Part shown: positions 1 through 64,000 of the stretch, one piece after another | Layout: each line of letters opens with the position of its first letter | How positions within the stretch are numbered: position 1 is the stretch's first letter | Origin: an uncultured delta proteobacterium | Lineage (GTDB): Bacteria > Myxococcota > Myxococcia > SLRQ01 | Length of the DNA stretch: 64,000 bases | Direction of reading: 5' to 3' | Assembly: GCA_963727485.1 (NCBI GenBank) | Contig: CAVSGM010000011.1 | Span: 32,001-96,000, forward strand | Notes under the pieces: generated by a model | The model's input: the letters and a program-made list of their open reading frames with translations, nothing else | Databases searched by the model: none | Told to the model about the DNA's origin: nothing | Program-made: the position numbers and the translations under genes

Positions 1-1
1 G

Positions 2-430
2 ATGCAGCTGCTCCACGGGGCCTGGCTCCTGGCGATGGTCGTCGAGGTCCTCTTCCTGCGCCGGCCCTTCGTCTGGCCCCTGGCGGTGGTGGCCCTGGGG
101 GTCTTCGCCACGGGCCAGGCCCTGCGCCTCCTCGCCCAGCGCGCCCTCGGCGCGCGCTGGACGGTCACCGTGGTGACCCTCCCCGGGGCGCCGCCCGTCA
201 CCGGCGGGATCTACCGGTACCTGCGCCATCCCAACTACCTCGGGGTGATCCTGGAGATCGCCGCGCTGCCCCTGGTGCACACCGCCTGGATCACCAGCGT
301 GGTGTTCACCGTCCTCGACGGGTGGATGCTGCGCCGCCGCATCCGCGCCGAGGAGCGGGCCCTGGCCGAGGACTCGGACTACGCCCGGGCCATGGCCGGG
401 CGCGCGCGCCTCGTCCCCCGGGGGCCGTGA
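2..430 (+). CDS. Isoprenylcysteine carboxyl methyltransferase (ICMT) family protein, SrsB/BpsB-like; probably 5'-partial
   Basis: LGARWTVTVV...GIYRYLRHPNYLGVILE...RIRAEERAL, the ICMT signature; hydrophobic; at the window edge. Confidence 0.85.
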   Translation: MQLLHGAWLLAMVVEVLFLRRPFVWPLAVVALGVFATGQALRLLAQRALGARWTVTVVTLPGAPPVTGGIYRYLRHPNYLGVILEIAALPLVHTAWITSVVFTVLDGWMLRRRIRAEERALAEDSDYARAMAGRARLVPRGP

Positions 431-1599
431 CCGTGGACGCCGAGGTCCTGGTCGTCGGCGGCGGGCCGGTGGGCCTCTTCCTCACCGCGCGCCTGGTGCA
501 GCTCGGCGTCGACGCCCTCTGCCTCGAGGCCCGGGCCGATCCGGCGGCCGACGGAGAGTCCCGGTCCATCGGGATCCACCCCCCGTCGCTCGCCTGCCTC
601 CGGGCCCTGGGGGTCGCCGACCGGTTTCTCGCCGAGGGCGTCCTCGTGCGCCGGGCCCTGGCCTTCTCCAGCCGGGGGCTCCTCGGGACCGTGGACCTCA
701 CTCGCCAGAGCGGGCCCGACCAGGGGGTGCTCGCCATCCCCCAGGCGCGCACCGAGGCCCTCCTCGCCCAGCACCTCGAAGGCCGCGCGCCGGCGGCCCT
801 GCGCCGGGGGGTGCGAGTGACCCGGGTGGCGGCGGGCGCGGCCCGGACGGGCCCGGTCACAGTGGACACCGGCGCTGGCGCGCTCACCGCCCGGGTGGTC
901 GTGGGCTGCGACGGGGGACGGTCCTTGGTGCGGTGCAACATGGGGGTGCCGTTCCCGGGGTGGCGGGCCCCGGAGGCCTACGTCATGGGCGACTTCCCCG
1001 ACGACACCGACCTGGGCCACGACGCCGCCATCTTCCTCGCCGACGCCGGCCTGGTGGAGAGCTTCCCCTTGCCCGGGGGCCTGCGCCGGTGGGTCGCCGA
1101 GTGGCCCGAGCGGGTCGAGGCGCCCGACGCCGCCGCCCTTGTCGCCACCGTCGCCGCCCGCACCGGGCGCCACCCCGACCCGGCGCGCGCCATCATGCTC
1201 AGCGCCTTCGGGGTGGAGCAGCGCCTGGCGCCCCGGTGGGTCGACCGGGGCCGGGTGCTCTGCGGCGACGCCGCCCACGTGGTCAGCCCCTTCGGGGGCC
1301 AGGGGATGAACCTCGGGTGGCTCGACGCCTTCGACCTCGCCTCGGCCCTGCACCGGGGCCTCGGTCACGACGGCGCCCCGGACGCCGGCCTCGAGGCCGA
1401 GCTCGCCGGTTACGGCCGCCGCCGCTGCCGCGCCGCCCGCCGGGCCCTGCGCCGCGGGGCCATGAACCGCCGCATCGGCCACCGGAGCCCGGCCCCGCGC
1501 CTGCGCAACGCCGTGCTCGGCGCCGCCCTCGCCGTCGTGCCCGAGGCGACCCTGGTGCGCCTGTTCACCATGGGCGGCCTCGGCGGGCCCGGCCCCTGA
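427..1599 (+). CDS. FAD-dependent monooxygenase (aromatic hydroxylase family)
   Basis: VLVVGGGPVG Rossmann motif, VVGCDGGRS (DG) and CGDAAHVVSPFGGQGMNLG (GD); GTG at 427 overlaps the upstream TGA. Confidence 0.85.
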   Translation: MTVDAEVLVVGGGPVGLFLTARLVQLGVDALCLEARADPAADGESRSIGIHPPSLACLRALGVADRFLAEGVLVRRALAFSSRGLLGTVDLTRQSGPDQGVLAIPQARTEALLAQHLEGRAPAALRRGVRVTRVAAGAARTGPVTVDTGAGALTARVVVGCDGGRSLVRCNMGVPFPGWRAPEAYVMGDFPDDTDLGHDAAIFLADAGLVESFPLPGGLRRWVAEWPERVEAPDAAALVATVAARTGRHPDPARAIMLSAFGVEQRLAPRWVDRGRVLCGDAAHVVSPFGGQGMNLGWLDAFDLASALHRGLGHDGAPDAGLEAELAGYGRRRCRAARRALRRGAMNRRIGHRSPAPRLRNAVLGAALAVVPEATLVRLFTMGGLGGPGP

Positions 1600-1617
1600 G
1601 CGTGCGGCGGGGGGCGC

Positions 1618-2892
1618 TCAGCCCTGGCGGTCGCAGGCGGCGGCCCTCTCGAGGAGCAGGTCGCGCTCCCGGTGGTTGGCGGTCATCACGGCCGCGGCCT
1701 CGAAGGCCGCCCGGGCCTCGCCCCAGCGCCCGAGCTTCTCCAGGAGGTCTCCGCGCACCGCCGGGAGCAGGTGGTAGCGCGCCAGCGCCGGTGCGTCGGC
1801 GAGGTCCTCGACCAGGGCCAGGGCCGGCTCGGGGCCGTAGGCCATGGCCACCGCCACGGCGCGGTTCAGCGCCACCACCGGCGACCCGGTCACCTCCACC
1901 AGGGCGTCGTAGAGGGCCACGATCCGCGGCCAGTCGGTGGCCTCGGCGGTGGTCGCCCGGGCGTGGCAGGCGGCGATGGCGGCCTGGAGGGCGTAGGGGC
2001 GAAGCGCCTCGGCACGGCCGGCGGCGAGGGCCTCCGCCCGTGCCAGGGCGGCGAGCCCCCGGCCGATGAGCAGGTGATCCCACCGCGCCCGGTCCTGGTC
2101 CAGGAGCAGCACCGGCGCGCCCCCCGGCCCGACCCGGGCCCGCAGCCGCGAGGCCTGGAGCTCCATCAGCGCCGTGAGGCCGTGCACCTCGGCGTCGTCG
2201 GGGACCAGCGTCGTCAGGATCCGTCCCAGGCGCAGGGCGTCCTCGCAGAGGTCGGCGCGGATCCAGTCGTCGCCGGCGGTGGCCGCGTAGCCCTCGTTGA
2301 AGATGAGGTAGACCGTCTCCAGGACCGAGGGCAGGCGCGCGGCGAGGTCGGGCCCCCGGGGCACCTCGAAGGGGACCTGGGCTTCGGCGAGGGTGCGCTT
2401 GGCCCGGACGATGCGCTGGGCCACCGTGGGCACCGGCTTGAGGTACGCCCGGGCGATCTCCTCGGTGGTCAGGCCCCCGAGCAGCCGCAGGGTCAGGGCC
2501 ACCCGGGCCTCGGCGGAGAGCACCGGGTGGCAGGCGATGAGCATCAGGCGCAGGAGGTCGTCGCCCACCGCGTCGTCGAGGGCGGCCTCGGGATCCGGGC
2601 GCGCCACCCCGTCCCCGGCCTCCGCCACCAGGGCGTCGTGCTTGCGCTCGCGCATCCGGTCCCGGCGCAGCCGGTCCAGGGCGCGGTTCCGGGCGGTGGC
2701 CATGAGCCAGGCGCCCGGGTTGTCGGGGATCCCCGAGGCGGGCCAGCGCTCGAGGGCGGTCACCAGGGCCTCCTGGGCCAGGTCCTCGGCGAGGTCGAGG
2801 TCGCGCACCAGGCGCAGGAGGCCCCCGATGAGCCGGGGCGCCTCGATCCGCCACACCGCCTCGATGGCCGCCCGTGCCGCCGCCTCGCCCAT
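1618..2892 (-). CDS. ECF RNA polymerase sigma factor, ECF42-type with C-terminal TPR-like extension
   Basis: AEDLAQEA...WP..GIPDNPGAWL..ARNRALDRLRR (sigma2), LLGGLTTEEIARA (sigma4), YLIFNEGY and an extension of about 200 aa; lies downstream of DGPF genes. Confidence 0.9.
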   Translation of the reverse strand: MGEAAARAAIEAVWRIEAPRLIGGLLRLVRDLDLAEDLAQEALVTALERWPASGIPDNPGAWLMATARNRALDRLRRDRMRERKHDALVAEAGDGVARPDPEAALDDAVGDDLLRLMLIACHPVLSAEARVALTLRLLGGLTTEEIARAYLKPVPTVAQRIVRAKRTLAEAQVPFEVPRGPDLAARLPSVLETVYLIFNEGYAATAGDDWIRADLCEDALRLGRILTTLVPDDAEVHGLTALMELQASRLRARVGPGGAPVLLLDQDRARWDHLLIGRGLAALARAEALAAGRAEALRPYALQAAIAACHARATTAEATDWPRIVALYDALVEVTGSPVVALNRAVAVAMAYGPEPALALVEDLADAPALARYHLLPAVRGDLLEKLGRWGEARAAFEAAAVMTANHRERDLLLERAAACDRQG

Positions 2893-2901
2893 CGCCCGGC
2901 G

Positions 2902-3387
2902 TCAGCCCGCCGCCGCCCGCTCCAGGGCGGCGAGGTCGATCTTGACCATCTGCAGCAGGGCGTCGGAGACGCGCCGGGCCGCCGCCGGGTCGGAGTGGTT
3001 CATCAGCTCGCCGAGGCGCGCCGGGACGATCTGCCACCGGACCCCGAAGCGGTCGGTGAGCCAGCCGCAGGCCTGGGTGTGGCCGCCGCCCTCGAGGAGC
3101 GCGTCCCAGTAGCGATCGAGCTCGGCCTGGTCCTCGCAGGTCACCATCAGGGAGATGGCGTCGTTGAAGGGGTCGTGGGGCCCGGCGCTCATGGCCTGGA
3201 AGGGCTGGCCGAGGAGGGTGAACTCGACGACCTTCACCGAGCCCGGGGGGCCGCTCGGCGACTCGCCGGGCAGCGCGGTCACCCGCTCCACCCGGGAGTC
3301 CGGGAAGATCGACGCGTAGAACCGGGCCGCCTCCTCGGCGTCGCGGCTGTACCAGAGGAACGGATGGATGCGCACCTTGGCCGGCAT
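2902..3387 (-). CDS. VOC/PhnB-like protein (3-demethylubiquinone-9 3-methyltransferase family)
   Basis: IHPFLWY..DAEEAARFYASIFPDS...FNDAISL...CGWLTDRFGVRWQIVP. Confidence 0.88.
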   Translation of the reverse strand: MPAKVRIHPFLWYSRDAEEAARFYASIFPDSRVERVTALPGESPSGPPGSVKVVEFTLLGQPFQAMSAGPHDPFNDAISLMVTCEDQAELDRYWDALLEGGGHTQACGWLTDRFGVRWQIVPARLGELMNHSDPAAARRVSDALLQMVKIDLAALERAAAG

Positions 3388-3403
3388 CGTCAATCTCCTC
3401 CCG

Positions 3404-3838
3404 CTAGGGTTCGTGATGGCCCTCGGTCTCGGCGCGGAGCCGCGCCTCCTGCTCGCGCAGCTCGGGGGTCATCGCCTCGCCGAAGTCCTCGACCTCGAAG
3501 ATGGGCCGCAGCTCCAGCTCCGCCTCCTCGCCGGGCATGGGGTCGGGGCAGCGCCGGGCCCAGGCCACCGCCTCGTCCATGGACTTCACCTGCCAGATCC
3601 AGTAGCCCGCGACCAGCTCCTTGGTCTCGGCGAAGGGGCCGTCGATGACCGTCCGCTCGCCGCCCGCGAAGTGGATCCGCTTGCCCCGGCTGCTGGCATG
3701 GAGCCCGTCGCCGGCGAGCATCACCCCGGCCTTCACCAGGGCCTCGTTGAACTGGCCCATGGCCTCGAGGGTCTTCTCACCGGGCATCTTCCCGGCCTCG
3801 GAGCCCGGGGTCGCCTTCACCATCACCATGACGCGCAT
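3404..3838 (-). CDS. YciI/DGPF-domain protein
   Basis: IDGPFAETKELVAGYWIWQVKSMDEAVAWARRCP. Confidence 0.92.
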   Translation of the reverse strand: MRVMVMVKATPGSEAGKMPGEKTLEAMGQFNEALVKAGVMLAGDGLHASSRGKRIHFAGGERTVIDGPFAETKELVAGYWIWQVKSMDEAVAWARRCPDPMPGEEAELELRPIFEVEDFGEAMTPELREQEARLRAETEGHHEP

Positions 3839-3857
3839 CGTCGGCTCCCTTCGTGGA

Positions 3858-4244
3858 TCACGGGTCGCGGGGCTCGGGCCCCATCCCCGGGTCGAACATC
3901 GGTCGCACCTCGGACTCGCCCTCGAACTCGGGCCAGTGCTCCCGGTGCAGCTCCATGAACCGGCGGGCGAGGGCCACCGCCTCCTCGCGGGTGTCGGCCT
4001 CGAGGATGGCCCAGCCGCCGATGATCTCCTTGGCCTCGGTGAAGGGCCCGTCGGTGACCGCGAGCTCGCCGCCGGAGAGCCGGACTCGGAAGCCCTCCGC
4101 GCTCGGGAGCAGCCCCCCGGTGTCGACGAGGCTGCCGTCCGCGAGGGACTGCTTCACGAACTCGCCCATGGCCTCCAGCAGGGCCTTCGGGGGACCGGAC
4201 TCACGGAACGACTCGGCGTGCTTGATGAACGACAGGTACCGCAT
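3858..4244 (-). CDS. YciI/DGPF-domain protein
   Basis: MRYLSFIK...TDGPFTEAKEIIGGWAIL; AGGAGG precedes the ATG at 4244. Confidence 0.9.
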   Translation of the reverse strand: MRYLSFIKHAESFRESGPPKALLEAMGEFVKQSLADGSLVDTGGLLPSAEGFRVRLSGGELAVTDGPFTEAKEIIGGWAILEADTREEAVALARRFMELHREHWPEFEGESEVRPMFDPGMGPEPRDP

Positions 4245-4274
4245 GGGGCCTCCTGGCTTGGGGTTCGACCAGGC

Positions 4275-4301
4275 GACGAACGGGCCCGGTCCGGATCGAC
4301 A
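4275..4301 (-). promoter_or_regulatory. ECF42-type promoter (-35 TGTCGA, 17 nt, -10 CGTC)
   Basis: Minus strand reads TGTCGA-tccggaccgggcccgtt-CGTC about 30 nt upstream of the DGPF gene, matching the described ECF42 autoregulatory motif. Confidence 0.75.
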
Positions 4302-4367
4302 CGCGCGGGGATCTTTCCGACCCCCCGGGGTCATACCCCCTGGACGCGGTGACCGGGACCCCCGGGC

Positions 4368-4802
4368 TCAGCTCCGAGGGCGCTGCTCGGGCGCGGTCCG
4401 CCGCCGAGCCTCCCGCTCGCCCCCGCCGAGGCCGAAGACCCCGCCGAGCTCGCCGGGCTCGAGGAGGGGCCGCAGCTCCAGGACCGCCTCCTCGTCGGGG
4501 CTGGCCGCCGGGCACCGCTGGGCCCACATCAGCGCCTCGTCCATGGACCCGACCTGCCAGATCCAGTAGCCGGCCACCAGCTCCCGGGTCTCGGCGAAGG
4601 GGCCGTCGACGATGGTCTGCTTGCCCTCGGCGAAGTGGACCCGCTTCCCCCGGTCGCTGGGGTGCAGGCCGTCGCCTGCGAGGAGCACCCCGGCCTTGGC
4701 CAGCGCCTGGGTGAAGGCGCGCATCTCGTCGAGACGAGCACCCGGCGGCCGCGCCCCCGCCTCGGACTGCCTCGTGGCCTTGAGCATGACCATCACGCGC
4801 AT
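4368..4802 (-). CDS. YciI/DGPF-domain protein (close paralog of 3404..3838)
   Basis: MRVMVMLKAT...VDGPFAETRELVAGYWIWQV. Confidence 0.9.
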   Translation of the reverse strand: MRVMVMLKATRQSEAGARPPGARLDEMRAFTQALAKAGVLLAGDGLHPSDRGKRVHFAEGKQTIVDGPFAETRELVAGYWIWQVGSMDEALMWAQRCPAASPDEEAVLELRPLLEPGELGGVFGLGGGEREARRRTAPEQRPRS

Positions 4803-5029
4803 GACTTCCCCCTTCGCCGACACCGGCGTGGCTCGAGTTTCGAACGTACCTGGACTCGTCGAACTCGCCCCCCCGGGCGGCCGGAGCGTGACCTCACCCC
4901 CGCACCCCATGGTTTACGTCCTGGGCGCTCGTGGCGCCAGCCGGCCCCGGGGGGAAGTCACGCCCCGGTTTGCCCACCCGGGCCTCCACCCCTACCTTCG
5001 CGCGCCGTCACCCCAACCGGAGGCACGAG

Positions 5030-5447
5030 ATGAAGCGCAAGGCACACGCGGTCTGGCACGGCGGGCTCAAGGACGGAAAACGGCACCTTCGGCGTCGGCA
5101 GCGGCGTCTTCGCCGACCAGAAGTACGGCTTTCGCTCCCGCTTCGAGGACGAGCCCGGGACCAACCCCGAGGAGCTCATCGCCGCCGCCCACGCCGGCTG
5201 CTTCTCCATGGCCTTCTCGGCGCGGCTCGGCGATCAGGGCATCACCCCCGAGGCCATCGAGACCGAGGCGGTCATCGACTTCGAGGGCGGAGTGCTCAAG
5301 TCGAGCACCCTCCACACCACCGTCCGCGTCCCCGGCGCCGACGAGGCCAAGGTGAAGGAGGCGGCGGCCGCGGCCAAGGAGGGCTGCCCCATCTCCAAGG
5401 TCCTGCGCCTGGAGATCGGCCTCGAGCTCACGGTGGTCACCGACTAG
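5030..5447 (+). CDS. osmC: OsmC family peroxiredoxin, with a +1 frameshift near 5077-5080
   Basis: MKRKAHAVWHGGLKDG, then in a shifted frame GTFGVGSG...RSRFEDEPGTNPEELIAAAHAGCFSMA...AKEGCPISK; one extra A in GGAAAAC. Confidence 0.88.
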
Positions 5448-5591
5448 GCGGCGCCCCCACCGAGGGGCGCCCCCGGGCCGCGCGGGACGCCCGGGCCCGG
5501 GACCCGGCGATTGACGGACCTCGATCGCCTCGGTACCGTCGCCGTTTCCCTTGCCGGGCACGGATGCCCGGCGCCAAGGCGGGGTGCCCCC

Positions 5592-6503
5592 ATGCGTGTC
5601 CATCAGCTCAGCGTCGTCGTCGCCATCTTCCTGCTCACCAGCGGGGTCGCCGGTTGTGGCGGGAGCTCCGGGGGCGGCGGCTCCGGTGGCCAGGACGCGG
5701 GGACGGTCTCCGACGGCGGGAACGGGACCCAGGGCGGTGGGACCACGGACGGCGGCGGCACGGTGACCGACGGCGGCACCACCCCCGACGGCGGGACCCT
5801 GACCGACGGCGGCACCGCCACCGACGGCGGCACCGCCACCGACGGCGGCACCGCCACCGACGGGGGCACCGGCACCTGCACCGGGAACCCGTGCTCCCTG
5901 GTGGCGCCCCAGTGCGGCTGCGCCTCGGGCCAGGCCTGCTACCTCAACGGCACCAGCCGGGTCTGCGCCCCCGCGGGCAACGGCATCGACGGCCAGACCT
6001 GCGCCACGCCGACCGACTGCGGCGCCGGCCTCCTCTGCATCAACCTCGACCAGACCAGCAACCCGATCTCCGAGTGCGCCCGGTTTTGCAACACCGACGC
6101 CGACTGTCAGGGCGCCGGCTCCCTCTGCGCCCACACCCTGAAGGACAACACCGGCGCCACCCTGGCCCAGGTCTGCAGCGTCTCCTGCGATCCCAACGCC
6201 CAGACCGGTTGCCAGACCGGGACCATGTGCGTCATCGCCCAGGAGCAGACCGGCGCCAAGGCGTTCTTCACCGACTGCGTCGATCCGGTGGGCACCGCGA
6301 CCCAGGGCCAGAGCTGCTCCCAGCTCACCGACTGTGCCCCCGGCTACGCCTGCGCCGGCTCCCCGTCCAAGTGCCTGCGCTACTGCACCGCCCCGGGCCA
6401 GGCCGCGGCGGGCGGCTGCAGCAGCACCGAGACCTGCTTCGGCCTCAGCACCCCCATCGTCATCGGCGGCACCACCTACGGGGTCTGCGACACCAGCCCC
6501 TGA
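5592..6503 (+). CDS. Cys-rich lipoprotein with a TDGG-repeat linker (myxobacterial type)
   Basis: Signal peptide with lipobox VAGC, a (T/A)TDGG repeat linker, then many Cys-rich modules. Confidence 0.8.
   Translation: MRVHQLSVVVAIFLLTSGVAGCGGSSGGGGSGGQDAGTVSDGGNGTQGGGTTDGGGTVTDGGTTPDGGTLTDGGTATDGGTATDGGTATDGGTGTCTGNPCSLVAPQCGCASGQACYLNGTSRVCAPAGNGIDGQTCATPTDCGAGLLCINLDQTSNPISECARFCNTDADCQGAGSLCAHTLKDNTGATLAQVCSVSCDPNAQTGCQTGTMCVIAQEQTGAKAFFTDCVDPVGTATQGQSCSQLTDCAPGYACAGSPSKCLRYCTAPGQAAAGGCSSTETCFGLSTPIVIGGTTYGVCDTSP
5745..5876 (+). repeat. Coding tandem repeat with an 18-bp unit (ACCGACGGCGGCACCGCC-like) encoding TDGGTA
   Basis: About 7 imperfect in-frame units. Confidence 0.8.
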
Positions 6504-6534
6504 ACCGGCCCGCCCGCGGGCCAGCCTGCCGCCC

Positions 6535-7235
6535 ATGACACGCCTCCAGCCCTTCGCCGACGACCTCTTCCTCGCCGACGGTCCCAAGGTCTCGTTCTAC
6601 GGCTTCCCCTATCCCACGCGGATGGCGGTGGCAGTGCTCCCCGGGGGCCTGTGGGTCTGGTCGCCCATCGAGCCCGACGACGCCCTGGTCGACGAGGTGA
6701 AGGCCCTGGGCGAGGTGCGGTGGATCGTCGAGCCCAACCGCCTCCACCACCTCTTCCTGCCGGCGTGGATGGAACGTTTCCCCGAGGCCCAGGCCTTCGG
6801 CGCCCCGGGTCTCGCGGCGAAGCGCCCGGACCTCGCCTTCGCCGGCGAGCTCGGGGACACGCCCGATCCCGGGTGGGCCGGCGTCCTCGACCAGGTGGTC
6901 GTCGCCAGCCGCGCCTTCGCCGAGGCCTCTTCTTCCACCGCCCCTCGTCCACCGCCCTGGTCTGCGACCTGGTGCAGCGCATGGACCCGGAGCACTTCCA
7001 CGGGTGGAAGAAGCAGGTGATGAAGCTCGAGGGCCTGGTGGGCGAGCACGGCTCCTCGCCCCGGGAGCTGCGGGCGGCGTTCCTCTCCCGGGGGCCGGCG
7101 CGGGCGGCGGTGGACACGGCGCTCGCGTGGGATCCCGAGCGCCTGGTCATCGCCCACGGCGCCTGCGCCCCCGAGCACGGCCGCGCGGTCCTCGCCGAGG
7201 GCCTCGCCTGGCTGGAGAAGCCCTGGCCCGTCTAG
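6535..7235 (+). CDS. DUF4336-type protein (metallo-beta-lactamase-like), one base missing near 6925
   Basis: YPTRMAVAVLPGGLWVWSP...IVEPNRLHHLF, then in a shifted frame FFHRPSSTALVCDL...AWDPERLVIAHG. Confidence 0.78.
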
Positions 7236-7251
7236 AGCGGGCGCGGCCCGG

Positions 7252-7485
7252 CTACCCCTGGATCCAGGCGGCCACGTCGGCGGGACGCGGCACCCGCCCC
7301 GAGACCTTCATCACCCCGTCGACCGCCACCGCCGGGGTCCCGAGGACGCCCGCGGCGAGGATCGCCTGGACGTCCTCGACCTTCTCGAGCTCGACGTCGA
7401 CGCCCGTCGACGCCATCGCCTGGCGGATGACCTTCTCGGCGCGGCGGCAGTTGGCGCAGCCGGTTCCGTAGAGCTGGATCTTCAC
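7252..7485 (-). CDS. Small redox-active disulfide protein (MTH895/thioredoxin_3-like)
   Basis: KIQLYGTGCANC...GVLGTPAVAVDG..KVSGRVP. Confidence 0.88.
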   Translation of the reverse strand: MKIQLYGTGCANCRRAEKVIRQAMASTGVDVELEKVEDVQAILAAGVLGTPAVAVDGVMKVSGRVPRPADVAAWIQG

Positions 7486-7500
7486 GGGCTTCCCTCCGGT

Positions 7501-8562
7501 TCAGAGCACGGCGTTGAACAGGTAGCCGACCAGGAGGATCCCGGCGGCGACGATGCCGATGAAGGTGGCGATGAGACGCGGGCGCAGCACCTTGCGCAGG
7601 ATCACCATCTCCGGCAGCGAGAGGGCGACCACCGACATCATGAACGCCAGCACCGTGCCCAGGGCGGCGCCCTTGCCCAGCAGCGCCTCCACCACCGGGA
7701 TGATGCCGGCGGCGTTCGAGTACATCGGGACCCCGGCGGCGACGGCGACCGGCACCGCCCACCAGGCGCTCCGGCCCATGATCGACGCCATGAAGTCCGC
7801 GGGCACGTACCCGTGGATCCCCGCGCCCACGGCGATCCCGGCGAGGACGTAGAGCCACACGTGGCCCACGATGTCGCGCACCGCCTCGCCCCCCATCCGC
7901 ACCCGGTCGTCCCAGGTCAGCGGCGTCTCCGGGAGCTCGGTGGCGGGCACCGCGGTGGCCCGCACCCAGGGCTCCACCTGGCCCTCGAGGTGCAGCCGGC
8001 CGATGGCCCAGCCGGCGACCATGGCCACCGCGAGGCCGGTGGCCGCGTAGAGGAGGGCCACCTGCCAGCCCACCAGGCCGAAGAGCAGCACCAGCGCCAC
8101 CTCGTTCACCATCGGCGCCGAGACCAGGAAGGCGAAGGTCACCCCCAGGGGCACCCCGGCGTTGACGAAGCCGATGAAGAGGGGCACCGCGGAGCAGGAG
8201 CAGAACGGGGTCACCACCCCCAGCAGCGCGGCCAGGGCGTCGCCGACGGTCTCCCGGCGGCCGGCGAGGAGGCGGCGGGTGCGCTCGGGGGTGAAGAAGC
8301 TGCGGACCACGCCCACGGCGAAGACCACCCCCACCAGGAGCAGGAGCACCTTTGGGGTCTCGAAGGTGAAGAAGGCCACCGCCTGCCCCAGGCGGCTCTC
8401 CTCGGCGAGGCCGAGCACCTGGTGGGTGAGCAGGCGCGAGAGGGGCGCCAGGGCCAGGTAGGCGGCGATCCAGGCGGCGAGGGCGAGGGCGCCCAGGCCC
8501 ACCAGGCGCCAGGGGCCGTCGCGCCGCAGCCGCGGGCCCCGCGCGTGGGTCAGCTCGCTCAC
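7501..8562 (-). CDS. arsP: ArsP/DUF318 family permease
   Basis: LGVVTPFCSCSAVPLFIG, FLVSAPMVNE, GVPMYSNAAG and VVALSLPE motifs; GTG overlaps the arsR stop. Confidence 0.85.
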   Translation of the reverse strand: MSELTHARGPRLRRDGPWRLVGLGALALAAWIAAYLALAPLSRLLTHQVLGLAEESRLGQAVAFFTFETPKVLLLLVGVVFAVGVVRSFFTPERTRRLLAGRRETVGDALAALLGVVTPFCSCSAVPLFIGFVNAGVPLGVTFAFLVSAPMVNEVALVLLFGLVGWQVALLYAATGLAVAMVAGWAIGRLHLEGQVEPWVRATAVPATELPETPLTWDDRVRMGGEAVRDIVGHVWLYVLAGIAVGAGIHGYVPADFMASIMGRSAWWAVPVAVAAGVPMYSNAAGIIPVVEALLGKGAALGTVLAFMMSVVALSLPEMVILRKVLRPRLIATFIGIVAAGILLVGYLFNAVL

Positions 8563-8942
8563 CCTGCGAGCCCCGGGGCGGAGGCGCCTGGCCCGCAGCA
8601 CGCGTCCTGGCAGGCCTTCATCTCCAGCCAGCGGTCGAGCCGCCTGCGGAGGTCGGCCATCGCCGCCTCGCCGAGGAGCGCCGGCAGCCGCTCGACCAGC
8701 TGGCGGCGCGCCGGGTCGAGGTCCGGGTCGAGGCGGTAGTGGAGCCACACCCCGCGGCGCCGGTCGATCACCAGCCCGGCCCCGCGCAGGTAGCGCATGT
8801 GGCGCGACGCCTTGGACTGGGTGATCCCGAGGATGGCCTCGATGTCGCAGACGCAGGCCTCGCCCCGGAGGAGGATCACCGCGAGGATCTGGAGGCGGGT
8901 CTCGTCGCCCAGGGCCTTGAAGGTCTCGGAGAGTGTCCTCAT
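8559..8942 (-). CDS. arsR: ArsR/SmtB family repressor
   Basis: FKALGDETRLQIL...EACVCDI...ITQSKASRHMRYLR.AGLV; C-terminal ACQDACC. Confidence 0.9.
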   Translation of the reverse strand: MRTLSETFKALGDETRLQILAVILLRGEACVCDIEAILGITQSKASRHMRYLRGAGLVIDRRRGVWLHYRLDPDLDPARRQLVERLPALLGEAAMADLRRRLDRWLEMKACQDACCGPGASAPGLAG

Positions 8943-9021
8943 GGAGACCCATGTAATCGCGTACCCGGTTGGATCCAGCTGCGGGTTGCGGTCCGGTCGC
9001 CGTCTGGCGATGGTGGGGCCC

Positions 9022-9627
9022 ATGCCAGACCTCGACGCGCTGGGTGACGACGACGAGCACGAGGACCGCCTCTTCGAGGCCCTGGACCTGGAGGGCGTGG
9101 CGCTCTCCGGCCGGCGCTTCACCGGCTGCACCTTCCGGCACCTCCGGGGCCAGGCGAGCCGGTGGCAGGGGGCGCACCTCGAGGACTGCGCCTTCGAGAA
9201 CTGTGACCTCACGGGGATGGTCCCCGGGAATCTCCGGGCCCACGACGTGCGCTTCGTGGGGTGCAAGCTCCTGGCGGTCCGGTGGACCCGGGCGATGGGC
9301 TACCCGCGCCTCGGCTTCGAGGACTGCCTGATGCGCTACGCGGCCTTCAGCGACCTGGACCTCCGGCGGACGGAGCTGCTCCGCTGCCGCCTCACCGAGG
9401 CGAGCTTCACCGGCGTCGATCTCACGGACGCCGACTTCGCCGGCTCGGACCTCACCGGCGCGACCTTCCAGGGCACCACCCTCGCCGGCGCCGATCTCTC
9501 CACCACCGAGGGGCTCTTCCTCGACCCGGCCCGCAACCGGGTGAAGGGCGCCCGGGTGCCGGTGGAGACCGCGGTGCTGCTGGCGATGTCCCTGGGGCTG
9601 CGGGTGCGCGGGTACGACGAGGGGTAG
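9022..9627 (+). CDS. Pentapeptide repeat protein
   Basis: Repeated [AC]xF/LxG pentads (FTGCTF, LEDCAFENCDL, LTDADFAGSDLTGATF); alternative start at 9010. Confidence 0.85.
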   Translation: MPDLDALGDDDEHEDRLFEALDLEGVALSGRRFTGCTFRHLRGQASRWQGAHLEDCAFENCDLTGMVPGNLRAHDVRFVGCKLLAVRWTRAMGYPRLGFEDCLMRYAAFSDLDLRRTELLRCRLTEASFTGVDLTDADFAGSDLTGATFQGTTLAGADLSTTEGLFLDPARNRVKGARVPVETAVLLAMSLGLRVRGYDEG

Positions 9628-9728
9628 GGCGACGGCCCGGCCCGCGGGCCCCGTGGGATTCGAGGCGGCACCTGCCCCATGGGCCCCGGCGCGCCGTTGC
9701 CTAGCCTGTTCGTGGGGAGGACCTGGCC

Positions 9729-10766
9729 ATGAAGGCGATGGTCTACGAGCGCTACGGCGCGGCGGGCAACGTGCACCTCACGCGCATCTCCAAGCCCAAG
9801 CCCGGTGCGGGTGAGGTCCTCATCGAGGTCCACGCCACCTCGGTGAACAGCTGGGACGTGGAGCTCCTCCAGGGGAGGCCCCTGGTCGCCCGCCTCGAGG
9901 CGCCCTGGCGGCCGAAGCACCCGGTCCTCGGCAGCGACGTCGCCGGGGTCATCACCGCGGTGGGCCCCGGGGTCACCGACCTGAAGGCCGGCGACGCGGT
10001 CTTCGGCGACCTCTCCGGGGTGGGGTGGGGCGGCTTCGCGGAGTACGTCTGCGCCCCGGCCGGGCGGGTCGTCGAGAAGCCGGAGAAGATGACCTTCGAG
10101 GAGGCCGCGGCGATCCCCCAGGCCGGTGCCCTGGCCCTCCAGGGCCTCGCCTACCAGGGCGGCGTCACCCGGGGCCAGCGCCTGCTCATCAACGGCGCCG
10201 GCGGGGGCGTCGGGACCTTCGCCCTCCAGCTCGCCCGCCACGCCGGCTGCGAGGTCACCGCGGTGGATCGCGGCGCCAAGCTCGAGGCCCTGCGGCGCCT
10301 GGGCGCCGACGCCGTCGTCGATTTCGAGACCACCGATCCCACCCGCCCCGAGCGCCCCTACGACTACATCCTCGACGTCTCGATGAAGCGCTCGATCTTC
10401 GCCTGGGCCCGGGCCCTGGCCCCGGGCGGGACCTACGCCGCCGTCGGCGGCACCCTCCCGCGGCTCCTCCAGCTCGCGTCCCTGGGGCCGCTGTTCCGGA
10501 CGCGACAGGGCAAGCGGATGGGCGTGGTCATCCTCCGGCCGGGGCGCGCCGACCTCGAGACCCTCGCCTCGCTCTTCGAGGCGGGGACCGTGGGGCCGAT
10601 CATCGACCGCTCCTACCGCCTGGAGGAGACCTCCGAGGCGATGGCGCGGCTCGCCCGCGGCGAGGTCCTGGGCAAGGTGGTGATCGCCGTGCGGCCCGCC
10701 GAGGGCGAGACCCGGCGCCGGCGCCCGCGGCCCACCCGGCTCCGCCCGGTGCCGCCGCCGGCCTGA
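9729..10766 (+). CDS. NAD(P)-dependent MDR-family oxidoreductase (quinone oxidoreductase / alcohol dehydrogenase-like)
   Basis: MKAMVYERYG, VLIEVHATSVN, LGSDVAG, LINGAGGGVGTFALQLA. Confidence 0.88.
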   Translation: MKAMVYERYGAAGNVHLTRISKPKPGAGEVLIEVHATSVNSWDVELLQGRPLVARLEAPWRPKHPVLGSDVAGVITAVGPGVTDLKAGDAVFGDLSGVGWGGFAEYVCAPAGRVVEKPEKMTFEEAAAIPQAGALALQGLAYQGGVTRGQRLLINGAGGGVGTFALQLARHAGCEVTAVDRGAKLEALRRLGADAVVDFETTDPTRPERPYDYILDVSMKRSIFAWARALAPGGTYAAVGGTLPRLLQLASLGPLFRTRQGKRMGVVILRPGRADLETLASLFEAGTVGPIIDRSYRLEETSEAMARLARGEVLGKVVIAVRPAEGETRRRRPRPTRLRPVPPPA

Positions 10767-10799
10767 TCCGTCCACCCGCTGCCGGGGCCCACGCGGCCG

Positions 10800-11681
10800 T
10801 CAGTCCTCGTCCTCGCCGAGGAGCGCCCGCAGGAGCGGGTTGGGGAAGCGCCGGCTCAGGGTGATGGCGTGGAAGGTCTCCTCGAGGCCCGGGAGGGCCG
10901 CGACCTCGATGAGCTCGCCGGTGTCGAGCTCGTCCTTGACCACGATGGGCGGCACCACCGAGAGGCCCGGGTGCTCCCGGGCCACCAGGCGCAGCATCGC
11001 CATGTCGTCCACCTCGGCGGCGATCGCCGGCCGCACCCCGAGGCGCTCGGCGAGGGCGTCGAAGCCGGCGCGGATGCTGGTCTGGAGGGCCGGGACCACC
11101 AGGGGCTCGGTGGCGAGCAGCGTCTTGATCTTGCGCCGGCGCCGGGGCTTCGAGGGCGGGCCCACCAGGCTCACCGGTTGGCTGGCGAGGTGGTGGGCCA
11201 CCCAGGGCGTCGCCGCGTCCCGGGCGGGGACCGAGTTGGCGAGGACCACGTCCACCCGGTGGAGCTCCAGGGCCTGCAGGAGCTCGGCGAGGGCCCCGGA
11301 GCGCACCACCAGCTCCACGTCGTCGCGTTCGAGCAGGGGCTGGACGAAGCCGAGCTGGAAGTTCCGCGAGAGGGTGGCCACCGCGCCCACCCGGAGCACC
11401 TGCCGCGCCCGACCCACCGGATCCTGGAGGACGCCGAGGAGCTCGTCCCCGGTGGTGAAGATGGCGTCGGCATGATCGAGGGTGATGCGCCCGGCCTCGG
11501 TGAGCACCAGCTGCCGCCCCCGGCGCTCGAAGAGGTCGTGGCCCAGGGCCTCCTCCAGGCTCTGGATCTGCACCGAGACCGCGGACTGGGAGACGTGGAG
11601 GTGGCGGGCGGCCCGGGTGAGGTTGCCCTCGTGGGCCACCGCCCAGAAGTAGCGGAGGTGGTGGTAGTTGAGCGCGGCCAT
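10800..11681 (-). CDS. LysR family transcriptional regulator (NhaR-like)
   Basis: LNYHHLRYFWAVAHEGNLTRAARHLHVSQSAVSVQI helix-turn-helix; divergent from dabB. Confidence 0.92.
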   Translation of the reverse strand: MAALNYHHLRYFWAVAHEGNLTRAARHLHVSQSAVSVQIQSLEEALGHDLFERRGRQLVLTEAGRITLDHADAIFTTGDELLGVLQDPVGRARQVLRVGAVATLSRNFQLGFVQPLLERDDVELVVRSGALAELLQALELHRVDVVLANSVPARDAATPWVAHHLASQPVSLVGPPSKPRRRRKIKTLLATEPLVVPALQTSIRAGFDALAERLGVRPAIAAEVDDMAMLRLVAREHPGLSVVPPIVVKDELDTGELIEVAALPGLEETFHAITLSRRFPNPLLRALLGEDED

Positions 11682-11694
11682 GGTGGCGACCGCA

Positions 11695-11711
11695 GTTCTA
11701 CATAACAGAAC
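11695..11711. promoter_or_regulatory. Putative LysR recognition site
   Basis: GTTCT-acataac-AGAAC dyad containing T-N11-A, in the AT-rich LysR/dabB spacer. Confidence 0.6.
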
Positions 11712-11770
11712 GTCACTTGCCAAACATTGAATTGGAAACAACAGGGGTCGCCGCCTATATCACGCCCTGC

Positions 11771-13315
11771 ATGGCCGCCCCCCTCGCTCTCCTGCCGCTC
11801 CTCGCGCCCCTCGGCCTCGTCCTCGCCGCCTTCGTGGGCTGGCGGACGCCCGGCCCCCGGCCCGCCCGGGCCCTGGCGGTGGCGACCCTCGCCACCTGGC
11901 TCGCCCTGGCGCTCGCCGCCGTCGCCGCCGGCTCGGTCATCGTCCTCGGCGCCGCCACCAGCCCGCTCGTCGGCGTCGCCGGGGTGGGCCTCTCGGTGCG
12001 CCTCGATCCCCTGAGCGGGACCCTGGCGCTCCTGGTGGCCTTCATCGGGGTGGTGGTGGTCCGCTACAGCCGCCACTACCTCGACGGCGAGGCGCGCCAG
12101 GGGGCCTTCGTCGCCCGCCTCTGCCTCGCCCTGGCGGCGGTGCTCCTCCTGGTCCTCTCCGGGAACCTCGCCCAGCTCCTCGTCGCCTGGATCGCCACCG
12201 GCCGGGTGGTGGAGGGGCTCCTGCGCTTCTACCCGGGTCGGCCCCGGGCACGGCGGGCGGCGGCGCGACAGAAGCGCGTCTCCCGGATCGGCAACCTGGC
12301 GCTCCTCGGCGCCGTGCTGCTCCTGCGTCACGCCTTCGGCACCCTGGATCTCGCCGCCCTCGCCGTGGCCGCCGGGCACCTCGCCGGCGGCGCCCTCCCG
12401 GTCACCGTCCCCCTCGCCATCGCCCTCATCATCGTCGCCGCCCTCATCAAGAGCGCCCAGGTCCCGACCCACGGCTGGCTCCCCCAGGTCGCCGAGGCGC
12501 CGACCCCCGTCTCCGCCCTCCTCCACGCGGGCATCGTCAACGGCGGCGGCTTCCTGGTCATCCGCCTGGCACCGGTGATGGTCCTCTACCGCCCGGCGCT
12601 CCTCGCCCTGGCGCTCGCCGCCGGTGCCAGCGCCGTGGTCGCCTCGGCGGTGATGCTCACCCAGCAGAGCACCAAGGCGGCGCTGGCCTGGTCCACCGTG
12701 GCCCAGATGGGCTTCATGCTCGTGGAGTGCGGGATCGGCGCCTTCGCCGCCGCGGCCCTCCACCTCGTCGCCCACTCCTTCTACAAGGCCCACGCCTTCC
12801 TCACCGCCGGCGAGGTGCCGCGGTCGGCCCCCGCCGCCGCCGGCCCCGCCGCGCCCTCGGTGCCGGCCATCGCCGTCACCCTCGCCGCGGCCCTCGCCGG
12901 CTACCTCGCCGTCGCCTTCTCCCTCGGGATCACCTGGCACGAGGCCCCGGCGCGCCTGGCCCTCGGCGCCGTCCTCGCCCTCGGCCTCACCCACCTGCTG
13001 GTGCAGGCGCGCAGCGGCGCCCGGGTCCTCGCCCGGGCCGCGGCGGTGGCGGCGCTCCTCGCCGCCGGGTACCTCGCCCTGGAGCTCGGCGCCGAGGTCC
13101 TCCTCGCCCCGGTGCTCCCGGCCCACGCCGCGCCGGGCCTGGCCGTGAACGGGGTCCTCGCCGCGGTGGTCCTCGGCTTCGCGGGGCTCGTGGGCCTCCA
13201 GCTCCGCCTCCCGGCCCTCGGCGCCTCGCCTCGGTGGCGGGCCCTCTACGTCCACCTCCGCCAGGGGCTCTACCTCGACCTCTGGCTCGATCGCCGTGAG
13301 GCCGCCCAATGGTGA
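11771..13315 (+). CDS. dabB: DabB: NuoL/MrpA-like proton-conducting subunit of the DAB inorganic carbon pump
   Basis: KSAQVPTHGWLPQVAEAPTPVSALLHAGIVNGGG, STVAQMGFM and HLVAHSFYKAHAFL; overlaps the DUF2309 gene. Confidence 0.88.
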   Translation: MAAPLALLPLLAPLGLVLAAFVGWRTPGPRPARALAVATLATWLALALAAVAAGSVIVLGAATSPLVGVAGVGLSVRLDPLSGTLALLVAFIGVVVVRYSRHYLDGEARQGAFVARLCLALAAVLLLVLSGNLAQLLVAWIATGRVVEGLLRFYPGRPRARRAAARQKRVSRIGNLALLGAVLLLRHAFGTLDLAALAVAAGHLAGGALPVTVPLAIALIIVAALIKSAQVPTHGWLPQVAEAPTPVSALLHAGIVNGGGFLVIRLAPVMVLYRPALLALALAAGASAVVASAVMLTQQSTKAALAWSTVAQMGFMLVECGIGAFAAAALHLVAHSFYKAHAFLTAGEVPRSAPAAAGPAAPSVPAIAVTLAAALAGYLAVAFSLGITWHEAPARLALGAVLALGLTHLLVQARSGARVLARAAAVAALLAAGYLALELGAEVLLAPVLPAHAAPGLAVNGVLAAVVLGFAGLVGLQLRLPALGASPRWRALYVHLRQGLYLDLWLDRREAAQW

Positions 13316-15706
13316 TCCCCGTCTTCCAATCCCTGGCGCCCCTCCCGCCGACCGAGGAGATCGCCGAGGCCGTGCGCCAGGCCGTGTCCCGGGTGGCCCC
13401 CCTGTGGCCCCTCGACGCCTTCGTGGCCGTGAACCCGCTCCTCGGCCTCGCCGACCAGGACCTCGCCGAGGCCTCGGCGACCGTGGCCCGGGCCGCCGGC
13501 GCCCGCCTGACCCTGCCCCGGCGCCACTACGCCGACGCCCTCGCCGACGGGCGCATCACCGAGCGGGACCTCGCCGAGGCCCTCGCCGAGGCCCGGGGCA
13601 GGCCGGGGGTCCCGGCCACCGTCGCCGAGCTGGTGGCCGCCGCCTCCGAGGCCGAGCCCGCGCGCCGGCCCCTGCCCACCGTCGCCGACGTCGCCGGTTC
13701 GGTCACCGGCCACGACTGGGCCGCCGAGGTGGTGGACGCGGTGGGCGCCTGGGCCGCGGGGTACTTCGCCGAGCGCCCGGCAACCTGGGCCTCGCCGTTC
13801 CGGGACCTGCCGCCCTTCGCCGCCTGGCGCGCCGAGGCCGTCCACGACCGGGCCCCCGAGGCTCTGGGCGTCGCCGGCTTCCGGGACTTCGCCGCCGCCC
13901 TCCCGGACGACGCCGCGGCCGCCACCGCCCTCCTGGTGGCGCGCCTCGGGGTCCCCGAGGCCGGGCTCGACGACTGGCTCCACCGGCTGCTGATGACCGT
14001 CGCCGGGTGGGCCGGCCACGGGCGCTACCGCGACTGGGAATCCCGCGGACCCCGAGGGGGCAAGCGACACCGCCGCCGGGGTCCTCGCGGTGCGCCTCGC
14101 CTGGGAGGTCGCCCTCCTCGAGGGCCTCGAGGTCCCGGGCCTCGCCCCCGCCTGGGCTCGCGCCCGCGACCGCCTCGCCGAGCCCGGGGACCCGGCGCCC
14201 TTCGCGGTGGACGCCGTCCTCCACGCCGCCTGGGAGAAGGGCTGGCAGCGGCGCCTCACCGACGACCTCGCCGGCGCCGCGCCGGGCGCCCGCGCCGATT
14301 CCGCCGACGGCTCCGACGCCGCGCCTCGCCCCCGCCTCCAGGCGGCCTTCTGCATCGACGTGCGCTCCGAGGGTGTGCGCCGGGCCCTGGAGTCGGCGGG
14401 CCCCGAGATCGAGACCCTGGGCGTCCCCGGCTTCTTCGGCTTCCCCCTGGCCTGGGGCACGGGCGCCCTCTGCCCGGCCATCGTCCCCGCGAGCCTCCCG
14501 GTCGCCGAGCGCCCCGAGGACGCGGCCGCCGCCCGCGACCGGGGCGCCTTCGCCCGGGCCTTCAAGTCCTTCAAGCTCGCGGCGGTCTCGAGCTTCGGCT
14601 TCGTGGAGGCCCTCGGCCTCACCTTCCTCTTCCAGCTCCTCGCCCGGGCGTTCCGCTGGCGCCCCGGGGCCCGGGACGACGCCGGCGCCACCGCCCGCCT
14701 CGAGCTCGACGAGGCGGTGCCGCTCGAGGCCCGGGTCGACGCCGCCGCCACCGCCCTGGGGGCCATGGGGCTGACCCGCGGTTTCGCCCGGACGGTGCTC
14801 CTGGTGGGCCACGGCGCCACCACCGCCAACAACCCCCACGCCTCGGTCCTCGACTGCGGCGCCTGCGGGGGCCGCAGCGGCGACGCCAACGCCCGCATCG
14901 CCGCCGCCACCCTCAACGAGCCGGCGGTCCGCGCGGGCCTCGCCGACCGGGGGATCGCCGTCCCCGCGGACACGGTCTTCCTCGCCGCCCACCACGACAC
15001 CACCTGCGACACCCTGGCGCTCCTCGACGACGTCCCCGAGGCCCACCGCGCCGAGCCCCACCTCGCCGCGCGCCTCGTCGAGGCCGGGGACGCCGCCGCC
15101 GCCGCCCGCGCCGCCCGGGACCTCCCGGGGGCCTCGGTGGCGGCCCTGCGCAGCCGGAGCCGCGACTGGTCCCAGGTCCGCCCGGAGTGGGGCCTCGCCG
15201 GGTGCGCCGGCTTCGTCATCGCCCCCCGGGCCCGCACCCGCGACCTCGACCTCGGCGGCCGGTGCTTCCTCCAGAGCTACGACTGGCGCCGGGACCCGGA
15301 CGCCCGGATCCTCGAGGGGATCCTCGCCGGTCCGGTACGGGTCGCCGGCTGGCTCTCGCTCCAGTACTACGCCTCGGCGGTCGACCCGGCGGTCTTCGGC
15401 AGCGGCAACAAGGTCCTCCACAACCCGGTGGGCACCGCCGGGGTCCTCGAGGGCGGCGGCGGCAATCTCAAGGTGGGCCTCCCCTGGCAGTCGGTGAGCG
15501 ACGGGGCGCGCCTGGTCCACGAGCCGAGGCGCCTCACCGTCGCCGTCGCCGCGCCCCCCGAGGTCCTCCGCGCCATCGTCGCCCGGCAGCCGCAGCTGCG
15601 CACCGCCCTCGACCACCGGTGGATCCACCTCCTCGCCCTCGACGACGCCGGCCGCGTGGCCTGGCGTCACGGCGCCCCCCGGCCCCAGGTGGTCCCCGAG
15701 ACCTGA
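13309..15706 (+). CDS. dabA: DabA (DUF2309), beta-carbonic-anhydrase-like subunit; frameshift near 14055-14062
   Basis: APLWPLDAFVAVNP in the first frame; QAAFCIDVRSE, GHGATTANNPHASVLDCGACGG, DWSQVRPEWGL, GNKVLHN and HEPRRL in the second; the shift falls in a G run. Confidence 0.9.
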
Positions 15707-15716
15707 AGGAACGCCC

Positions 15717-16211
15717 ATGCAGTGCTTCGCCATCGTCCGTGACGCCGAGGCCCTCGCCAGAGCCTGCGAGGACCTCTCGGATCTCCTGGAGTGGACCCGC
15801 CGCGCCGGGGACGACGCCCCCGAGCTCCTCGGGATCTGGCTCGACCCGGCGCAGGTGGTGGAGGTGCCGGCGTCCCTCGGCCCGGTGGGCCCCGTCGACC
15901 GCAACCGAGGGCCCTGGCAGATCGCCGCCTCCGCGGGCCTCTCGGGGCTCTGGACCCTCTGCTGGATCGAGGGCCCGCCCCTGGACCGTCGGACCCTGGT
16001 GACCGCCCTCGACGGGACGGGGTCCGGCGCCGGGGGCTTCCACCCGGTGTTCGGTCGGGAGGCCATCGGGAGCGCCCACCATCGGGAGCTCGGCGCCCTC
16101 GCCGAGCGCCGCGGCGACCTGATAAGGTCCCCGCTCTTTCTCGATGGGGAGAGCGGTCGCCTGGCGCCGCCCTCCGAGCCCACCCGATGGCGACGCGCCC
16201 AGTCCAGCTGA
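15717..16211 (+). CDS. Hypothetical protein between dabA and purK
   Basis: ATG 10 nt after the dabA stop with an AAGGA RBS; overlaps the purK start; no recognised domain. Confidence 0.6.
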   Translation: MQCFAIVRDAEALARACEDLSDLLEWTRRAGDDAPELLGIWLDPAQVVEVPASLGPVGPVDRNRGPWQIAASAGLSGLWTLCWIEGPPLDRRTLVTALDGTGSGAGGFHPVFGREAIGSAHHRELGALAERRGDLIRSPLFLDGESGRLAPPSEPTRWRRAQSS

Positions 16212-17442
16212 AGCTTCCGGCTCCCGACGCCCCGGCCCTGGGGATCCTCGGCGGGGGTCAGCTGGGGCGGATGCTCGCCGAGTCGGCCCTGCGCCAGGGG
16301 CTGCGCCCGGTGGTCCTGGCGACGTCGGCCGAGGTCCCCGCGGCCATCGACGGCGTGGACCTCCACGTCGGAGCCCTCGACGACCCGGACGCCCTCGAGG
16401 CCCTGGTCGCCCAGGTCAATCACCTCACGGTGGAGAACGAGTTCCTCGACCTGGGCCGGATCGAGGCGGCGCTGGCCGGCAAGCCCTCGGTCCACATCCG
16501 GCCCGGCCTCGACGCCATCGCCGTCTCCCAGGACAAGCTGGCCCAGAAGCGCCTCTTCAGCCGCCTCGGGATCCCCACCGCCCCCTGGGAGGTGGTGCAC
16601 CCGGCGCGCCTCGAGGCCGACCTCGCCCGGGTGGGGCGGCGGTTCGGGCACCGCTTCGTCCTCAAGTGGTCGCGCTTCGGCTACGACGGCCACGGCAACC
16701 ACGTGGTGACCTCCGCCACGGGCCTCGGGGATCCCGAGCTGGCGCGCTTCTGCGAGCGGGGGGTGGCGAAGGGCGCCGAGCTCTACGCCGAGGCGATGAT
16801 CGACTTCCGCTGCGAGCTGGCCATGGTCTCCACCCGGAGCGCCGCCGGGGAGCAGGTCTACTTCCCCCTGGTCGAGAGCCGCCAGGAGCGCGGAGTGTGC
16901 CGGGAGGTCCTGGGGCCGGCGACGGCGCTGGGGGGGGCCCGGCACTCGACGAGGCGGCGCGCTCGGTCCTCGGGACCCTGGGCGCCCACCTCGCGTGGAG
17001 CGGCACGTTTGCGGTGGAGTTCTTCCTCGACGCGGACGGATCGCTGCTCGCCAACGAGATGGCCCCCCGGGTCCACAACACCGGCCACTACACCCTCTTC
17101 GGCGACGAGCCGAGCCAGTTCGACCTCCACGTCCAGGCGGTGTGCGGCCTCGAGCTGAAGGCCCCGGCGGTGCGCGGCCTGGTGGCGATGCGCAACCTCC
17201 TCGGGCCCTGGGACGTGGCGCGGGGCCGGCCCTGTCCGCCGCCGCGCCGCGAGCCGCCCGCCGGCGTCGACCTCTACTGGTACTTCAAGACCACCGTGTC
17301 CCCGGGGCGCAAGATGGGCCATCTTACGGGCCGGGCGGACACGCCCGAGGCCCTGGAGGACCTCCTCGAGGCGATGCGCGCCTACGAGCAGGCGGTGTGG
17401 CGAGACCTGGAAAGGAGCGCGGACGATGGCGAGGGTCCCTGA
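16187..17442 (+). CDS. purK: N5-carboxyaminoimidazole ribonucleotide synthase; one base missing in the G8 run at 16930-16937
   Basis: [32 protein letters not shown], then in a shifted frame GTFAVEFF...[14 protein letters not shown]...SQFDLH...GRKMGHLT. Confidence 0.9.
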
Positions 17443-17932
17443 AGGCGGCGGCGCCCGGGTGGCGATCATCATGGGCTCGGACTCGGACCTCCCGGTGATG
17501 CAGGGGGCCGCCGACGCCCTCGACGCCCTGGGGGTCGACTACGAGCTGGCCATCGTCTCCGCCCACCGCACCCCCGAGCGCATGGCCGACTTCGCCGGCG
17601 CCGCGGCGGGTCGGGGGCTCTCGGTGATCATCGCCGGCGCCGGGGGCGCGGCCCACCTCCCGGGGATGGTCGCGGCCCACACGACGCTCCCGGTGATCGG
17701 GGTGCCGGTGCCCGTGGGGCACCTGCAGGGCACCGACGCGCTCTTGTCCATCGTCCAGATGCCCACGGGGGTGCCGGTGGCTGCGGTGGCCATCGGCGGC
17801 GCCTTCAACGCCGGCCTCCTCGCCGCACAGATCCTCGCCGCCGGGGGCGAGAAGCCCGACGCCGCGCTGGCCGCGCGCCTCGCCGACTACAAGGCCGAGC
17901 TGCGCCAGAAGGTCCTCGACAAGAAGATCTGA
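17426..17932 (+). CDS. purE: N5-CAIR mutase
   Basis: [47 protein letters not shown]. Confidence 0.97.
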
Positions 17933-18048
17933 GACGGCGGCCGCCGACGACGGGTAAGGCCCCCGCCCTTGCCCGCCTCCGGACCGGGGGGCACCTTCTG
18001 GGCCCACCCGACGCGGGCCCCACGGCCCGCTCCCCACCGGAGGTCACC

Positions 18049-19050
18049 ATGGAGTACACGCGACTCGGAAACACCGGCCTCGAGGTCTCCCGCATCTGCC
18101 TGGGCTGCATGAGCTACGGCGATCCCGACGCCACCGTCGAGGGCTCGCCCATGGGCTGGAAGTGGGCCCTGCGCGAGGAGGACTCGAAGCCCTTCTTCAA
18201 GCGCGCCCTCGAGCACGGCATCAACTTCTTCGACACCGCCAACGTCTACTCCTTCGGCGCCTCCGAGGAGATCACCGGGCGGGCGCTGAACGCCCTGGCC
18301 CGGCGCGAGGACGTGGTCCTGGCCACCAAGGTCCACGGGCGGATGCGCCCGGGGCCCAACGGCGGCGGGCTCTCGCGCAAGGAGATCCTCCACGAGATCG
18401 ACGCCAGCCTGAAGCGCCTGGGCACCGACTACGTGGACCTCTACCAGATCCACCGGTGGGACCCGAACACGCCCATCGAGGAGACCATGGAGGCGCTCCA
18501 CGACGTGGTCCGCGCCGGCAAGGCCCGCTACCTCGGCGCCTCGTCGATGTTCGCCTGGCAGTTCGCCAAGGCCCAGCACGTGGCCGAGACGCACGGGTGG
18601 ACGAAGTTCGTCTCCATGCAGAACCACTACAACCTCCTCTACCGGGAGGAGGAGCGGGAGATGAACCCCCTGTGCCTCGACCAGGGCGTGGGCCTCATCC
18701 CCTGGAGCCCGCTGGCGCGCGGGTACCTCGCCCGGCCGCCGTCGGCCGATGCCACCAAGCGCTCGGAGACCGACCGCTTCGGCAAGATGCTCTACGACCA
18801 GACCGGCGAGGCCGACGGCCGGATCATCGACGCGGTGGACCAGGTGGCGAACAAGCGCGAGGTGCCCCACGCCCAGGTGGCGCTGGCGTGGCTCCTCCAG
18901 CGGCCCGGGGTGGCCTCGCCCATCATCGGCGCCACCAAGCTCGAGCACCTCGACCAGGTGGTCGGCGCCGTGGACCTCGCCCTCACCGAGGATGAGATCG
19001 CAGCGCTCGAGGCGCCCTACGTGCCCCACGCCATCGCCGGGCACGGCTAG
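18049..19050 (+). CDS. Aldo/keto reductase (YajO/Aad-like)
   Basis: [46 protein letters not shown]. Confidence 0.93.
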
Positions 19051-20139
19051 GCTGCCGGCAGGCTCAGGGTGAACCGGGCGCCTCCCTCCGGACCCTCGGC
19101 GGCGACGAGCCGACCTCCGTGCTGCTCGACAATCCGGCGGGCAATGGCCAAGCCGAGGCCCGCGGCACCGCCCTGGGCCCCTTGGCCCTGCCGGTGGGGG
19201 AGGAAGATGACCTCGCGTTCGGCCGGCGGTACGCCCGGGCCGGTGTCGTCGACGTGGAGCCGAAGCTCACTGCCCGAGCGGTGGACGGAGAGGGTGACGC
19301 GCCCTTCGGCCCCGGCGTGGCGCACGGCGTTCTCGACGAGGTTCGACACGGCGACGGAGAGGGCCTCGCCGTCCGCCTGCACCAGGGCTGGCCCCGTCCC
19401 AGGCGCCTCCACCAACGAGATGGCCACCGAGGTGTCCGCCCGCCGGGCCACCACCGCCTCGGCCAGGGCTCCGAGGTCCACCGGGGCCAGGTTCCGGGGC
19501 GGCAGGGAGTCGGCCCGCGCGAGGCGCAGCATCGCGTCGACGAGGCGCCCCATCTGCCGGACCTCGTCCAGGGCCGGTGCGGGCGGTCTCCTCCCAGTCC
19601 CCGGTACTCCGGGGCCGGCGGAGCGCCACCTCGAGCTCGGTGGCGACGACCGAGAGCGGCGTCCGGAGCTCGTGGGAGGCGTCGTCGGCGAACCGCGCCA
19701 GAGCCGCCTGCCCGCGCTCCAGCCGGTCGAAGAGCTCGTTGAGGGCGACCACCAGGTGGGTGAGCTCGTCGTCCCGGCCGGGGACCGGGAGGCGACGGTC
19801 GAGGTTGGCGCTGGTCATCTCCCGGGCGGCGCCGACCACGTCGTCCACGGGCCGGAGGGCCCTGCGGGTGGTGAGGAAGGCCCCGAGCACCGCGAGGCCG
19901 AGGCCGACCGGTGCCGCGAAGGCCATCGCCACCAGGACCTCGGAGAGCACCTCCCGGGGGCTGTCGTCGCTGGTCTCCACCCCTTGGCCGGCGGCATCCT
20001 GGACGCTGCCGCTCTCCTGCCACTCGACCGCGAGGAAGGCGGTCACGCCGAAGACCACCAGGGCGGCGGCCGTGGACAGGGCCACCCACCAGGCGATGCG
20101 CCGGGCGAGGCCTCGGCGGCGTGGGGACGTCCTAGCCAA
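19047..20139 (-). CDS. HAMP-domain sensor histidine kinase, with a +1 frameshift near 19575
   Basis: Two TM segments, HAMP and H-box DASHELRTPL, then in a shifted frame NLVENAVRH, DDTGPGVP and GLGLAIARRIVEQHGG. Confidence 0.85.
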
Positions 20140-20812
20140 CGTCGTCCTCCTGGGCCACCAAGCGGAAGCCCGCCCCCCGTACGGTTTCGATGCGAACCGG
20201 CGAACCCTGGAGCTTCCGGCGGAGATGGGCCAGGTGCACGTCGACGAGGTTGGTGCCCGGGTCGAAGTCGTAGCCGAAGGCCTGCCGGAGGATCTCCGGC
20301 CTGGAGAGCACCTCGCCCCGGCGACGGAGCAGGAGCGCGAGGAAGGCGTGCTCTCGCGGTGAGAGGCCGACCCGCCGGTCTCCGACCCGCACCTCGAGGG
20401 CGCCGGCCTCCAGGCTCAGGCCGGGGACGCCCAGGGGGGCCCACCTCGGCGCCGCCGCCCGACGCATCACCGCGCGGAGCCGAGCGAGCAGCTCCTCGAA
20501 GGCCACAGGCTTGATGAGGAAATCGTCGGCACCAGCCTCGAGGGCGTCTACGCGGGTCCGGAGGGCGTCCCGGGCGGTGAGCACCAGGATCGGGACCCAG
20601 AGACCCGCGTCCCGGGCCGCGGTGATCACCTGCCGCCCCTCCATGTCGGGAAGGCCGAGGTCGAGGACGATCCCGTCGAGATCCGCCTCGGAGAGACGGG
20701 ACAGTGCGTCTGTGCCCCGGGTCACGGCCTCCACGGTGAACCCCTCCTCGGTGAGCCCCCGCGACAGGGAGGCCACCAGGCGCGCGTTGTCTTCCACGAG
20801 GAGGATGGGCAC
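20132..20812 (-). CDS. OmpR/PhoB-family response regulator (QseB/PmrA/CusR-like)
   Basis: ILLVEDN, VLDLGLPD, LVLTARD, GADDFLIKP and winged helix NLVDVHLAHLRRKL...IETVRGAGF. Confidence 0.92.
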   Translation of the reverse strand: MPILLVEDNARLVASLSRGLTEEGFTVEAVTRGTDALSRLSEADLDGIVLDLGLPDMEGRQVITAARDAGLWVPILVLTARDALRTRVDALEAGADDFLIKPVAFEELLARLRAVMRRAAAPRWAPLGVPGLSLEAGALEVRVGDRRVGLSPREHAFLALLLRRRGEVLSRPEILRQAFGYDFDPGTNLVDVHLAHLRRKLQGSPVRIETVRGAGFRLVAQEDDVG

Positions 20813-20860
20813 GGCTAAGGGGTAACACCCGCGGGCCTCCGGTGACACAGCCCGGACCGC

Positions 20861-20877
20861 CTTAACGAAGACTTAAC
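20861..20877. promoter_or_regulatory. PmrA/QseB-like direct repeat CTTAAC-N5-CTTAAC
   Basis: Exact hexamer repeat at 11-bp period between the divergent regulator and PepSY genes. Confidence 0.65.
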
Positions 20878-20932
20878 CGGCGCCGCGGGGAGCGAAGCCG
20901 CATGCTGACCCCCAACCCCAAGGAGGTAGCAA

Positions 20933-21265
20933 ATGGGCAACCTGTCCAAGACCGCACGCATCCTCGTCCTCGCCTTCGGGCTCTCCCTGGTGCCGGCCTC
21001 GGCCGCGTTCGCCGAGGGACACCGCCCCCCCGCCCGTCACCACAAGGTCTCCATGAAGCAGGCCCGACAGACGGCGCTCGCCCGGGTCGCCGGCACGGTG
21101 CGGGGCCACGAGCTGGAGTACGAGAAGGGCCGGTGGATCTACTCCTTCGAGATCCACGTGAAGGGCGAGCCCCGCTCCCGGATCCACGAGGTGAACGTCG
21201 ACGCCGACAGTGGTCGCATCGTCGACGTGTCCGTGGAGAACGACTCGGGCGAAGGGGGCGACTGA
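20933..21265 (+). CDS. Secreted PepSY-domain protein
   Basis: Signal peptide ending AFA; VSMKQARQTALARVAG...ELEYEKGRWIYSFEI...EVNVDADSGRIV; AAGGAGG RBS. Confidence 0.85.
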   Translation: MGNLSKTARILVLAFGLSLVPASAAFAEGHRPPARHHKVSMKQARQTALARVAGTVRGHELEYEKGRWIYSFEIHVKGEPRSRIHEVNVDADSGRIVDVSVENDSGEGGD

Positions 21266-21274
21266 CCGCCGCCC

Positions 21275-21985
21275 TCAGCGGCCGAGGGCGGCCCAGCCAA
21301 AGCGCAGGAGCGGCAGGGCCGCCTCGGCGAAGTCGACCACCCGGGTCACCAGGCGCTCGCTGCCCATGTCGCGGACGGAGAGCGACCGGCGGACGATGAA
21401 CGACTTGTGCTTGATCACCTCGAGCACCGCGGCGTCGTCCACGTCCTCGAAGCCCCGGGGCGCGCGCTTGAGGACGTCGTCGCCCCCGAGGGTGAGGCCG
21501 GCGGCGTCGAGCTCGGCGAGGACCTTGTCGAAGGTCCTCTGGCGCTTCACCACCGCCTGGCGCAGGGCCTTCAGGGCCGGCGGGTCGGGACGGTAGAACC
21601 CGGCGGCGGTGAAGCAGCCCTCGGGATCGAGGTGCACGTAGAGGAGCCCCGGCGAGAGCTTCCCGCCGTCGCGGGTGAGGGTGGCGCCGGCGTTGGTCTT
21701 GTAGGGGCGCTTGTCCTTGGAGAAGCGCACGTCCCGGTGGATGCGGAACATCGCGCGCTTGGGATCGCCCTTCAGCGGCAGCTTCCGGGCGGCCAGCGCC
21801 TGGGAGAGCTCGGCGACCAGGGCCTGCATCGGCCCCTTCACCTCCCGCTCGTAGTCGCCCTTGTGGGCCTCGAACCAGTCCCGGGACTGGATCCCGGCGA
21901 GCTCGTCGAGGAACTCGAAGGCCCCGGGGCCGAAGCCGGTGAAGCCGGGTCCGGCGGTCTCCGTGGTCTGTCGTACCCTCGCCAT
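21275..21985 (-). CDS. DUF2461 family protein
   Basis: FEFLDELA..SRDWFEAHK, MFRIHRDVRFSKDKRPYKTN, LKRAPRGF. Confidence 0.88.
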   Translation of the reverse strand: MARVRQTTETAGPGFTGFGPGAFEFLDELAGIQSRDWFEAHKGDYEREVKGPMQALVAELSQALAARKLPLKGDPKRAMFRIHRDVRFSKDKRPYKTNAGATLTRDGGKLSPGLLYVHLDPEGCFTAAGFYRPDPPALKALRQAVVKRQRTFDKVLAELDAAGLTLGGDDVLKRAPRGFEDVDDAAVLEVIKHKSFIVRRSLSVRDMGSERLVTRVVDFAEAALPLLRFGWAALGR

Positions 21986-22041
21986 CCGCACCTCCCTTGG
22001 CCTGCGTGGGACGGGGTGTACCATGCACCCGAGCCCGCCCG

Positions 22042-22533
22042 ATGCCCAACGGTCCCATCCAGCGCTTCCTCGAGGCCGACCACGCCCGCCTCGACGCCCT
22101 CCTCGCCGGCGCCCTCGCCGCCCCCCAGGCCGACGGGGCCGCCTACCTCGCCTTCCGCGAGGGCCTCCTCCGGCACATCGCCATGGAGGAGAAGGTGCTC
22201 CTGCCCGAGGCACGACGGCGACAGGGGCGGGCGTCACTCCCCGGCGGCGATCAGCTCCGCGCCGACCACCGGGCGCTGGCCGCCCTCCTGGTCCCGCCCC
22301 CGAGCCCCGCGCTCCTGGAGACGGTGGGGGCGGTCCTCGCCGAGCACAACCCCCTCGAGGAGGGGCCCGGCGCCCTCTACGCCTTCTGCGAGCAGCTGGT
22401 CGGCGACGAGGCCGACGCCGTCCTCGCGCGCCTGGAGGCGGTGCCCCCGGTCAAGGTGTCGCCCCACCGGGACGGGCCGCAGATCCGGGCGCACCTGGAT
22501 CGGCTCCTCGCCGCGCGCGCCGCGGTCGGGTAG
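22042..22533 (+). CDS. Hemerythrin-like (HHE cation-binding) protein
   Basis: DHARLD...RHIAMEEKVLLP...ADHRAL...EHNPLEE. Confidence 0.78.
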   Translation: MPNGPIQRFLEADHARLDALLAGALAAPQADGAAYLAFREGLLRHIAMEEKVLLPEARRRQGRASLPGGDQLRADHRALAALLVPPPSPALLETVGAVLAEHNPLEEGPGALYAFCEQLVGDEADAVLARLEAVPPVKVSPHRDGPQIRAHLDRLLAARAAVG

Positions 22534-22606
22534 TCGGCGCCGTGCGGCGGCGGGCGCGTGGCGACCCGGGCTTGAATGTCCGGGCTTCGCCCCCGTCCAG
22601 AGGCCC

Positions 22607-23182
22607 ATGAAGACACGAATCGCACCGCTGGTGGGCGTGGCCATCCTCCTCTGGGTGACCCCCGCCCTCGCGGACCCCGCGCCGTCCTGCACCTCGGCCT
22701 ACGGGAAGACGGCCTGCGGGTTCCACTGCGTCGCCGCGTACGGGCAAATCCAATGTGCCGAGACCCCCGAGGGCCGGTGCCAGGCGGCCTACGGCAAGGT
22801 GACCTGCTGGGACCCGCTGCCCGCCGAGCGGCACCGGGGCCATCACCGGGAACGGGAGGCCGGCGAGTCGGAGGCGCACCCGGGATCGCACCGCCCCCGG
22901 GCCGCGGCCTCATGCAGGTCGGCCTATGGCAAGACGGAGTGTGGGTACCACTGTGTCGCCAAGTACGGGAAGGTGGCCTGCGCCGCCACCCCGGAGGGCG
23001 CCTGCGCCGCCGCCTACGGCAAGGTGGTGTGCTGGGACCCTCCGCGCCAACGTCCGCGACCGCGCCGTGAGACTCCGCGCGCGTCCTGCCTCGCCGCCTA
23101 CGGGCAGATCGCCTGTGGCTACGATTGCACCGCCGCCTACGGCAAGGTGCGCTGCGCGACCACCCCAACTCGAGAGAGATGA
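22607..23182 (+). CDS. Secreted Cys-rich AYG-repeat protein; last repeat truncated
   Basis: Signal peptide ending ALA; about 2.7 copies of SCxxAYGxxxCG(F/Y)xCxAxYGxxxCAxTPEGxCxAAYGKVxCWDP. Confidence 0.75.
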   Translation: MKTRIAPLVGVAILLWVTPALADPAPSCTSAYGKTACGFHCVAAYGQIQCAETPEGRCQAAYGKVTCWDPLPAERHRGHHREREAGESEAHPGSHRPRAAASCRSAYGKTECGYHCVAKYGKVACAATPEGACAAAYGKVVCWDPPRQRPRPRRETPRASCLAAYGQIACGYDCTAAYGKVRCATTPTRER

Positions 23183-23185
23183 GCC

Positions 23186-23731
23186 ATGAACCTCCCTGAC
23201 GTCCGCTGGTCCAACCTCGCCGTCGTCACCTTCAGCCTGGCTGCGCTCCTCTCCGTCGCGGCCGGGAGCGGCAAGGGGGTCCCCTCGGGCCCCGGCGCGA
23301 CGCCGCCGCCCGCCGCGCCGGCCGCCCGGAAGGCGGGGCCCATCGTGATCGTGCCCGGCAAGTCCATCGGCGAGGTCCACCTGGGCATGCCGCGCGCCAA
23401 GGTCGAGGCCCTGGGCCTCGAGCGCCACCCGCGCTACGCGAAGATGACGATCCCCTACACGGTCTACTACGACGCCCACGGCCGGGTGAGGGGCGTCGAG
23501 GTCTCGCTCGAGCACGCCGGCCGAGAGGTCACCCTCGAGGGTCGGCGCATCCCCGGGCACGCCACCTTCGCCGAAGCCGTGGCCGCGGTCGGCGGGTGCG
23601 AGAAGCCGGCACCGCAGACCGGAGGGACCGTCGCCCGCTGCCACGGTGGGGTGGAGGTCAGGGTGGGCGGCGCCGACCCGGCCGAGGTCTGGATCCGGAT
23701 TGCCCAGCCCCCTGCCGGTTCGGCGCCCTAG
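23186..23731 (+). CDS. Hypothetical secreted protein
   Basis: Hydrophobic N-terminus, Pro/Ala linker, [14 protein letters not shown] start of a globular domain. Confidence 0.65.
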
Positions 23732-25116
23732 GGTCCGAGGGGCAGCCCGGCCTGGCCCGGATCGGTGGTGACCTGGGCCCAGAAGGACACCTGGCTCTGG
23801 CGCGCGCAGGCGCCGGGCCGGCTGGGATCGTAGGGCGTGTAGACGGGCACCGGGCAGGCCCGCGTGGACGACCCGGTCTCCTGGACGGCGTAGCGGAACT
23901 CGAAGCGGTCTCCCGCCTGGAACGCCGGGGCGGGGAACTTGGGGATCCAGTAGATCGAAGAGACCAGGTCGGTGACGTCGGCGCCATCCGCCGGGGCGGC
24001 GAAGCTGACCGACTGGCCGTCGGGTGCCACCTGGACCTGGCCGCCGAGGGCGTAGTCGCTGGACACCCCGAAGGTCCCGACCGGTGCCGCGCCGCCGGCG
24101 CCCGACACCGCCTGGCGCAGGGACACGGTGACCTGGGTGGCCAGGTTGTCCCAGGCGCCCAGGTAGTCGGTGAGGAAGCCCGGGTCGCCGGCGGCCGGGT
24201 GGCCCGGGCCCGTCCGGGCGAGGAGGTAGACGCCGCCAAAGCTCGAGGGGTCGAGGGAGATGTTGGCCTGGAGCCCGGGGAGGGCCTGGCCGGGGACGAG
24301 CTGGTCCTCCGCCATCACGCCCAGGCCGCCGATCGCGTCCCCGGCGACCTGGCGGGTGGTTCCGTCGGCGAGGGCCACCCGGACCTGGGGGGCGTATTGG
24401 GGCACGGCGACGGAGATGGCCTTGGCGCGGGCGGCGTAGACGGTGCCGTCGCTGCCGACGAACTGGTACTGGAGGGTCACCTGGAGGCTCGACTGGCCCT
24501 TCAGGGTCGTGGGCGGTGCGTAGAGGAGGTACCACCCGCGCTGCCCGGTGGCGGCGAACGAGGTCGCCAGGCTCACCCCGCCGGCATCGCAGGAGAGGGG
24601 CGTGGGGTCGAAGACCTGGGCGAGGTCGGTGACCCCGGTGAGGTCGAGGCGCCCGTCGGCGGTGAGGTGGGCCCCCTGGGTCGGGGCGGGCGGGTAGTAG
24701 CGGCCGTCGGAGGCGCTGCACCCGCTGATCATCAGCCCGAAGTCGTCGCCGGTGGGTGAGACGCCGGAGAGGTGCACCGCCAGGTCGTAGGGGAAGGCCA
24801 CGGCGGCGGCGCCGGCGATGGTGGCGGGGACGCAGGGCCCACAGCTCCCCCCGCAGTCCACCGCGGTCTCGTCGCCGTTGCGCACTCCGTCGCTGCAGCT
24901 CGGCGCCTGGCAGGTCCCGTCGTCGCACACGCCGCTTTGGCAGTCGGTCCCGGCGCCGCAGGCGTCTCCGGCGGTACCACCGGGGCTGCCGCCGTCGCTG
25001 CCGCTGCCCGGGCCGCCGTCGGCGCCAGCGGTCGACGGCGCTCGGGCGTTACAGCCCGCGGCGAGGGCGGCGCAGAGGAGGAGGACCAGGGGAGCGGGCG
25101 GGGTGCGATGGGTCAT
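23728..25116 (-). CDS. Cys-rich lipoprotein (myxobacterial DGxxNGDETxVDCGG module) with an unknown C-terminal domain
   Basis: Lipobox LAAGC; CQSGVC...[24 protein letters not shown]. Confidence 0.75.
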
Positions 25117-25221
25117 GCGGGTACCGGTGGATCCCCGGAGCCCGACGACTATGGGGCTCCTCCGCCCGCTCGGGGAGCCCGCCCGGGTCGACGTAAGGCC
25201 CCAGGTAAGGGGCCCGACCGG

Positions 25222-26214
25222 TCAGTGTGCCACCGGGGCCGGGGCCCCGCCCACCACCCGGAGGGCCGGGGCCGCCCGCCACCCGGTCTCCTCGCCGGCG
25301 GAGAGGTACTCGACCGCGCCCAGGGCGGCCACGGTCCCGTCGGCCACCGCGGTGGTGATCTGGCGGTAGCGCTTCACCCGGCAGTCGCCGGCGGCGAAGA
25401 CCCCGGGGACGCTGGTGCGCAGGGCGTCGTCGGTGACGATCTCGCCGCGGCCTGTGAGCTCGACCACCCCCTCGAGGAAGCCGGTGTTGGGGAGGTAGCC
25501 GATGAAGAGGAAGGCGCCGGTGGCGGGGATCACCGTCTCGGTGCCGTCGTGCTTGGAGGCGACCACCACCTCTTCCAGGTGGTCCTCGCCGCGGAAGGCC
25601 CGGACCTCCTGGGCCATGAGGAAGCGGATCTTCGCGTTGGCCTCGGCCTCGGCCACCGCCCAGGGCTGGGCCTGGAACGCGTCGAACTCGTGGATCACGG
25701 TGACCGACCGGGCGTAGCGGGTCAGGGACACCGACTCCTCGAGGGCCGAGTTGCCGCCGCCGATGACCACGATGTCCTGGTCGGTGAAGAAGTCGCCGTC
25801 GCAGGTGGCGCAGTAGGAGATGCCCCGGCCCTCGAAGGCGGCCTCGGAGGGGAGACCCAGCTTCCGAGGCACACCTCCGGGGGCCAGGACGACCGCGCGG
25901 GAAGTCAGGGGGCCCTCGCCAGCGAGGGTCACCGTCTTCGGGAATCCCGCGAGGTCGAACGACTCGACCTCGGCCTGGGAGACGACCCGGCAGCCGAACT
26001 GCTCGGCCTGCCGGCGCATCGCCCGGGCGAGCTGGTGCCCCGAGACGTCCGGGGCACCCGGGTAGTTGGCGACGGCGTAGGAGAGGATCATCTGCCCGCC
26101 GACGGTGCCGGTGTCGACCACCAGGGTGCGCTGGCGCGCCCGGGCGAGGTAGATGCCGGCGGTGAGCCCGGCGGGGCCGCCGCCGAGGACGATGACGTCG
26201 TAGTCCGTGGACAT
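25222..26214 (-). CDS. trxB: Thioredoxin-disulfide reductase
   Basis: GGGPAGLTAG, GRGISYCATCDG, GGGNSALEE, TSVPGVFAAGD, QITTAVADG. Confidence 0.93.
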   Translation of the reverse strand: MSTDYDVIVLGGGPAGLTAGIYLARARQRTLVVDTGTVGGQMILSYAVANYPGAPDVSGHQLARAMRRQAEQFGCRVVSQAEVESFDLAGFPKTVTLAGEGPLTSRAVVLAPGGVPRKLGLPSEAAFEGRGISYCATCDGDFFTDQDIVVIGGGNSALEESVSLTRYARSVTVIHEFDAFQAQPWAVAEAEANAKIRFLMAQEVRAFRGEDHLEEVVVASKHDGTETVIPATGAFLFIGYLPNTGFLEGVVELTGRGEIVTDDALRTSVPGVFAAGDCRVKRYRQITTAVADGTVAALGAVEYLSAGEETGWRAAPALRVVGGAPAPVAH

Positions 26215-26239
26215 GGATCCGCTCCCGTGCCGTCCGAGC

Positions 26240-26596
26240 TCAGGCCGCCTTGGCGGTGAGCTTGCTGTCGAGGATGGCGGTGACCTGCTGCCGGTTCTGG
26301 ATGCTGCTGGTGGCCGCGGCCACCTTGCCGTTCTTGAAGTAGACGACGAAGGGCAGGCCGGTGAAGCCCGCGGTCTGCGGCAGGCTGCGGATGGTCTCCA
26401 TCGCCACCTGGCTGTCGAAGAGCATGTCGCGGAAGGCGACGTGGCCGTAGGGCTCCTCGAGCTGCTCCATCACGTCGTAGACCGGCAGGCACATCGGGCC
26501 CATCCGGCCGCAGCAAATCATCACGTTCTCGTTGTCGGAGAGGAGGGCGTCGAAGGCGTCCTTGGACTCGATGTGCTTCAGGTTGGTGTCGAGCAT
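26240..26596 (-). CDS. Thioredoxin-fold protein with an atypical CCGRMGPMC motif
   Basis: NENVMICCGRMGPMCLPVY...GLPFVVYFKNGKV (cis-Pro region of the Trx fold). Confidence 0.75.
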   Translation of the reverse strand: MLDTNLKHIESKDAFDALLSDNENVMICCGRMGPMCLPVYDVMEQLEEPYGHVAFRDMLFDSQVAMETIRSLPQTAGFTGLPFVVYFKNGKVAAATSSIQNRQQVTAILDSKLTAKAA

Positions 26597-26636
26597 GGCA
26601 AAATCCCTTTCGTAGGGACGTTGGGGTTTGGGGGGA

Positions 26637-26921
26637 CTACCCGTCGATGGCGTCGGCCTCGACGTATCGGGCCAGCAGGTCGGCGACCGAGACCAGCTTC
26701 AGCGTGTCTCCGTCCACCTTCAGCTCCTCGCCGGCGAAGCGCTTGTAGACGACGCGGTCGCCCACCACGACGCCGTTCTCGACGCCGGTGGCCACCGCCA
26801 GGACCTTGCCCTCCGCCGGCGCCTCGCGGGCGGACTCGGGGACGAAGAGGCCCGACGCGGTCTTCTCCTCGGCCTCGATGGGCTTGACCAGGATGAAATC
26901 TCCAAGGGGCTGCACGTTCAT
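26637..26921 (-). CDS. groES: Co-chaperonin GroES, with no adjacent groEL
   Basis: VQPLGDFILVKPIEAEEKTASGLFVPESA...GKVLAV...VGDRVVYKRFAGEELKVDG. Confidence 0.9.
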   Translation of the reverse strand: MNVQPLGDFILVKPIEAEEKTASGLFVPESAREAPAEGKVLAVATGVENGVVVGDRVVYKRFAGEELKVDGDTLKLVSVADLLARYVEADAIDG

Positions 26922-26933
26922 GGTTCGAGTCTC

Positions 26934-27527
26934 CTAGCCCTGGGCGAGGCCCAGGAGCTTGTCGAGCTGGGGTTTGTCGAAGCCGACGACGAAGTGGCCG
27001 TCGACGTCGGTCTGGGGCACGCCCCGCTGGCCGGTGCGTGCGGTGAGCTGCTGCGCCGCCTTGGGATCCTGCGAGACGTCGACCTCGCGGAAGGCGACGC
27101 GGTTGCGCTTGAGGTAGTCCTTGACCCGGACGCACCAGGGGCAGGTCTGGGTGGTGTAGACGGTGACCCGGCGGGGGCGCTTCGTCTCACCGTCCCGGGG
27201 GGCGGCGGCGAGGACGGTGCCGGTGACCAGGGCCTCGTACTCGGTCAGCGGGCGCTCGCCGGCGATGACCTGGACCACCTTGTCGCCCCGCACCTTGATC
27301 ACCGCGGGGACCGAGGTGACGCCGTAGTGGGTGTGGACGTCCTTCACCCGGCCCACGTCGACCCGGTAGAGGGGCGCGTCGGGGTGCTTGTCCGCGAGCT
27401 GATCGAAGACCGGCCGCTGGCGCCGCGAGCGCTCGGAGAACTCGCCGAAGAAGCCGAGGTAGGCGACGCCGTCGTCGCCGAGGTCGGCGCGGAGGGTCTC
27501 GAGACCGTCTACGTCCTTGATGGCCAT
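26934..27527 (-). CDS. Fusion of a CxxC-less thioredoxin domain and a glutaredoxin-like (NrdH/YruB, CPWC) domain
   Basis: N-domain FSERS...YRVDV...YGVTSVPAVI; C-domain VTVYTTQTCPWC...GQRGVPQTDVDG. Confidence 0.82.
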   Translation of the reverse strand: MAIKDVDGLETLRADLGDDGVAYLGFFGEFSERSRRQRPVFDQLADKHPDAPLYRVDVGRVKDVHTHYGVTSVPAVIKVRGDKVVQVIAGERPLTEYEALVTGTVLAAAPRDGETKRPRRVTVYTTQTCPWCVRVKDYLKRNRVAFREVDVSQDPKAAQQLTARTGQRGVPQTDVDGHFVVGFDKPQLDKLLGLAQG

Positions 27528-27561
27528 GGTGTGGTTCGCTCCGTGTCTCGAAGGGTGGGAA

Positions 27562-27882
27562 TCAGCCGGCGGCCGCCTGGGCCCCGGCGCAGGCCTTCGC
27601 CGACGCCGCCAGGGTGGTGAGCGCGGTGAGCACCCGGCGCACCGCCCGGGCGTTGGCGAGCTTGTAGACCCGGCAGCGGCCGTCGGGCTCGCAGTCGAGG
27701 AGCCCGGCGTCGCGCAGCGTGGCGAGGTGCTTGGAGACCACCGGCTGGGGCTCGCCGAGGGCCTCGATGAGCTCGGAGACGATGTGGGGGCCGGTGGCGA
27801 GGCGCTCGAGGATCGCCAGGCGCAGGGGGTGCGCCAGGACGGTGCCGAGGCGGGCGGTGGCGTCTCGCTGGTCGGGGTGCAT
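27562..27882 (-). CDS. ArsR/SmtB family regulator
   Basis: LAHPLRLAILERL...VSELIEALGEPQPVVSKHLATLRDAGLL. Confidence 0.85.
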   Translation of the reverse strand: MHPDQRDATARLGTVLAHPLRLAILERLATGPHIVSELIEALGEPQPVVSKHLATLRDAGLLDCEPDGRCRVYKLANARAVRRVLTALTTLAASAKACAGAQAAAG

Positions 27883-27910
27883 CGGGGGGGCTCCCGGGGT
27901 CGGGGGAAAA

Positions 27911-27968
27911 CATTCCATCTACGACATATGTCGCGGCTGGTATGTAACGCCCCCGGCCGCCGTGTCAA
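27911..27968 (-). promoter_or_regulatory. Sigma70-type promoter overlapped by a dyad operator (probable ArsR site)
   Basis: TTGACA on the minus strand at 27968-27963; perfect palindrome CGACATATGTCG (27922-27933) extending to a 13/17-match dyad at 27911-27944. Confidence 0.6.
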
Positions 27969-28035
27969 GGCCGTCCTGGCCTGGGGGCCGCCGCCGCCCT
28001 ATCCTGGCGCCGCCCCCCCCGGCCCAGGAGACCCC

Positions 28036-28647
28036 ATGGCCAGCCAGGATCGCTTCGTCGATCGCTACCGGGACGCCGACCCCGAGGACCTCCCCTGGTT
28101 CCACGCCGAGCCGGACCCGGACCTCCTCGCCCTCTTCAACGGGGTCCTCCCCGAGCCCGCGGCCCGGGTCCTCGATCTCGGCGCCGGCCCCTCGGTCCAC
28201 GGCATCGAGCTCGCCGCCCGGGGACACCGGGTCACCTGCATCGACGGCGTGCCCGAGGCCCGGGACATGGCAATGGCGCTCGCCGAGCGCCGGGGCGTCG
28301 CCCTCGACTACCGGGTGGGCGACGCCATCCGGGAGACCCCCGAGGGGCCCTTCGACCTCATCCTCGATCGGGGGTTCCTCCACACCCTCGAGCCCGGCGA
28401 GCGCCCGGTGTGGCGCGCCGCGGTGGCCGGCGCCCTGGCCGAGGGCGGGTCGCTGGTCATCAAGTGCTTCGACCGGCGCCCGCCCCGGGACTTCGGGCCC
28501 ACCGGGCTCACCGCCCGGGAGGTGGTCGAGGCCCTCGGCGATCCCGAGCCCGGGGGCCTCGCCCTCGAGCGCCTCGCCCGCACCCGCTTCCCCGGCCACG
28601 CGGGCCGGCCCCACGCCACCTGGACGGTGCTGGCGCGCAAGCTCTAG
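28036..28647 (+). CDS. Class I SAM-dependent methyltransferase (TPMT/TehB-like)
   Basis: LPWF, RVLDLGAGP, FDLILDRGFLHTL. Confidence 0.85.
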   Translation: MASQDRFVDRYRDADPEDLPWFHAEPDPDLLALFNGVLPEPAARVLDLGAGPSVHGIELAARGHRVTCIDGVPEARDMAMALAERRGVALDYRVGDAIRETPEGPFDLILDRGFLHTLEPGERPVWRAAVAGALAEGGSLVIKCFDRRPPRDFGPTGLTAREVVEALGDPEPGGLALERLARTRFPGHAGRPHATWTVLARKL

Positions 28648-29295
28648 TCAGCCCGCGTCGTCGTCGTCCGCCTCGCCCTCGAGCCCCTCGAGGCCCTCGT
28701 GGACGAGCCAGGGGACCATGACGAGCGCCGCCACCGGATCCGCCCACCCCCAACCGAAGGCCGCGTGGGCCCCGAGGCCGACGAGCAGGGTCAGCGAGAG
28801 GTAGCTGCACGCCAGCGACTCCTTGGCCTCGGCGGCGAGCGCCCGGCTCCCGAGCCCCCGCGCCGCCCGGAGCTTCCCCCAGGCGAGCAGCGGCATCACC
28901 ACCAGCGCCGCCGCCGCCACGGCGATCCCGAGCGGGCTCACCGCCGGCCTGGCGCCGGTGAGCAGCGTGTGCCCGGCCCCCACCGTCACGTAGGCGGCGA
29001 GGAGGAGGAAGGTCACGCCGATCACCCGCTCCACCCGGCGCTCCCGCCCCTCGAGGGCCTCGGGGTGGGCGCCGCGCGCCTCGCCGGCGACCCGCCACAG
29101 GACCAGGGCCGCGGCGGCGATCTCGATGCCGCTGTCCAGGCCGAAGCCGGTGAGGGCGATGCTCCCGGCCCGCGCCCCGGACCAGAGGGCGACCCCGGCC
29201 TCGACGGCGTCCCAGAGGAGGGTCGCGACCAGGAGCCACCGGGCACGGCGCAGGCAGCGGCGGTGGGCTTCGGGGGTCGGCGTGGGATCGGTCAC
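28648..29295 (-). CDS. Cation diffusion facilitator-like transporter (membrane domain only)
   Basis: AGSIALTGFGLDSGIE, SRALAAEAKES, WGWADPVAALV; no cytoplasmic C-terminal domain. Confidence 0.78.
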   Translation of the reverse strand: MTDPTPTPEAHRRCLRRARWLLVATLLWDAVEAGVALWSGARAGSIALTGFGLDSGIEIAAAALVLWRVAGEARGAHPEALEGRERRVERVIGVTFLLLAAYVTVGAGHTLLTGARPAVSPLGIAVAAAALVVMPLLAWGKLRAARGLGSRALAAEAKESLACSYLSLTLLVGLGAHAAFGWGWADPVAALVMVPWLVHEGLEGLEGEADDDDAG

Positions 29296-29367
29296 ACACC
29301 GCAGGCTAGCCGGCGAGGGCCGGGTCCGTCACCCCAACACGGGGCATGGCCCTCACGGACGGGCCGA

Positions 29368-29943
29368 CTAGTGGATCGTCTCGCCCCGGGCGCACATGGC
29401 CACGAACTTCTCGACGCGCCGCGCCCGGGTCTCCGCCCGCTTCGCCTCCTCCACCCGGTAGAGGATGGCGTAGCGGTTCGCCGAGCTGAGCCTCGCGAAG
29501 AACGCCTTGGCGGCGGGGTCCGCGTCCAGGGCCGCCTGGAGGTCCGCGGGGACGGTGGCCGTCCGGTGGGAGTCGTAGGCGGCGTCCCACCGCCCGTCGC
29601 CGCGGGCGGCCACCACCTGGGCCATCCCTGGCGCCGCCATCCGGCCCTCCTCGATGAGCCGCTCGGCCCGCCGGCGGTTCACCTTGGACCACCGGCTCCG
29701 GGGGCCCCGGGGCGTGAGCCGCTGGAGGTAGTAGGCTTCGTCGAGGCGTCCCTTCTGGCCGTCGATCCACCCGAAGCGCAGCGACTCGTCCACCGCCTCG
29801 TCGTAGCTCGGGCCCCGGCCGCCGCCGCCCTTCTTGGGGATCTTCAGCCAGATGCCGGCGGCGGCGCCGTGGTGGGCCGCGAGCCAGCGACCGAGGTCCG
29901 CGGCGTCGTCGAAGCCGCGGATGGGCAGGTCGTCCTTGGGCAT
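29368..29943 (-). CDS. YdeI/OmpD-associated family protein
   Basis: EAVDESLRFGWIDG, TPRGPRSRWSKVN, VPADLQAAL, FFARLSSANRYAILYR. Confidence 0.88.
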   Translation of the reverse strand: MPKDDLPIRGFDDAADLGRWLAAHHGAAAGIWLKIPKKGGGGRGPSYDEAVDESLRFGWIDGQKGRLDEAYYLQRLTPRGPRSRWSKVNRRRAERLIEEGRMAAPGMAQVVAARGDGRWDAAYDSHRTATVPADLQAALDADPAAKAFFARLSSANRYAILYRVEEAKRAETRARRVEKFVAMCARGETIH

Positions 29944-29951
29944 GGTCGCGC

Positions 29952-30464
29952 CTAGGGCTCGCGGTCGCGGGCGAGCTCGAAGATCCGGGGCGTCGCCGGC
30001 TCTCCGTCGTAGTAGTCCGCGGGCGCCACGCGGCCCCGGAGGCCGAGGGCGCGGACGAACACCTTCCCGCTGTCCGGGTAGGTGGCCACCTCGTTGGGTT
30101 CGTTCGGGCCGATGGCCAGGTACACCAGGTCCTCGTCGCCGGTGTTGGCGAGCTGGTGGGCGACGCCGCTGCCCGCGGGGCAGGAGACGCAGTCGCCGGG
30201 GCCGATGCGCCGCAGGCTCTCGCCGTAGCGCAGGACGCCCGTCCCCGAGAGCACGTAGAAGACCTCGTCCTCGAGCTGGTGGGTGTGGAAGGGGCAGGCG
30301 CTGCGCCCGGGCGACACCCGGGTGAGGTTCACCCCCAGGCGGCCGCCGTGGGACCGCATGGCGGGGGTGAGGTGCTTGTCGAGGCTGCCGTAGCGGCCCT
30401 CGGCGAGGTTGTCCTCCCACTCGAGGTCGTCAACGTTCACCACCATCTCGTCGGCCTGGGTCAC
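29952..30464 (-). CDS. Cupin domain protein
   Basis: PFHTHQLEDEVFYVLSGTG...GVAHQLANTG...YPDSGK; GTG overlaps the upstream stop. Confidence 0.85.
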   Translation of the reverse strand: MTQADEMVVNVDDLEWEDNLAEGRYGSLDKHLTPAMRSHGGRLGVNLTRVSPGRSACPFHTHQLEDEVFYVLSGTGVLRYGESLRRIGPGDCVSCPAGSGVAHQLANTGDEDLVYLAIGPNEPNEVATYPDSGKVFVRALGLRGRVAPADYYDGEPATPRIFELARDREP

Positions 30465-31348
30465 GGCTGGTCCTCCTTGGGGGCGGGCGCGAGGCGGGCG
30501 TACCCGGCGAACTGGTCGAAGACCACGCGCCGGGCCCGCGGGGTGAGCGCCCGGCGGACGACCCCGAGGATCCGCGCCATCCGCGGCAGGGGGAACGGCC
30601 GGCCCAGGCGCCGGCCCTCGGGGGCGAGGTAGCGCATCTCGTCGACGCGCCACCCGTGGGCGGCGAAGAATCGCTCCCAGTCGGCGGGGTGAAAGCGGAA
30701 GGGCGCGTTGCTCATGTGGCGGGCGTGGCCGCCGCGCTCCCGGCGGGCGTGGATGGCCGGGTGCATGTAGTCGACGATCCAGCCGGTCACCTGGGGCCGG
30801 GCGCGGAGGTCGTCGGCGAGGGCGCCCACCGACGCCTCGGCGAGGTAGAGGATGACGCCCTCGGTGAGCACCAGGATTCGGTGGTCCCCGGCGCAGACCT
30901 CGTCGAGGAGCGCCCGCCGCGCGTCGTCGTCGGCGAGGTCCACGGCCCGGCGCTCCAGGTGGCACCGCGGGGCCTCGCCCTCGAGGCGCCCGGTCTTCCA
31001 CTCGAGGATCCGGGGGAGGTCGACCTCGATCCAGCGCAGGTCCGCCGGAAGGTCCAGGCGGTAGGGCCGGGCGTCGAGGCCCGCACCGAGGTTGACCACC
31101 GTGTCCACGCCGCCGGCGATGGCCTCGGTGATCATCCGGTCGATGATCACCGTGCGGATCACCATGGTCCACCCGCCGATGAACGACCGGGGGCCCACCG
31201 CGGCGAGGATCTCGCGCCCCTTGTCCCCGGCGAGGCGGGCGGCGAGGGGATCCCGGAAGAGGGCGTCGGGCCGCTCGGTCTCCAGGGCCCGGAAGCCGGC
31301 GACGAGGAAGGCGGTGTCCGGGACGTCGCGGATCGCGGGATCGGCCAT
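30461..31348 (-). CDS. SAM-dependent methyltransferase (LCM/ML2640 family)
   Basis: DTAFLVAGFRALETERPDALFRDPLA, VVNLGAGLDARPYRL, LTEGVILYL. Confidence 0.9.
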   Translation of the reverse strand: MADPAIRDVPDTAFLVAGFRALETERPDALFRDPLAARLAGDKGREILAAVGPRSFIGGWTMVIRTVIIDRMITEAIAGGVDTVVNLGAGLDARPYRLDLPADLRWIEVDLPRILEWKTGRLEGEAPRCHLERRAVDLADDDARRALLDEVCAGDHRILVLTEGVILYLAEASVGALADDLRARPQVTGWIVDYMHPAIHARRERGGHARHMSNAPFRFHPADWERFFAAHGWRVDEMRYLAPEGRRLGRPFPLPRMARILGVVRRALTPRARRVVFDQFAGYARLAPAPKEDQP

Positions 31349-31491
31349 GGCTGGCACGGTGGCAGGGGCCAGGGGCCCGGTCAACGGGGCCGGGCTTGAC
31401 CGGCGCCCTCGACGCCACCTTCGCCGCCCCGAGGGCTGGGCAACCGGCGAGGCGCCGCGTATCGTGGAGCCGACACCTACCTGGGGGGGGC

Positions 31492-33876
31492 ATGGCGGAC
31501 ACGGAGCGTGTCGTCACGGGGTGCAAGGTTGGGGTGGGGCGGCAGCGTCCGGTCGGGGGCAAGCGATGGCCGGGGCCGACTCGCCTCCTGGCGTTGGCGC
31601 TCCTGGCGGGGCTGATCTTCCCCGCCCCCGCTCGGGCCCAGGGGGCCGCGGCCGACGCCCAGAAGCTCATGGAGAAGGCGCGCAGCGGCCACCCGCTCAC
31701 CCCCGCGGAGCAGGCGCGGCTGCGGGCCGACCTGATGCAGCAGTCCCAGCAGCGGCTGGACCAGACCCAGAGCTCGATGCCGCCGAAGATCCAGGCCCTG
31801 ATGCAGAAGGCCCGATTGGGGCGGCAGCTGACCCCCGAGGACAAGGCCGCCTTGCGCCAGTGGGCCATCGACCGGGCGATGCACGGCCGGGGCGGGGTCC
31901 CGGGCGCCGGGGCCAGGCCCCCGGGGCCGGGGAGCGCGCACGCGGGCGCCGGGCCATCGGGCGCCGGCGGTCCGCACCGGCCCACGGTCATGGACTTCAT
32001 GTCGAGGCTCGACCACGCCACGCCCCACGCGGTGCCCGGCGTCCACGTGCGCCACCGCAAGCCCCTCACCCGCGCCGGCTACCTGGCCCTGCTGCGCTGG
32101 CTCCGCAAGCAGGCCCGGATCGACCTCGGGTCGGCGCCGGCGAAGAAGATCGATCACCTGGGGCGCAAGGGCGCCCGGGCCCTGAACCGGCTGGGGGTGG
32201 CCCTCCAGATCGTGCCGGGCGGCCAGGTCGCCTCGACCTACGCGCTGGCCGCCGCCGCCCTGAAGCGCCCGGCCGACGCCCTCATCGCCGCCAACCTCGG
32301 GGTCGCCCTCTACAACGACCAGGACCTGCCCCGCGCCTACGACGTCCTCGGCTACGCCCTGGCCCTCCACCCCAAGAACCCCGTGGCCCTCTCCAGCCGC
32401 GGCTTCGTGGCGATGTACCTCGGCGATCTCACCGCCGCCGCGTCGTTCTTCCACCAGGCGGTGCAGCTGGCGCCCAAGCTCGCCGATCCCGAGGTGGGGC
32501 TGGCGCTCGTCGCCCGGGCCCGGGGCGACCAGCGGCAGATGATCGCCGCGGCGGGCAAGGCCATCGTCAAGGGATTGGGATCCATGGTGACCCAGGCGAT
32601 GGAGGCGTCGGTGCATGCGCGGGAGAGCGTGCCGCAGCGCGCCCAGGACACGCCCATCGCCGAGATGGGCCCGCCGTCGGTGGGCGGGATCGTCATCGAC
32701 CTCCACGCGGGATCGAGCCTCCGCTACCCGATGTGGGGCATGCCCGCGGACGCCCACCGGGCCGTCGGCCACCTCGCCGACATCACCACCTTCATCCTCC
32801 ACGAGAAGAAGCGGCTCCTGGGGCTGACCAAGGCCCGGCTCGCGGTGGACCGGCAGTACTCGGCGGCGCAGGCGGCGAAGCGCCAGGCGCTCGGCGGCCG
32901 CAAGCTCATCCGCTTGAGCCCGCGCATCCTGGCCGTCCTCACCGACCTCTCCGACGTCTACGACGCGCGGAGCGTGCTCGCCCTCGAGGCGTGGAAGCGG
33001 CGGAACCACCGCTTCGAGAAGGAGGCCGACGCCGCCCTCGTCTCCCTGCGCCAGGCCTACCTCAGCGCCAGCGCCGGCTGCGGGGAAGACCGGAAGTGCC
33101 AGGATTGGGTGGACTACGAGTACTGCGTGAAGTTCAACAACCAGGGCAAGGAGCTCCACTCCGCGTGGAGCGCGGCCTGGGCCAGCACCCAGAACGATCA
33201 GCGCCAGCTGATGACCACGTACTTCAAGGAGGGCGACCCCTACGTCGACGGGATCGCGGATCCCACGCTCCAGCGCGTCTACCAGCTCGACCGGGTGGTC
33301 CGCTTCCACACCTTTCTCCTGGCGACCCGGTTGGAGGTCCAGAGATGGATGCCCCACCTGAGCCCCTTCGTCGGGCGTGAGTGCATCCCGCCGCCGAAGG
33401 AGCCGGCGTCCAACCCCTGGCAGGACGACGCCAAGACCAAGGACCCCAAGCCGGGGCACTGCGTCCCGCCCCCCGGTGAGCTGGGCGTTGGGGTCCTGGG
33501 CCTGGCGTGGGACTGCAACAGCCTCACCGTCAAGGGCGGCGAGGGGCTCATCGTCGGGGTCAAGATCGCCTTCTCCGGCGCCAACGGCAAGGGGACCCCC
33601 AGCGGCCAGACCGAGACCACCCTGATGATCGGCGTGGGGGACCAGGCCCTGATCGGCGGGGTGAACGTCCATGACGACGCGATGCTCACCGGCACCTTCA
33701 CCGGGAACGGGATGGTCGACGCCAGCCTCAAGGTCGAGGCCGGCATGGACGCCGGGATGATGGGCGCCAAGCTCTCCGCCGGCGCCGAGATCGGCGTCTC
33801 CTACCGCGGCGGTCTCAAGGCGGCGGGGTCGGCGGGCATCGGCTACGGGGGCGTGGGGCTCAAGGCCAACCTCTAG
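31492..33876 (+). CDS. Large secreted TPR-containing protein with a Gly-rich beta-type C-terminus; start uncertain
   Basis: Signal-like LLALALLAGLIFPAPARA; TPRs (AANLGVALY, ALALHPKNPVALSSRG, AVQLAPKLADPEVGLA); Cys pairs; alternating Gly/hydrophobic tail. Confidence 0.72.
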   Translation: MADTERVVTGCKVGVGRQRPVGGKRWPGPTRLLALALLAGLIFPAPARAQGAAADAQKLMEKARSGHPLTPAEQARLRADLMQQSQQRLDQTQSSMPPKIQALMQKARLGRQLTPEDKAALRQWAIDRAMHGRGGVPGAGARPPGPGSAHAGAGPSGAGGPHRPTVMDFMSRLDHATPHAVPGVHVRHRKPLTRAGYLALLRWLRKQARIDLGSAPAKKIDHLGRKGARALNRLGVALQIVPGGQVASTYALAAAALKRPADALIAANLGVALYNDQDLPRAYDVLGYALALHPKNPVALSSRGFVAMYLGDLTAAASFFHQAVQLAPKLADPEVGLALVARARGDQRQMIAAAGKAIVKGLGSMVTQAMEASVHARESVPQRAQDTPIAEMGPPSVGGIVIDLHAGSSLRYPMWGMPADAHRAVGHLADITTFILHEKKRLLGLTKARLAVDRQYSAAQAAKRQALGGRKLIRLSPRILAVLTDLSDVYDARSVLALEAWKRRNHRFEKEADAALVSLRQAYLSASAGCGEDRKCQDWVDYEYCVKFNNQGKELHSAWSAAWASTQNDQRQLMTTYFKEGDPYVDGIADPTLQRVYQLDRVVRFHTFLLATRLEVQRWMPHLSPFVGRECIPPPKEPASNPWQDDAKTKDPKPGHCVPPPGELGVGVLGLAWDCNSLTVKGGEGLIVGVKIAFSGANGKGTPSGQTETTLMIGVGDQALIGGVNVHDDAMLTGTFTGNGMVDASLKVEAGMDAGMMGAKLSAGAEIGVSYRGGLKAAGSAGIGYGGVGLKANL

Positions 33877-33893
33877 GGATCGCCGGCGGCCGG

Positions 33894-34706
33894 CTACCCG
33901 AAGTGGAACGACGAGAGGGTCACGCCCAGAAACCGCCCGCGCCAGGCGACCTGCCCCCGGTCCTCCCCGGCGGCGCCGGCGGCGACCATCAGCGGGATGA
34001 GGTGCTCCTCGCGCGGGTGGGCCTCCCGGGCCCGGGGGGCCTCGGTCCACTGGGCGAGGCGGGCGTCGCGGGCCTCGGGCTCGGCGGTGACCGCGCCCTC
34101 GAGCCAGGCGTCGAAGGCCTCGGAGACCGCCGCCGCGCCCGGCCGGCCAAAGCCCCGGAGGTCGTGGTAGGTCATGCCGCTGCCCACGATGAGCACGCCC
34201 TCGTCGCGCAGGGGCATGAGCGCCCGGCCCAGGCGCAGGTGCACCCCGGGGTCGAGGCCGCGGACCAGCGAGAGCTGGAGGACGGGCACCTCGGCGCCCG
34301 GCCAGGCGACCTTGAGGGGCACGAAGGTCCCGTGGTCGTAGCCGCGCTCGGGATCCCGGGCGGTCTCGAAGCCGGCCTCGGCGAGGAGCGCCTCGACCCG
34401 GGGTGCCAGCGACGGGGCGCCCGGCGCGGGCCAGGTCAGCTCATACGACGCCGGCGGGAAGCCGTAGTAGTCGAAGTAGAGGGGCGGGTTCTCGCCGGTC
34501 ATCAGGGTGGGGACCGGCGCCTCCCAGTGGGCCGACACCGCGAGGATCGCCTGGGGCGCCGAGGGGGCCACCGCGGGCACCGAGCGCAGGTAGCCCACGA
34601 GGTCCTGGACCTCGGCAGGGTCGAGGCCCATCTCGACGAAGGGCCAGGGGCCGCCCCCGTGGGGGAGGCTGACGACGGGCATCCGGGTGGGGCTCATGGG
34701 GTCCAC
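33894..34706 (-). CDS. LigB-family class III extradiol dioxygenase (DODA/YgiD-like)
   Basis: PHGGGPWP, VSAHWE, YFDYYGFPP, RGYDHGTFVPL, GSGMTYHDL, AHPREEHLIPL. Confidence 0.9.
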   Translation of the reverse strand: MDPMSPTRMPVVSLPHGGGPWPFVEMGLDPAEVQDLVGYLRSVPAVAPSAPQAILAVSAHWEAPVPTLMTGENPPLYFDYYGFPPASYELTWPAPGAPSLAPRVEALLAEAGFETARDPERGYDHGTFVPLKVAWPGAEVPVLQLSLVRGLDPGVHLRLGRALMPLRDEGVLIVGSGMTYHDLRGFGRPGAAAVSEAFDAWLEGAVTAEPEARDARLAQWTEAPRAREAHPREEHLIPLMVAAGAAGEDRGQVAWRGRFLGVTLSSFHFG

Positions 34707-34727
34707 GGTAGAACCCGGTGCGCGGGT

Positions 34728-35621
34728 TCACCAGCGGGCCGGCCGGACGTCGACCACACCCCAGAGCAGCGCCCGCTCGTCCGCCGCCCGGTTGTCGACC
34801 TCCTCGCCGGTCGGCTCGCCGAAGCTCCGGAGCACCACCTTGGCCCCGGGGGCCGCCGCGTGCCTCACCGCGGCGAAGAGCCGGGCGCGGAAGTCCGGCG
34901 GAGCGCCGTCGAGGATGTTGGAGAGGGTGAAGGCGTCGAAGCGGCCGGCGGGTCCCGCCTCCAGGTACTCGGCGACGTCGCCGAGGACCAGCTCCACCTG
35001 CGCGGCCTCGGCCGGCGGCGGCGCGTCGGTGAAGCTGCCGAGGAGCAGGCCCCGGGCGTAGGGGTTGGTGCGGTTCGGGTGGCGGGTGAGCCCCCGTTCG
35101 AGCCGCCGGCGCATCACCCGCCCGAGGTGGGGGGGCAGGAAGTCGAGGAACGGCGGGGCGTAGACCGCGCGCAGGGCGGTCACCGAGAACGCGGCGTCGA
35201 AGGCGGCCCGGAACCGCCGGGTGTCGAGGTGGCGCCGCCAGTCGTCGGCCTGGGCCTCGGGGTCGTCGAGGTCGAGGAAGGTCTCGAGGCGCGACCGGGT
35301 CCAGCCCACCAGCGGCGCCAGGCGCCGGCCGAAGCCCATGACCTTCTCCGCCGTCCCGCGCACCGCCCTGGCCCCGGCGAGGCGGCGGGCGGCGTAGTCG
35401 AGCTGGCCGGGGTTGATGTCCACGGCCACCACCGGGTGGCGCGGGGCCAGGGCCATGGCGGTGTCCCCGGCGGAGGCGATGCACAGCACCCGGGCGCCCG
35501 GGGGGAAGACCTCGAGCTCGACCCGTGGATCCTCGTACATCCGGCCGAAGAGCACCTTGGCGGGGCCGGCGCGGTCGTCGAAGCGGCCGCGGGCCCAGGG
35601 CGTGGCGTCAGGCTCGCTCAT
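34728..35621 (-). CDS. DUF3419/BtaA-like SAM-dependent 3-amino-3-carboxypropyl transferase
   Basis: LFGRMYEDP.VE, VLCIASAGDTAMAL, VAVDINPGQL, NPY, FDAFTLSNILD. Confidence 0.72.
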   Translation of the reverse strand: MSEPDATPWARGRFDDRAGPAKVLFGRMYEDPRVELEVFPPGARVLCIASAGDTAMALAPRHPVVAVDINPGQLDYAARRLAGARAVRGTAEKVMGFGRRLAPLVGWTRSRLETFLDLDDPEAQADDWRRHLDTRRFRAAFDAAFSVTALRAVYAPPFLDFLPPHLGRVMRRRLERGLTRHPNRTNPYARGLLLGSFTDAPPPAEAAQVELVLGDVAEYLEAGPAGRFDAFTLSNILDGAPPDFRARLFAAVRHAAAPGAKVVLRSFGEPTGEEVDNRAADERALLWGVVDVRPARW

Positions 35622-35992
35622 CGGAGGCCCGCGGCCACCCAGGCCAGCACCAGGAACGCGGCGTTCTTCACCACCATCCCCGCCGGGTCGTGGATGAGGT
35701 GCCGGGACCAGAGGAGGCCGTTGGCGTTGAGGGTGACCAGAAGCGCGGTCTGGGCGATGGCGCAGGGCACCGGCCACCAGCCGCCGAGGACCCAGACGCC
35801 GAGGGCGGTCTCGGTGATCCCGAGGGCGGGGATGAAGAGCCAGGCCACCTTCCGGCCCAGCCTCGGCACCGCCTCGACGATGGAGACCTGGTTGGGGTCG
35901 CGGCCGAGGAGTTTGCACCACAGCCCCTCGTAGAACCACACCGCGGCCACCGCCCCGTGGACCAGCCACACCGGCACCAGCAGTCCGTTCAC
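35618..35992 (-). CDS. DoxX-like membrane protein
   Basis: AVAAVWFYEGLWCKLL...LGITE...QTALLV..N...IHDP.GMVVKN; coupled to both neighbours. Confidence 0.72.
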   Translation of the reverse strand: MNGLLVPVWLVHGAVAAVWFYEGLWCKLLGRDPNQVSIVEAVPRLGRKVAWLFIPALGITETALGVWVLGGWWPVPCAIAQTALLVTLNANGLLWSRHLIHDPAGMVVKNAAFLVLAWVAAGLR

Positions 35993-36525
35993 CGGGCACC
36001 CTCGGGGCCGGCCTCGGCGGCGCGGCGCATCGCCCGGAGGATGTGGCGGTGGAAGGCGTGGCAGACCAGGCGCTCCACCGGCCCCCAGAACCAGCGGGGC
36101 CGCCGGGGGCTGTGGTAGCGGGTGGTGACCGAGACCCCGGTGCGACCCCCTTCGCCGGAGTTGAGGCGGTACTCGCCGCCGGAGAGGCGCATGCCGCCCA
36201 CGTCGAGCGCCTGCTCCACCACCTCGAAGGCGTAGCGTTCGCCCGGGGCGATGCCGGTGACGCGCTTGACCAGGTGTCCGCCCTGGTAGAGGCAGAGGGC
36301 CTCGTCGCCGACCTCGGACTTGCGCCCCCGGGTCTCGAGGGGCACCGGGAGCAGCCGGCGCAGCAGCCACGGGGGCGGTCGGTCGATCTGCTCGTAGAAG
36401 AGCAGCGACGACCAGACCCGGGCCGGGTCGGCGGCGAAGGCCATGGAGGTGGTCACGGTGGCGGCGGTGCCGGCCGTCGAGGCGTTGCCAGGTGCACCGA
36501 CGGGTGCGCTGGTGCGAGCGTTCAT
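35989..36525 (-). CDS. SRPBCC/START-like protein
   Basis: VTTSMAFAADPARVW...PGERYAFEV...TGVSVTTRY...HAFHRHILRAM. Confidence 0.68.
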   Translation of the reverse strand: MNARTSAPVGAPGNASTAGTAATVTTSMAFAADPARVWSSLLFYEQIDRPPPWLLRRLLPVPLETRGRKSEVGDEALCLYQGGHLVKRVTGIAPGERYAFEVVEQALDVGGMRLSGGEYRLNSGEGGRTGVSVTTRYHSPRRPRWFWGPVERLVCHAFHRHILRAMRRAAEAGPEGAR

Positions 36526-36603
36526 GCGTCTCCCCCGGGCTATCGCGGCAGGGCCGCGCCTGGGGCAGCCTACGCGCCGGATGGGGCCGAGGCTAGTCTC
36601 GCG

Positions 36604-36863
36604 TCAGGAGCGGCGCGCCTTGCCCAGGTGGACGATCTGGGCGCCGGGCCCGGTCGACGCCTCCCCGGCCTTCGCGGCCCGCTTGCGCTGCTTCGCCGCC
36701 TGCTTGCGCAGCTTCTCCTGCATCGCCGGGTTCAGGGCGCAGCCGGAGCACCCGCCGGCCTCGTCCTCGGAGCGGGTGAGCTGGGCCCAGAGGCGGCGCA
36801 CCACGTAGGCCGCGGCCACCGCCACGATCACCAGCACCACCACCAGCTGCACGGTCTGGCCCA

Positions 36864-36864
<1 letters not shown>
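36604..36864 (-). CDS. FeoB-associated Cys-rich membrane protein
   Basis: One TM helix then GGCSGCA; start overlaps the feoB stop. Confidence 0.75.
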
Positions 36865-39148
<2,284 letters not shown>

Positions 39149-39155
<7 letters not shown>

Positions 39156-39373
39156 GGCTCCACCTCGATCTGCTCCGCCTCCTCCTTGCGGACCGAGAGG
39201 TGGTAGCCGCGGACCTTGATCTCGATGGGGTCGCCCAGCGGCGCGAAGCGCACCACCTCGAGGATGGTGCCCTTGAGGACCCCCATCTCCAGGATGCGTC
39301 CGGGAGGCCGGGGCGTGCGCCAGCCGGAGACCTTCACGCGGTCTCCGGGCTTCAGCGTATCGAGGGTGGTCAT
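39149..39373 (-). CDS. feoA: FeoA
   Basis: RILEMGVLKG...RFAPLGDPIEIKVRGYHLSVRKEEA. Confidence 0.93.
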
Positions 39374-39621
39374 GCCACCTGCTCGCGCACCAGCACCCGG
39401 CGCGCGGCGTCGGTGGCCACGGCGATGCGGGCCTCGTCGATGCCCAGCACCACCTGCCCGGCCGCCCGGTGGACGATGCGGGCGAGCGCCCCCTCGCGGA
39501 CGCCGAGCTCCCTAAGGCGGGCGGCGACCTCGCGGGCCAGGCTCAAGGTGAAGATCTCGACGTAGCGGCCCACGGGCACGCTGCCCAGGGGGACGGGGGG
39601 CATCTGGGGGGGGGTGCTCAT
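39370..39621 (-). CDS. feoA: FeoA (second, divergent copy)
   Basis: ARLRELGVREG...GQVVLGIDEARIAVATDAARRVLV. Confidence 0.8.
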   Translation of the reverse strand: MSTPPQMPPVPLGSVPVGRYVEIFTLSLAREVAARLRELGVREGALARIVHRAAGQVVLGIDEARIAVATDAARRVLVREQVA

Positions 39622-39645
39622 CTTGATGGAATCCTAGGCGCGTCT

Positions 39646-39666
39646 AATTGAGAACGCAAGTCAGTT
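39646..39666. promoter_or_regulatory. Fur-box-like site upstream of the feo operon
   Basis: AATTGAGAAC-G-CAAGTCAGTT, an imperfect dyad resembling TGAGAATnATTCTCA, in an AT-rich patch. Confidence 0.55.
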
Positions 39667-39754
39667 TCACAATGCTCGCGAAAAACCATCCGGGGACACG
39701 AATCCTTCCTTGGGGGTCCTATCCACCAATCCCCGGCGCGCACGCCGGTCCGGG

Positions 39755-40306
39755 TCAGGCCCGGTCGAGGAGGGCGAGGACGTGGTCGCGCACGTCCCCG
39801 GGCCAGGGGGCCAGGCGCGCCTCGAGGGCCTCGCGGTCGCCGGCGTAGAGGGCCCGGCTCGCCTCCTCGAAGCCCGGGAGGTCCCCGGCCAGGGCCCACA
39901 TGAACCGGCCGGCGGCGGTCTGGCGGCGTCTCGCGCGCCCGGCGTCGGGCTCGTGCTTGCGCGCCTCGTCCACCAGGCGCCGGAGGGTCGCCGAGATGCC
40001 CCCGGGCTGGGCCTCGAGCCAGTCCCAGTGCCGGGGCAGGAGGGTCACCTCCCGGGAGACGACGCCGAGGCGCGGGCGGCCCGGGCCCCTCGGCTTCGGG
40101 GGTGGGGCGGCGCGGTCGGCGACCTCCTCGGGGGTGCCGCGGAGGTCGAAGTCGAGCTGCTTGCCGGTCTCGTCGTCGAAGAAGAGCACCGGCCCCTCGC
40201 CCCGGGCGTCGAGGTGGCGGCGGGTGGCGATGAGGGTCTCCCGGAGCGGGCCGGAGGCGATGCGCTCGGTGCCGGCGAAGGCGGTGATGGTGCGAGGGGC
40301 GTCCAT
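39755..40306 (-). CDS. DUF2239 family protein
   Basis: FFDDETGKQLDFDLRG, GRPRLGVVSREVTLLPRHWDWL..QPGG.SATLRRLV, AGDLPGFEEA. Confidence 0.88.
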   Translation of the reverse strand: MDAPRTITAFAGTERIASGPLRETLIATRRHLDARGEGPVLFFDDETGKQLDFDLRGTPEEVADRAAPPPKPRGPGRPRLGVVSREVTLLPRHWDWLEAQPGGISATLRRLVDEARKHEPDAGRARRRQTAAGRFMWALAGDLPGFEEASRALYAGDREALEARLAPWPGDVRDHVLALLDRA

Positions 40307-40692
40307 CACGCCTCGGGCTCGAGGACCCGGATGGGATCGAAGAAGAGGTCCGGGTAGCCCCGGGACGCGAGGTGATCGTGGACCCGCTCGCCTATCACGA
40401 TGCCCGCCGGATCCTCGCCGAGGAGGAAGAGCTCGCGGTCGGGGATCCGCGCCGGGTCGAGGACCACCTCGTCGATGACGTCCATCCCCGGGCCGAGGTG
40501 CTGGTGGTCCGAAGCCGACATCACCGTGCAGTGGACGCAGTCCAGGACGTTGTCGAGGAAGCAGACGAAGGGCTCCTCGAAGTCGGTCCGGAAGGGCTTG
40601 CCCGTGCGCAGGCGGGTCATGCGGTGGGAGCGCTGGAAGAGGGCGGTGCTGTCGCCCCGGAGCTGCCGGGCGAGTCGGTAGTACTTGGCCAT
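40306..40692 (-). CDS. Imm11/DUF1629-like protein (possible orphan immunity protein)
   Basis: LDNVLDCV...IDEVVLDPARIPDRELFLL...IVIGERV...L...G...L.F. Confidence 0.5.
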   Translation of the reverse strand: MAKYYRLARQLRGDSTALFQRSHRMTRLRTGKPFRTDFEEPFVCFLDNVLDCVHCTVMSASDHQHLGPGMDVIDEVVLDPARIPDRELFLLGEDPAGIVIGERVHDHLASRGYPDLFFDPIRVLEPEA

Positions 40693-40718
40693 GGGCGCGC
40701 ATGATACCGTCGCCCCCG

Positions 40719-42395
40719 GTGGACCCGAAGACCCTCGAGTACTACGAGCGCGAGGCGGCGGAGCTGGCCCGGCGCTACGAGGCCATGGAGGGGGGCGTGG
40801 CCCGGTACTTCCGCCTGGCCTTCCCCGCGGGCGGGCGGATCCTCGACCTCGGCGCCGGCACCGGCCGGGACCTGGCGGCGCTCCACGACGCGGGCCACGA
40901 GGTCTACGGGATCGAGCCCGCCGAGGCCATGCGGAAGGTGAGCCTCGAGCGCCACCCGGAGCTCGAGGGGCGCCTCGTCGCCGGGGCGCTGCCCACGGAT
41001 CTCCCGGACCCGGACGACCTCGGCGGACGCTTCGACGGGGTGCTGTGCTCGGCGGTGCTCCAGCACGTGCCCCGGGCGATGCTCTTCGAGTCGGTCTTCG
41101 CCATCCGGGGGCTCCTGGCCGACGGGGGCCGGGCCCTGGTGTCGGTGCCCGCCACGCGCCCGGGCCTCGACGGGGCGCACCGGGACGACGGCGGGCGCCT
41201 GTTCACGCCACTCACCGCTGGCGAGCTCCAGCTCCTCTTCGAGCGCGCCGGCTTCGTCACCCGGGATCGCTTCGAGGACGCCGACGGCCTCGGCCGCGCC
41301 GGGCACACCTGGACCACCTTCGTCTTCGCCCTCGACGCCGCCGGCGACACCCGGCCCCTGGACCGCATCCAGGCGGTGCTCTCCCAGGACAAGAAGGTCG
41401 CCACCTACAAGCTGGCGCTGGTGCGGGCCCTGTGTGACGTGGCCCTCACCCAGCCCCACCGGGTGCGCTGGCGTCCCGACGGCCAGGTGGCGGTGCCCTT
41501 CACCGCGGTGGCCGAGCGCTGGGTCGGCTACTACTGGCGGCTCTTCGAGGGCGAGGGCTTCCTGCCCCAGACCGCCGGCGCCTGGGGAGCGCAGGTCCAC
41601 AAGGTGGGCTTCGCGGCGCAGCTCGAGACGCTGATGGACCACTACCGGCACCGGGGCGGCCTCTCGGCCTACGTCCTCGACTACCGCGCCGACCGCCTGG
41701 ACGGGGAGGCGGCGTCGGCGAGCCGGAGGCTCCTCGCCCGGACCCGCGACGTGATCCGCAGCGGTCCGGTGACCCACGCCAAGGGCGGCACCGAGCGGCT
41801 CTTCGACCACCAGGGCGGCGACATCCTCGTCGACGCCGCCCTCTGGCGCGAGCTCTCGCTCATGGGGCACTGGGTCCAGGACGCGGTGGTTGTCCGCTGG
41901 GCCGAGAAGACGAGCCAGCTCTCCTTCGGCGAGGTGCCGGTCGCCCGGGTGGTCGATCGCCTCGGCCGGCCGGCCCTGGAGGTGAAGCGGGCCACCCAGG
42001 CCGCCCACGACATCTACGCGGCGCTCCCGGACCTCGAGTGCGTGTGGACCGGTCGCGCGCTGCGGCGCTTCGACGTCGACCACGCCATCCCCTTCTCCCT
42101 GTGGCGCAACAACGACCTGTGGAACCTCCTGCCCGCGGACCCCAGGGTGAACAACAAGAAGCGCGATCGCCTCCCCTCGCGGGCGCTGCTCTCCAAGCGC
42201 CGGGACGCGGTCCTCCGATGCTGGGACGCCACCCGGGCGGCGTCGCCACGGCGCTTCGAGGCCGAGAGCCGCGCCTTCACCGGCGTCGCCGAGGCGAGCT
42301 TCGACGAGCTGTTCCTGGTGCTCCTGGAGTCGGTCGCCGTCACCGCCGCCCAGCGCCGGGTCGGGACCTGGCCGGCGCCTGGAAGGACCGCATGA
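40719..42395 (+). CDS. Class I methyltransferase-HNH endonuclease fusion (alternative start 40701)
   Basis: RILDLGAGTGRD and FDGVLCSAVLQH; central DKKVATYKLALVRAL; C-terminal CVWTG...DVDHAIPF...NNDLWNLLP....NNKKRD. Confidence 0.85.
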   Translation: MDPKTLEYYEREAAELARRYEAMEGGVARYFRLAFPAGGRILDLGAGTGRDLAALHDAGHEVYGIEPAEAMRKVSLERHPELEGRLVAGALPTDLPDPDDLGGRFDGVLCSAVLQHVPRAMLFESVFAIRGLLADGGRALVSVPATRPGLDGAHRDDGGRLFTPLTAGELQLLFERAGFVTRDRFEDADGLGRAGHTWTTFVFALDAAGDTRPLDRIQAVLSQDKKVATYKLALVRALCDVALTQPHRVRWRPDGQVAVPFTAVAERWVGYYWRLFEGEGFLPQTAGAWGAQVHKVGFAAQLETLMDHYRHRGGLSAYVLDYRADRLDGEAASASRRLLARTRDVIRSGPVTHAKGGTERLFDHQGGDILVDAALWRELSLMGHWVQDAVVVRWAEKTSQLSFGEVPVARVVDRLGRPALEVKRATQAAHDIYAALPDLECVWTGRALRRFDVDHAIPFSLWRNNDLWNLLPADPRVNNKKRDRLPSRALLSKRRDAVLRCWDATRAASPRRFEAESRAFTGVAEASFDELFLVLLESVAVTAAQRRVGTWPAPGRTA

Positions 42396-42544
42396 ACGAC
42401 GTGCATCTCCTCGAGGCCATCGCCGGGCTCGAGGACTGGCTGGTGGTGCCGGGCCTCGTGAGCCTCCGCGACGGCATCGAGACCCTGTGCCCCCTCGGCG
42501 AGGCCGAGCGGGTGGCCTTCGCGCGGGATGAGGCCTCTCACTGA
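42392..42544 (+). CDS. Small hypothetical protein or gene fragment (50 aa)
   Basis: ATGA overlap with the HNH gene stop; GGAAGG upstream. Confidence 0.35.
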   Translation: MNDVHLLEAIAGLEDWLVVPGLVSLRDGIETLCPLGEAERVAFARDEASH

Positions 42545-42701
42545 GGTATGATCCCGATATGGTTCGGCCATGTCGGGAGGATGGGAGCCGGAGGCTGGCG
42601 CAGCTGGTGGCGCTGGTGCTCCTCCTAGGGCTGCGCGGTGAGGGTCGGCGGCCCGCCGGGGCCCCCGGGGCCGGGCGGCGGGGGCGGCCGGCGTCGACTA
42701 C

Positions 42702-43979
42702 GTGGTCGAGGTGCCGGGGGACTGGCCCATCGAGCTCCTGGCGCCGGACCAGACGGTGGCGGCGAAGGCCAACGGGCCCGGCAGCACCCCGACCCCCGTC
42801 CTCGCGTTCACCCCGGGCCTCGCGGGCACCTGGCACCTCCGGCTCGGAGACGGGGCCGACAGCCGCACCGACACCTATACCGTGCGCATCGATCCCAAGG
42901 CGCCGAACCTCCAGGCACGGTCGCCGAGCCCCGGCGGCTCGCTGGCCGCCCTGGCCGGGGGGTTCTACTCGGTGACGGCCTCGGTGAAGAACGCCGGGTT
43001 CCTCGACAGCGGCGCCTACCAGGTGTCCTTCGTCGCCTCGACCGACACCGTCCTCGACGCCGGCGACCAGACGCTCCTCACCGAGACCCGGCCGAGCCTC
43101 GCCCCGGGGGCCCGGGACGACCTTGCCCTCGACCTGCCAATCCCGGCCACCCTTGCCCCCGGGACCTGGCAGCTCCTCGTCGTCGCCGACCCGGCGAACC
43201 AGGTGGTGGAGACCGACGAGACCGACAACGTCAGCCCGCCTCTGGCGCTCCAGGTCCAGGCGCCCCTCTGCGCCCCGGACGGATACGAGGAGGACGACAC
43301 CCTCGCTGACGCCAACCCCGTGACCCTGGGCACGCCCCAGACCCACAACCAGTGCGACGACGGGATGGACTGGGTGCGCTTCGACGCCACCGCCGGGGCC
43401 GGGTACCTGGTGCAGATGAACTTCAGCACCGTCGCCGTATCGGATCGGGCGTCGGCCTACGACGCCTCGGGCACCCTGATCGCCGGGCCCGCCGTCGCCC
43501 GGGCCCCGGGGTTCTGGTTCCAGGCGACCGCCACCGGGCCCTGTGAGCTCGAGCTCGGCCAGTCCCGCTGGGGCAGCACCTACGGCTCCGACAGCGGCGC
43601 CTACACCCTCCAGGTCGACCGCTGCGACGCCGACGCCTACGAGCCCGACGACATCGTGGCCGACGCGGCGCCCATCGCCGTGGGCGACACCCAGCAGCAC
43701 AACGCCTGCGACGCAGCGCACCCCGACTGGCAGGTCTTCGACGCCACCGCCGGCACCACCTACACCGTGAGCACGGGGGTGGTGGGCCCGGCCATCGACA
43801 CCGTCGTCACCCTCGAGAACGCCACGGGCGCGGTGCTGGCCACCAACGACGACGCCAAGCACAACAGCCGCTACTCGCTGGCCACCTGGACCGCGACCTA
43901 CACCGGCAAGGTCTACGTGAAGGTCGACGCCAAGGCCGGGGGCGGGATCAACTCCGACTACACCGTGACCCTCCAGTAG
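42702..43979 (+). CDS. Surface protein with CARDB and PPC-like domains; the N-terminal signal region (~42560-42700) appears frameshifted
   Basis: PNLQ...VKNAG...PGTWQLLVVADPANQVVETDETDN (CARDB); DGYEEDDT and DAYEPDD; DWVRF..TAG; LATNDD. Confidence 0.75.
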   Translation: MVEVPGDWPIELLAPDQTVAAKANGPGSTPTPVLAFTPGLAGTWHLRLGDGADSRTDTYTVRIDPKAPNLQARSPSPGGSLAALAGGFYSVTASVKNAGFLDSGAYQVSFVASTDTVLDAGDQTLLTETRPSLAPGARDDLALDLPIPATLAPGTWQLLVVADPANQVVETDETDNVSPPLALQVQAPLCAPDGYEEDDTLADANPVTLGTPQTHNQCDDGMDWVRFDATAGAGYLVQMNFSTVAVSDRASAYDASGTLIAGPAVARAPGFWFQATATGPCELELGQSRWGSTYGSDSGAYTLQVDRCDADAYEPDDIVADAAPIAVGDTQQHNACDAAHPDWQVFDATAGTTYTVSTGVVGPAIDTVVTLENATGAVLATNDDAKHNSRYSLATWTATYTGKVYVKVDAKAGGGINSDYTVTLQ

Positions 43980-44001
43980 CGCCGGGGCCGCGGCGCGTCC
44001 C

Positions 44002-44104
44002 TCACCGCCTCGCCGGCGCCGTCGGACAGCGGCACCACCTGGGGCTCGTGGGGGTAGGGGCCGGCGACCCCCATCAGGTCGCGGTGGTTCAGGGAGCAGG
44101 CGGG
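44002..44104 (-). pseudogene. Remnant of an MDR-family NAD(P)-dependent alcohol dehydrogenase
   Basis: Isolated ACSLNHRDLMGVAGPY....VVPLSDGAGEAV matches the SLNYRDL...PLSDGAGEV motif; the rest of the gene is absent. Confidence 0.6.
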
Positions 44105-44127
44105 GGGCGGGACGCGCGCGGTGCCCG

Positions 44128-45656
<1,529 letters not shown>

Positions 45657-45663
45657 GGCCGGA

Positions 45664-46392
45664 TCAGGCCCCGTCGAGCTCGGGGTAGTGGCGGAAGAGG
45701 CCCATCTCGTTGAAGGGCAGGCGCCGGTCGGAGGCGAGGTAGGCGGCGACCCTGGGCAGCGCCTCGACCCGATCGGCGAGGGCCACCAGGCCCGGGGTGT
45801 CCTCCGCGACCGCGGCGAAGCGCTCGGGGAAGGCGTAGGCGAGGCCGCGCACCACCTGGAACACCGAGAGGTCCACGTAGCTGGCCGCCTCGCCCACCAG
45901 GTAGCGCCCGCCGTTCTGCGCCAGGGCCCGCTCGAAGAAGCCGAGGTACTTGGGCATCCGCGCCTCGCGGAAGTGGGCGGCCCGGGCCTTGGCGGCCTCC
46001 CGCTGCTCCTCGTAGTACTGCGCCGAGGAGATCGGGTGGTGGGTGTCGTGGGTCTCGTCGACCAGGTCGGCGACGGTGAGCTGGAGCTGCATCGCGTGGA
46101 GGCGCCCGGCCTCGTCCTCGGGCGCCAGGGCGTGGCGCTCGCCGAGGTAGCGGCAGAGGTTCGGGCTCTGGGAGATCACCAGCGCCCCGTGGCGCAGCAT
46201 CGGCACCGCGAAGCCCGGGGTCTGGCCCGTGTCCTCGAGGATGGCGCGCAGCGCGGCGATGCCCCCGCCCTCGGACTCGGGCACCCGGGCCAGGTCGACG
46301 TAGTCGGCGCCGGCGGCCTCGAGGACCAGGCGCGGGAACTCGCCGCGCCCCTGGATGCCGGGCCAGTAGAAGAGCTCATAGGTCGCAGTCAT
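45664..46392 (-). CDS. Glutathione S-transferase
   Basis: YELFYWPGIQGRGEFPRL, FAVPML..G.LVISQ, SYVDLSVFQ. Confidence 0.9.
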   Translation of the reverse strand: MTATYELFYWPGIQGRGEFPRLVLEAAGADYVDLARVPESEGGGIAALRAILEDTGQTPGFAVPMLRHGALVISQSPNLCRYLGERHALAPEDEAGRLHAMQLQLTVADLVDETHDTHHPISSAQYYEEQREAAKARAAHFREARMPKYLGFFERALAQNGGRYLVGEAASYVDLSVFQVVRGLAYAFPERFAAVAEDTPGLVALADRVEALPRVAAYLASDRRLPFNEMGLFRHYPELDGA

Positions 46393-46448
46393 GGGCGGCA
46401 GTGTGCCGCCGCTTCCGGCGGCGCGCCAGGGGCGGTACCCTCCCGGCC

Positions 46449-46904
46449 ATGGCCGGATCCTCTCCACGGGGCGCCCTGGTCGGGCTCCGGGCCGGCGCCA
46501 TGACCGGCGCCGCCAGCGTGGCCCTCACCCTGGGCATCATGACCGCCCTGGTGCTCCTCGGGGGCGCCGACCTCCAGCGCGACCTGATCGGAGCCCACTG
46601 GATGCGCCACGTGGTGATCGCCGCCGGGGTCGGCGCCGGGGTCGGGGTGGTCCTCGGGGGGATCGTGGGCGCCGTCCTGGGGCGCCTGGGCCAGGGACCC
46701 ATGTCCGGCGCCATCGCCGGTGGCGTCCTGGCCCTGGCCGCCGCCACCGTCGTCTACCAGGTGCGCCTCCACGCCCCCCTCGAGGACGTGCTCCTCGCCG
46801 GCGCCGGGGCCGCCGCGGTGGGCGCCGCCGTGGGGATCGTGGTGTGGCTCCCCTTCAGCCTCGTCGCGGGCGTGCGGTCGCTCCTCCGCCGCCAGGGCCG
46901 GTAG
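46449..46904 (+). CDS. Hypothetical membrane protein (about 4 Gly/Ala-rich TM helices)
   Basis: Hydrophobic helices; divergent from the GST gene. Confidence 0.55.
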
Positions 46905-48070
46905 CCGCCGGGGCGCTGGCCGATCGCTCCCTCGACGACCTCGCCGCCGAGCTCGGGGTCACCAGCCGGCACCTGCGCCGCGCCTTCCGCGCCGAGCTCG
47001 GGGTCTCCCCGGTGGCCTTCGCCCAGTCCACGCGCCTGGCGCTGGCCAAGCAGCTCCTCCAGGACACGGCGCGGCCGGTGACCGAGGTCGCCTTCGCCGC
47101 GGGCTTCGGGAGCGTGCGTCGGTTCAACGCCGTGTTCCGCGACCGCTTCGGCCGGCCGCCCTCGGCGGTCCGCCGGGGCGCCGCCGCCCCGGGCGACGCC
47201 GTGCCCCTCGCCCTCGGCTACCGCCCGCCCTTCGACTGGGCAGGGCTCCTCGCGTTCTTCGCCAGTCACGCCACCCCCGGGGTGGTGGCGGTCGATGGCG
47301 ACGCCTGCTGCCGCACCGTGCGCCTCGGCGCCCACACCGGCTGGATCGCGGCGCGCCCGCTCCCGGGGCGGGACGCCCTTGGGGTGGAGGTGAGCCCCTC
47401 GCTCCTGCCGGTGCTCCTGCCCCTCTCCGGGCGCCTGCGCCGGCTCTTCGACCTCGATGCCCGCCCCGACGCGGTGGCCGCCTGGCTCGCCCGGGACCCG
47501 GTCCTGCGCCCCCTGGTGCGCCGGCGCCCCGGCGTGCGCATCCCCGGCGCCTTCGATCCCTTCGAGCTCGCCTGGCGCGCGGTCCTGGGCCAGCAGGTGA
47601 GCGTCCGCGCCGGCACCACCCTCGCCGGCCGCTTCGTCCAACGCTTCGGCACGCCCCTCGTCACGCCGGTGCCCGGCCTCACCCACCTGCCTCCCACCGC
47701 GGAGAGGGTCGCCGCGGCGCGCGCCTCGGAGATCGCCGCCCTGGGGATGCCCGGTCGCCGCGCCGCCACCGTCTCCGCCCTGGCCGCCGCCGTCGCCGGC
47801 GGCACGGTGCCGCTCGCCCCGGGGACCGACCCCGAGCGCGCCGCCGCGGCACTCCAGGCGCTCCCGGGGATCGGCCCCTGGACCGCCCAGTACGTGGCGA
47901 TGCGCGCCCTCGGCGCCCCCGACGCCTTCCCCCCGGGGGACCTCGGGCTCCGCCGGGCCCTCGGCGGCGTCGACGCCCGGACCCTCGCCGCCCGTGCCGA
48001 GGGCTGGCGCCCCTGGCGCGCCTACGCCGCCGTCCACCTCTGGCAGCTCGCCGCCGAGGAGGTCCGATGA
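46904..48070 (+). pseudogene. alkA: Ada-AlkA fusion (AraC HTH, AlkA_N and HhH-GPD glycosylase) lacking the N-terminal Ada Zn domain and start codon
   Basis: [71 protein letters not shown]; homology starts abruptly at the upstream stop. Confidence 0.8.
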
Positions 48071-48570
48071 CCCCCCGCTACACCTGGCTCGACAGCCCCC
48101 TGGGCCGCCTGCGTCTCGTCGACCACGGACGGGGCCTCGCCGGTCTCGACTTCGCCGACCGCCTCGCGGCTCCCGCCGACGGCTGGTGCGAGGACCCGGC
48201 GCCCTTCGCCGAGGTCGCCCGCCAGCTCGCCGCCTACTTCGCCGGCGAGCGGCGGACCTTCGACGTCCCCCTCGACCTGAAGGGGACGCCGTTCCAGCGA
48301 GAGGTGTGGCAGGCGCTGACGGAGATCCCCTTCGGCGCCACCGAGCGCTACGGGGCCCTGGCCGCCCGCCTCGGCCGCCCCGGTGCCTCACGGGCGGTGG
48401 GCGCCGCCAACGGCCACAACCCGGTGGCGATCCTCGTGCCCTGCCACCGGGTGGTCGACGCGAACGGCCGCCTCGCGGGGTACGCGGGCGGCCTCGAGCG
48501 CAAGCGCTGGCTGCTGAAGCACGAGCAGCGCTACGCGCCGGGGGTCATGCCCAGCTCGCTCTTCCAGTAG
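48067..48570 (+). CDS. ogt: Methylated-DNA-protein-cysteine methyltransferase
   Basis: [36 protein letters not shown]. Confidence 0.95.
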
Positions 48571-49574
48571 CGCTCGATTTGCCCGACCGTGCGCTTCGGC
48601 AGGGGCACGTAGTCGAGCTGCTCCGCCTGCGGCTGCCCCTGGGTGAGGAACCACTTGCAGAAGTGGAGGACCTTGGCGTTCTCCGCCTTGGCGGTGTCCT
48701 TGCGCATCAGGATGTAGGTGGCGGCGGTGATGGGCCAGCTCTGCGCGCCCGGCTGGTCGGTGAGGATGAGGTAGAAGTCCTTGGTCTTGGTGAAGTCGGC
48801 GTTCGCCGCGGCGGCCTGGAAGGTCTTCATCGCCGGCGACACCCGGTGGCCGGCCCGGTTCACCATCCGGGTGTAGGTGAGGTGGGTCTTGAGGGTGTAG
48901 GCGTACTCGACGTAGCCGATGGCGCCCTTGACCTGCTGCACGTACGAGGCCACGCCGGCGTTGCCCTTGCCCCCGATGCCCACGGGCCACTGCACCGCGG
49001 TGTTGGAGCCGACCTTCGACTTCCAGGCGGGGCTGACCTTGGAGAGGTAGTTGGTGAAGTTGAAGGTGGTGCCCGAGCCGTCGGCGCGGTGGACCACGGT
49101 GATGCCCATGGCCGGGAGCTTCACCTTGGGGTTGAGCTTCTGGATCCGGGCGTCGTTCCACTTGGTGATCCTGCCGAGGTAGATGTCGGCGAGGGCGGGG
49201 CCGTCGAGGAAGAGCTGGCCGGCGTTGACGCCCGGGAGGTGGACCACCGGGGTGATGCCGATGATCACCGCCGGGAACTGCACCATGCCCTGGGCGGCGA
49301 GCTTCTCGGGGGTCAGGGGCATGTCCGAGTTGGCGAAGGGCACCGTCTTGTTCGTGATCTGGCGGATGCCGCCCCCGGAGCCGATGGCCTGGTAGTTCAC
49401 GGCCACGCCGGTCTGCTTCCGGTAGGAGACGGCCCACTTGGCCAGCACCGGGTAGATGGCGGTGCCCCCGGCGCCGTTGAGGGTCTCGCCGGCGAGGGCG
49501 GCGGTGCCGGCGGCCGCGGTGGCGGCGACGGCGAGGGCGGCGACGAGGGCGCCGAAGGGCTTGGAGCGAAGCAT
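48531..49574 (-). CDS. pstS: Phosphate ABC transporter substrate-binding protein
   Basis: [60 protein letters not shown]. Confidence 0.95.
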
Positions 49575-49659
49575 GGTCACGTCCTTTCGCGACGAGGTCG
49601 TTGGGGCGATGCCGGGGCCGGACGGCGCCCGGGTGCCTCGCAGGGTGTAGAGGGTCCGT

Positions 49660-49699
49660 GTGGCCGGCAGGTGACGGGCGCATGCGGGGGCTGTGACGA
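49660..49699 (-). promoter_or_regulatory. Tandem Pho boxes upstream of pstS
   Basis: Minus strand GTCAC, CGCAT, GTCAC and GCCAC at an exact 11-bp period, followed by a -10-like TACACC. Confidence 0.65.
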
Positions 49700-49893
49700 T
49701 GCGCGGAGCGCGCCGCGGCGAGCGTCGCGCGCTCCACGGCAGCTGGGTGTCGCCCCCGAAGACCCCCGAGGCCTTCCAGGCCCTCGTCGCCCGGGCGGGG
49801 CCCACCTTCGAGGCCCTGGCGATCCGCCGGCATGAGGGCCGACCCCGGGCGGGCGCCGGAGATCCTTCGGCCCCCTCGGGCGTAGGGGACCCC

Positions 49894-51240
49894 ATGCGTG
49901 CTCCTGTGCTCAAGGTGGCCCTCGCCCTCGCCGCTGCGCTCCTGCTCCCCGCGTCCGCCCGCGCCGCCGGGCCCGTGCCCGCCGACGGCTGCCCCACGGC
50001 GACGAAGGCGGGGCACTGGGCCCGGATCCCGCCGATGCCCGGCCGGTCGCCGCGGCCCGCGCGCGTCACCGGGGAACCGACCCAGCCGCCCTGGCGGACG
50101 GTCTTCGCCCTCGGCCGCCTCTACGTGTTCACCGCAGGGGGCCATGGCCTCGCCTTCGACCCCTGCCGGGGCGCGTGGGCCCGGTTCCCCTCGCCAACGA
50201 CCCCGGCGCCGCCGGCGCACGCCTCGCCGGATCCCGATCCCGCCCTCGACTCCGAGATGGCCCTGGCCCCCACGGCCTACTGGCACCTGGTCCCCGAGCT
50301 CCGGCGCTCCGCGGGCACCCGGGGCCACCCCCTGCAGGTCTTCGACGGGGCGGTGGTCAAGCTCCGTCGGCGCGTGCACCTCACCGCCGCCGGGGCGCCG
50401 GCACCCCGCGCGCCCCGAAGCTACGTCCTCGCCGCCGCCGGTGACCGGGTGATCGTCTGGGGTGGGCGCACCGCCTCCGGGCTGACCAACCGCGGCGCGG
50501 TCTTCGACGCGAAGACCCGGCGGTGGCGGCCGATGACCACCGCGGGCGCCCCGTCCCCCCGGGAGTCGGTGAGGGTGGTCTGGTGGACGGGGCGGCGCCT
50601 GGTGGTCTGGGGCGGCCGGGACGCGGCGGGCGCCCGCACCGACGGCGCCGCCTACGACCCGGTCCGGGACCGCTGGCGCGCCCTCCCCGCTGCCGGCGCG
50701 CCGACCACCCGGACGGTCCCTGGCGTCGCCGTGGCCTCCGGCCGTCGCCTCGTCGTCCTCCCGGCGCCCGGCGGCGACCCGGCGACCGGGGGGGTCTACG
50801 ATCGGGTGACGAACCGCTGGCGGCCGGTGGCGCCGCCCCAGGGGACATGGCCGGGGTACGAGACGCAGATCCACCGCGACGGCCCCCGGCGCCTGGTGTT
50901 CGCCGACGTCCAGAACCGGCGCCTCGAGGTCCTGGACCTGACGACCGGGCGGTGGACCGGGGTGCCCTTCGCCGGCGCCCACCTCTCCCCGCGGACGATG
51001 CCGGCGATCCACTGGACCGGGGCGCGCCTGGTGGTCTTCGGGGGCGTCGATCGGAAGATGGTGAGCCCCGGCGGCGGCTGCGGGGGACCAAGGCCCCCTG
51101 GCATGGGCTGCGACCCGGTGCCGCCCATCTTCCTCCGCGTCGTCCGCCGCGACGGGGCGATTTACCGCCCTCGACCCCCAGGTCGGGGGGCCGGCCGACC
51201 GGCAAAGCCTACGGCTGCACCTGGCTCTCCTCATAGGTGA
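49894..51240 (+). CDS. Secreted Kelch-like beta-propeller protein
   Basis: Signal peptide; repeated (V/I)VWGG...GA.(F/Y)DP...RWR...GAP. Confidence 0.78.
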   Translation: MRAPVLKVALALAAALLLPASARAAGPVPADGCPTATKAGHWARIPPMPGRSPRPARVTGEPTQPPWRTVFALGRLYVFTAGGHGLAFDPCRGAWARFPSPTTPAPPAHASPDPDPALDSEMALAPTAYWHLVPELRRSAGTRGHPLQVFDGAVVKLRRRVHLTAAGAPAPRAPRSYVLAAAGDRVIVWGGRTASGLTNRGAVFDAKTRRWRPMTTAGAPSPRESVRVVWWTGRRLVVWGGRDAAGARTDGAAYDPVRDRWRALPAAGAPTTRTVPGVAVASGRRLVVLPAPGGDPATGGVYDRVTNRWRPVAPPQGTWPGYETQIHRDGPRRLVFADVQNRRLEVLDLTTGRWTGVPFAGAHLSPRTMPAIHWTGARLVVFGGVDRKMVSPGGGCGGPRPPGMGCDPVPPIFLRVVRRDGAIYRPRPPGRGAGRPAKPTAAPGSPHR

Positions 51241-52873
51241 TGGTGCAGGAGCGGAAGGCCTCGGACGAGCCGTCGAGGTTCACGTAGAAGAGGAGCCGGT
51301 GGGTGGCGTTGTCCATGCCGGCGGTGACGGTCTGCGACAGGGTCTGGGCCGCCGTGCTCTCGGTGGTCGTCCGCATCGAGGCCAGGATGCTGCCACTGCC
51401 CGCGTCGTCCGCGCTCCAGAAGAAGACCAGGCTCACCGATCCCGAGGGGTTGTTGTCGAAGACATGGCAGGTCAGGTTGGTGACGGTCACCCCGTTGGGG
51501 ACGTGGATGGGGCAGTAGAGGGTCCCGATGCCGGAGGTGACGTAGGCGTTCATGCCATTGCTGCTCACCGTGCCGCTGTGGACCTTGCAGTCCACCGGGG
51601 AGACGTTCAGGGTGCCCGTGACCGGCTGGGCGTAGCGATAGCGACCGTTCTGCACCATCACGTCGCCCTTGAAGTAGCCGGCGTAGCTGGTGCTGGTGCC
51701 GCCGGACGCCTGGGCCATGATGCCGTAGGCGTTCTGGCCACCGGACGCGAAGAAGTTCCCGCCGACGTTGGTGCCCGCCTTGGTGGCGACGCCGTCCACG
51801 CCGTAGGCGAAGCTGGAGCTGGCGTTGCCCGCCTGCCCGGTCACCCCGGCGGCGATGACCCCGCCCGAGGTGGCCGAGCCGGCGATGGCGGTCTCCGAGG
51901 CGGTGGTGCTGATGCCCGAGTTCGTCACCGAGAGGGCCGCGTTCTGACCCACCGAGCCGCTGGCGTTCCCGGTGACGGTCACCGCCAATCCGCCGCCGCT
52001 CCGGCCGTCCACGGTGAGCGGCCCGGTCATGCTGTCCCCGGCGACGTTCACGTAGCGCGGGTCCAGGGTGCTCCGGAGATCGGCGTTGGTGCGGGTGGTG
52101 TCGAGGTCGGCCTGGCAGCTCCAGCTCGACCCGCCCCACTTGGGCACCTGGCCGGTGGCGCACGAGAGGCTCGCCCGGGCCAGGGCGTTGACCGTGGGGT
52201 CGGTCTCGGAGGTGATCCCGGTGGCGTCGGCGGCGCAGCCCCAGCCGCCGGCGCCCGCCTTGAGCACCTGACCCGAGGCGCAGCTCATCAGCCCGATCCG
52301 GTTGTTCGCCGAGGCGTTCAGGGTCAGCGGCGAGGCGGTGGTGTAGGTGGTGTCGTCGTCGCCGTCGTCGAGGCCGGCGGGGCGGTTCTGGATGTCGGTC
52401 CAGTGGACCCCCTGACCCGAGGTCATCAGCTGGCTCGCCGGGATGCCCCCGACGCTGGCGGCGTCTCCGGCGTACTGGGCGTAGGCGGCGTAGGGGGTGG
52501 AGCCGAGGACCAGCCGCGGGCTCATCTCGGCGTCGGTGCCCACCTGGATGCCGAGGAAGGTCGCCGGGTCGTCCCGGAAGACCGAGAGATCGAGGGGCGT
52601 GTTCTGGCCCAGGTAGACGGTGAAGAAGCCATGGTCGACCATCACCGTCTGGGTCTCCTGGTAGACGGCCGTGCCGCCGGTGGCGGTGGTGTAGAGGCTG
52701 AGGGTGAGGTCGGTCTGGCCGTCGACGGGCTGGCCGGTGGCGTCCGTCAGGTAGCCCTGCACCGGGAGGAACGCCGGGGCGGTGCCGGGGGTCTGGGCGT
52801 GGGCGAGGGCCGGCGCCAGGGCGAGGCCGAGGGCCAGGACGAGCGCGGTCACGTGGGATCGGGTGCGGATCAT
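51209..52873 (-). CDS. Secreted fibre/adhesin-like protein, copy A (alternative coupled start 52903)
   Basis: Signal peptide; QGYLTD..GQPV...GFFTVYLG...EMSPR..L.STPYA N-domain; CxxGQVxKxxxxxWxCxxD repeats; Gly/Ala beta-repeat stalk; YAGYFxGDV; distinct C-terminal tip. Confidence 0.75.
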   Translation of the reverse strand: MIRTRSHVTALVLALGLALAPALAHAQTPGTAPAFLPVQGYLTDATGQPVDGQTDLTLSLYTTATGGTAVYQETQTVMVDHGFFTVYLGQNTPLDLSVFRDDPATFLGIQVGTDAEMSPRLVLGSTPYAAYAQYAGDAASVGGIPASQLMTSGQGVHWTDIQNRPAGLDDGDDDTTYTTASPLTLNASANNRIGLMSCASGQVLKAGAGGWGCAADATGITSETDPTVNALARASLSCATGQVPKWGGSSWSCQADLDTTRTNADLRSTLDPRYVNVAGDSMTGPLTVDGRSGGGLAVTVTGNASGSVGQNAALSVTNSGISTTASETAIAGSATSGGVIAAGVTGQAGNASSSFAYGVDGVATKAGTNVGGNFFASGGQNAYGIMAQASGGTSTSYAGYFKGDVMVQNGRYRYAQPVTGTLNVSPVDCKVHSGTVSSNGMNAYVTSGIGTLYCPIHVPNGVTVTNLTCHVFDNNPSGSVSLVFFWSADDAGSGSILASMRTTTESTAAQTLSQTVTAGMDNATHRLLFYVNLDGSSEAFRSCTITYEESQVQP

Positions 52874-52899
52874 GGGGATCTCCAGGGAAGCGAGGGGAT

Positions 52900-53271
52900 T
52901 CATCGGCCCGGGCTGGCGCCGGTGTTGAGCTGGTGGCTGCCGCCGCCGGTGTGGCCGGCGGGCTGGGGCGCGCCGACGCTGAAGCGGAGCCGGTAGTGGG
53001 TCGAGGCGGCGGTGCCGCTGCCACCGGTGAGCGAGGCCCCCGGGTGCAGGGGCTGCCCGGTGGCGCCGCCGTCGGTGACGCCACCGTCGGTCGTGCCGCC
53101 GTCGGTGACGCCACCGTCGATCGTGCCGCCGTCGCCACCGTCGGTCGTGCCGCCGTCGGTCACGGCACCGCCGCCACCGTCGGCCTGGGTGCCGCTGCCC
53201 TTCGTGGCGGGGCAGCCGGCGAGGGTGCCCGCCGCGAAGAGGGCGAGCAGCCAGTGGGTCCTGCGAGTCAT
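52900..53271 (-). CDS. Small lipoprotein with TDGG linker and conserved C-terminal beta motif, copy A
   Basis: Lipobox LAGC; GASLTGGSGTAASTHYRLRFSVGAPQPAG. Confidence 0.78.
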   Translation of the reverse strand: MTRRTHWLLALFAAGTLAGCPATKGSGTQADGGGGAVTDGGTTDGGDGGTIDGGVTDGGTTDGGVTDGGATGQPLHPGASLTGGSGTAASTHYRLRFSVGAPQPAGHTGGGSHQLNTGASPGR

Positions 53272-53452
53272 CGACACCTCCTGCGTGGGTCGTCCGTGGC
53301 GACGCGCCACGACGTTCGCGGACCCTCGCAGGGCGGCGTCAACGCGCCGTCAAAGGCGTCCGCGCCGCCCCTGGGTGCCCTCCGCTCCGGGGCCCACCCC
53401 ACCTTGTGGCACCGCCGCCCCGTGCCTACCGCTTGCTCCAAGGAGGCAACCC

Positions 53453-53827
53453 ATGGACGTACAGACGACCCAGCTCGACACCAACGCCCTGCTCACCCAG
53501 TACCTCAACGTGGTCAACCGGGCGATCCGGTCCCACAAGGACAAGGTGCCCTTCAAGCAGATCCTCGACGTCGCCCAGAAGGCGCTCGCCGGGAAGCGCT
53601 TCGGGGTGGCGGTCTACAAGACCGACCCCGACAAGCCCCATGACTACTTCACCCTCGTCTGGCGCGACGGGGGCCTGGCCATCGCCGACCATGGGAAGAA
53701 GGACGTGGACCTCGCCTGGCGGGTGAAGGAGGACCACCTCACCAACGTGGTCACCAAGCCCGAGCCCTTCGTCGACAACCCGGCGCGCCTGGACCTCGAC
53801 TGGCTGAAGACCCGCCTCGGGCTCTAG
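53453..53827 (+). CDS. Hypothetical protein (possibly SCP2-like fold)
   Basis: AAGGAGG RBS; compact 124-aa ORF with coding-like codon usage. Confidence 0.7.
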   Translation: MDVQTTQLDTNALLTQYLNVVNRAIRSHKDKVPFKQILDVAQKALAGKRFGVAVYKTDPDKPHDYFTLVWRDGGLAIADHGKKDVDLAWRVKEDHLTNVVTKPEPFVDNPARLDLDWLKTRLGL

Positions 53828-55497
53828 GGGAGCACCTCGGTCGCCTGGTAGGTGAACACGCAGGCGCGGAACTCCATGTTGGTGTTGAAGCTGACACGGA
53901 TGCTGAGCCGCTGGGTCGTGTTGTCCTGAAACAGGTTCAGGGCCGCCGACAGCGTCTGGACCGAGGCGCTGTTGGTGGTCGCGGTCAGCGTCGTCACCGG
54001 GCTCGCGGAGCCGGCGCTGATCGAGGCCTTGCCGAGGACCACGCTAAGGTTGTCGGAGCCGTTGTTGTCGATGACGGTGCAGGTCATGTGGGTGAGCGTC
54101 ACACCGCTGGGGACGCTGACGGGGCAGAGGATGACTGCCGAGCCGGCGGTGTCGTAGATGGTCGCCCCGCCGTACCAGGGCGGGATCCCTCCGCCATAGG
54201 CCTCGGTCACGCAGTTCGGCGGTGAGACGACCACGCTGCCGGTGACCGGCGCGGCGTAGCGGTAGCGCCCGTTCGACACCATCACGTCGCCCCGGAAGTA
54301 GCCGGCGTAGTTGACGTTGGAGCCCCCGACCGCCTGGGCCATGATGCCGTAGGCGTTGGTGCCCCCGGACGCCAGGAAGCTCCCGCCGATGTTGTTGGCC
54401 GCCTTGCTCGCCACGCCCTCCACCGCGTAGGCGTAGGCCGAGGCGGCGCTCCCGGCCTTCCCGACCAAGGCGGAGGCGAGGGCCCCGCCCGAGGTGGCGT
54501 CGGCGGCGATGGCGGTCTCCGAGGCGGTGGTGCTGGTGCTCTGGTTCACCACCGAGAGGGCCGCGTTCTGCCCCAGCGCGCCGCTCCCGTCCCCGGTGAC
54601 GGTGACCGCCGAGGTCCCGCTCCCGGTGGTGTCCACGGCGAGGGCGCCGGTCATGGCGTCTCCGGTGACGTTGACGTAGCGCGGATCGAGGGTGCTCTGG
54701 AGGTCGGCGTTGGTGCGGGTGGTGTCCAGGTCGTTCTGGCAGCTCCAGCTCGAGCCGCCCCACTTGGGTACCTGGCCCGCGGCGCAGGAGAGGCTCGCCT
54801 TGGCCAGGGCATTGACCGTGGGATCGGTCTCGGTGGTCAGCCCGCTGACATCGGCGGCGCAGCCCCAGCCGCCGGAGGTGGCCTTGAGGACCTGGCCCGA
54901 GGCGCAGCTCATCAGCCCGATCCGGTTGCCCGCCGTGGCGTCCAGGGTGAGCGGCGCGCCGGTGGTGTAGGTGGTGTCGTCGTCCCCGTCGTCGAGGCCG
55001 GCGGGGCGGTTCTGGATGTCGGTCCAGTTCACCCCCTGGCCCACCTTCTGGAGCTGGCTGGCGGGGATGCCGCCGACGCTCGCCGCATCCCCGGCGTACT
55101 GCGCGAAGGCGGCGTAGGGCGTGGTGCCCAGGACCAGGCGCGGGGACATCTGGGCATCGGTGCCCACCTGGACGCCGAGGAAGAGCTGGCCGTGGTCGCG
55201 GAAGAGGGACAGGTCCAGGGGCCAGTTCTGGCCGAGGTAGAGGGTGAAGAACCCGTGGTCCACCATCACCGTCTGGGTCTCCTGGTAGAGGACGCTGCCG
55301 GCGATGGCCGTGGCGTAGAGGCTGAGGGTGAGGTCGGTCTGGCCGTCGATGGGCTGGCCCGCGGCGTCGGTGAGGAAGCCCTGCACCGGGAGGAACGCCG
55401 GGGCGGTGCCCGCGCTCTGGGCCTTCGCGAGGGCGGGGGTCAGGACCAGGCCGAGGGCCACGACGGCGGCGACGAAGGGAGCGCGAGTGGGGATCAT
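53824..55497 (-). CDS. Secreted fibre/adhesin-like protein, copy B (alternative coupled start 55527)
   Basis: Collinear with copy A up to RYRYA, then a divergent tip. Confidence 0.75.
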   Translation of the reverse strand: MIPTRAPFVAAVVALGLVLTPALAKAQSAGTAPAFLPVQGFLTDAAGQPIDGQTDLTLSLYATAIAGSVLYQETQTVMVDHGFFTLYLGQNWPLDLSLFRDHGQLFLGVQVGTDAQMSPRLVLGTTPYAAFAQYAGDAASVGGIPASQLQKVGQGVNWTDIQNRPAGLDDGDDDTTYTTGAPLTLDATAGNRIGLMSCASGQVLKATSGGWGCAADVSGLTTETDPTVNALAKASLSCAAGQVPKWGGSSWSCQNDLDTTRTNADLQSTLDPRYVNVTGDAMTGALAVDTTGSGTSAVTVTGDGSGALGQNAALSVVNQSTSTTASETAIAADATSGGALASALVGKAGSAASAYAYAVEGVASKAANNIGGSFLASGGTNAYGIMAQAVGGSNVNYAGYFRGDVMVSNGRYRYAAPVTGSVVVSPPNCVTEAYGGGIPPWYGGATIYDTAGSAVILCPVSVPSGVTLTHMTCTVIDNNGSDNLSVVLGKASISAGSASPVTTLTATTNSASVQTLSAALNLFQDNTTQRLSIRVSFNTNMEFRACVFTYQATEVLP

Positions 55498-55523
55498 GCG
55501 GGTCTCCGGGGGAGCGAGCGGGG

Positions 55524-55916
55524 TCATCGGCCGGGGCTGGCGCCGGTGGTGATCTGGTGGGTGCCGCCGCGGGTGCGGCCGGCGGGCTGGGGCGCGCCGA
55601 CGTTGAGGTGGAGCCGGTAGTGGGTCGAGGCGGCGGCACCGCTGCCGCCGGTGAGGGAGGCGCCCGGGTGCATCGGCTGGCCGGGCGTGCCGGCGTCGGT
55701 GGCGCCCCCGCCATCGGGGCTCCCACCGTCGGCGACCGGGCCGCCGTCCGTCGTGCCCCCATCGGTGCTGCCGCCGCCGTCCGCGCCCGTGCTGCCGCCA
55801 TCGGTGACGCCTCCGCCACCGCCGTCAGCGTGGGTGCCGACGCCCGAGGTGGCGGGGCAGCCGGCGAGCGCACCGACGGCCACCAGCGCGAGCAGAAAGC
55901 AGGTCCAGCGAGTCAT
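55524..55916 (-). CDS. Small lipoprotein with TDGG linker, copy B
   Basis: Lipobox LAGC; HPGASLTGGSGAAASTHYRLHLNVGAPQPAG. Confidence 0.78.
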   Translation of the reverse strand: MTRWTCFLLALVAVGALAGCPATSGVGTHADGGGGGVTDGGSTGADGGGSTDGGTTDGGPVADGGSPDGGGATDAGTPGQPMHPGASLTGGSGAAASTHYRLHLNVGAPQPAGRTRGGTHQITTGASPGR

Positions 55917-56083
55917 GGACATCTCCTTCCCTGGATGTCCGCGGCGAAGGGCCGCGACCGTGACCCAATCCATAGGAAGACCGTCAGGCCCTCGTCAAAC
56001 CCCAGACCGGGGGACCTCGAGGTCACCTGGCCCGGGCGCCAGGGGGCTTGACCGGAGGCCGATCGCCGGCCGAACCTCGAACG

Positions 56084-57418
56084 ATGATCGACCAGCGCGC
56101 CGGGGGGCTGGTGGCCATCCTGCTGCCCTGGCTGGGCCTGGCGGTGGCGCCGGGTCTGGCCGAGCCCTTCTCCGCCCCCAAGGCCTGGGGCCTGATGGGG
56201 GCCGCCGTCGTGGGCCTGGGGATCCTCCTGGTCCGGCGCGATGCCGGAGCCCGAGGCGACCCGGCCGGCCCCGGGGCGCCGCGGATCCTGGTGGCCCTGG
56301 TTCTCGCCTGGATCGCCAGCGCCGCCCTGGCCACGGTCACCGGCGGCGCCGCCCGCCCGGAGGCGCTCCTCCGGATCCTCGCCGCCGGGGTCCTGCTCCT
56401 GGCGCTCCTCGCCGCGCCCCCGGACCCGCGCGGGGTCCTCGGTGTGGCCTCGGCCACCGGTGTGGCCGTCGCCGCGGTGGTCCTCCTCCAGGCCGCCGGG
56501 TGGGATCCCTTCGCCGCCCTGGGCCTCACCCCGGCGGTGGCCGGGGCCCGGATGCGCCTCTACGGCACCCTGGGGAACCCCGACTTCGTCGCCGGCTTCC
56601 TCGCCGCCACCGCCTGCGCCACCGCCGGGCGCCTGGCCCTCGTGGGCGCCGGGGATCCGCGCCGACGCCTCCGCCGCGCCCTCGGCGCCGTGGCCCTCAC
56701 CGTCGAGCTCGTGGCCCTGGGGCGCCTCGGGTCCCTGGCGACGCTCCTCTCCGTCCTCGGGGCCGGAGCGGTGGTCGCCCTCGCCGGGGGTCGCCGGGCC
56801 CGGCGCCTGGCGCTCGGCCTCGGGGCCGTGGCGCTCCTGGTGGTCGCCGTCGGCGCCCGGCACCGTACCCCGTCGCGAACCGTCGACGGACGCCTCTACC
56901 TCTGGTCCGTGACCGTGCCCCACCTCGCCGGCGCGCCGCTGCTCGGCCACGGCCCCGGGGCCTTCGCCGCCCTCTGGCCCGGGTGGGAGGCGGCGCGGTG
57001 GCGGGCCCACCCGTCCGCCGCCAATCGCCCCTTCGCCGGCAACGAGCGCCACGCCCACGCCGACTGGCTCGAGACCCTCGTCGACACCGGCGCCCTCGGC
57101 CTCCTCGCCCTCGTCGGCCTCCTCGCCGTGGCGCTCTTCCGGGGCCTGCGCCACGGCCGGGTGGAGCCGGCGCGCCTCGCCGCCGCCGCGGGCCTGGCCT
57201 CGATCGTGGCCCGGAGCCTGGTGGACTTCCCCTTCCAGCGCCCGGCAGAGCTGGGCCTCGCCCTCGTCCTGGCGGCGGTCGCCGCCGCGCCCTTTCCCCT
57301 CCACAGAGCGGAGCCCATCCCATGTCCCCAAGCCCCCGTCCCCTCGCCGCCGTCCTCCGTTTCCTTGGCCGCTCACCCGCCCGGGCCGCGGCCCTCGCCG
57401 GTGGCGTCCTCGCCCTGA
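56084..57418 (+). CDS. O-antigen ligase / O-oligosaccharyltransferase family (Wzy_C) membrane protein
   Basis: RLYGTLGNPDF, GRLYLW, PLLGHGPGAF, HAHADWLETLVDTGALG; many TM segments. Confidence 0.8.
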   Translation: MIDQRAGGLVAILLPWLGLAVAPGLAEPFSAPKAWGLMGAAVVGLGILLVRRDAGARGDPAGPGAPRILVALVLAWIASAALATVTGGAARPEALLRILAAGVLLLALLAAPPDPRGVLGVASATGVAVAAVVLLQAAGWDPFAALGLTPAVAGARMRLYGTLGNPDFVAGFLAATACATAGRLALVGAGDPRRRLRRALGAVALTVELVALGRLGSLATLLSVLGAGAVVALAGGRRARRLALGLGAVALLVVAVGARHRTPSRTVDGRLYLWSVTVPHLAGAPLLGHGPGAFAALWPGWEAARWRAHPSAANRPFAGNERHAHADWLETLVDTGALGLLALVGLLAVALFRGLRHGRVEPARLAAAAGLASIVARSLVDFPFQRPAELGLALVLAAVAAAPFPLHRAEPIPCPQAPVPSPPSSVSLAAHPPGPRPSPVASSP

Positions 57419-58332
57419 CCGCCGTCGCCTACGCCGGGACCCCGGCCTACCAGGCGCACCTCGACCAGCTGGCCAAGCAGTCCGCCGCCGCCCGGAAGCG
57501 CGCCGGGCTCACCGACCAGGCCGCCTGCGCCCAGGACCCGACCCCGGAGATGCAGTTCGCCAAGCTGGTGCGCGCCAAGGCCGGCTCGACCTTCACCCTC
57601 GAGGCAAAGGGCCACTTCACCAAGGGCACCCACTTCGTGTTCAGAAGCGACCACGTCCACGTGGCCTCGGCCCACCTCAAGGCCGGTGGCGCCGTCATCA
57701 CCGGGCGCATCGATCCCAAGACCATGCCGGGGACCGTGGCCCTCTCCTCGGTGGGCCCCCTGTGCCCGGCCCAGGTCGACTTCGACGCGGTGAAGGTCGA
57801 GGCGGCCACGGTGTGGAAGCTCACCCTCGACAACGGGTGGACCTGCCACCTCGAAGCCGGCGGGGTCGGCGAGGACCGCCACGACTGCAAGGCCACCTGG
57901 TCCGGCGGGGGCCACACCGAGCACTTCCCGTGCGTCCTCAAGGAGGACGGGGACGGCAGCTTTCATGCGGACCTCGGGACCCCGCAGCAGGCCCAGGCCC
58001 GGGCAATGAAGCAGATGCAGACGATGTCCGATCCCGGGGTGCTCAAGGCGCAGGCCGCGGCGCAGAAGGCCGCGGAGAAGATGGGCAAGTGTGCCGACGA
58101 GCAGGGCCAGGCGAAGCAGGTGGCCTGCATCCAGGCGGCGAGCAAAGAGGCCGACGCCCTGGGAGACAAGATCAAGGCGGCCCAGGACAAGGCCCTGAAG
58201 CGCGCCTTGAAGGACGCCTTCGGGTGCCTGTCCCTCGATCTCGCGCTGACCGGCGACCAGGTCTCGGTGGACGCCTCGGGCTGCGGCTACCCCGACACCC
58301 AGAAGGGGCATGGCACGGTGACCGTGCGCTAG
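57322..58332 (+). CDS. Hypothetical secreted protein with Cys pairs and a helical segment
   Basis: Signal-like ALAGGVLALTAVAYA; GGAG RBS; coding-like codon usage; overlaps the tail of the upstream gene. Confidence 0.68.
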   Translation: MSPSPRPLAAVLRFLGRSPARAAALAGGVLALTAVAYAGTPAYQAHLDQLAKQSAAARKRAGLTDQAACAQDPTPEMQFAKLVRAKAGSTFTLEAKGHFTKGTHFVFRSDHVHVASAHLKAGGAVITGRIDPKTMPGTVALSSVGPLCPAQVDFDAVKVEAATVWKLTLDNGWTCHLEAGGVGEDRHDCKATWSGGGHTEHFPCVLKEDGDGSFHADLGTPQQAQARAMKQMQTMSDPGVLKAQAAAQKAAEKMGKCADEQGQAKQVACIQAASKEADALGDKIKAAQDKALKRALKDAFGCLSLDLALTGDQVSVDASGCGYPDTQKGHGTVTVR

Positions 58333-58357
58333 CGTCCCCGCCCGCGTCGGGGACGGA

Positions 58358-58398
58358 ACGAAGGAGGCCGGCACCCTGGGGTACCGGCCTCCGTTCGT
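58358..58398. terminator. Hairpin between convergent genes (probable terminator)
   Basis: ACGAA-GGAGGCCGG-CACCC pairs with GGGT-A-CCGGCCTCC-G-TTCGT. Confidence 0.55.
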
Positions 58399-58416
58399 CA
58401 GGCTCGGAAACGTCGG

Positions 58417-58815
58417 CTACCAGCCGCCGCCGCCGCCGCCGCCACGACCGCCGCGGCCACCGCCGCGACCGCCCCGGCCGCCACCGCCGCCACGGCCGCC
58501 GCCGCCGCCGCCGAAGCCGCCGCCGCCGCCGCCACCGCCGAAGCCGCCGCCGCCGCCGCCACGGGGACGACGCTCCTCGGCCTCGTTCACCCGGAGGGGC
58601 CGGCCGTCGAGCATGGTGCCGTCCATGGCCTCGATGGCCTTCTTGGCCGCGTCCTCGTCACCCATGGTGACGAAGGCGAAGCCTCGGCTGCGGCCGGTGT
58701 CCCGGTCGAGCATGAGGCGGAGATCGGTGATCTCGCCGAACTGGGCGAAGGTCTCCCGAAGGATGTCCTCGGTGGTGCCAAAGGACAGGTTGCCAACGTA
58801 CAGGCGATTGTTCAT
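58417..58815 (-). CDS. RRM RNA-binding protein with a Gly/Arg-rich tail
   Basis: RNP2 LYVGNL, RNP1 RGFAFVTM, GRPLRVNEA, RGG tail. Confidence 0.95.
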   Translation of the reverse strand: MNNRLYVGNLSFGTTEDILRETFAQFGEITDLRLMLDRDTGRSRGFAFVTMGDEDAAKKAIEAMDGTMLDGRPLRVNEAEERRPRGGGGGGFGGGGGGGGFGGGGGGRGGGGGRGGRGGGRGGRGGGGGGGW

Positions 58816-59008
58816 CTGCGTCTTCTCACGAGCGACCGAGCGCGCACTAAGCGCATGAGAAAGACTGACACCCGAAGGGTCGCGACGCCGTGTGTCAGTT
58901 GCAGCAGAAGAGGTGCTGCCTCCGCCCGTTGCCGGAGGTAACGGCCTCGTCGCGCACCCACGATACTCGTGAGGAGAGAGCAGAGAGCCGAGCTGCCAGA
59001 AACGGTAC
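58816..59008 (-). promoter_or_regulatory. Long structured 5' leader of the RRM gene
   Basis: Consecutive hairpins, the last of which pairs over the GAGAAG ribosome-binding region. Confidence 0.5.
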
Positions 59009-59014
59009 CCGCGG

Positions 59015-59043
59015 AACATGAGGCATGGGATGGGCCCTGTCAA
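59015..59043 (-). promoter_or_regulatory. Sigma70-type promoter for the RRM gene
   Basis: TTGACA-17 nt-CATGTT on the minus strand. Confidence 0.55.
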
Positions 59044-59178
59044 GTCGGGATGTTATGGCGATTTCCGGCGGGGATGGCCCCCTGGGGCGCCATCGGAATG
59101 TCACCGGGGGCCCGTTGACGCCGTCTCCCCGGGATCGTATCTGGCGCACACCCATCTTCACCCCCCCCGAGGTTTCCC

Positions 59179-60093
59179 ATGAAGCGCATCTCCCTGGGCC
59201 TGGCGGTCCTCCTCTGCTCCTTCACCCTGGCCACGGCCTGCAACCAGCCCACCGACACCGGCAACGGCGGCGGGACGGACGGCGGCACCACCGGCGGCAC
59301 CACCGACGGCGGGACCACCGGCGGCACCACCGACGGCGGGACCACCGGGGGCACCACCGATGGCGGCACCACCGGGGGCACCGACGGCGGCACCACCGCC
59401 ACCCCGGGCACCCTCACCGTGAACTCCTCGGGGAACGCGCTGCCGGGGGCCTGGATGGTCTCCGACGCCACCGTCCTCGCCAGCGACGGCTCCGGCGCCG
59501 GCGCCACCGACCACCAGGACGTCCTGGTGACCCTCAACGTCGCCACCACCGTCAACGCCAGCGCCAACTGCGCCATCCCCTACAAGACCTACTGCGACAG
59601 CTTCACCGTCCAGGACGCCAGCGGGAACCAGGTGGTCGTCGACGACTACAGCTTCCTCGGGACCCACCCGGCCTGCACCATGCCCCCTGCGGACGGCACC
59701 AGCCTCACCACCGTCACCGGCACCTGGGAGGCCCACTACGACTCGACGCTCAAGAAGACCACCTGGGCCATCGCCCTGGCGGACTGCTCGGGCATCGGGC
59801 AGGGCACCGCCTACAGCGGCTCCAACCAGGCGCCCCTCTCCCAGGACATCGCGAACCTCAAGGCCAACGGGGGGCTCCAGGACGGGCCCAGCGGCTCGGT
59901 GAGCGGGGTGGTCATCGCCGCCTGGTCGGCGAAGACCGCCTGGGGCTTCACCATGGAGGACCCCGACGGCGGGGCCGCCATCACCGTGAAGTGGAGCAGC
60001 TCCTCGTCGAGCACCGCCACCGAGCCCGCGGTGGGCGACGACGTGACCGTGACCGGCACCGTGGTCGCGGTGGCCAACGAGATCAAGCTCTAG
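59179..60093 (+). CDS. Lipoprotein with a GGTTDGGTT repeat linker and probable OB-fold-like domains
   Basis: Lipobox ATAC; 27-bp repeats at about 59270-59398; VSGVVIA...GFTMED...PAVGDDVTVTGTV. Confidence 0.75.
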   Translation: MKRISLGLAVLLCSFTLATACNQPTDTGNGGGTDGGTTGGTTDGGTTGGTTDGGTTGGTTDGGTTGGTDGGTTATPGTLTVNSSGNALPGAWMVSDATVLASDGSGAGATDHQDVLVTLNVATTVNASANCAIPYKTYCDSFTVQDASGNQVVVDDYSFLGTHPACTMPPADGTSLTTVTGTWEAHYDSTLKKTTWAIALADCSGIGQGTAYSGSNQAPLSQDIANLKANGGLQDGPSGSVSGVVIAAWSAKTAWGFTMEDPDGGAAITVKWSSSSSSTATEPAVGDDVTVTGTVVAVANEIKL

Positions 60094-60105
60094 GCCAGGC
60101 GAGGG

Positions 60106-60774
60106 TCAGCGCCGCCCGTAGTCGAGCGGCGTCCCCTGGCGCTGGGCGAGGATGTAGGCCTCCAGGGCCCGCATCCTCGCTCCGTCCGGGTCGAAGCCCG
60201 GACCCCGCACCGGCTGCTCCGCGCACCAGTTGATCATGTCGCGGAGCAGCGCCACCCGCCCCAGCTGCACCTGGAACTTGGGGTAGGTCTCGGGGTGGGT
60301 GTTGGCGGCGTCGGGGTGGCACATGTCGCAGCTCACCGCGACGGTGCTCCCCAGCTCGTCGGCGCTGTGGAAGATCTTCGAGCCCATGGCCACCAGCTTC
60401 CGGGTCTCCCGGTCCCAGGTGGCCACGTCGGCGGCGGTGATCTGGCCGGAGGTGGCCCCCTGGCCCCGGCCCACGACGCCCGAGTTGTCCGCCGGCGGCT
60501 TGATGACGTGGCGGGCGTGCTGCTCGGCGACCCAGTCGCTCTCCGGGTGCATCCGCTGCCACTGGGCCATGATCGCCGCGGCCACCTTCACCCCGTTGTC
60601 GTGGGTGGGGTGGGCGGTGGCCTCGGCCATGGCGTCCTTCACCGCCGGGGTGGCCATGGGCGTGGGCTGCGCCTCGGCCCGGGGGGCCTGGTCGTGGGTG
60701 CAGCCGGCGACGACGATCGCCGCCGTGGCTGCAAGGAGGGTCCCCATCCTTCGGGTCACCGCGTGCGCGTCCAT
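60106..60774 (-). CDS. Monoheme cytochrome c lipoprotein, SoxA/TsdA-like
   Basis: Lipobox VAGC; CDMCH...TYPKFQVQLGRVALLRDMINWC...G....DG..MRALEAYI. Confidence 0.78.
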   Translation of the reverse strand: MDAHAVTRRMGTLLAATAAIVVAGCTHDQAPRAEAQPTPMATPAVKDAMAEATAHPTHDNGVKVAAAIMAQWQRMHPESDWVAEQHARHVIKPPADNSGVVGRGQGATSGQITAADVATWDRETRKLVAMGSKIFHSADELGSTVAVSCDMCHPDAANTHPETYPKFQVQLGRVALLRDMINWCAEQPVRGPGFDPDGARMRALEAYILAQRQGTPLDYGRR

Positions 60775-60785
60775 CGTCCCCTCCG

Positions 60786-61916
60786 TCAGTAGCTGGTGAG
60801 GTTGGGCCTGGCCGGGGCGGCGCGGCGGCCGCGGCTTGCGAGGTACCGGGCCCGCACCGTCACCGGGTTGCGGTTCCAGAGGTTGTAGACCTTGTCCACC
60901 AGGCCGTCCGGGTGGACCAGCGCCGTCCCGTCGCCGCAGCCGTCGCTCGGGTTGAAGGGGTCGGGGCGGTTCATCTGCACCGTGAGCGCCGGCAGCCCCT
61001 CGGGGGCGTAGGGCCAGGGCCAGGCGGTGGAGAGCATCCCGTGGAAGTCGATGTTGCCGATGCGGTTGGTGAGCAGCTGGTGGGTGTGGCCGTGGATCAC
61101 GGTCACGTGGCGGAAACGCTTGAGGATCGCCTGGACCTCCTCGGCGTCCACGGTCCAGAAGTTCCAGGGCTCGTAGTACTTGTAGAGGGGCGAGTGGCTG
61201 AAGACGATCACCGGGGTGGTCGCGCGCACCTTCGCCAGGTCGGCCTTGAGCCACGCCCGCTGGGGCGCGCCCACCTCGAAGCGGCTCTGGATCCCGTTGT
61301 CGAGGCCGGCGACGGTCTGCATCCGCTCCATGGGCGTCAGGTTGCGCTGGGTCCAGAAGTCCTGCTCCACCACGCTGTTGAGGACCACGAAGTGCACGCC
61401 CTTGTGGTCGAAGCTGTAGGTGGGCTTGCCGAACATCTCCCGCCACTTCTGGCCGAGGTCGAAGTACCAGTCGTGCTCGCCGACCATCATGTGGACCGGC
61501 GCCTTGAGGTGCTTGAGGATGGACGCGCCGAGCTCGAGCTCGGCGCCCTGGCCGAGCTGGGCGAGGTCGCCGCCGTAGAGGACGAAGTCGGGCTGGGGGT
61601 CGAGGGCGTTCACGTCGTCCACCGCCCGGAGCAGGCCGTTGACGAAGCGGTCGTTGACGGCCTTCTCGTAGAGGTGGGAGTCGGAGATGTAGGCGATGCG
61701 GAAGCCCGTCTGCTTCCCGTCGCCCTCGGCGGCGTAGGCGACGTCGATGGGCATGAACGAGTGGGGGAACCACAGGTCCTTGGCGAGGACGGCGCCGGCG
61801 GCGGCGAGCGACACCCGGAGGAAGTCCCGGCGGTCCAGGTGGGCGAGGCCCCGGAACAGGCCCTGGCGCTCGCGCTCGTGCTTCGTCTCCACGCTCTCGA
61901 TCTTCGGGCGCTTCAT
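60786..61916 (-). CDS. Tat-exported calcineurin-like metallophosphoesterase
   Basis: DRRDFLR Tat motif; ISDSH, GGDLAQ, VGEHD, FSHSP, HGHTH. Confidence 0.88.
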   Translation of the reverse strand: MKRPKIESVETKHERERQGLFRGLAHLDRRDFLRVSLAAAGAVLAKDLWFPHSFMPIDVAYAAEGDGKQTGFRIAYISDSHLYEKAVNDRFVNGLLRAVDDVNALDPQPDFVLYGGDLAQLGQGAELELGASILKHLKAPVHMMVGEHDWYFDLGQKWREMFGKPTYSFDHKGVHFVVLNSVVEQDFWTQRNLTPMERMQTVAGLDNGIQSRFEVGAPQRAWLKADLAKVRATTPVIVFSHSPLYKYYEPWNFWTVDAEEVQAILKRFRHVTVIHGHTHQLLTNRIGNIDFHGMLSTAWPWPYAPEGLPALTVQMNRPDPFNPSDGCGDGTALVHPDGLVDKVYNLWNRNPVTVRARYLASRGRRAAPARPNLTSY

Positions 61917-61920
61917 CGCC

Positions 61921-63312
61921 TCACTCCTTCCCCGCGGGGGTGCCCTGGACGCGCTGCTCGAAGGGCAGGACCTTGCGCTGGGCCAGCGCATCGTCCCGGA
62001 ACGGCCGCTTCCCCTCGTCGATGGCGATGTGGCGCTGGGCCGCCTCCTCCCGGGCGTTGTCGGCGGCGAGGCGGTCGTCGGTGAGGGTGAAGAGGAAGGC
62101 GACCAGGTCGTTCACCTCGGCCTCGGTGAGCGCCAACGGCTCGATGCCCCCGTCGAGGAACGGGTTGGCGTCGCCGCCCTTGTTGTAGTGGTCGACGACG
62201 TCCCAGAGGGTGCGCATGGAGCCGTCGTGCATGTAGGGCGCGGTGATGCCCACGTTGGTGACCTGGAGGGTCTTGAAGGCGCCGATGTCGGCGCGGTCCT
62301 TGGTGACCAGGAACCGCCCGAGCTCGGACATGTCGGTCTCGAGCGCCAGGCGATCGACCTCGTGGATGCCGCCGTCCTTGGCCAGGGCCGTGAGGGCCTT
62401 CACCGCCAGGCCCTCGAAGTCCTGGTGGAGGGCGGCGACGCCGAGGTTGTGGAACCGGTTGTCGGTGCCCACGGGGTTGGTGGGGCTGATCGGGTGGCAG
62501 CTCACGCACCTTGCCTTGCCGTTGTAGAGGATCCACCCGCGCTTCGCCGACTCGGAGATGGCGCTCTGGTCCCCGGCGACGAAGCGGCGGAACGGCGAGT
62601 CGAGGAAGACCAGGGTGCGCTCGAAGGCGGCGATGGCCTTGCCGGTGTCGGTGTAGTTGGGCGCGTGGCCGTAGGCGGCCTGGAACATCGGCGCGTAGGC
62701 GGGCTCGGCGGCGAGCGCCCGCTCCACCGCCTTGGCGTTGGGCTGGCCCATCTCGATGGGGTTGACCAGGGGCAGCTCCGCCTGCTTCTCCAGGCTCGCG
62801 GCCCGGCCGTCGAGGAACTGGGTCTGGAGAAAGAGGGCGTTGAGGGTGGTCGGGGCGTTGCGCTTGCCCAGCTGCCCGTGGATGCCCTCGGAGGTCGGCC
62901 GCTGGTCGGTGAAGCCCCGGCTCACGTCGTGGCAGGTGGCGCAGGAGACGGTGCCGTCGGCGGAGAGCTTGGGATCGAAGTAGAGCTTCCTGCCCAGCGC
63001 CACCCGCTCGGGGGTCATGGCGTTGTCCTTGGGGACGAGCTCGGCCCAGACCACCGGGTCGATGTCCTTGGGCCTCGTCGCCACCGCGCGGCCCTTCACC
63101 AGGGCGTCGAAGCGCTGCTCCTGCTCGGCCTCGGCGAGGGCCCCGTGGGGCGCGAGCTGGCCCTCGGGGACGGTGGGCGAGATGTCGGTCCGGGACGGCG
63201 TCCCCTGGGCCCCGGCACCCTGGGCCACCCCGACCGCGGCGGTGATGATGATGGCGACAGTGGCGGCCATGGCCACCACGTCCACGCGACACGTCCCCCC
63301 GGTCTTGCGCAT
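61921..63312 (-). CDS. Diheme bCcP/MauG-family enzyme (MauG-like Tyr ligand)
   Basis: LGRKLYFDPKLS, CATCH, RNAPT, QFLDGRA, NPIEM, CVSCH, TAPYMHDG...VVDHY. Confidence 0.9.
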   Translation of the reverse strand: MRKTGGTCRVDVVAMAATVAIIITAAVGVAQGAGAQGTPSRTDISPTVPEGQLAPHGALAEAEQEQRFDALVKGRAVATRPKDIDPVVWAELVPKDNAMTPERVALGRKLYFDPKLSADGTVSCATCHDVSRGFTDQRPTSEGIHGQLGKRNAPTTLNALFLQTQFLDGRAASLEKQAELPLVNPIEMGQPNAKAVERALAAEPAYAPMFQAAYGHAPNYTDTGKAIAAFERTLVFLDSPFRRFVAGDQSAISESAKRGWILYNGKARCVSCHPISPTNPVGTDNRFHNLGVAALHQDFEGLAVKALTALAKDGGIHEVDRLALETDMSELGRFLVTKDRADIGAFKTLQVTNVGITAPYMHDGSMRTLWDVVDHYNKGGDANPFLDGGIEPLALTEAEVNDLVAFLFTLTDDRLAADNAREEAAQRHIAIDEGKRPFRDDALAQRKVLPFEQRVQGTPAGKE

Positions 63313-63437
63313 CGGTCCCCCCGGCTCGATGGGCGCGCCCCGGCCAGGCCGCGGCGCTTGGGCAACCCTACGTCATTCACCGTGGGGGACAAGGCGGGGC
63401 TGATCCCCAGGGATGGGATCCCGGTTACCCTCTTGCC

Positions 63438-63890
63438 GTGCCCACCCACCTGGAGAGCTATCGCCCGCTGCTCCCCGCCCTCGCCGCCGAGGGTGACGAT
63501 CCACGGGCCTGCCTGGAGGCGCTGGGTGTCGATCCGGACGCCGAGGTCGGGGACGGGGCGGAGCGCGTCGCCGAAGGGCTCCTCGCCGCCGGGATCGCCC
63601 GGCGCGGCGACGCCTTTGCGCTGCGCGCCGGCGCCTGCCTCGACCTCGGCGACCTCGGGCTCTACGGCTACGCCTGCCTCACCGCTCCGGACCTGGGGAC
63701 GGCGCCGAGGTGGTGCCGCGGGCGGTGACCTTCGCCCACGCCGCCCCCGAGGACGCCCGGGCATTTCGGGCGCGGTTCCGGGCGCCGGTGGTCTTCGGGG
63801 CGCCGCGCCACGCCGTGGTGCTCCCCCGGGCGCGCCACGGCCACCCGGCGCTCGCCGCCTACTTCGAGGCCGAGGCCGCGCCGGCCATCG
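63438..63890 (+). pseudogene. Degenerate AraC-family (OruR/ArgR-type ligand-binding domain) remnant
   Basis: GDLGLYGYACLTAPDLGTA, then in another frame VTFAHAAP...FRAPVVFGAPRHAVVL...HPALAAYFE; internal segments and the HTH are missing. Confidence 0.6.
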
Positions 63891-63943
63891 GCATCGGGGC
63901 CCGATGTGCAGTAGGGTGGCCGCCCAGCCAGGAGGAACCCGAC

Positions 63944-64000
63944 ATGCGCCCGTCCCACTCGATCCCCGCCGTCCTCGCCGCCGGCGCCCTGCTCGCCGGG
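63944..64000 (+). CDS. Start of a probable secreted protein or lipoprotein (3'-partial)
   Basis: GGAGGA RBS; MRPSHSIPAVLAAGALLAG runs off the window. Confidence 0.55.
   Translation, partial: MRPSHSIPAVLAAGALLAG

Follow-up and report, generated by a model that had tools for sequence, protein, structure and literature searches.

A widely conserved periplasmic gene trio of a His/Tyr diheme enzyme, a metallophosphoesterase-fold protein and a cytochrome c, with a probable redox role

The locus and its conservation

The locus at 60106..63312 of the window (the whole 64,000-nt stretch of DNA that was analyzed) raises the question of what a His/Tyr diheme enzyme does beside a calcineurin-like phosphoesterase and a cytochrome c. 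Profile matches and recomputed coordinates gave three genes for exported proteins on the minus strand, with 4 nt (61917-61920) between P0001 and P0002 and 11 nt (60775-60785) between P0002 and P0003, exactly the layout described in a first-pass annotation. The latter had proposed that the diheme enzyme converts a Trp of the WPW motif of P0002 into a cofactor, creating a redox enzyme that passes electrons to P0003. The features that bear on this proposal are the following:

61921..63312, minus strand: P0001, exported diheme enzyme of the bCCP/MauG superfamily, His/Tyr type (463 aa, PF03150, two CxxCH)
62812..62814, minus strand: Leu167 of P0001, at the position of the inter-heme Trp93 of MauG (80 relatives: Trp 49, Leu 29, unreadable 2)
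62512..62514, minus strand: Ala267 of P0001, at the position of MauG Trp199 (Ala, Gly or Thr in 35/35 trio enzymes)
62203..62205, minus strand: Trp370 of P0001, candidate electron entry or exit residue (invariant in the family; the Tyr ligand follows six residues later)
62185..62187, minus strand: Tyr376 of P0001, equivalent of MauG Tyr294, the distal ligand of the six-coordinate heme (invariant in 35/35)
60786..61916, minus strand: P0002, Tat-type calcineurin-like metallophosphoesterase-fold protein with a GpdQ/Rv0805-like fold (376 aa, PF00149)
61470..61481, minus strand: GEHD of P0002, with Glu147 where GpdQ (GNHD) has its metal-binding Asn; 120/120 close homologs, 60/60 over both clades
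61080..61091, minus strand: GHTH metal-binding motif of P0002 (motif reading)
61014..61022, minus strand: WPW of P0002, W299-P-W301, kept with or without a diheme partner
60106..60774, minus strand: P0003, monoheme SoxA/TsdA-domain cytochrome c (222 aa, PF21342, one CxxCH)
60316..60330, minus strand: CDMCH heme-binding motif of P0003 (motif reading)
60223..60234, minus strand: INWC of P0003, with Cys184 as predicted distal heme ligand beside the invariant Trp183 (alignment)

Of 597 genome loci, the best 80 all have the diheme gene immediately upstream of the phosphoesterase gene (80/80) and the xWPWPY motif (80/80), while the cytochrome gene lies directly downstream in 78/80, the two remaining loci both being cut by contig edges; related genomes share ancestry, and these neighbor counts are not independent. 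Because adjacency and motif are kept across these loci, the arrangement is not due to chance, and the trio is syntenic elsewhere, as its first description presumed. A literature search, with subscription journals outside its coverage, found no paper describing the trio and no characterized operon of this composition, again in line with the first-pass annotation. The trio is thus a widely conserved, unstudied periplasmic module. Apparent phosphoesterase-cytochrome gene fusions (15 long cytochrome homologs, nine of them inspected, plus four odd-length phosphoesterase representatives) were discarded as frameshift artefacts, since the sequence there runs through out-of-frame text. MXAN_5562 of Myxococcus xanthus was also rejected as a studied ortholog: this gene of 1110 nt carries an annotation as most similar to the Nitrosomonas peroxidase, MXAN_5561 is a 399-nt hypothetical gene, and the transcript near 8.80 Mb has different neighbors.

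Residues of the three proteins

P0001 contains two CxxCH motifs and matches PF03150 with 184.5 bits (cut-off 25.6), as expected for the bCCP/MauG superfamily. The Tyr that the first-pass annotation had seen 14 residues after the His of PYMHDG, where classical peroxidases have Met, indeed aligns with MauG Tyr294; Tyr occupies this position in 78/80 loci (two are unreadable), the Met ligand of classical bCCP is absent, and the peroxide-site residues Gln177, Pro181 and Glu187 (MauG Gln103, Pro107 and Glu113) are invariant in 35/35 trio enzymes, so the His/Tyr assignment stands. The Ca-site residues Asn152, Thr357 and Pro359 are retained as well, and Trp370 has no counterpart in MauG in the alignment. 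Trp199, the position taken by Ala267 in P0001, is the surface relay Trp of MauG. A surface Trp relay is described for MauG, without a residue number, in PMC11951088, and the inter-heme role of Trp93 in PMC6405878. The trio enzyme shares with MauG/preMADH and MbnH/MbnP the His/Tyr six-coordinate heme, the Gln/Pro/Glu peroxide site and a neighboring exported protein with a conserved Trp (PMC11951088), whereas it scores below both NCBIfam cut-offs (222.7 bits against 443.85 for the MauG model TIGR03791, and 223 bits against 362.85 for the MbnH model TIGR04039), and its neighbors are the phosphoesterase and the cytochrome, with no adjacent mauAB or mbnP, as had been reported. BthA of Burkholderia is a distant match (E 1.7e-14); this His/Tyr enzyme also adjoins an exported putative phosphatase, PhosA, has no inter-heme Trp and, supplied with an electron donor, turns over H2O2; its authors suggest a possible oxidation of PhosA while leaving the function of BthA open (PMC6405878). 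Unlike the trio, however, the BthA locus has no cytochrome, Lys replaces Ca in BthA, and the phosphatase upstream of a candidate BthA-like Burkholderia diheme gene belongs to PF04185, which is unrelated to P0002.

P0002 shows PF00149, the fold and the DxH, GD, H and GHxH ligands of calcineurin-like metallophosphoesterases (predicted metal ligands D79, H81, D117, E147, H241, H277 and H279), together with a Tat-like RR motif whose TAT_signal score is just below the cut-off. Foldseek returned a plain GpdQ/Rv0805 fold (E 1.6e-12), the HxP motif is shared with GpdQ, Rv0805 and CpdA, the general-acid His148 and every hydrolase ligand are kept, and databases label such proteins CpdA/Icc (4799 matches, annotated as cAMP phosphodiesterases). 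Nevertheless, the protein differs from GpdQ, Rv0805 and CpdA in its low identity (17-19%), the GEHD motif, the Tat-type export signal, an inserted DFWT..ERM segment and its obligate electron-carrier neighbors, and it falls outside the CpdA/GpdQ class III phosphodiesterases (GEHD instead of GNH[DE]; 32.9 bits against a family cut-off of 225). STAWPWPY was found shortly after GHTH, as annotated; W299 shows a weak alignment with GpdQ His217, immediately past the last core strand, and is predicted to stand at an active-site loop position. Mature-domain Trp residues of P0002 are conserved in 9/9 cases, compared with 87/307 residues overall, although in any family Trp exceeds other residues in conservation. 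The first-pass annotation had mentioned neither the GEHD variant of the customary GNHD motif nor Leu167 at the position of the inter-heme Trp.

P0003 has a lipobox-like VAGC (residues 22-25) and finds its best match in the SoxA N-terminal heme domain, and an ESM Atlas search returned PF21342 clusters as 29/30 matches plus one unnamed cluster. Its single CxxCH and INWC, both annotated before, were confirmed, and Cys184, invariant in 60/60 sequences, aligns with TsdA Cys96 and the Cys heme ligands of SoxA. By contrast, the thiosulfate-binding residues of TsdA, namely Arg119 (invariant in TsdA and SoxA, four before the Cys), Arg109 and Ser127 (PMC4423706), are replaced by Met180, Gln170 and Pro188; the Arg119 position holds Met in 70/78 diheme-clade and 66/70 copper-clade loci, and Ala, Ile or an unread residue in the rest. 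His/Cys hemes are low-potential (PMC6879331), and this one would therefore suit only a strongly reducing substrate or chemistry based on a ligand switch.

The copper clade and a third branch

In a tree, diheme-linked and copper-linked phosphoesterases form separate clades, so the partner swap was one event and functions may have diverged. The copper (sister) clade keeps WxW in 78/80 loci and retains the same cytochrome, encoded directly downstream in 70/80 with every miss at a contig end, whereas the gene directly upstream encodes an amicyanin-like or cupredoxin-like protein in 65/65 informative loci and a diheme enzyme in 0/65. H131, C168, H171 and M174 of the amicyanin-like protein are invariant. 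Surrounding genes, counted in 90 loci, include ccoN-like (51/90), ccoOP-like (46/90) and SCO (24/90) genes, and one inspected ccoN-like protein has a Tyr six residues ahead of the HH pair, a feature of cbb3 O2 reductases; an FNR/FixK box upstream was found at one locus only. SoxYZ-like fusion genes, a likeness to the Sox system, occur in 21/90 loci, in some of them as the gene that immediately follows the cytochrome gene, Sinorhizobium meliloti has soxY/soxZ and a flavocytochrome-like gene, and rhodanese genes occur in 5/90 copper-clade and 5/82 diheme-clade loci. A His/Tyr diheme gene lies nearby in 2/90 copper-clade loci (L134, L160). Among seven copper-clade genomes, two (G289, G598) gave no PF03150 match, two gave short, partial ones, and three have full-length but unlinked PF03150 genes; one such genome, of 7.2 Mb, has no CCP/MauG gene. 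In the third GEHD branch, which has neither WxW nor a Cys-ligated heme partner, the gene immediately downstream encodes a cupredoxin in 20/21 genomes from a sample of 401 that was drawn evenly, and Glu-for-Asn at the metal-ligand position is common to all three branches.

Proposed function and its alternatives

These comparisons led us to hypothesize, with a probability of roughly 45%, that the dimetal protein and the His/Cys cytochrome oxidize a substrate whose electrons pass through the diheme enzyme to H2O2. The fixed core would consist of the Glu-modified phosphoesterase-fold protein, performing redox chemistry at its dimetal site, and the cytochrome, and likely oxidizes a small reduced substrate; electrons may be relayed through W299 and W301, in Trp-rich active-site loops, and W183 of the cytochrome. 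The diheme enzyme would be an exchangeable end-piece that likely hands these electrons to peroxide as the acceptor, its place being taken in the copper clade by the cupredoxin together with a cbb3-type oxidase. SorT, for comparison, depends on molybdenum. In the sorT-cytochrome c-pseudoazurin operon of S. meliloti, a periplasmic sulfite dehydrogenase, a cytochrome c and a cupredoxin feed the respiratory chain (PMC3511301); the copper clade has this architecture, with the dimetal phosphoesterase fold in the slot of SorT. The proposal is favored because (i) the phosphoesterase-cytochrome pair is fixed while the third part swaps, (ii) the third GEHD branch adjoins a cupredoxin and Glu replaces Asn in all branches, (iii) OxyR, Fur or PerR genes recur near the loci, (iv) BthA turns over H2O2 and, like P0001, lacks the inter-heme Trp, and (v) the layout matches that of the sorT operon. 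Counted against it are the retained hydrolase ligands and His148, the plain GpdQ/Rv0805 fold, the low potential of the heme and, in the window, the absence of a peroxide regulator beside the operon. The phosphoesterase-fold protein and the cytochrome are probably redox-linked, as their carrier neighbors and GEHD suggest, and this part of the first-pass annotation is supported, while its Trp-derived cofactor is not. As for the substrate, the weakest step, our first guess is a reduced sulfur oxyanion or a sulfane species, at about one chance in three.

Peroxide might instead be handled at the carboxylate-enriched dimetal site itself, as in a pseudo-catalase or peroxidase for which the cytochrome, the diheme enzyme or the cupredoxin feeds or balances electrons; this would be a periplasmic peroxide defense with no further substrate, and we regard it as unlikely. 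OxyR or Fur/PerR genes flank 27/82 trio loci, with Fur/PerR-family genes in 17/82, and two-Cys OxyR occurs beside both clades (10/82 diheme-clade, 9/90 copper-clade loci), including the one without a diheme enzyme; however, OxyR can also respond to sulfane sulfur. OxyR is directly upstream of the trio in Minicystis rosea and Chondromyces apiculatus (L019, L012), for which an oxyR-ccp arrangement is on record (PMC12754779), and in ECF26-derived groups a phosphoesterase with a cupredoxin or a cytochrome c occupies the slot of the catalase and cytochrome b561 of ECF26s1 (PMC7826278). On the other hand, the co-encoded cbb3-type oxidase is an electron sink that would not supply electrons, and for a pure catalase a cytochrome partner would be superfluous. 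At five loci a GAFTGA-type protein is encoded beside the trio, for which a PexR-type activator is a candidate identity only.

The original proposal, in which a bis-Fe(IV) diheme enzyme oxidizes a WPW Trp to a kynurenine or quinone serving as redox cofactor of the phosphoesterase-fold protein, now appears quite unlikely. It draws on the His/Tyr ligation and invariant peroxide site, the constant adjacency of the two genes, the predicted loop position of W299, the separate clade of diheme-linked phosphoesterases, the modification by MbnH of a Trp in WxW of MbnP (PMC11951088), and the few copper-clade loci and genomes with a nearby or unlinked diheme gene. WPW had been expected to be confined to trio-linked phosphoesterases, but WxW persists next to cupredoxin genes and even in G289 and G598; the Trp motif thus outlasts the enzyme. 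The reading is further weakened because the Trp199 equivalent is missing in 35/35 enzymes and that of Trp93 in 29/80, including P0001, and the third branch is redox-linked yet has no WxW. The diheme enzyme more likely consumes hydrogen peroxide than modifies its neighbor.

A miniature Sox-like cycle, in which a sulfur substrate attaches to the cytochrome Cys, as it does in SoxA/TsdA, and the phosphoesterase, its dimetal site still a hydrolase, cleaves an S-sulfonate like SoxB, is improbable. SoxB is a member of the same superfamily as calcineurin-like phosphoesterases. SoxAX/SoxB/SoxYZ and TsdA resemble the trio in placing a Cys-ligated c-type heme domain beside a dimetal protein of that superfamily (PMC4423706, PMC6879331), and SoxYZ-like genes accompany part of the copper clade; P0003, however, is monoheme and does not keep the substrate Arg/Ser positions, the third branch lacks a Cys-ligated heme partner, and SoxY was found in 3/52 trio genomes and not in the other 49, many of them incomplete MAGs, nor in the 93%-complete genome from which the window comes. 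The rarity of SoxY and the missing thiosulfate-binding residues therefore leave a Sox-type sulfur substrate poorly supported for the diheme clade. Just as improbable is an ordinary periplasmic phosphodiesterase or phosphatase, suggested by the fold, the complete class III catalytic motifs and the CpdA/Icc names, since co-regulation with a peroxidase and a cytochrome alone is insufficient when each of the three GEHD branches keeps a different adjacent electron carrier (78/80; 70/80 with 65/65; 20/21) and Glu for Asn is invariant.

Extended to the whole GEHD clade, with somewhat less than even odds, the oxidation of a substrate by the core would make it an oxidoreductase branch of the calcineurin-like metallophosphoesterases, in which a single ligand exchange, together with a cage of Trp residues, may have produced a dimetal redox enzyme that needs neither molybdenum nor flavin to oxidize a sulfur or oxygen species. 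Electrons would leave it through a His/Tyr diheme peroxidase to H2O2, through a cupredoxin and its dedicated cbb3-type oxidase to O2, or through a cupredoxin alone. If true, the superfamily would gain a chemistry absent from the papers searched, and a non-maturase His/Tyr diheme enzyme would gain a physiological electron donor. The trio makes testable the job of His/Tyr diheme enzymes that lack a mau or mbn partner; with the sister clade as an internal control, a maturase can be told from a terminal peroxidase, and cultured hosts are available (Methylocystis sp. MJC1, M. rosea and S. meliloti). Should these proteins indeed be redox enzymes, the current annotation would be wrong for a family that is widespread among soil bacteria, including myxobacteria, planctomycetes and rhizobia.

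The trio and its distribution

Re-reading of the window bore out the first-pass annotation on all three genes and on the gaps between them, the codons and the motifs. The operon and the features around it are as follows:

61921-63312 (-): P0001, diheme enzyme; PF03150 domain, two CxxCH motifs
60786-61916 (-): P0002, phosphoesterase-fold protein; PF00149 domain, twin-arginine-type leader
60106-60774 (-): P0003, monohaem cytochrome (PF21342)
63340-63420: short GGGATC/GATCCC repeats in inverted and direct orientation ahead of the diheme gene, a possible operator
63438-63930 (+): two overlapping frames upstream of the operon and divergent from it, apparently broken and lacking a DNA-binding end; possibly akin to the N-terminus of AraC-family regulators
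59179-60093 (+): 304-aa lipoprotein-like protein, encoded convergently to the cytochrome gene; it contains TTDGG repeats and several cysteines and matched no Pfam family
58417-58842 (-): RRM-domain RNA-binding protein (PF00076) with a Gly/Arg-rich tail
51209-55973 (-): gene pair present in two tandem copies (564/567-aa exported protein; 136/149-aa Gly/Thr-rich lipoprotein-like protein)

The window's own genome (93% complete) carries one phosphoesterase gene of this family and three PF03150 genes. Myxococcota are among the named organisms nearest to it in a tree, and are its presumed phylum. A scan of species genomes yielded at least 597 confirmed loci, and the best 80 (65-75% identity) were analyzed; they came from Myxococcota, Planctomycetota, Binatia, Alpha- and Gammaproteobacteria, Acidobacteriota, Spirochaetota and Thermodesulfobacteriota. 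The synteny for which the annotation had called was found elsewhere: among these 80, the diheme gene lay directly upstream in all (contig ends truncate some copies, and one is fragmented), the cytochrome gene directly downstream in 78 (the remaining two being contig ends), and xWPWPY was present in 80, while the trio recurred in 29/29 additional loci from the window's phylum. Its occurrence is patchy: an even sample of another phylum had the family in 3 of 401 genomes, a count that includes the centre, against 49 of 201 genomes of the window's own phylum for all branches together. One unpublished genome (G790, locus L065) adds one count each to the figures for the trio, for OxyR and for SoxY, and is the sole basis of no claim. 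Those phosphoesterase-cytochrome fusions that were read were frameshift artefacts. No description of the trio was found in the open literature, subscription journals lying outside the coverage. Built from known families, the trio forms a genuine periplasmic redox module, conserved and uncharacterised.

A sister operon with a cupredoxin-like protein

The annotation had expected WPW (W299-P-W301 of P0002) only in trio-linked phosphoesterases, and this expectation failed. Rhizobial plasmid matches (46-47% identity) retained WPWPY and the cytochrome with no diheme neighbour, and a metagenome scan directed at this "copper clade" gave 543 confirmed loci. Among the best 80, WxW was present in 78 (67 WPW, 9 WTW, 2 WNW; the other two cut off) and the cytochrome followed in 70 (the other 10 being contig edges). 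Upstream sequence of 400 nt or more was available at 65 loci; in every one the neighbouring upstream gene encoded a protein with invariant His131, Cys168, His171 and Met174, its profile weakly matching blue copper proteins and amicyanin, and in none a diheme enzyme. Since the copper clade keeps WxW without a diheme neighbour, the motif is independent of that partner and common to both sides of the split. A quick phosphoesterase tree, whose input also had 7 loci without labels and 14 representatives without context, separated diheme-linked (support 92) from copper-linked (support 100) branches; the exchange of diheme enzyme and cupredoxin is one single event.

The sister operon (L088, L003, L090-L169; e.g. 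L110:2455-3936, L125:4324-6051, L116:8561-10031) comprises the amicyanin-like protein, the GEHD phosphoesterase and a His/Cys cytochrome, to which are often added a rhodanese and a SoxYZ-like fusion that has a GGC motif inside it, and then SCO, hemA and a divergent oxidase of the cbb3 type (ccoN-like, fused ccoOP-like). The window's own genome has two distant amicyanin-like homologues (32-36%; G000:C5:18396-18974, G000:C1:22708-23178), unlinked to the operon.

Residue conservation in the three proteins

The predicted P0002 model (pLDDT 85.9) best matched the folds of GpdQ and Rv0805. P0002 keeps every metal ligand bar one, the Asn of GNHD being Glu (GEHD), as in 120/120 close homologues and in 60/60 sequences over the diheme and copper clades. 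Each of the nine mature-domain tryptophans is kept in 57 or more of those 60, a level of conservation reached by 87 of 307 residues overall. W299 aligns, in a weakly aligned stretch, with GpdQ His217, which we take to be a second-sphere residue. WxW is missing from a third GEHD branch, more distant than the other two, in which a small cupredoxin gene follows directly in 20/21 genomes (L170:4923-6264, L187-L210); in Ralstonia wenshanensis this pair is divergent from an ECF sigma/anti-sigma pair. The supplement of PMC7826278 lists such a pairing as ECF206 and ECF207 genomic context, its entries leaving the function unstated.

Aligned with MauG from a complete mau operon, 35/35 trio enzymes kept Gln103, Pro107, Glu113, His205, Thr275, Pro277, His280 and Tyr294, and 34/35 kept Asn66. 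Position 199, Trp in MauG, holds Ala, Gly or Thr in 35/35, Trp93 is Leu in P0001 and in 29 of the best 80 of at least 597 loci, and P0001 scores under the MauG and MbnH family cut-offs. BthA, likewise without Trp93, both forms bis-Fe(IV) and, given a donor, reduces H2O2 (PMC6405878); the anatomy of P0001 therefore permits both peroxidase and protein-oxidising roles. Trp370, invariant in this family and specific to it, lies near the Tyr ligand and could suit either role. The trio enzyme is probably not a maturase.

In alignment, Cys184 of P0003 occupies the place of the haem-ligating Cys in SoxA and TsdA, but the TsdA thiosulfate-binding residues Arg119, Arg109 and Ser127 (PMC4423706; the two numberings differ by 27, as deduced from Cys123 = Cys96) are Met180, Gln170 and Pro188, the family invariants being instead Lys166, Arg178, His136, His160 and Trp183. 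These replacements place P0003 outside the TsdA/SoxA catalytic group, with room left for a Cys-centred reaction with another anion.

Gene neighbourhoods and proposed electron flow

Neighbourhoods of 90 copper-clade loci contained ccoN-like (51), ccoOP-like (46), SCO (24), hemA (14), SoxYZ-like fusion (21) and rhodanese (5) genes; those of 82 diheme-clade loci contained Fur/PerR-family (17) and rhodanese (5) genes. OxyR with both cysteines occurred at 10/82 diheme-clade (0.97 Mb of DNA) and 9/90 copper-clade loci (0.72 Mb), several of them kin, and was absent from the window's own 5.55-Mb genome. PMC12754779, which treats the gene as a plain peroxidase, records oxyR-ccp for Minicystis rosea and Chondromyces apiculatus; these very probably correspond to L019 and L012. 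Of 52 trio genomes (50 from the best 80 of at least 597 loci, the window's own genome and G261), 3 had SoxY.

The dimetal protein with an electron carrier is the constant element and the electron destination the variable one; every step beyond gene order and residue conservation is inference. By gene content, the copper-clade chain ends at an O2-reducing oxidase, so that the simplest role for the core is that of an electron source; the diheme enzyme of the window's clade stands in the oxidase's place and would reduce H2O2 (probability about 0.45). That the dimetal site itself carries out peroxide chemistry is unlikely. Somewhat less likely still is the annotation's model, in which the diheme enzyme installs a Trp-derived cofactor in P0002: WxW persists where that partner is absent, and PF03150 matches are missing from 2 of 7 whole copper-clade genomes (G289, main contig 7.15 Mb; G598), two others having short partial matches only and the remaining three having full-length unlinked genes, although PF03150 genes lay in the fetched flanks of 4/90 copper-clade loci and two of these, of the His/Tyr type, speak for it. 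A Sox-like hydrolytic cycle and a plain phosphodiesterase are both improbable. The GEHD phosphoesterase-fold clade, rather than the diheme enzyme, is the object of greater interest.
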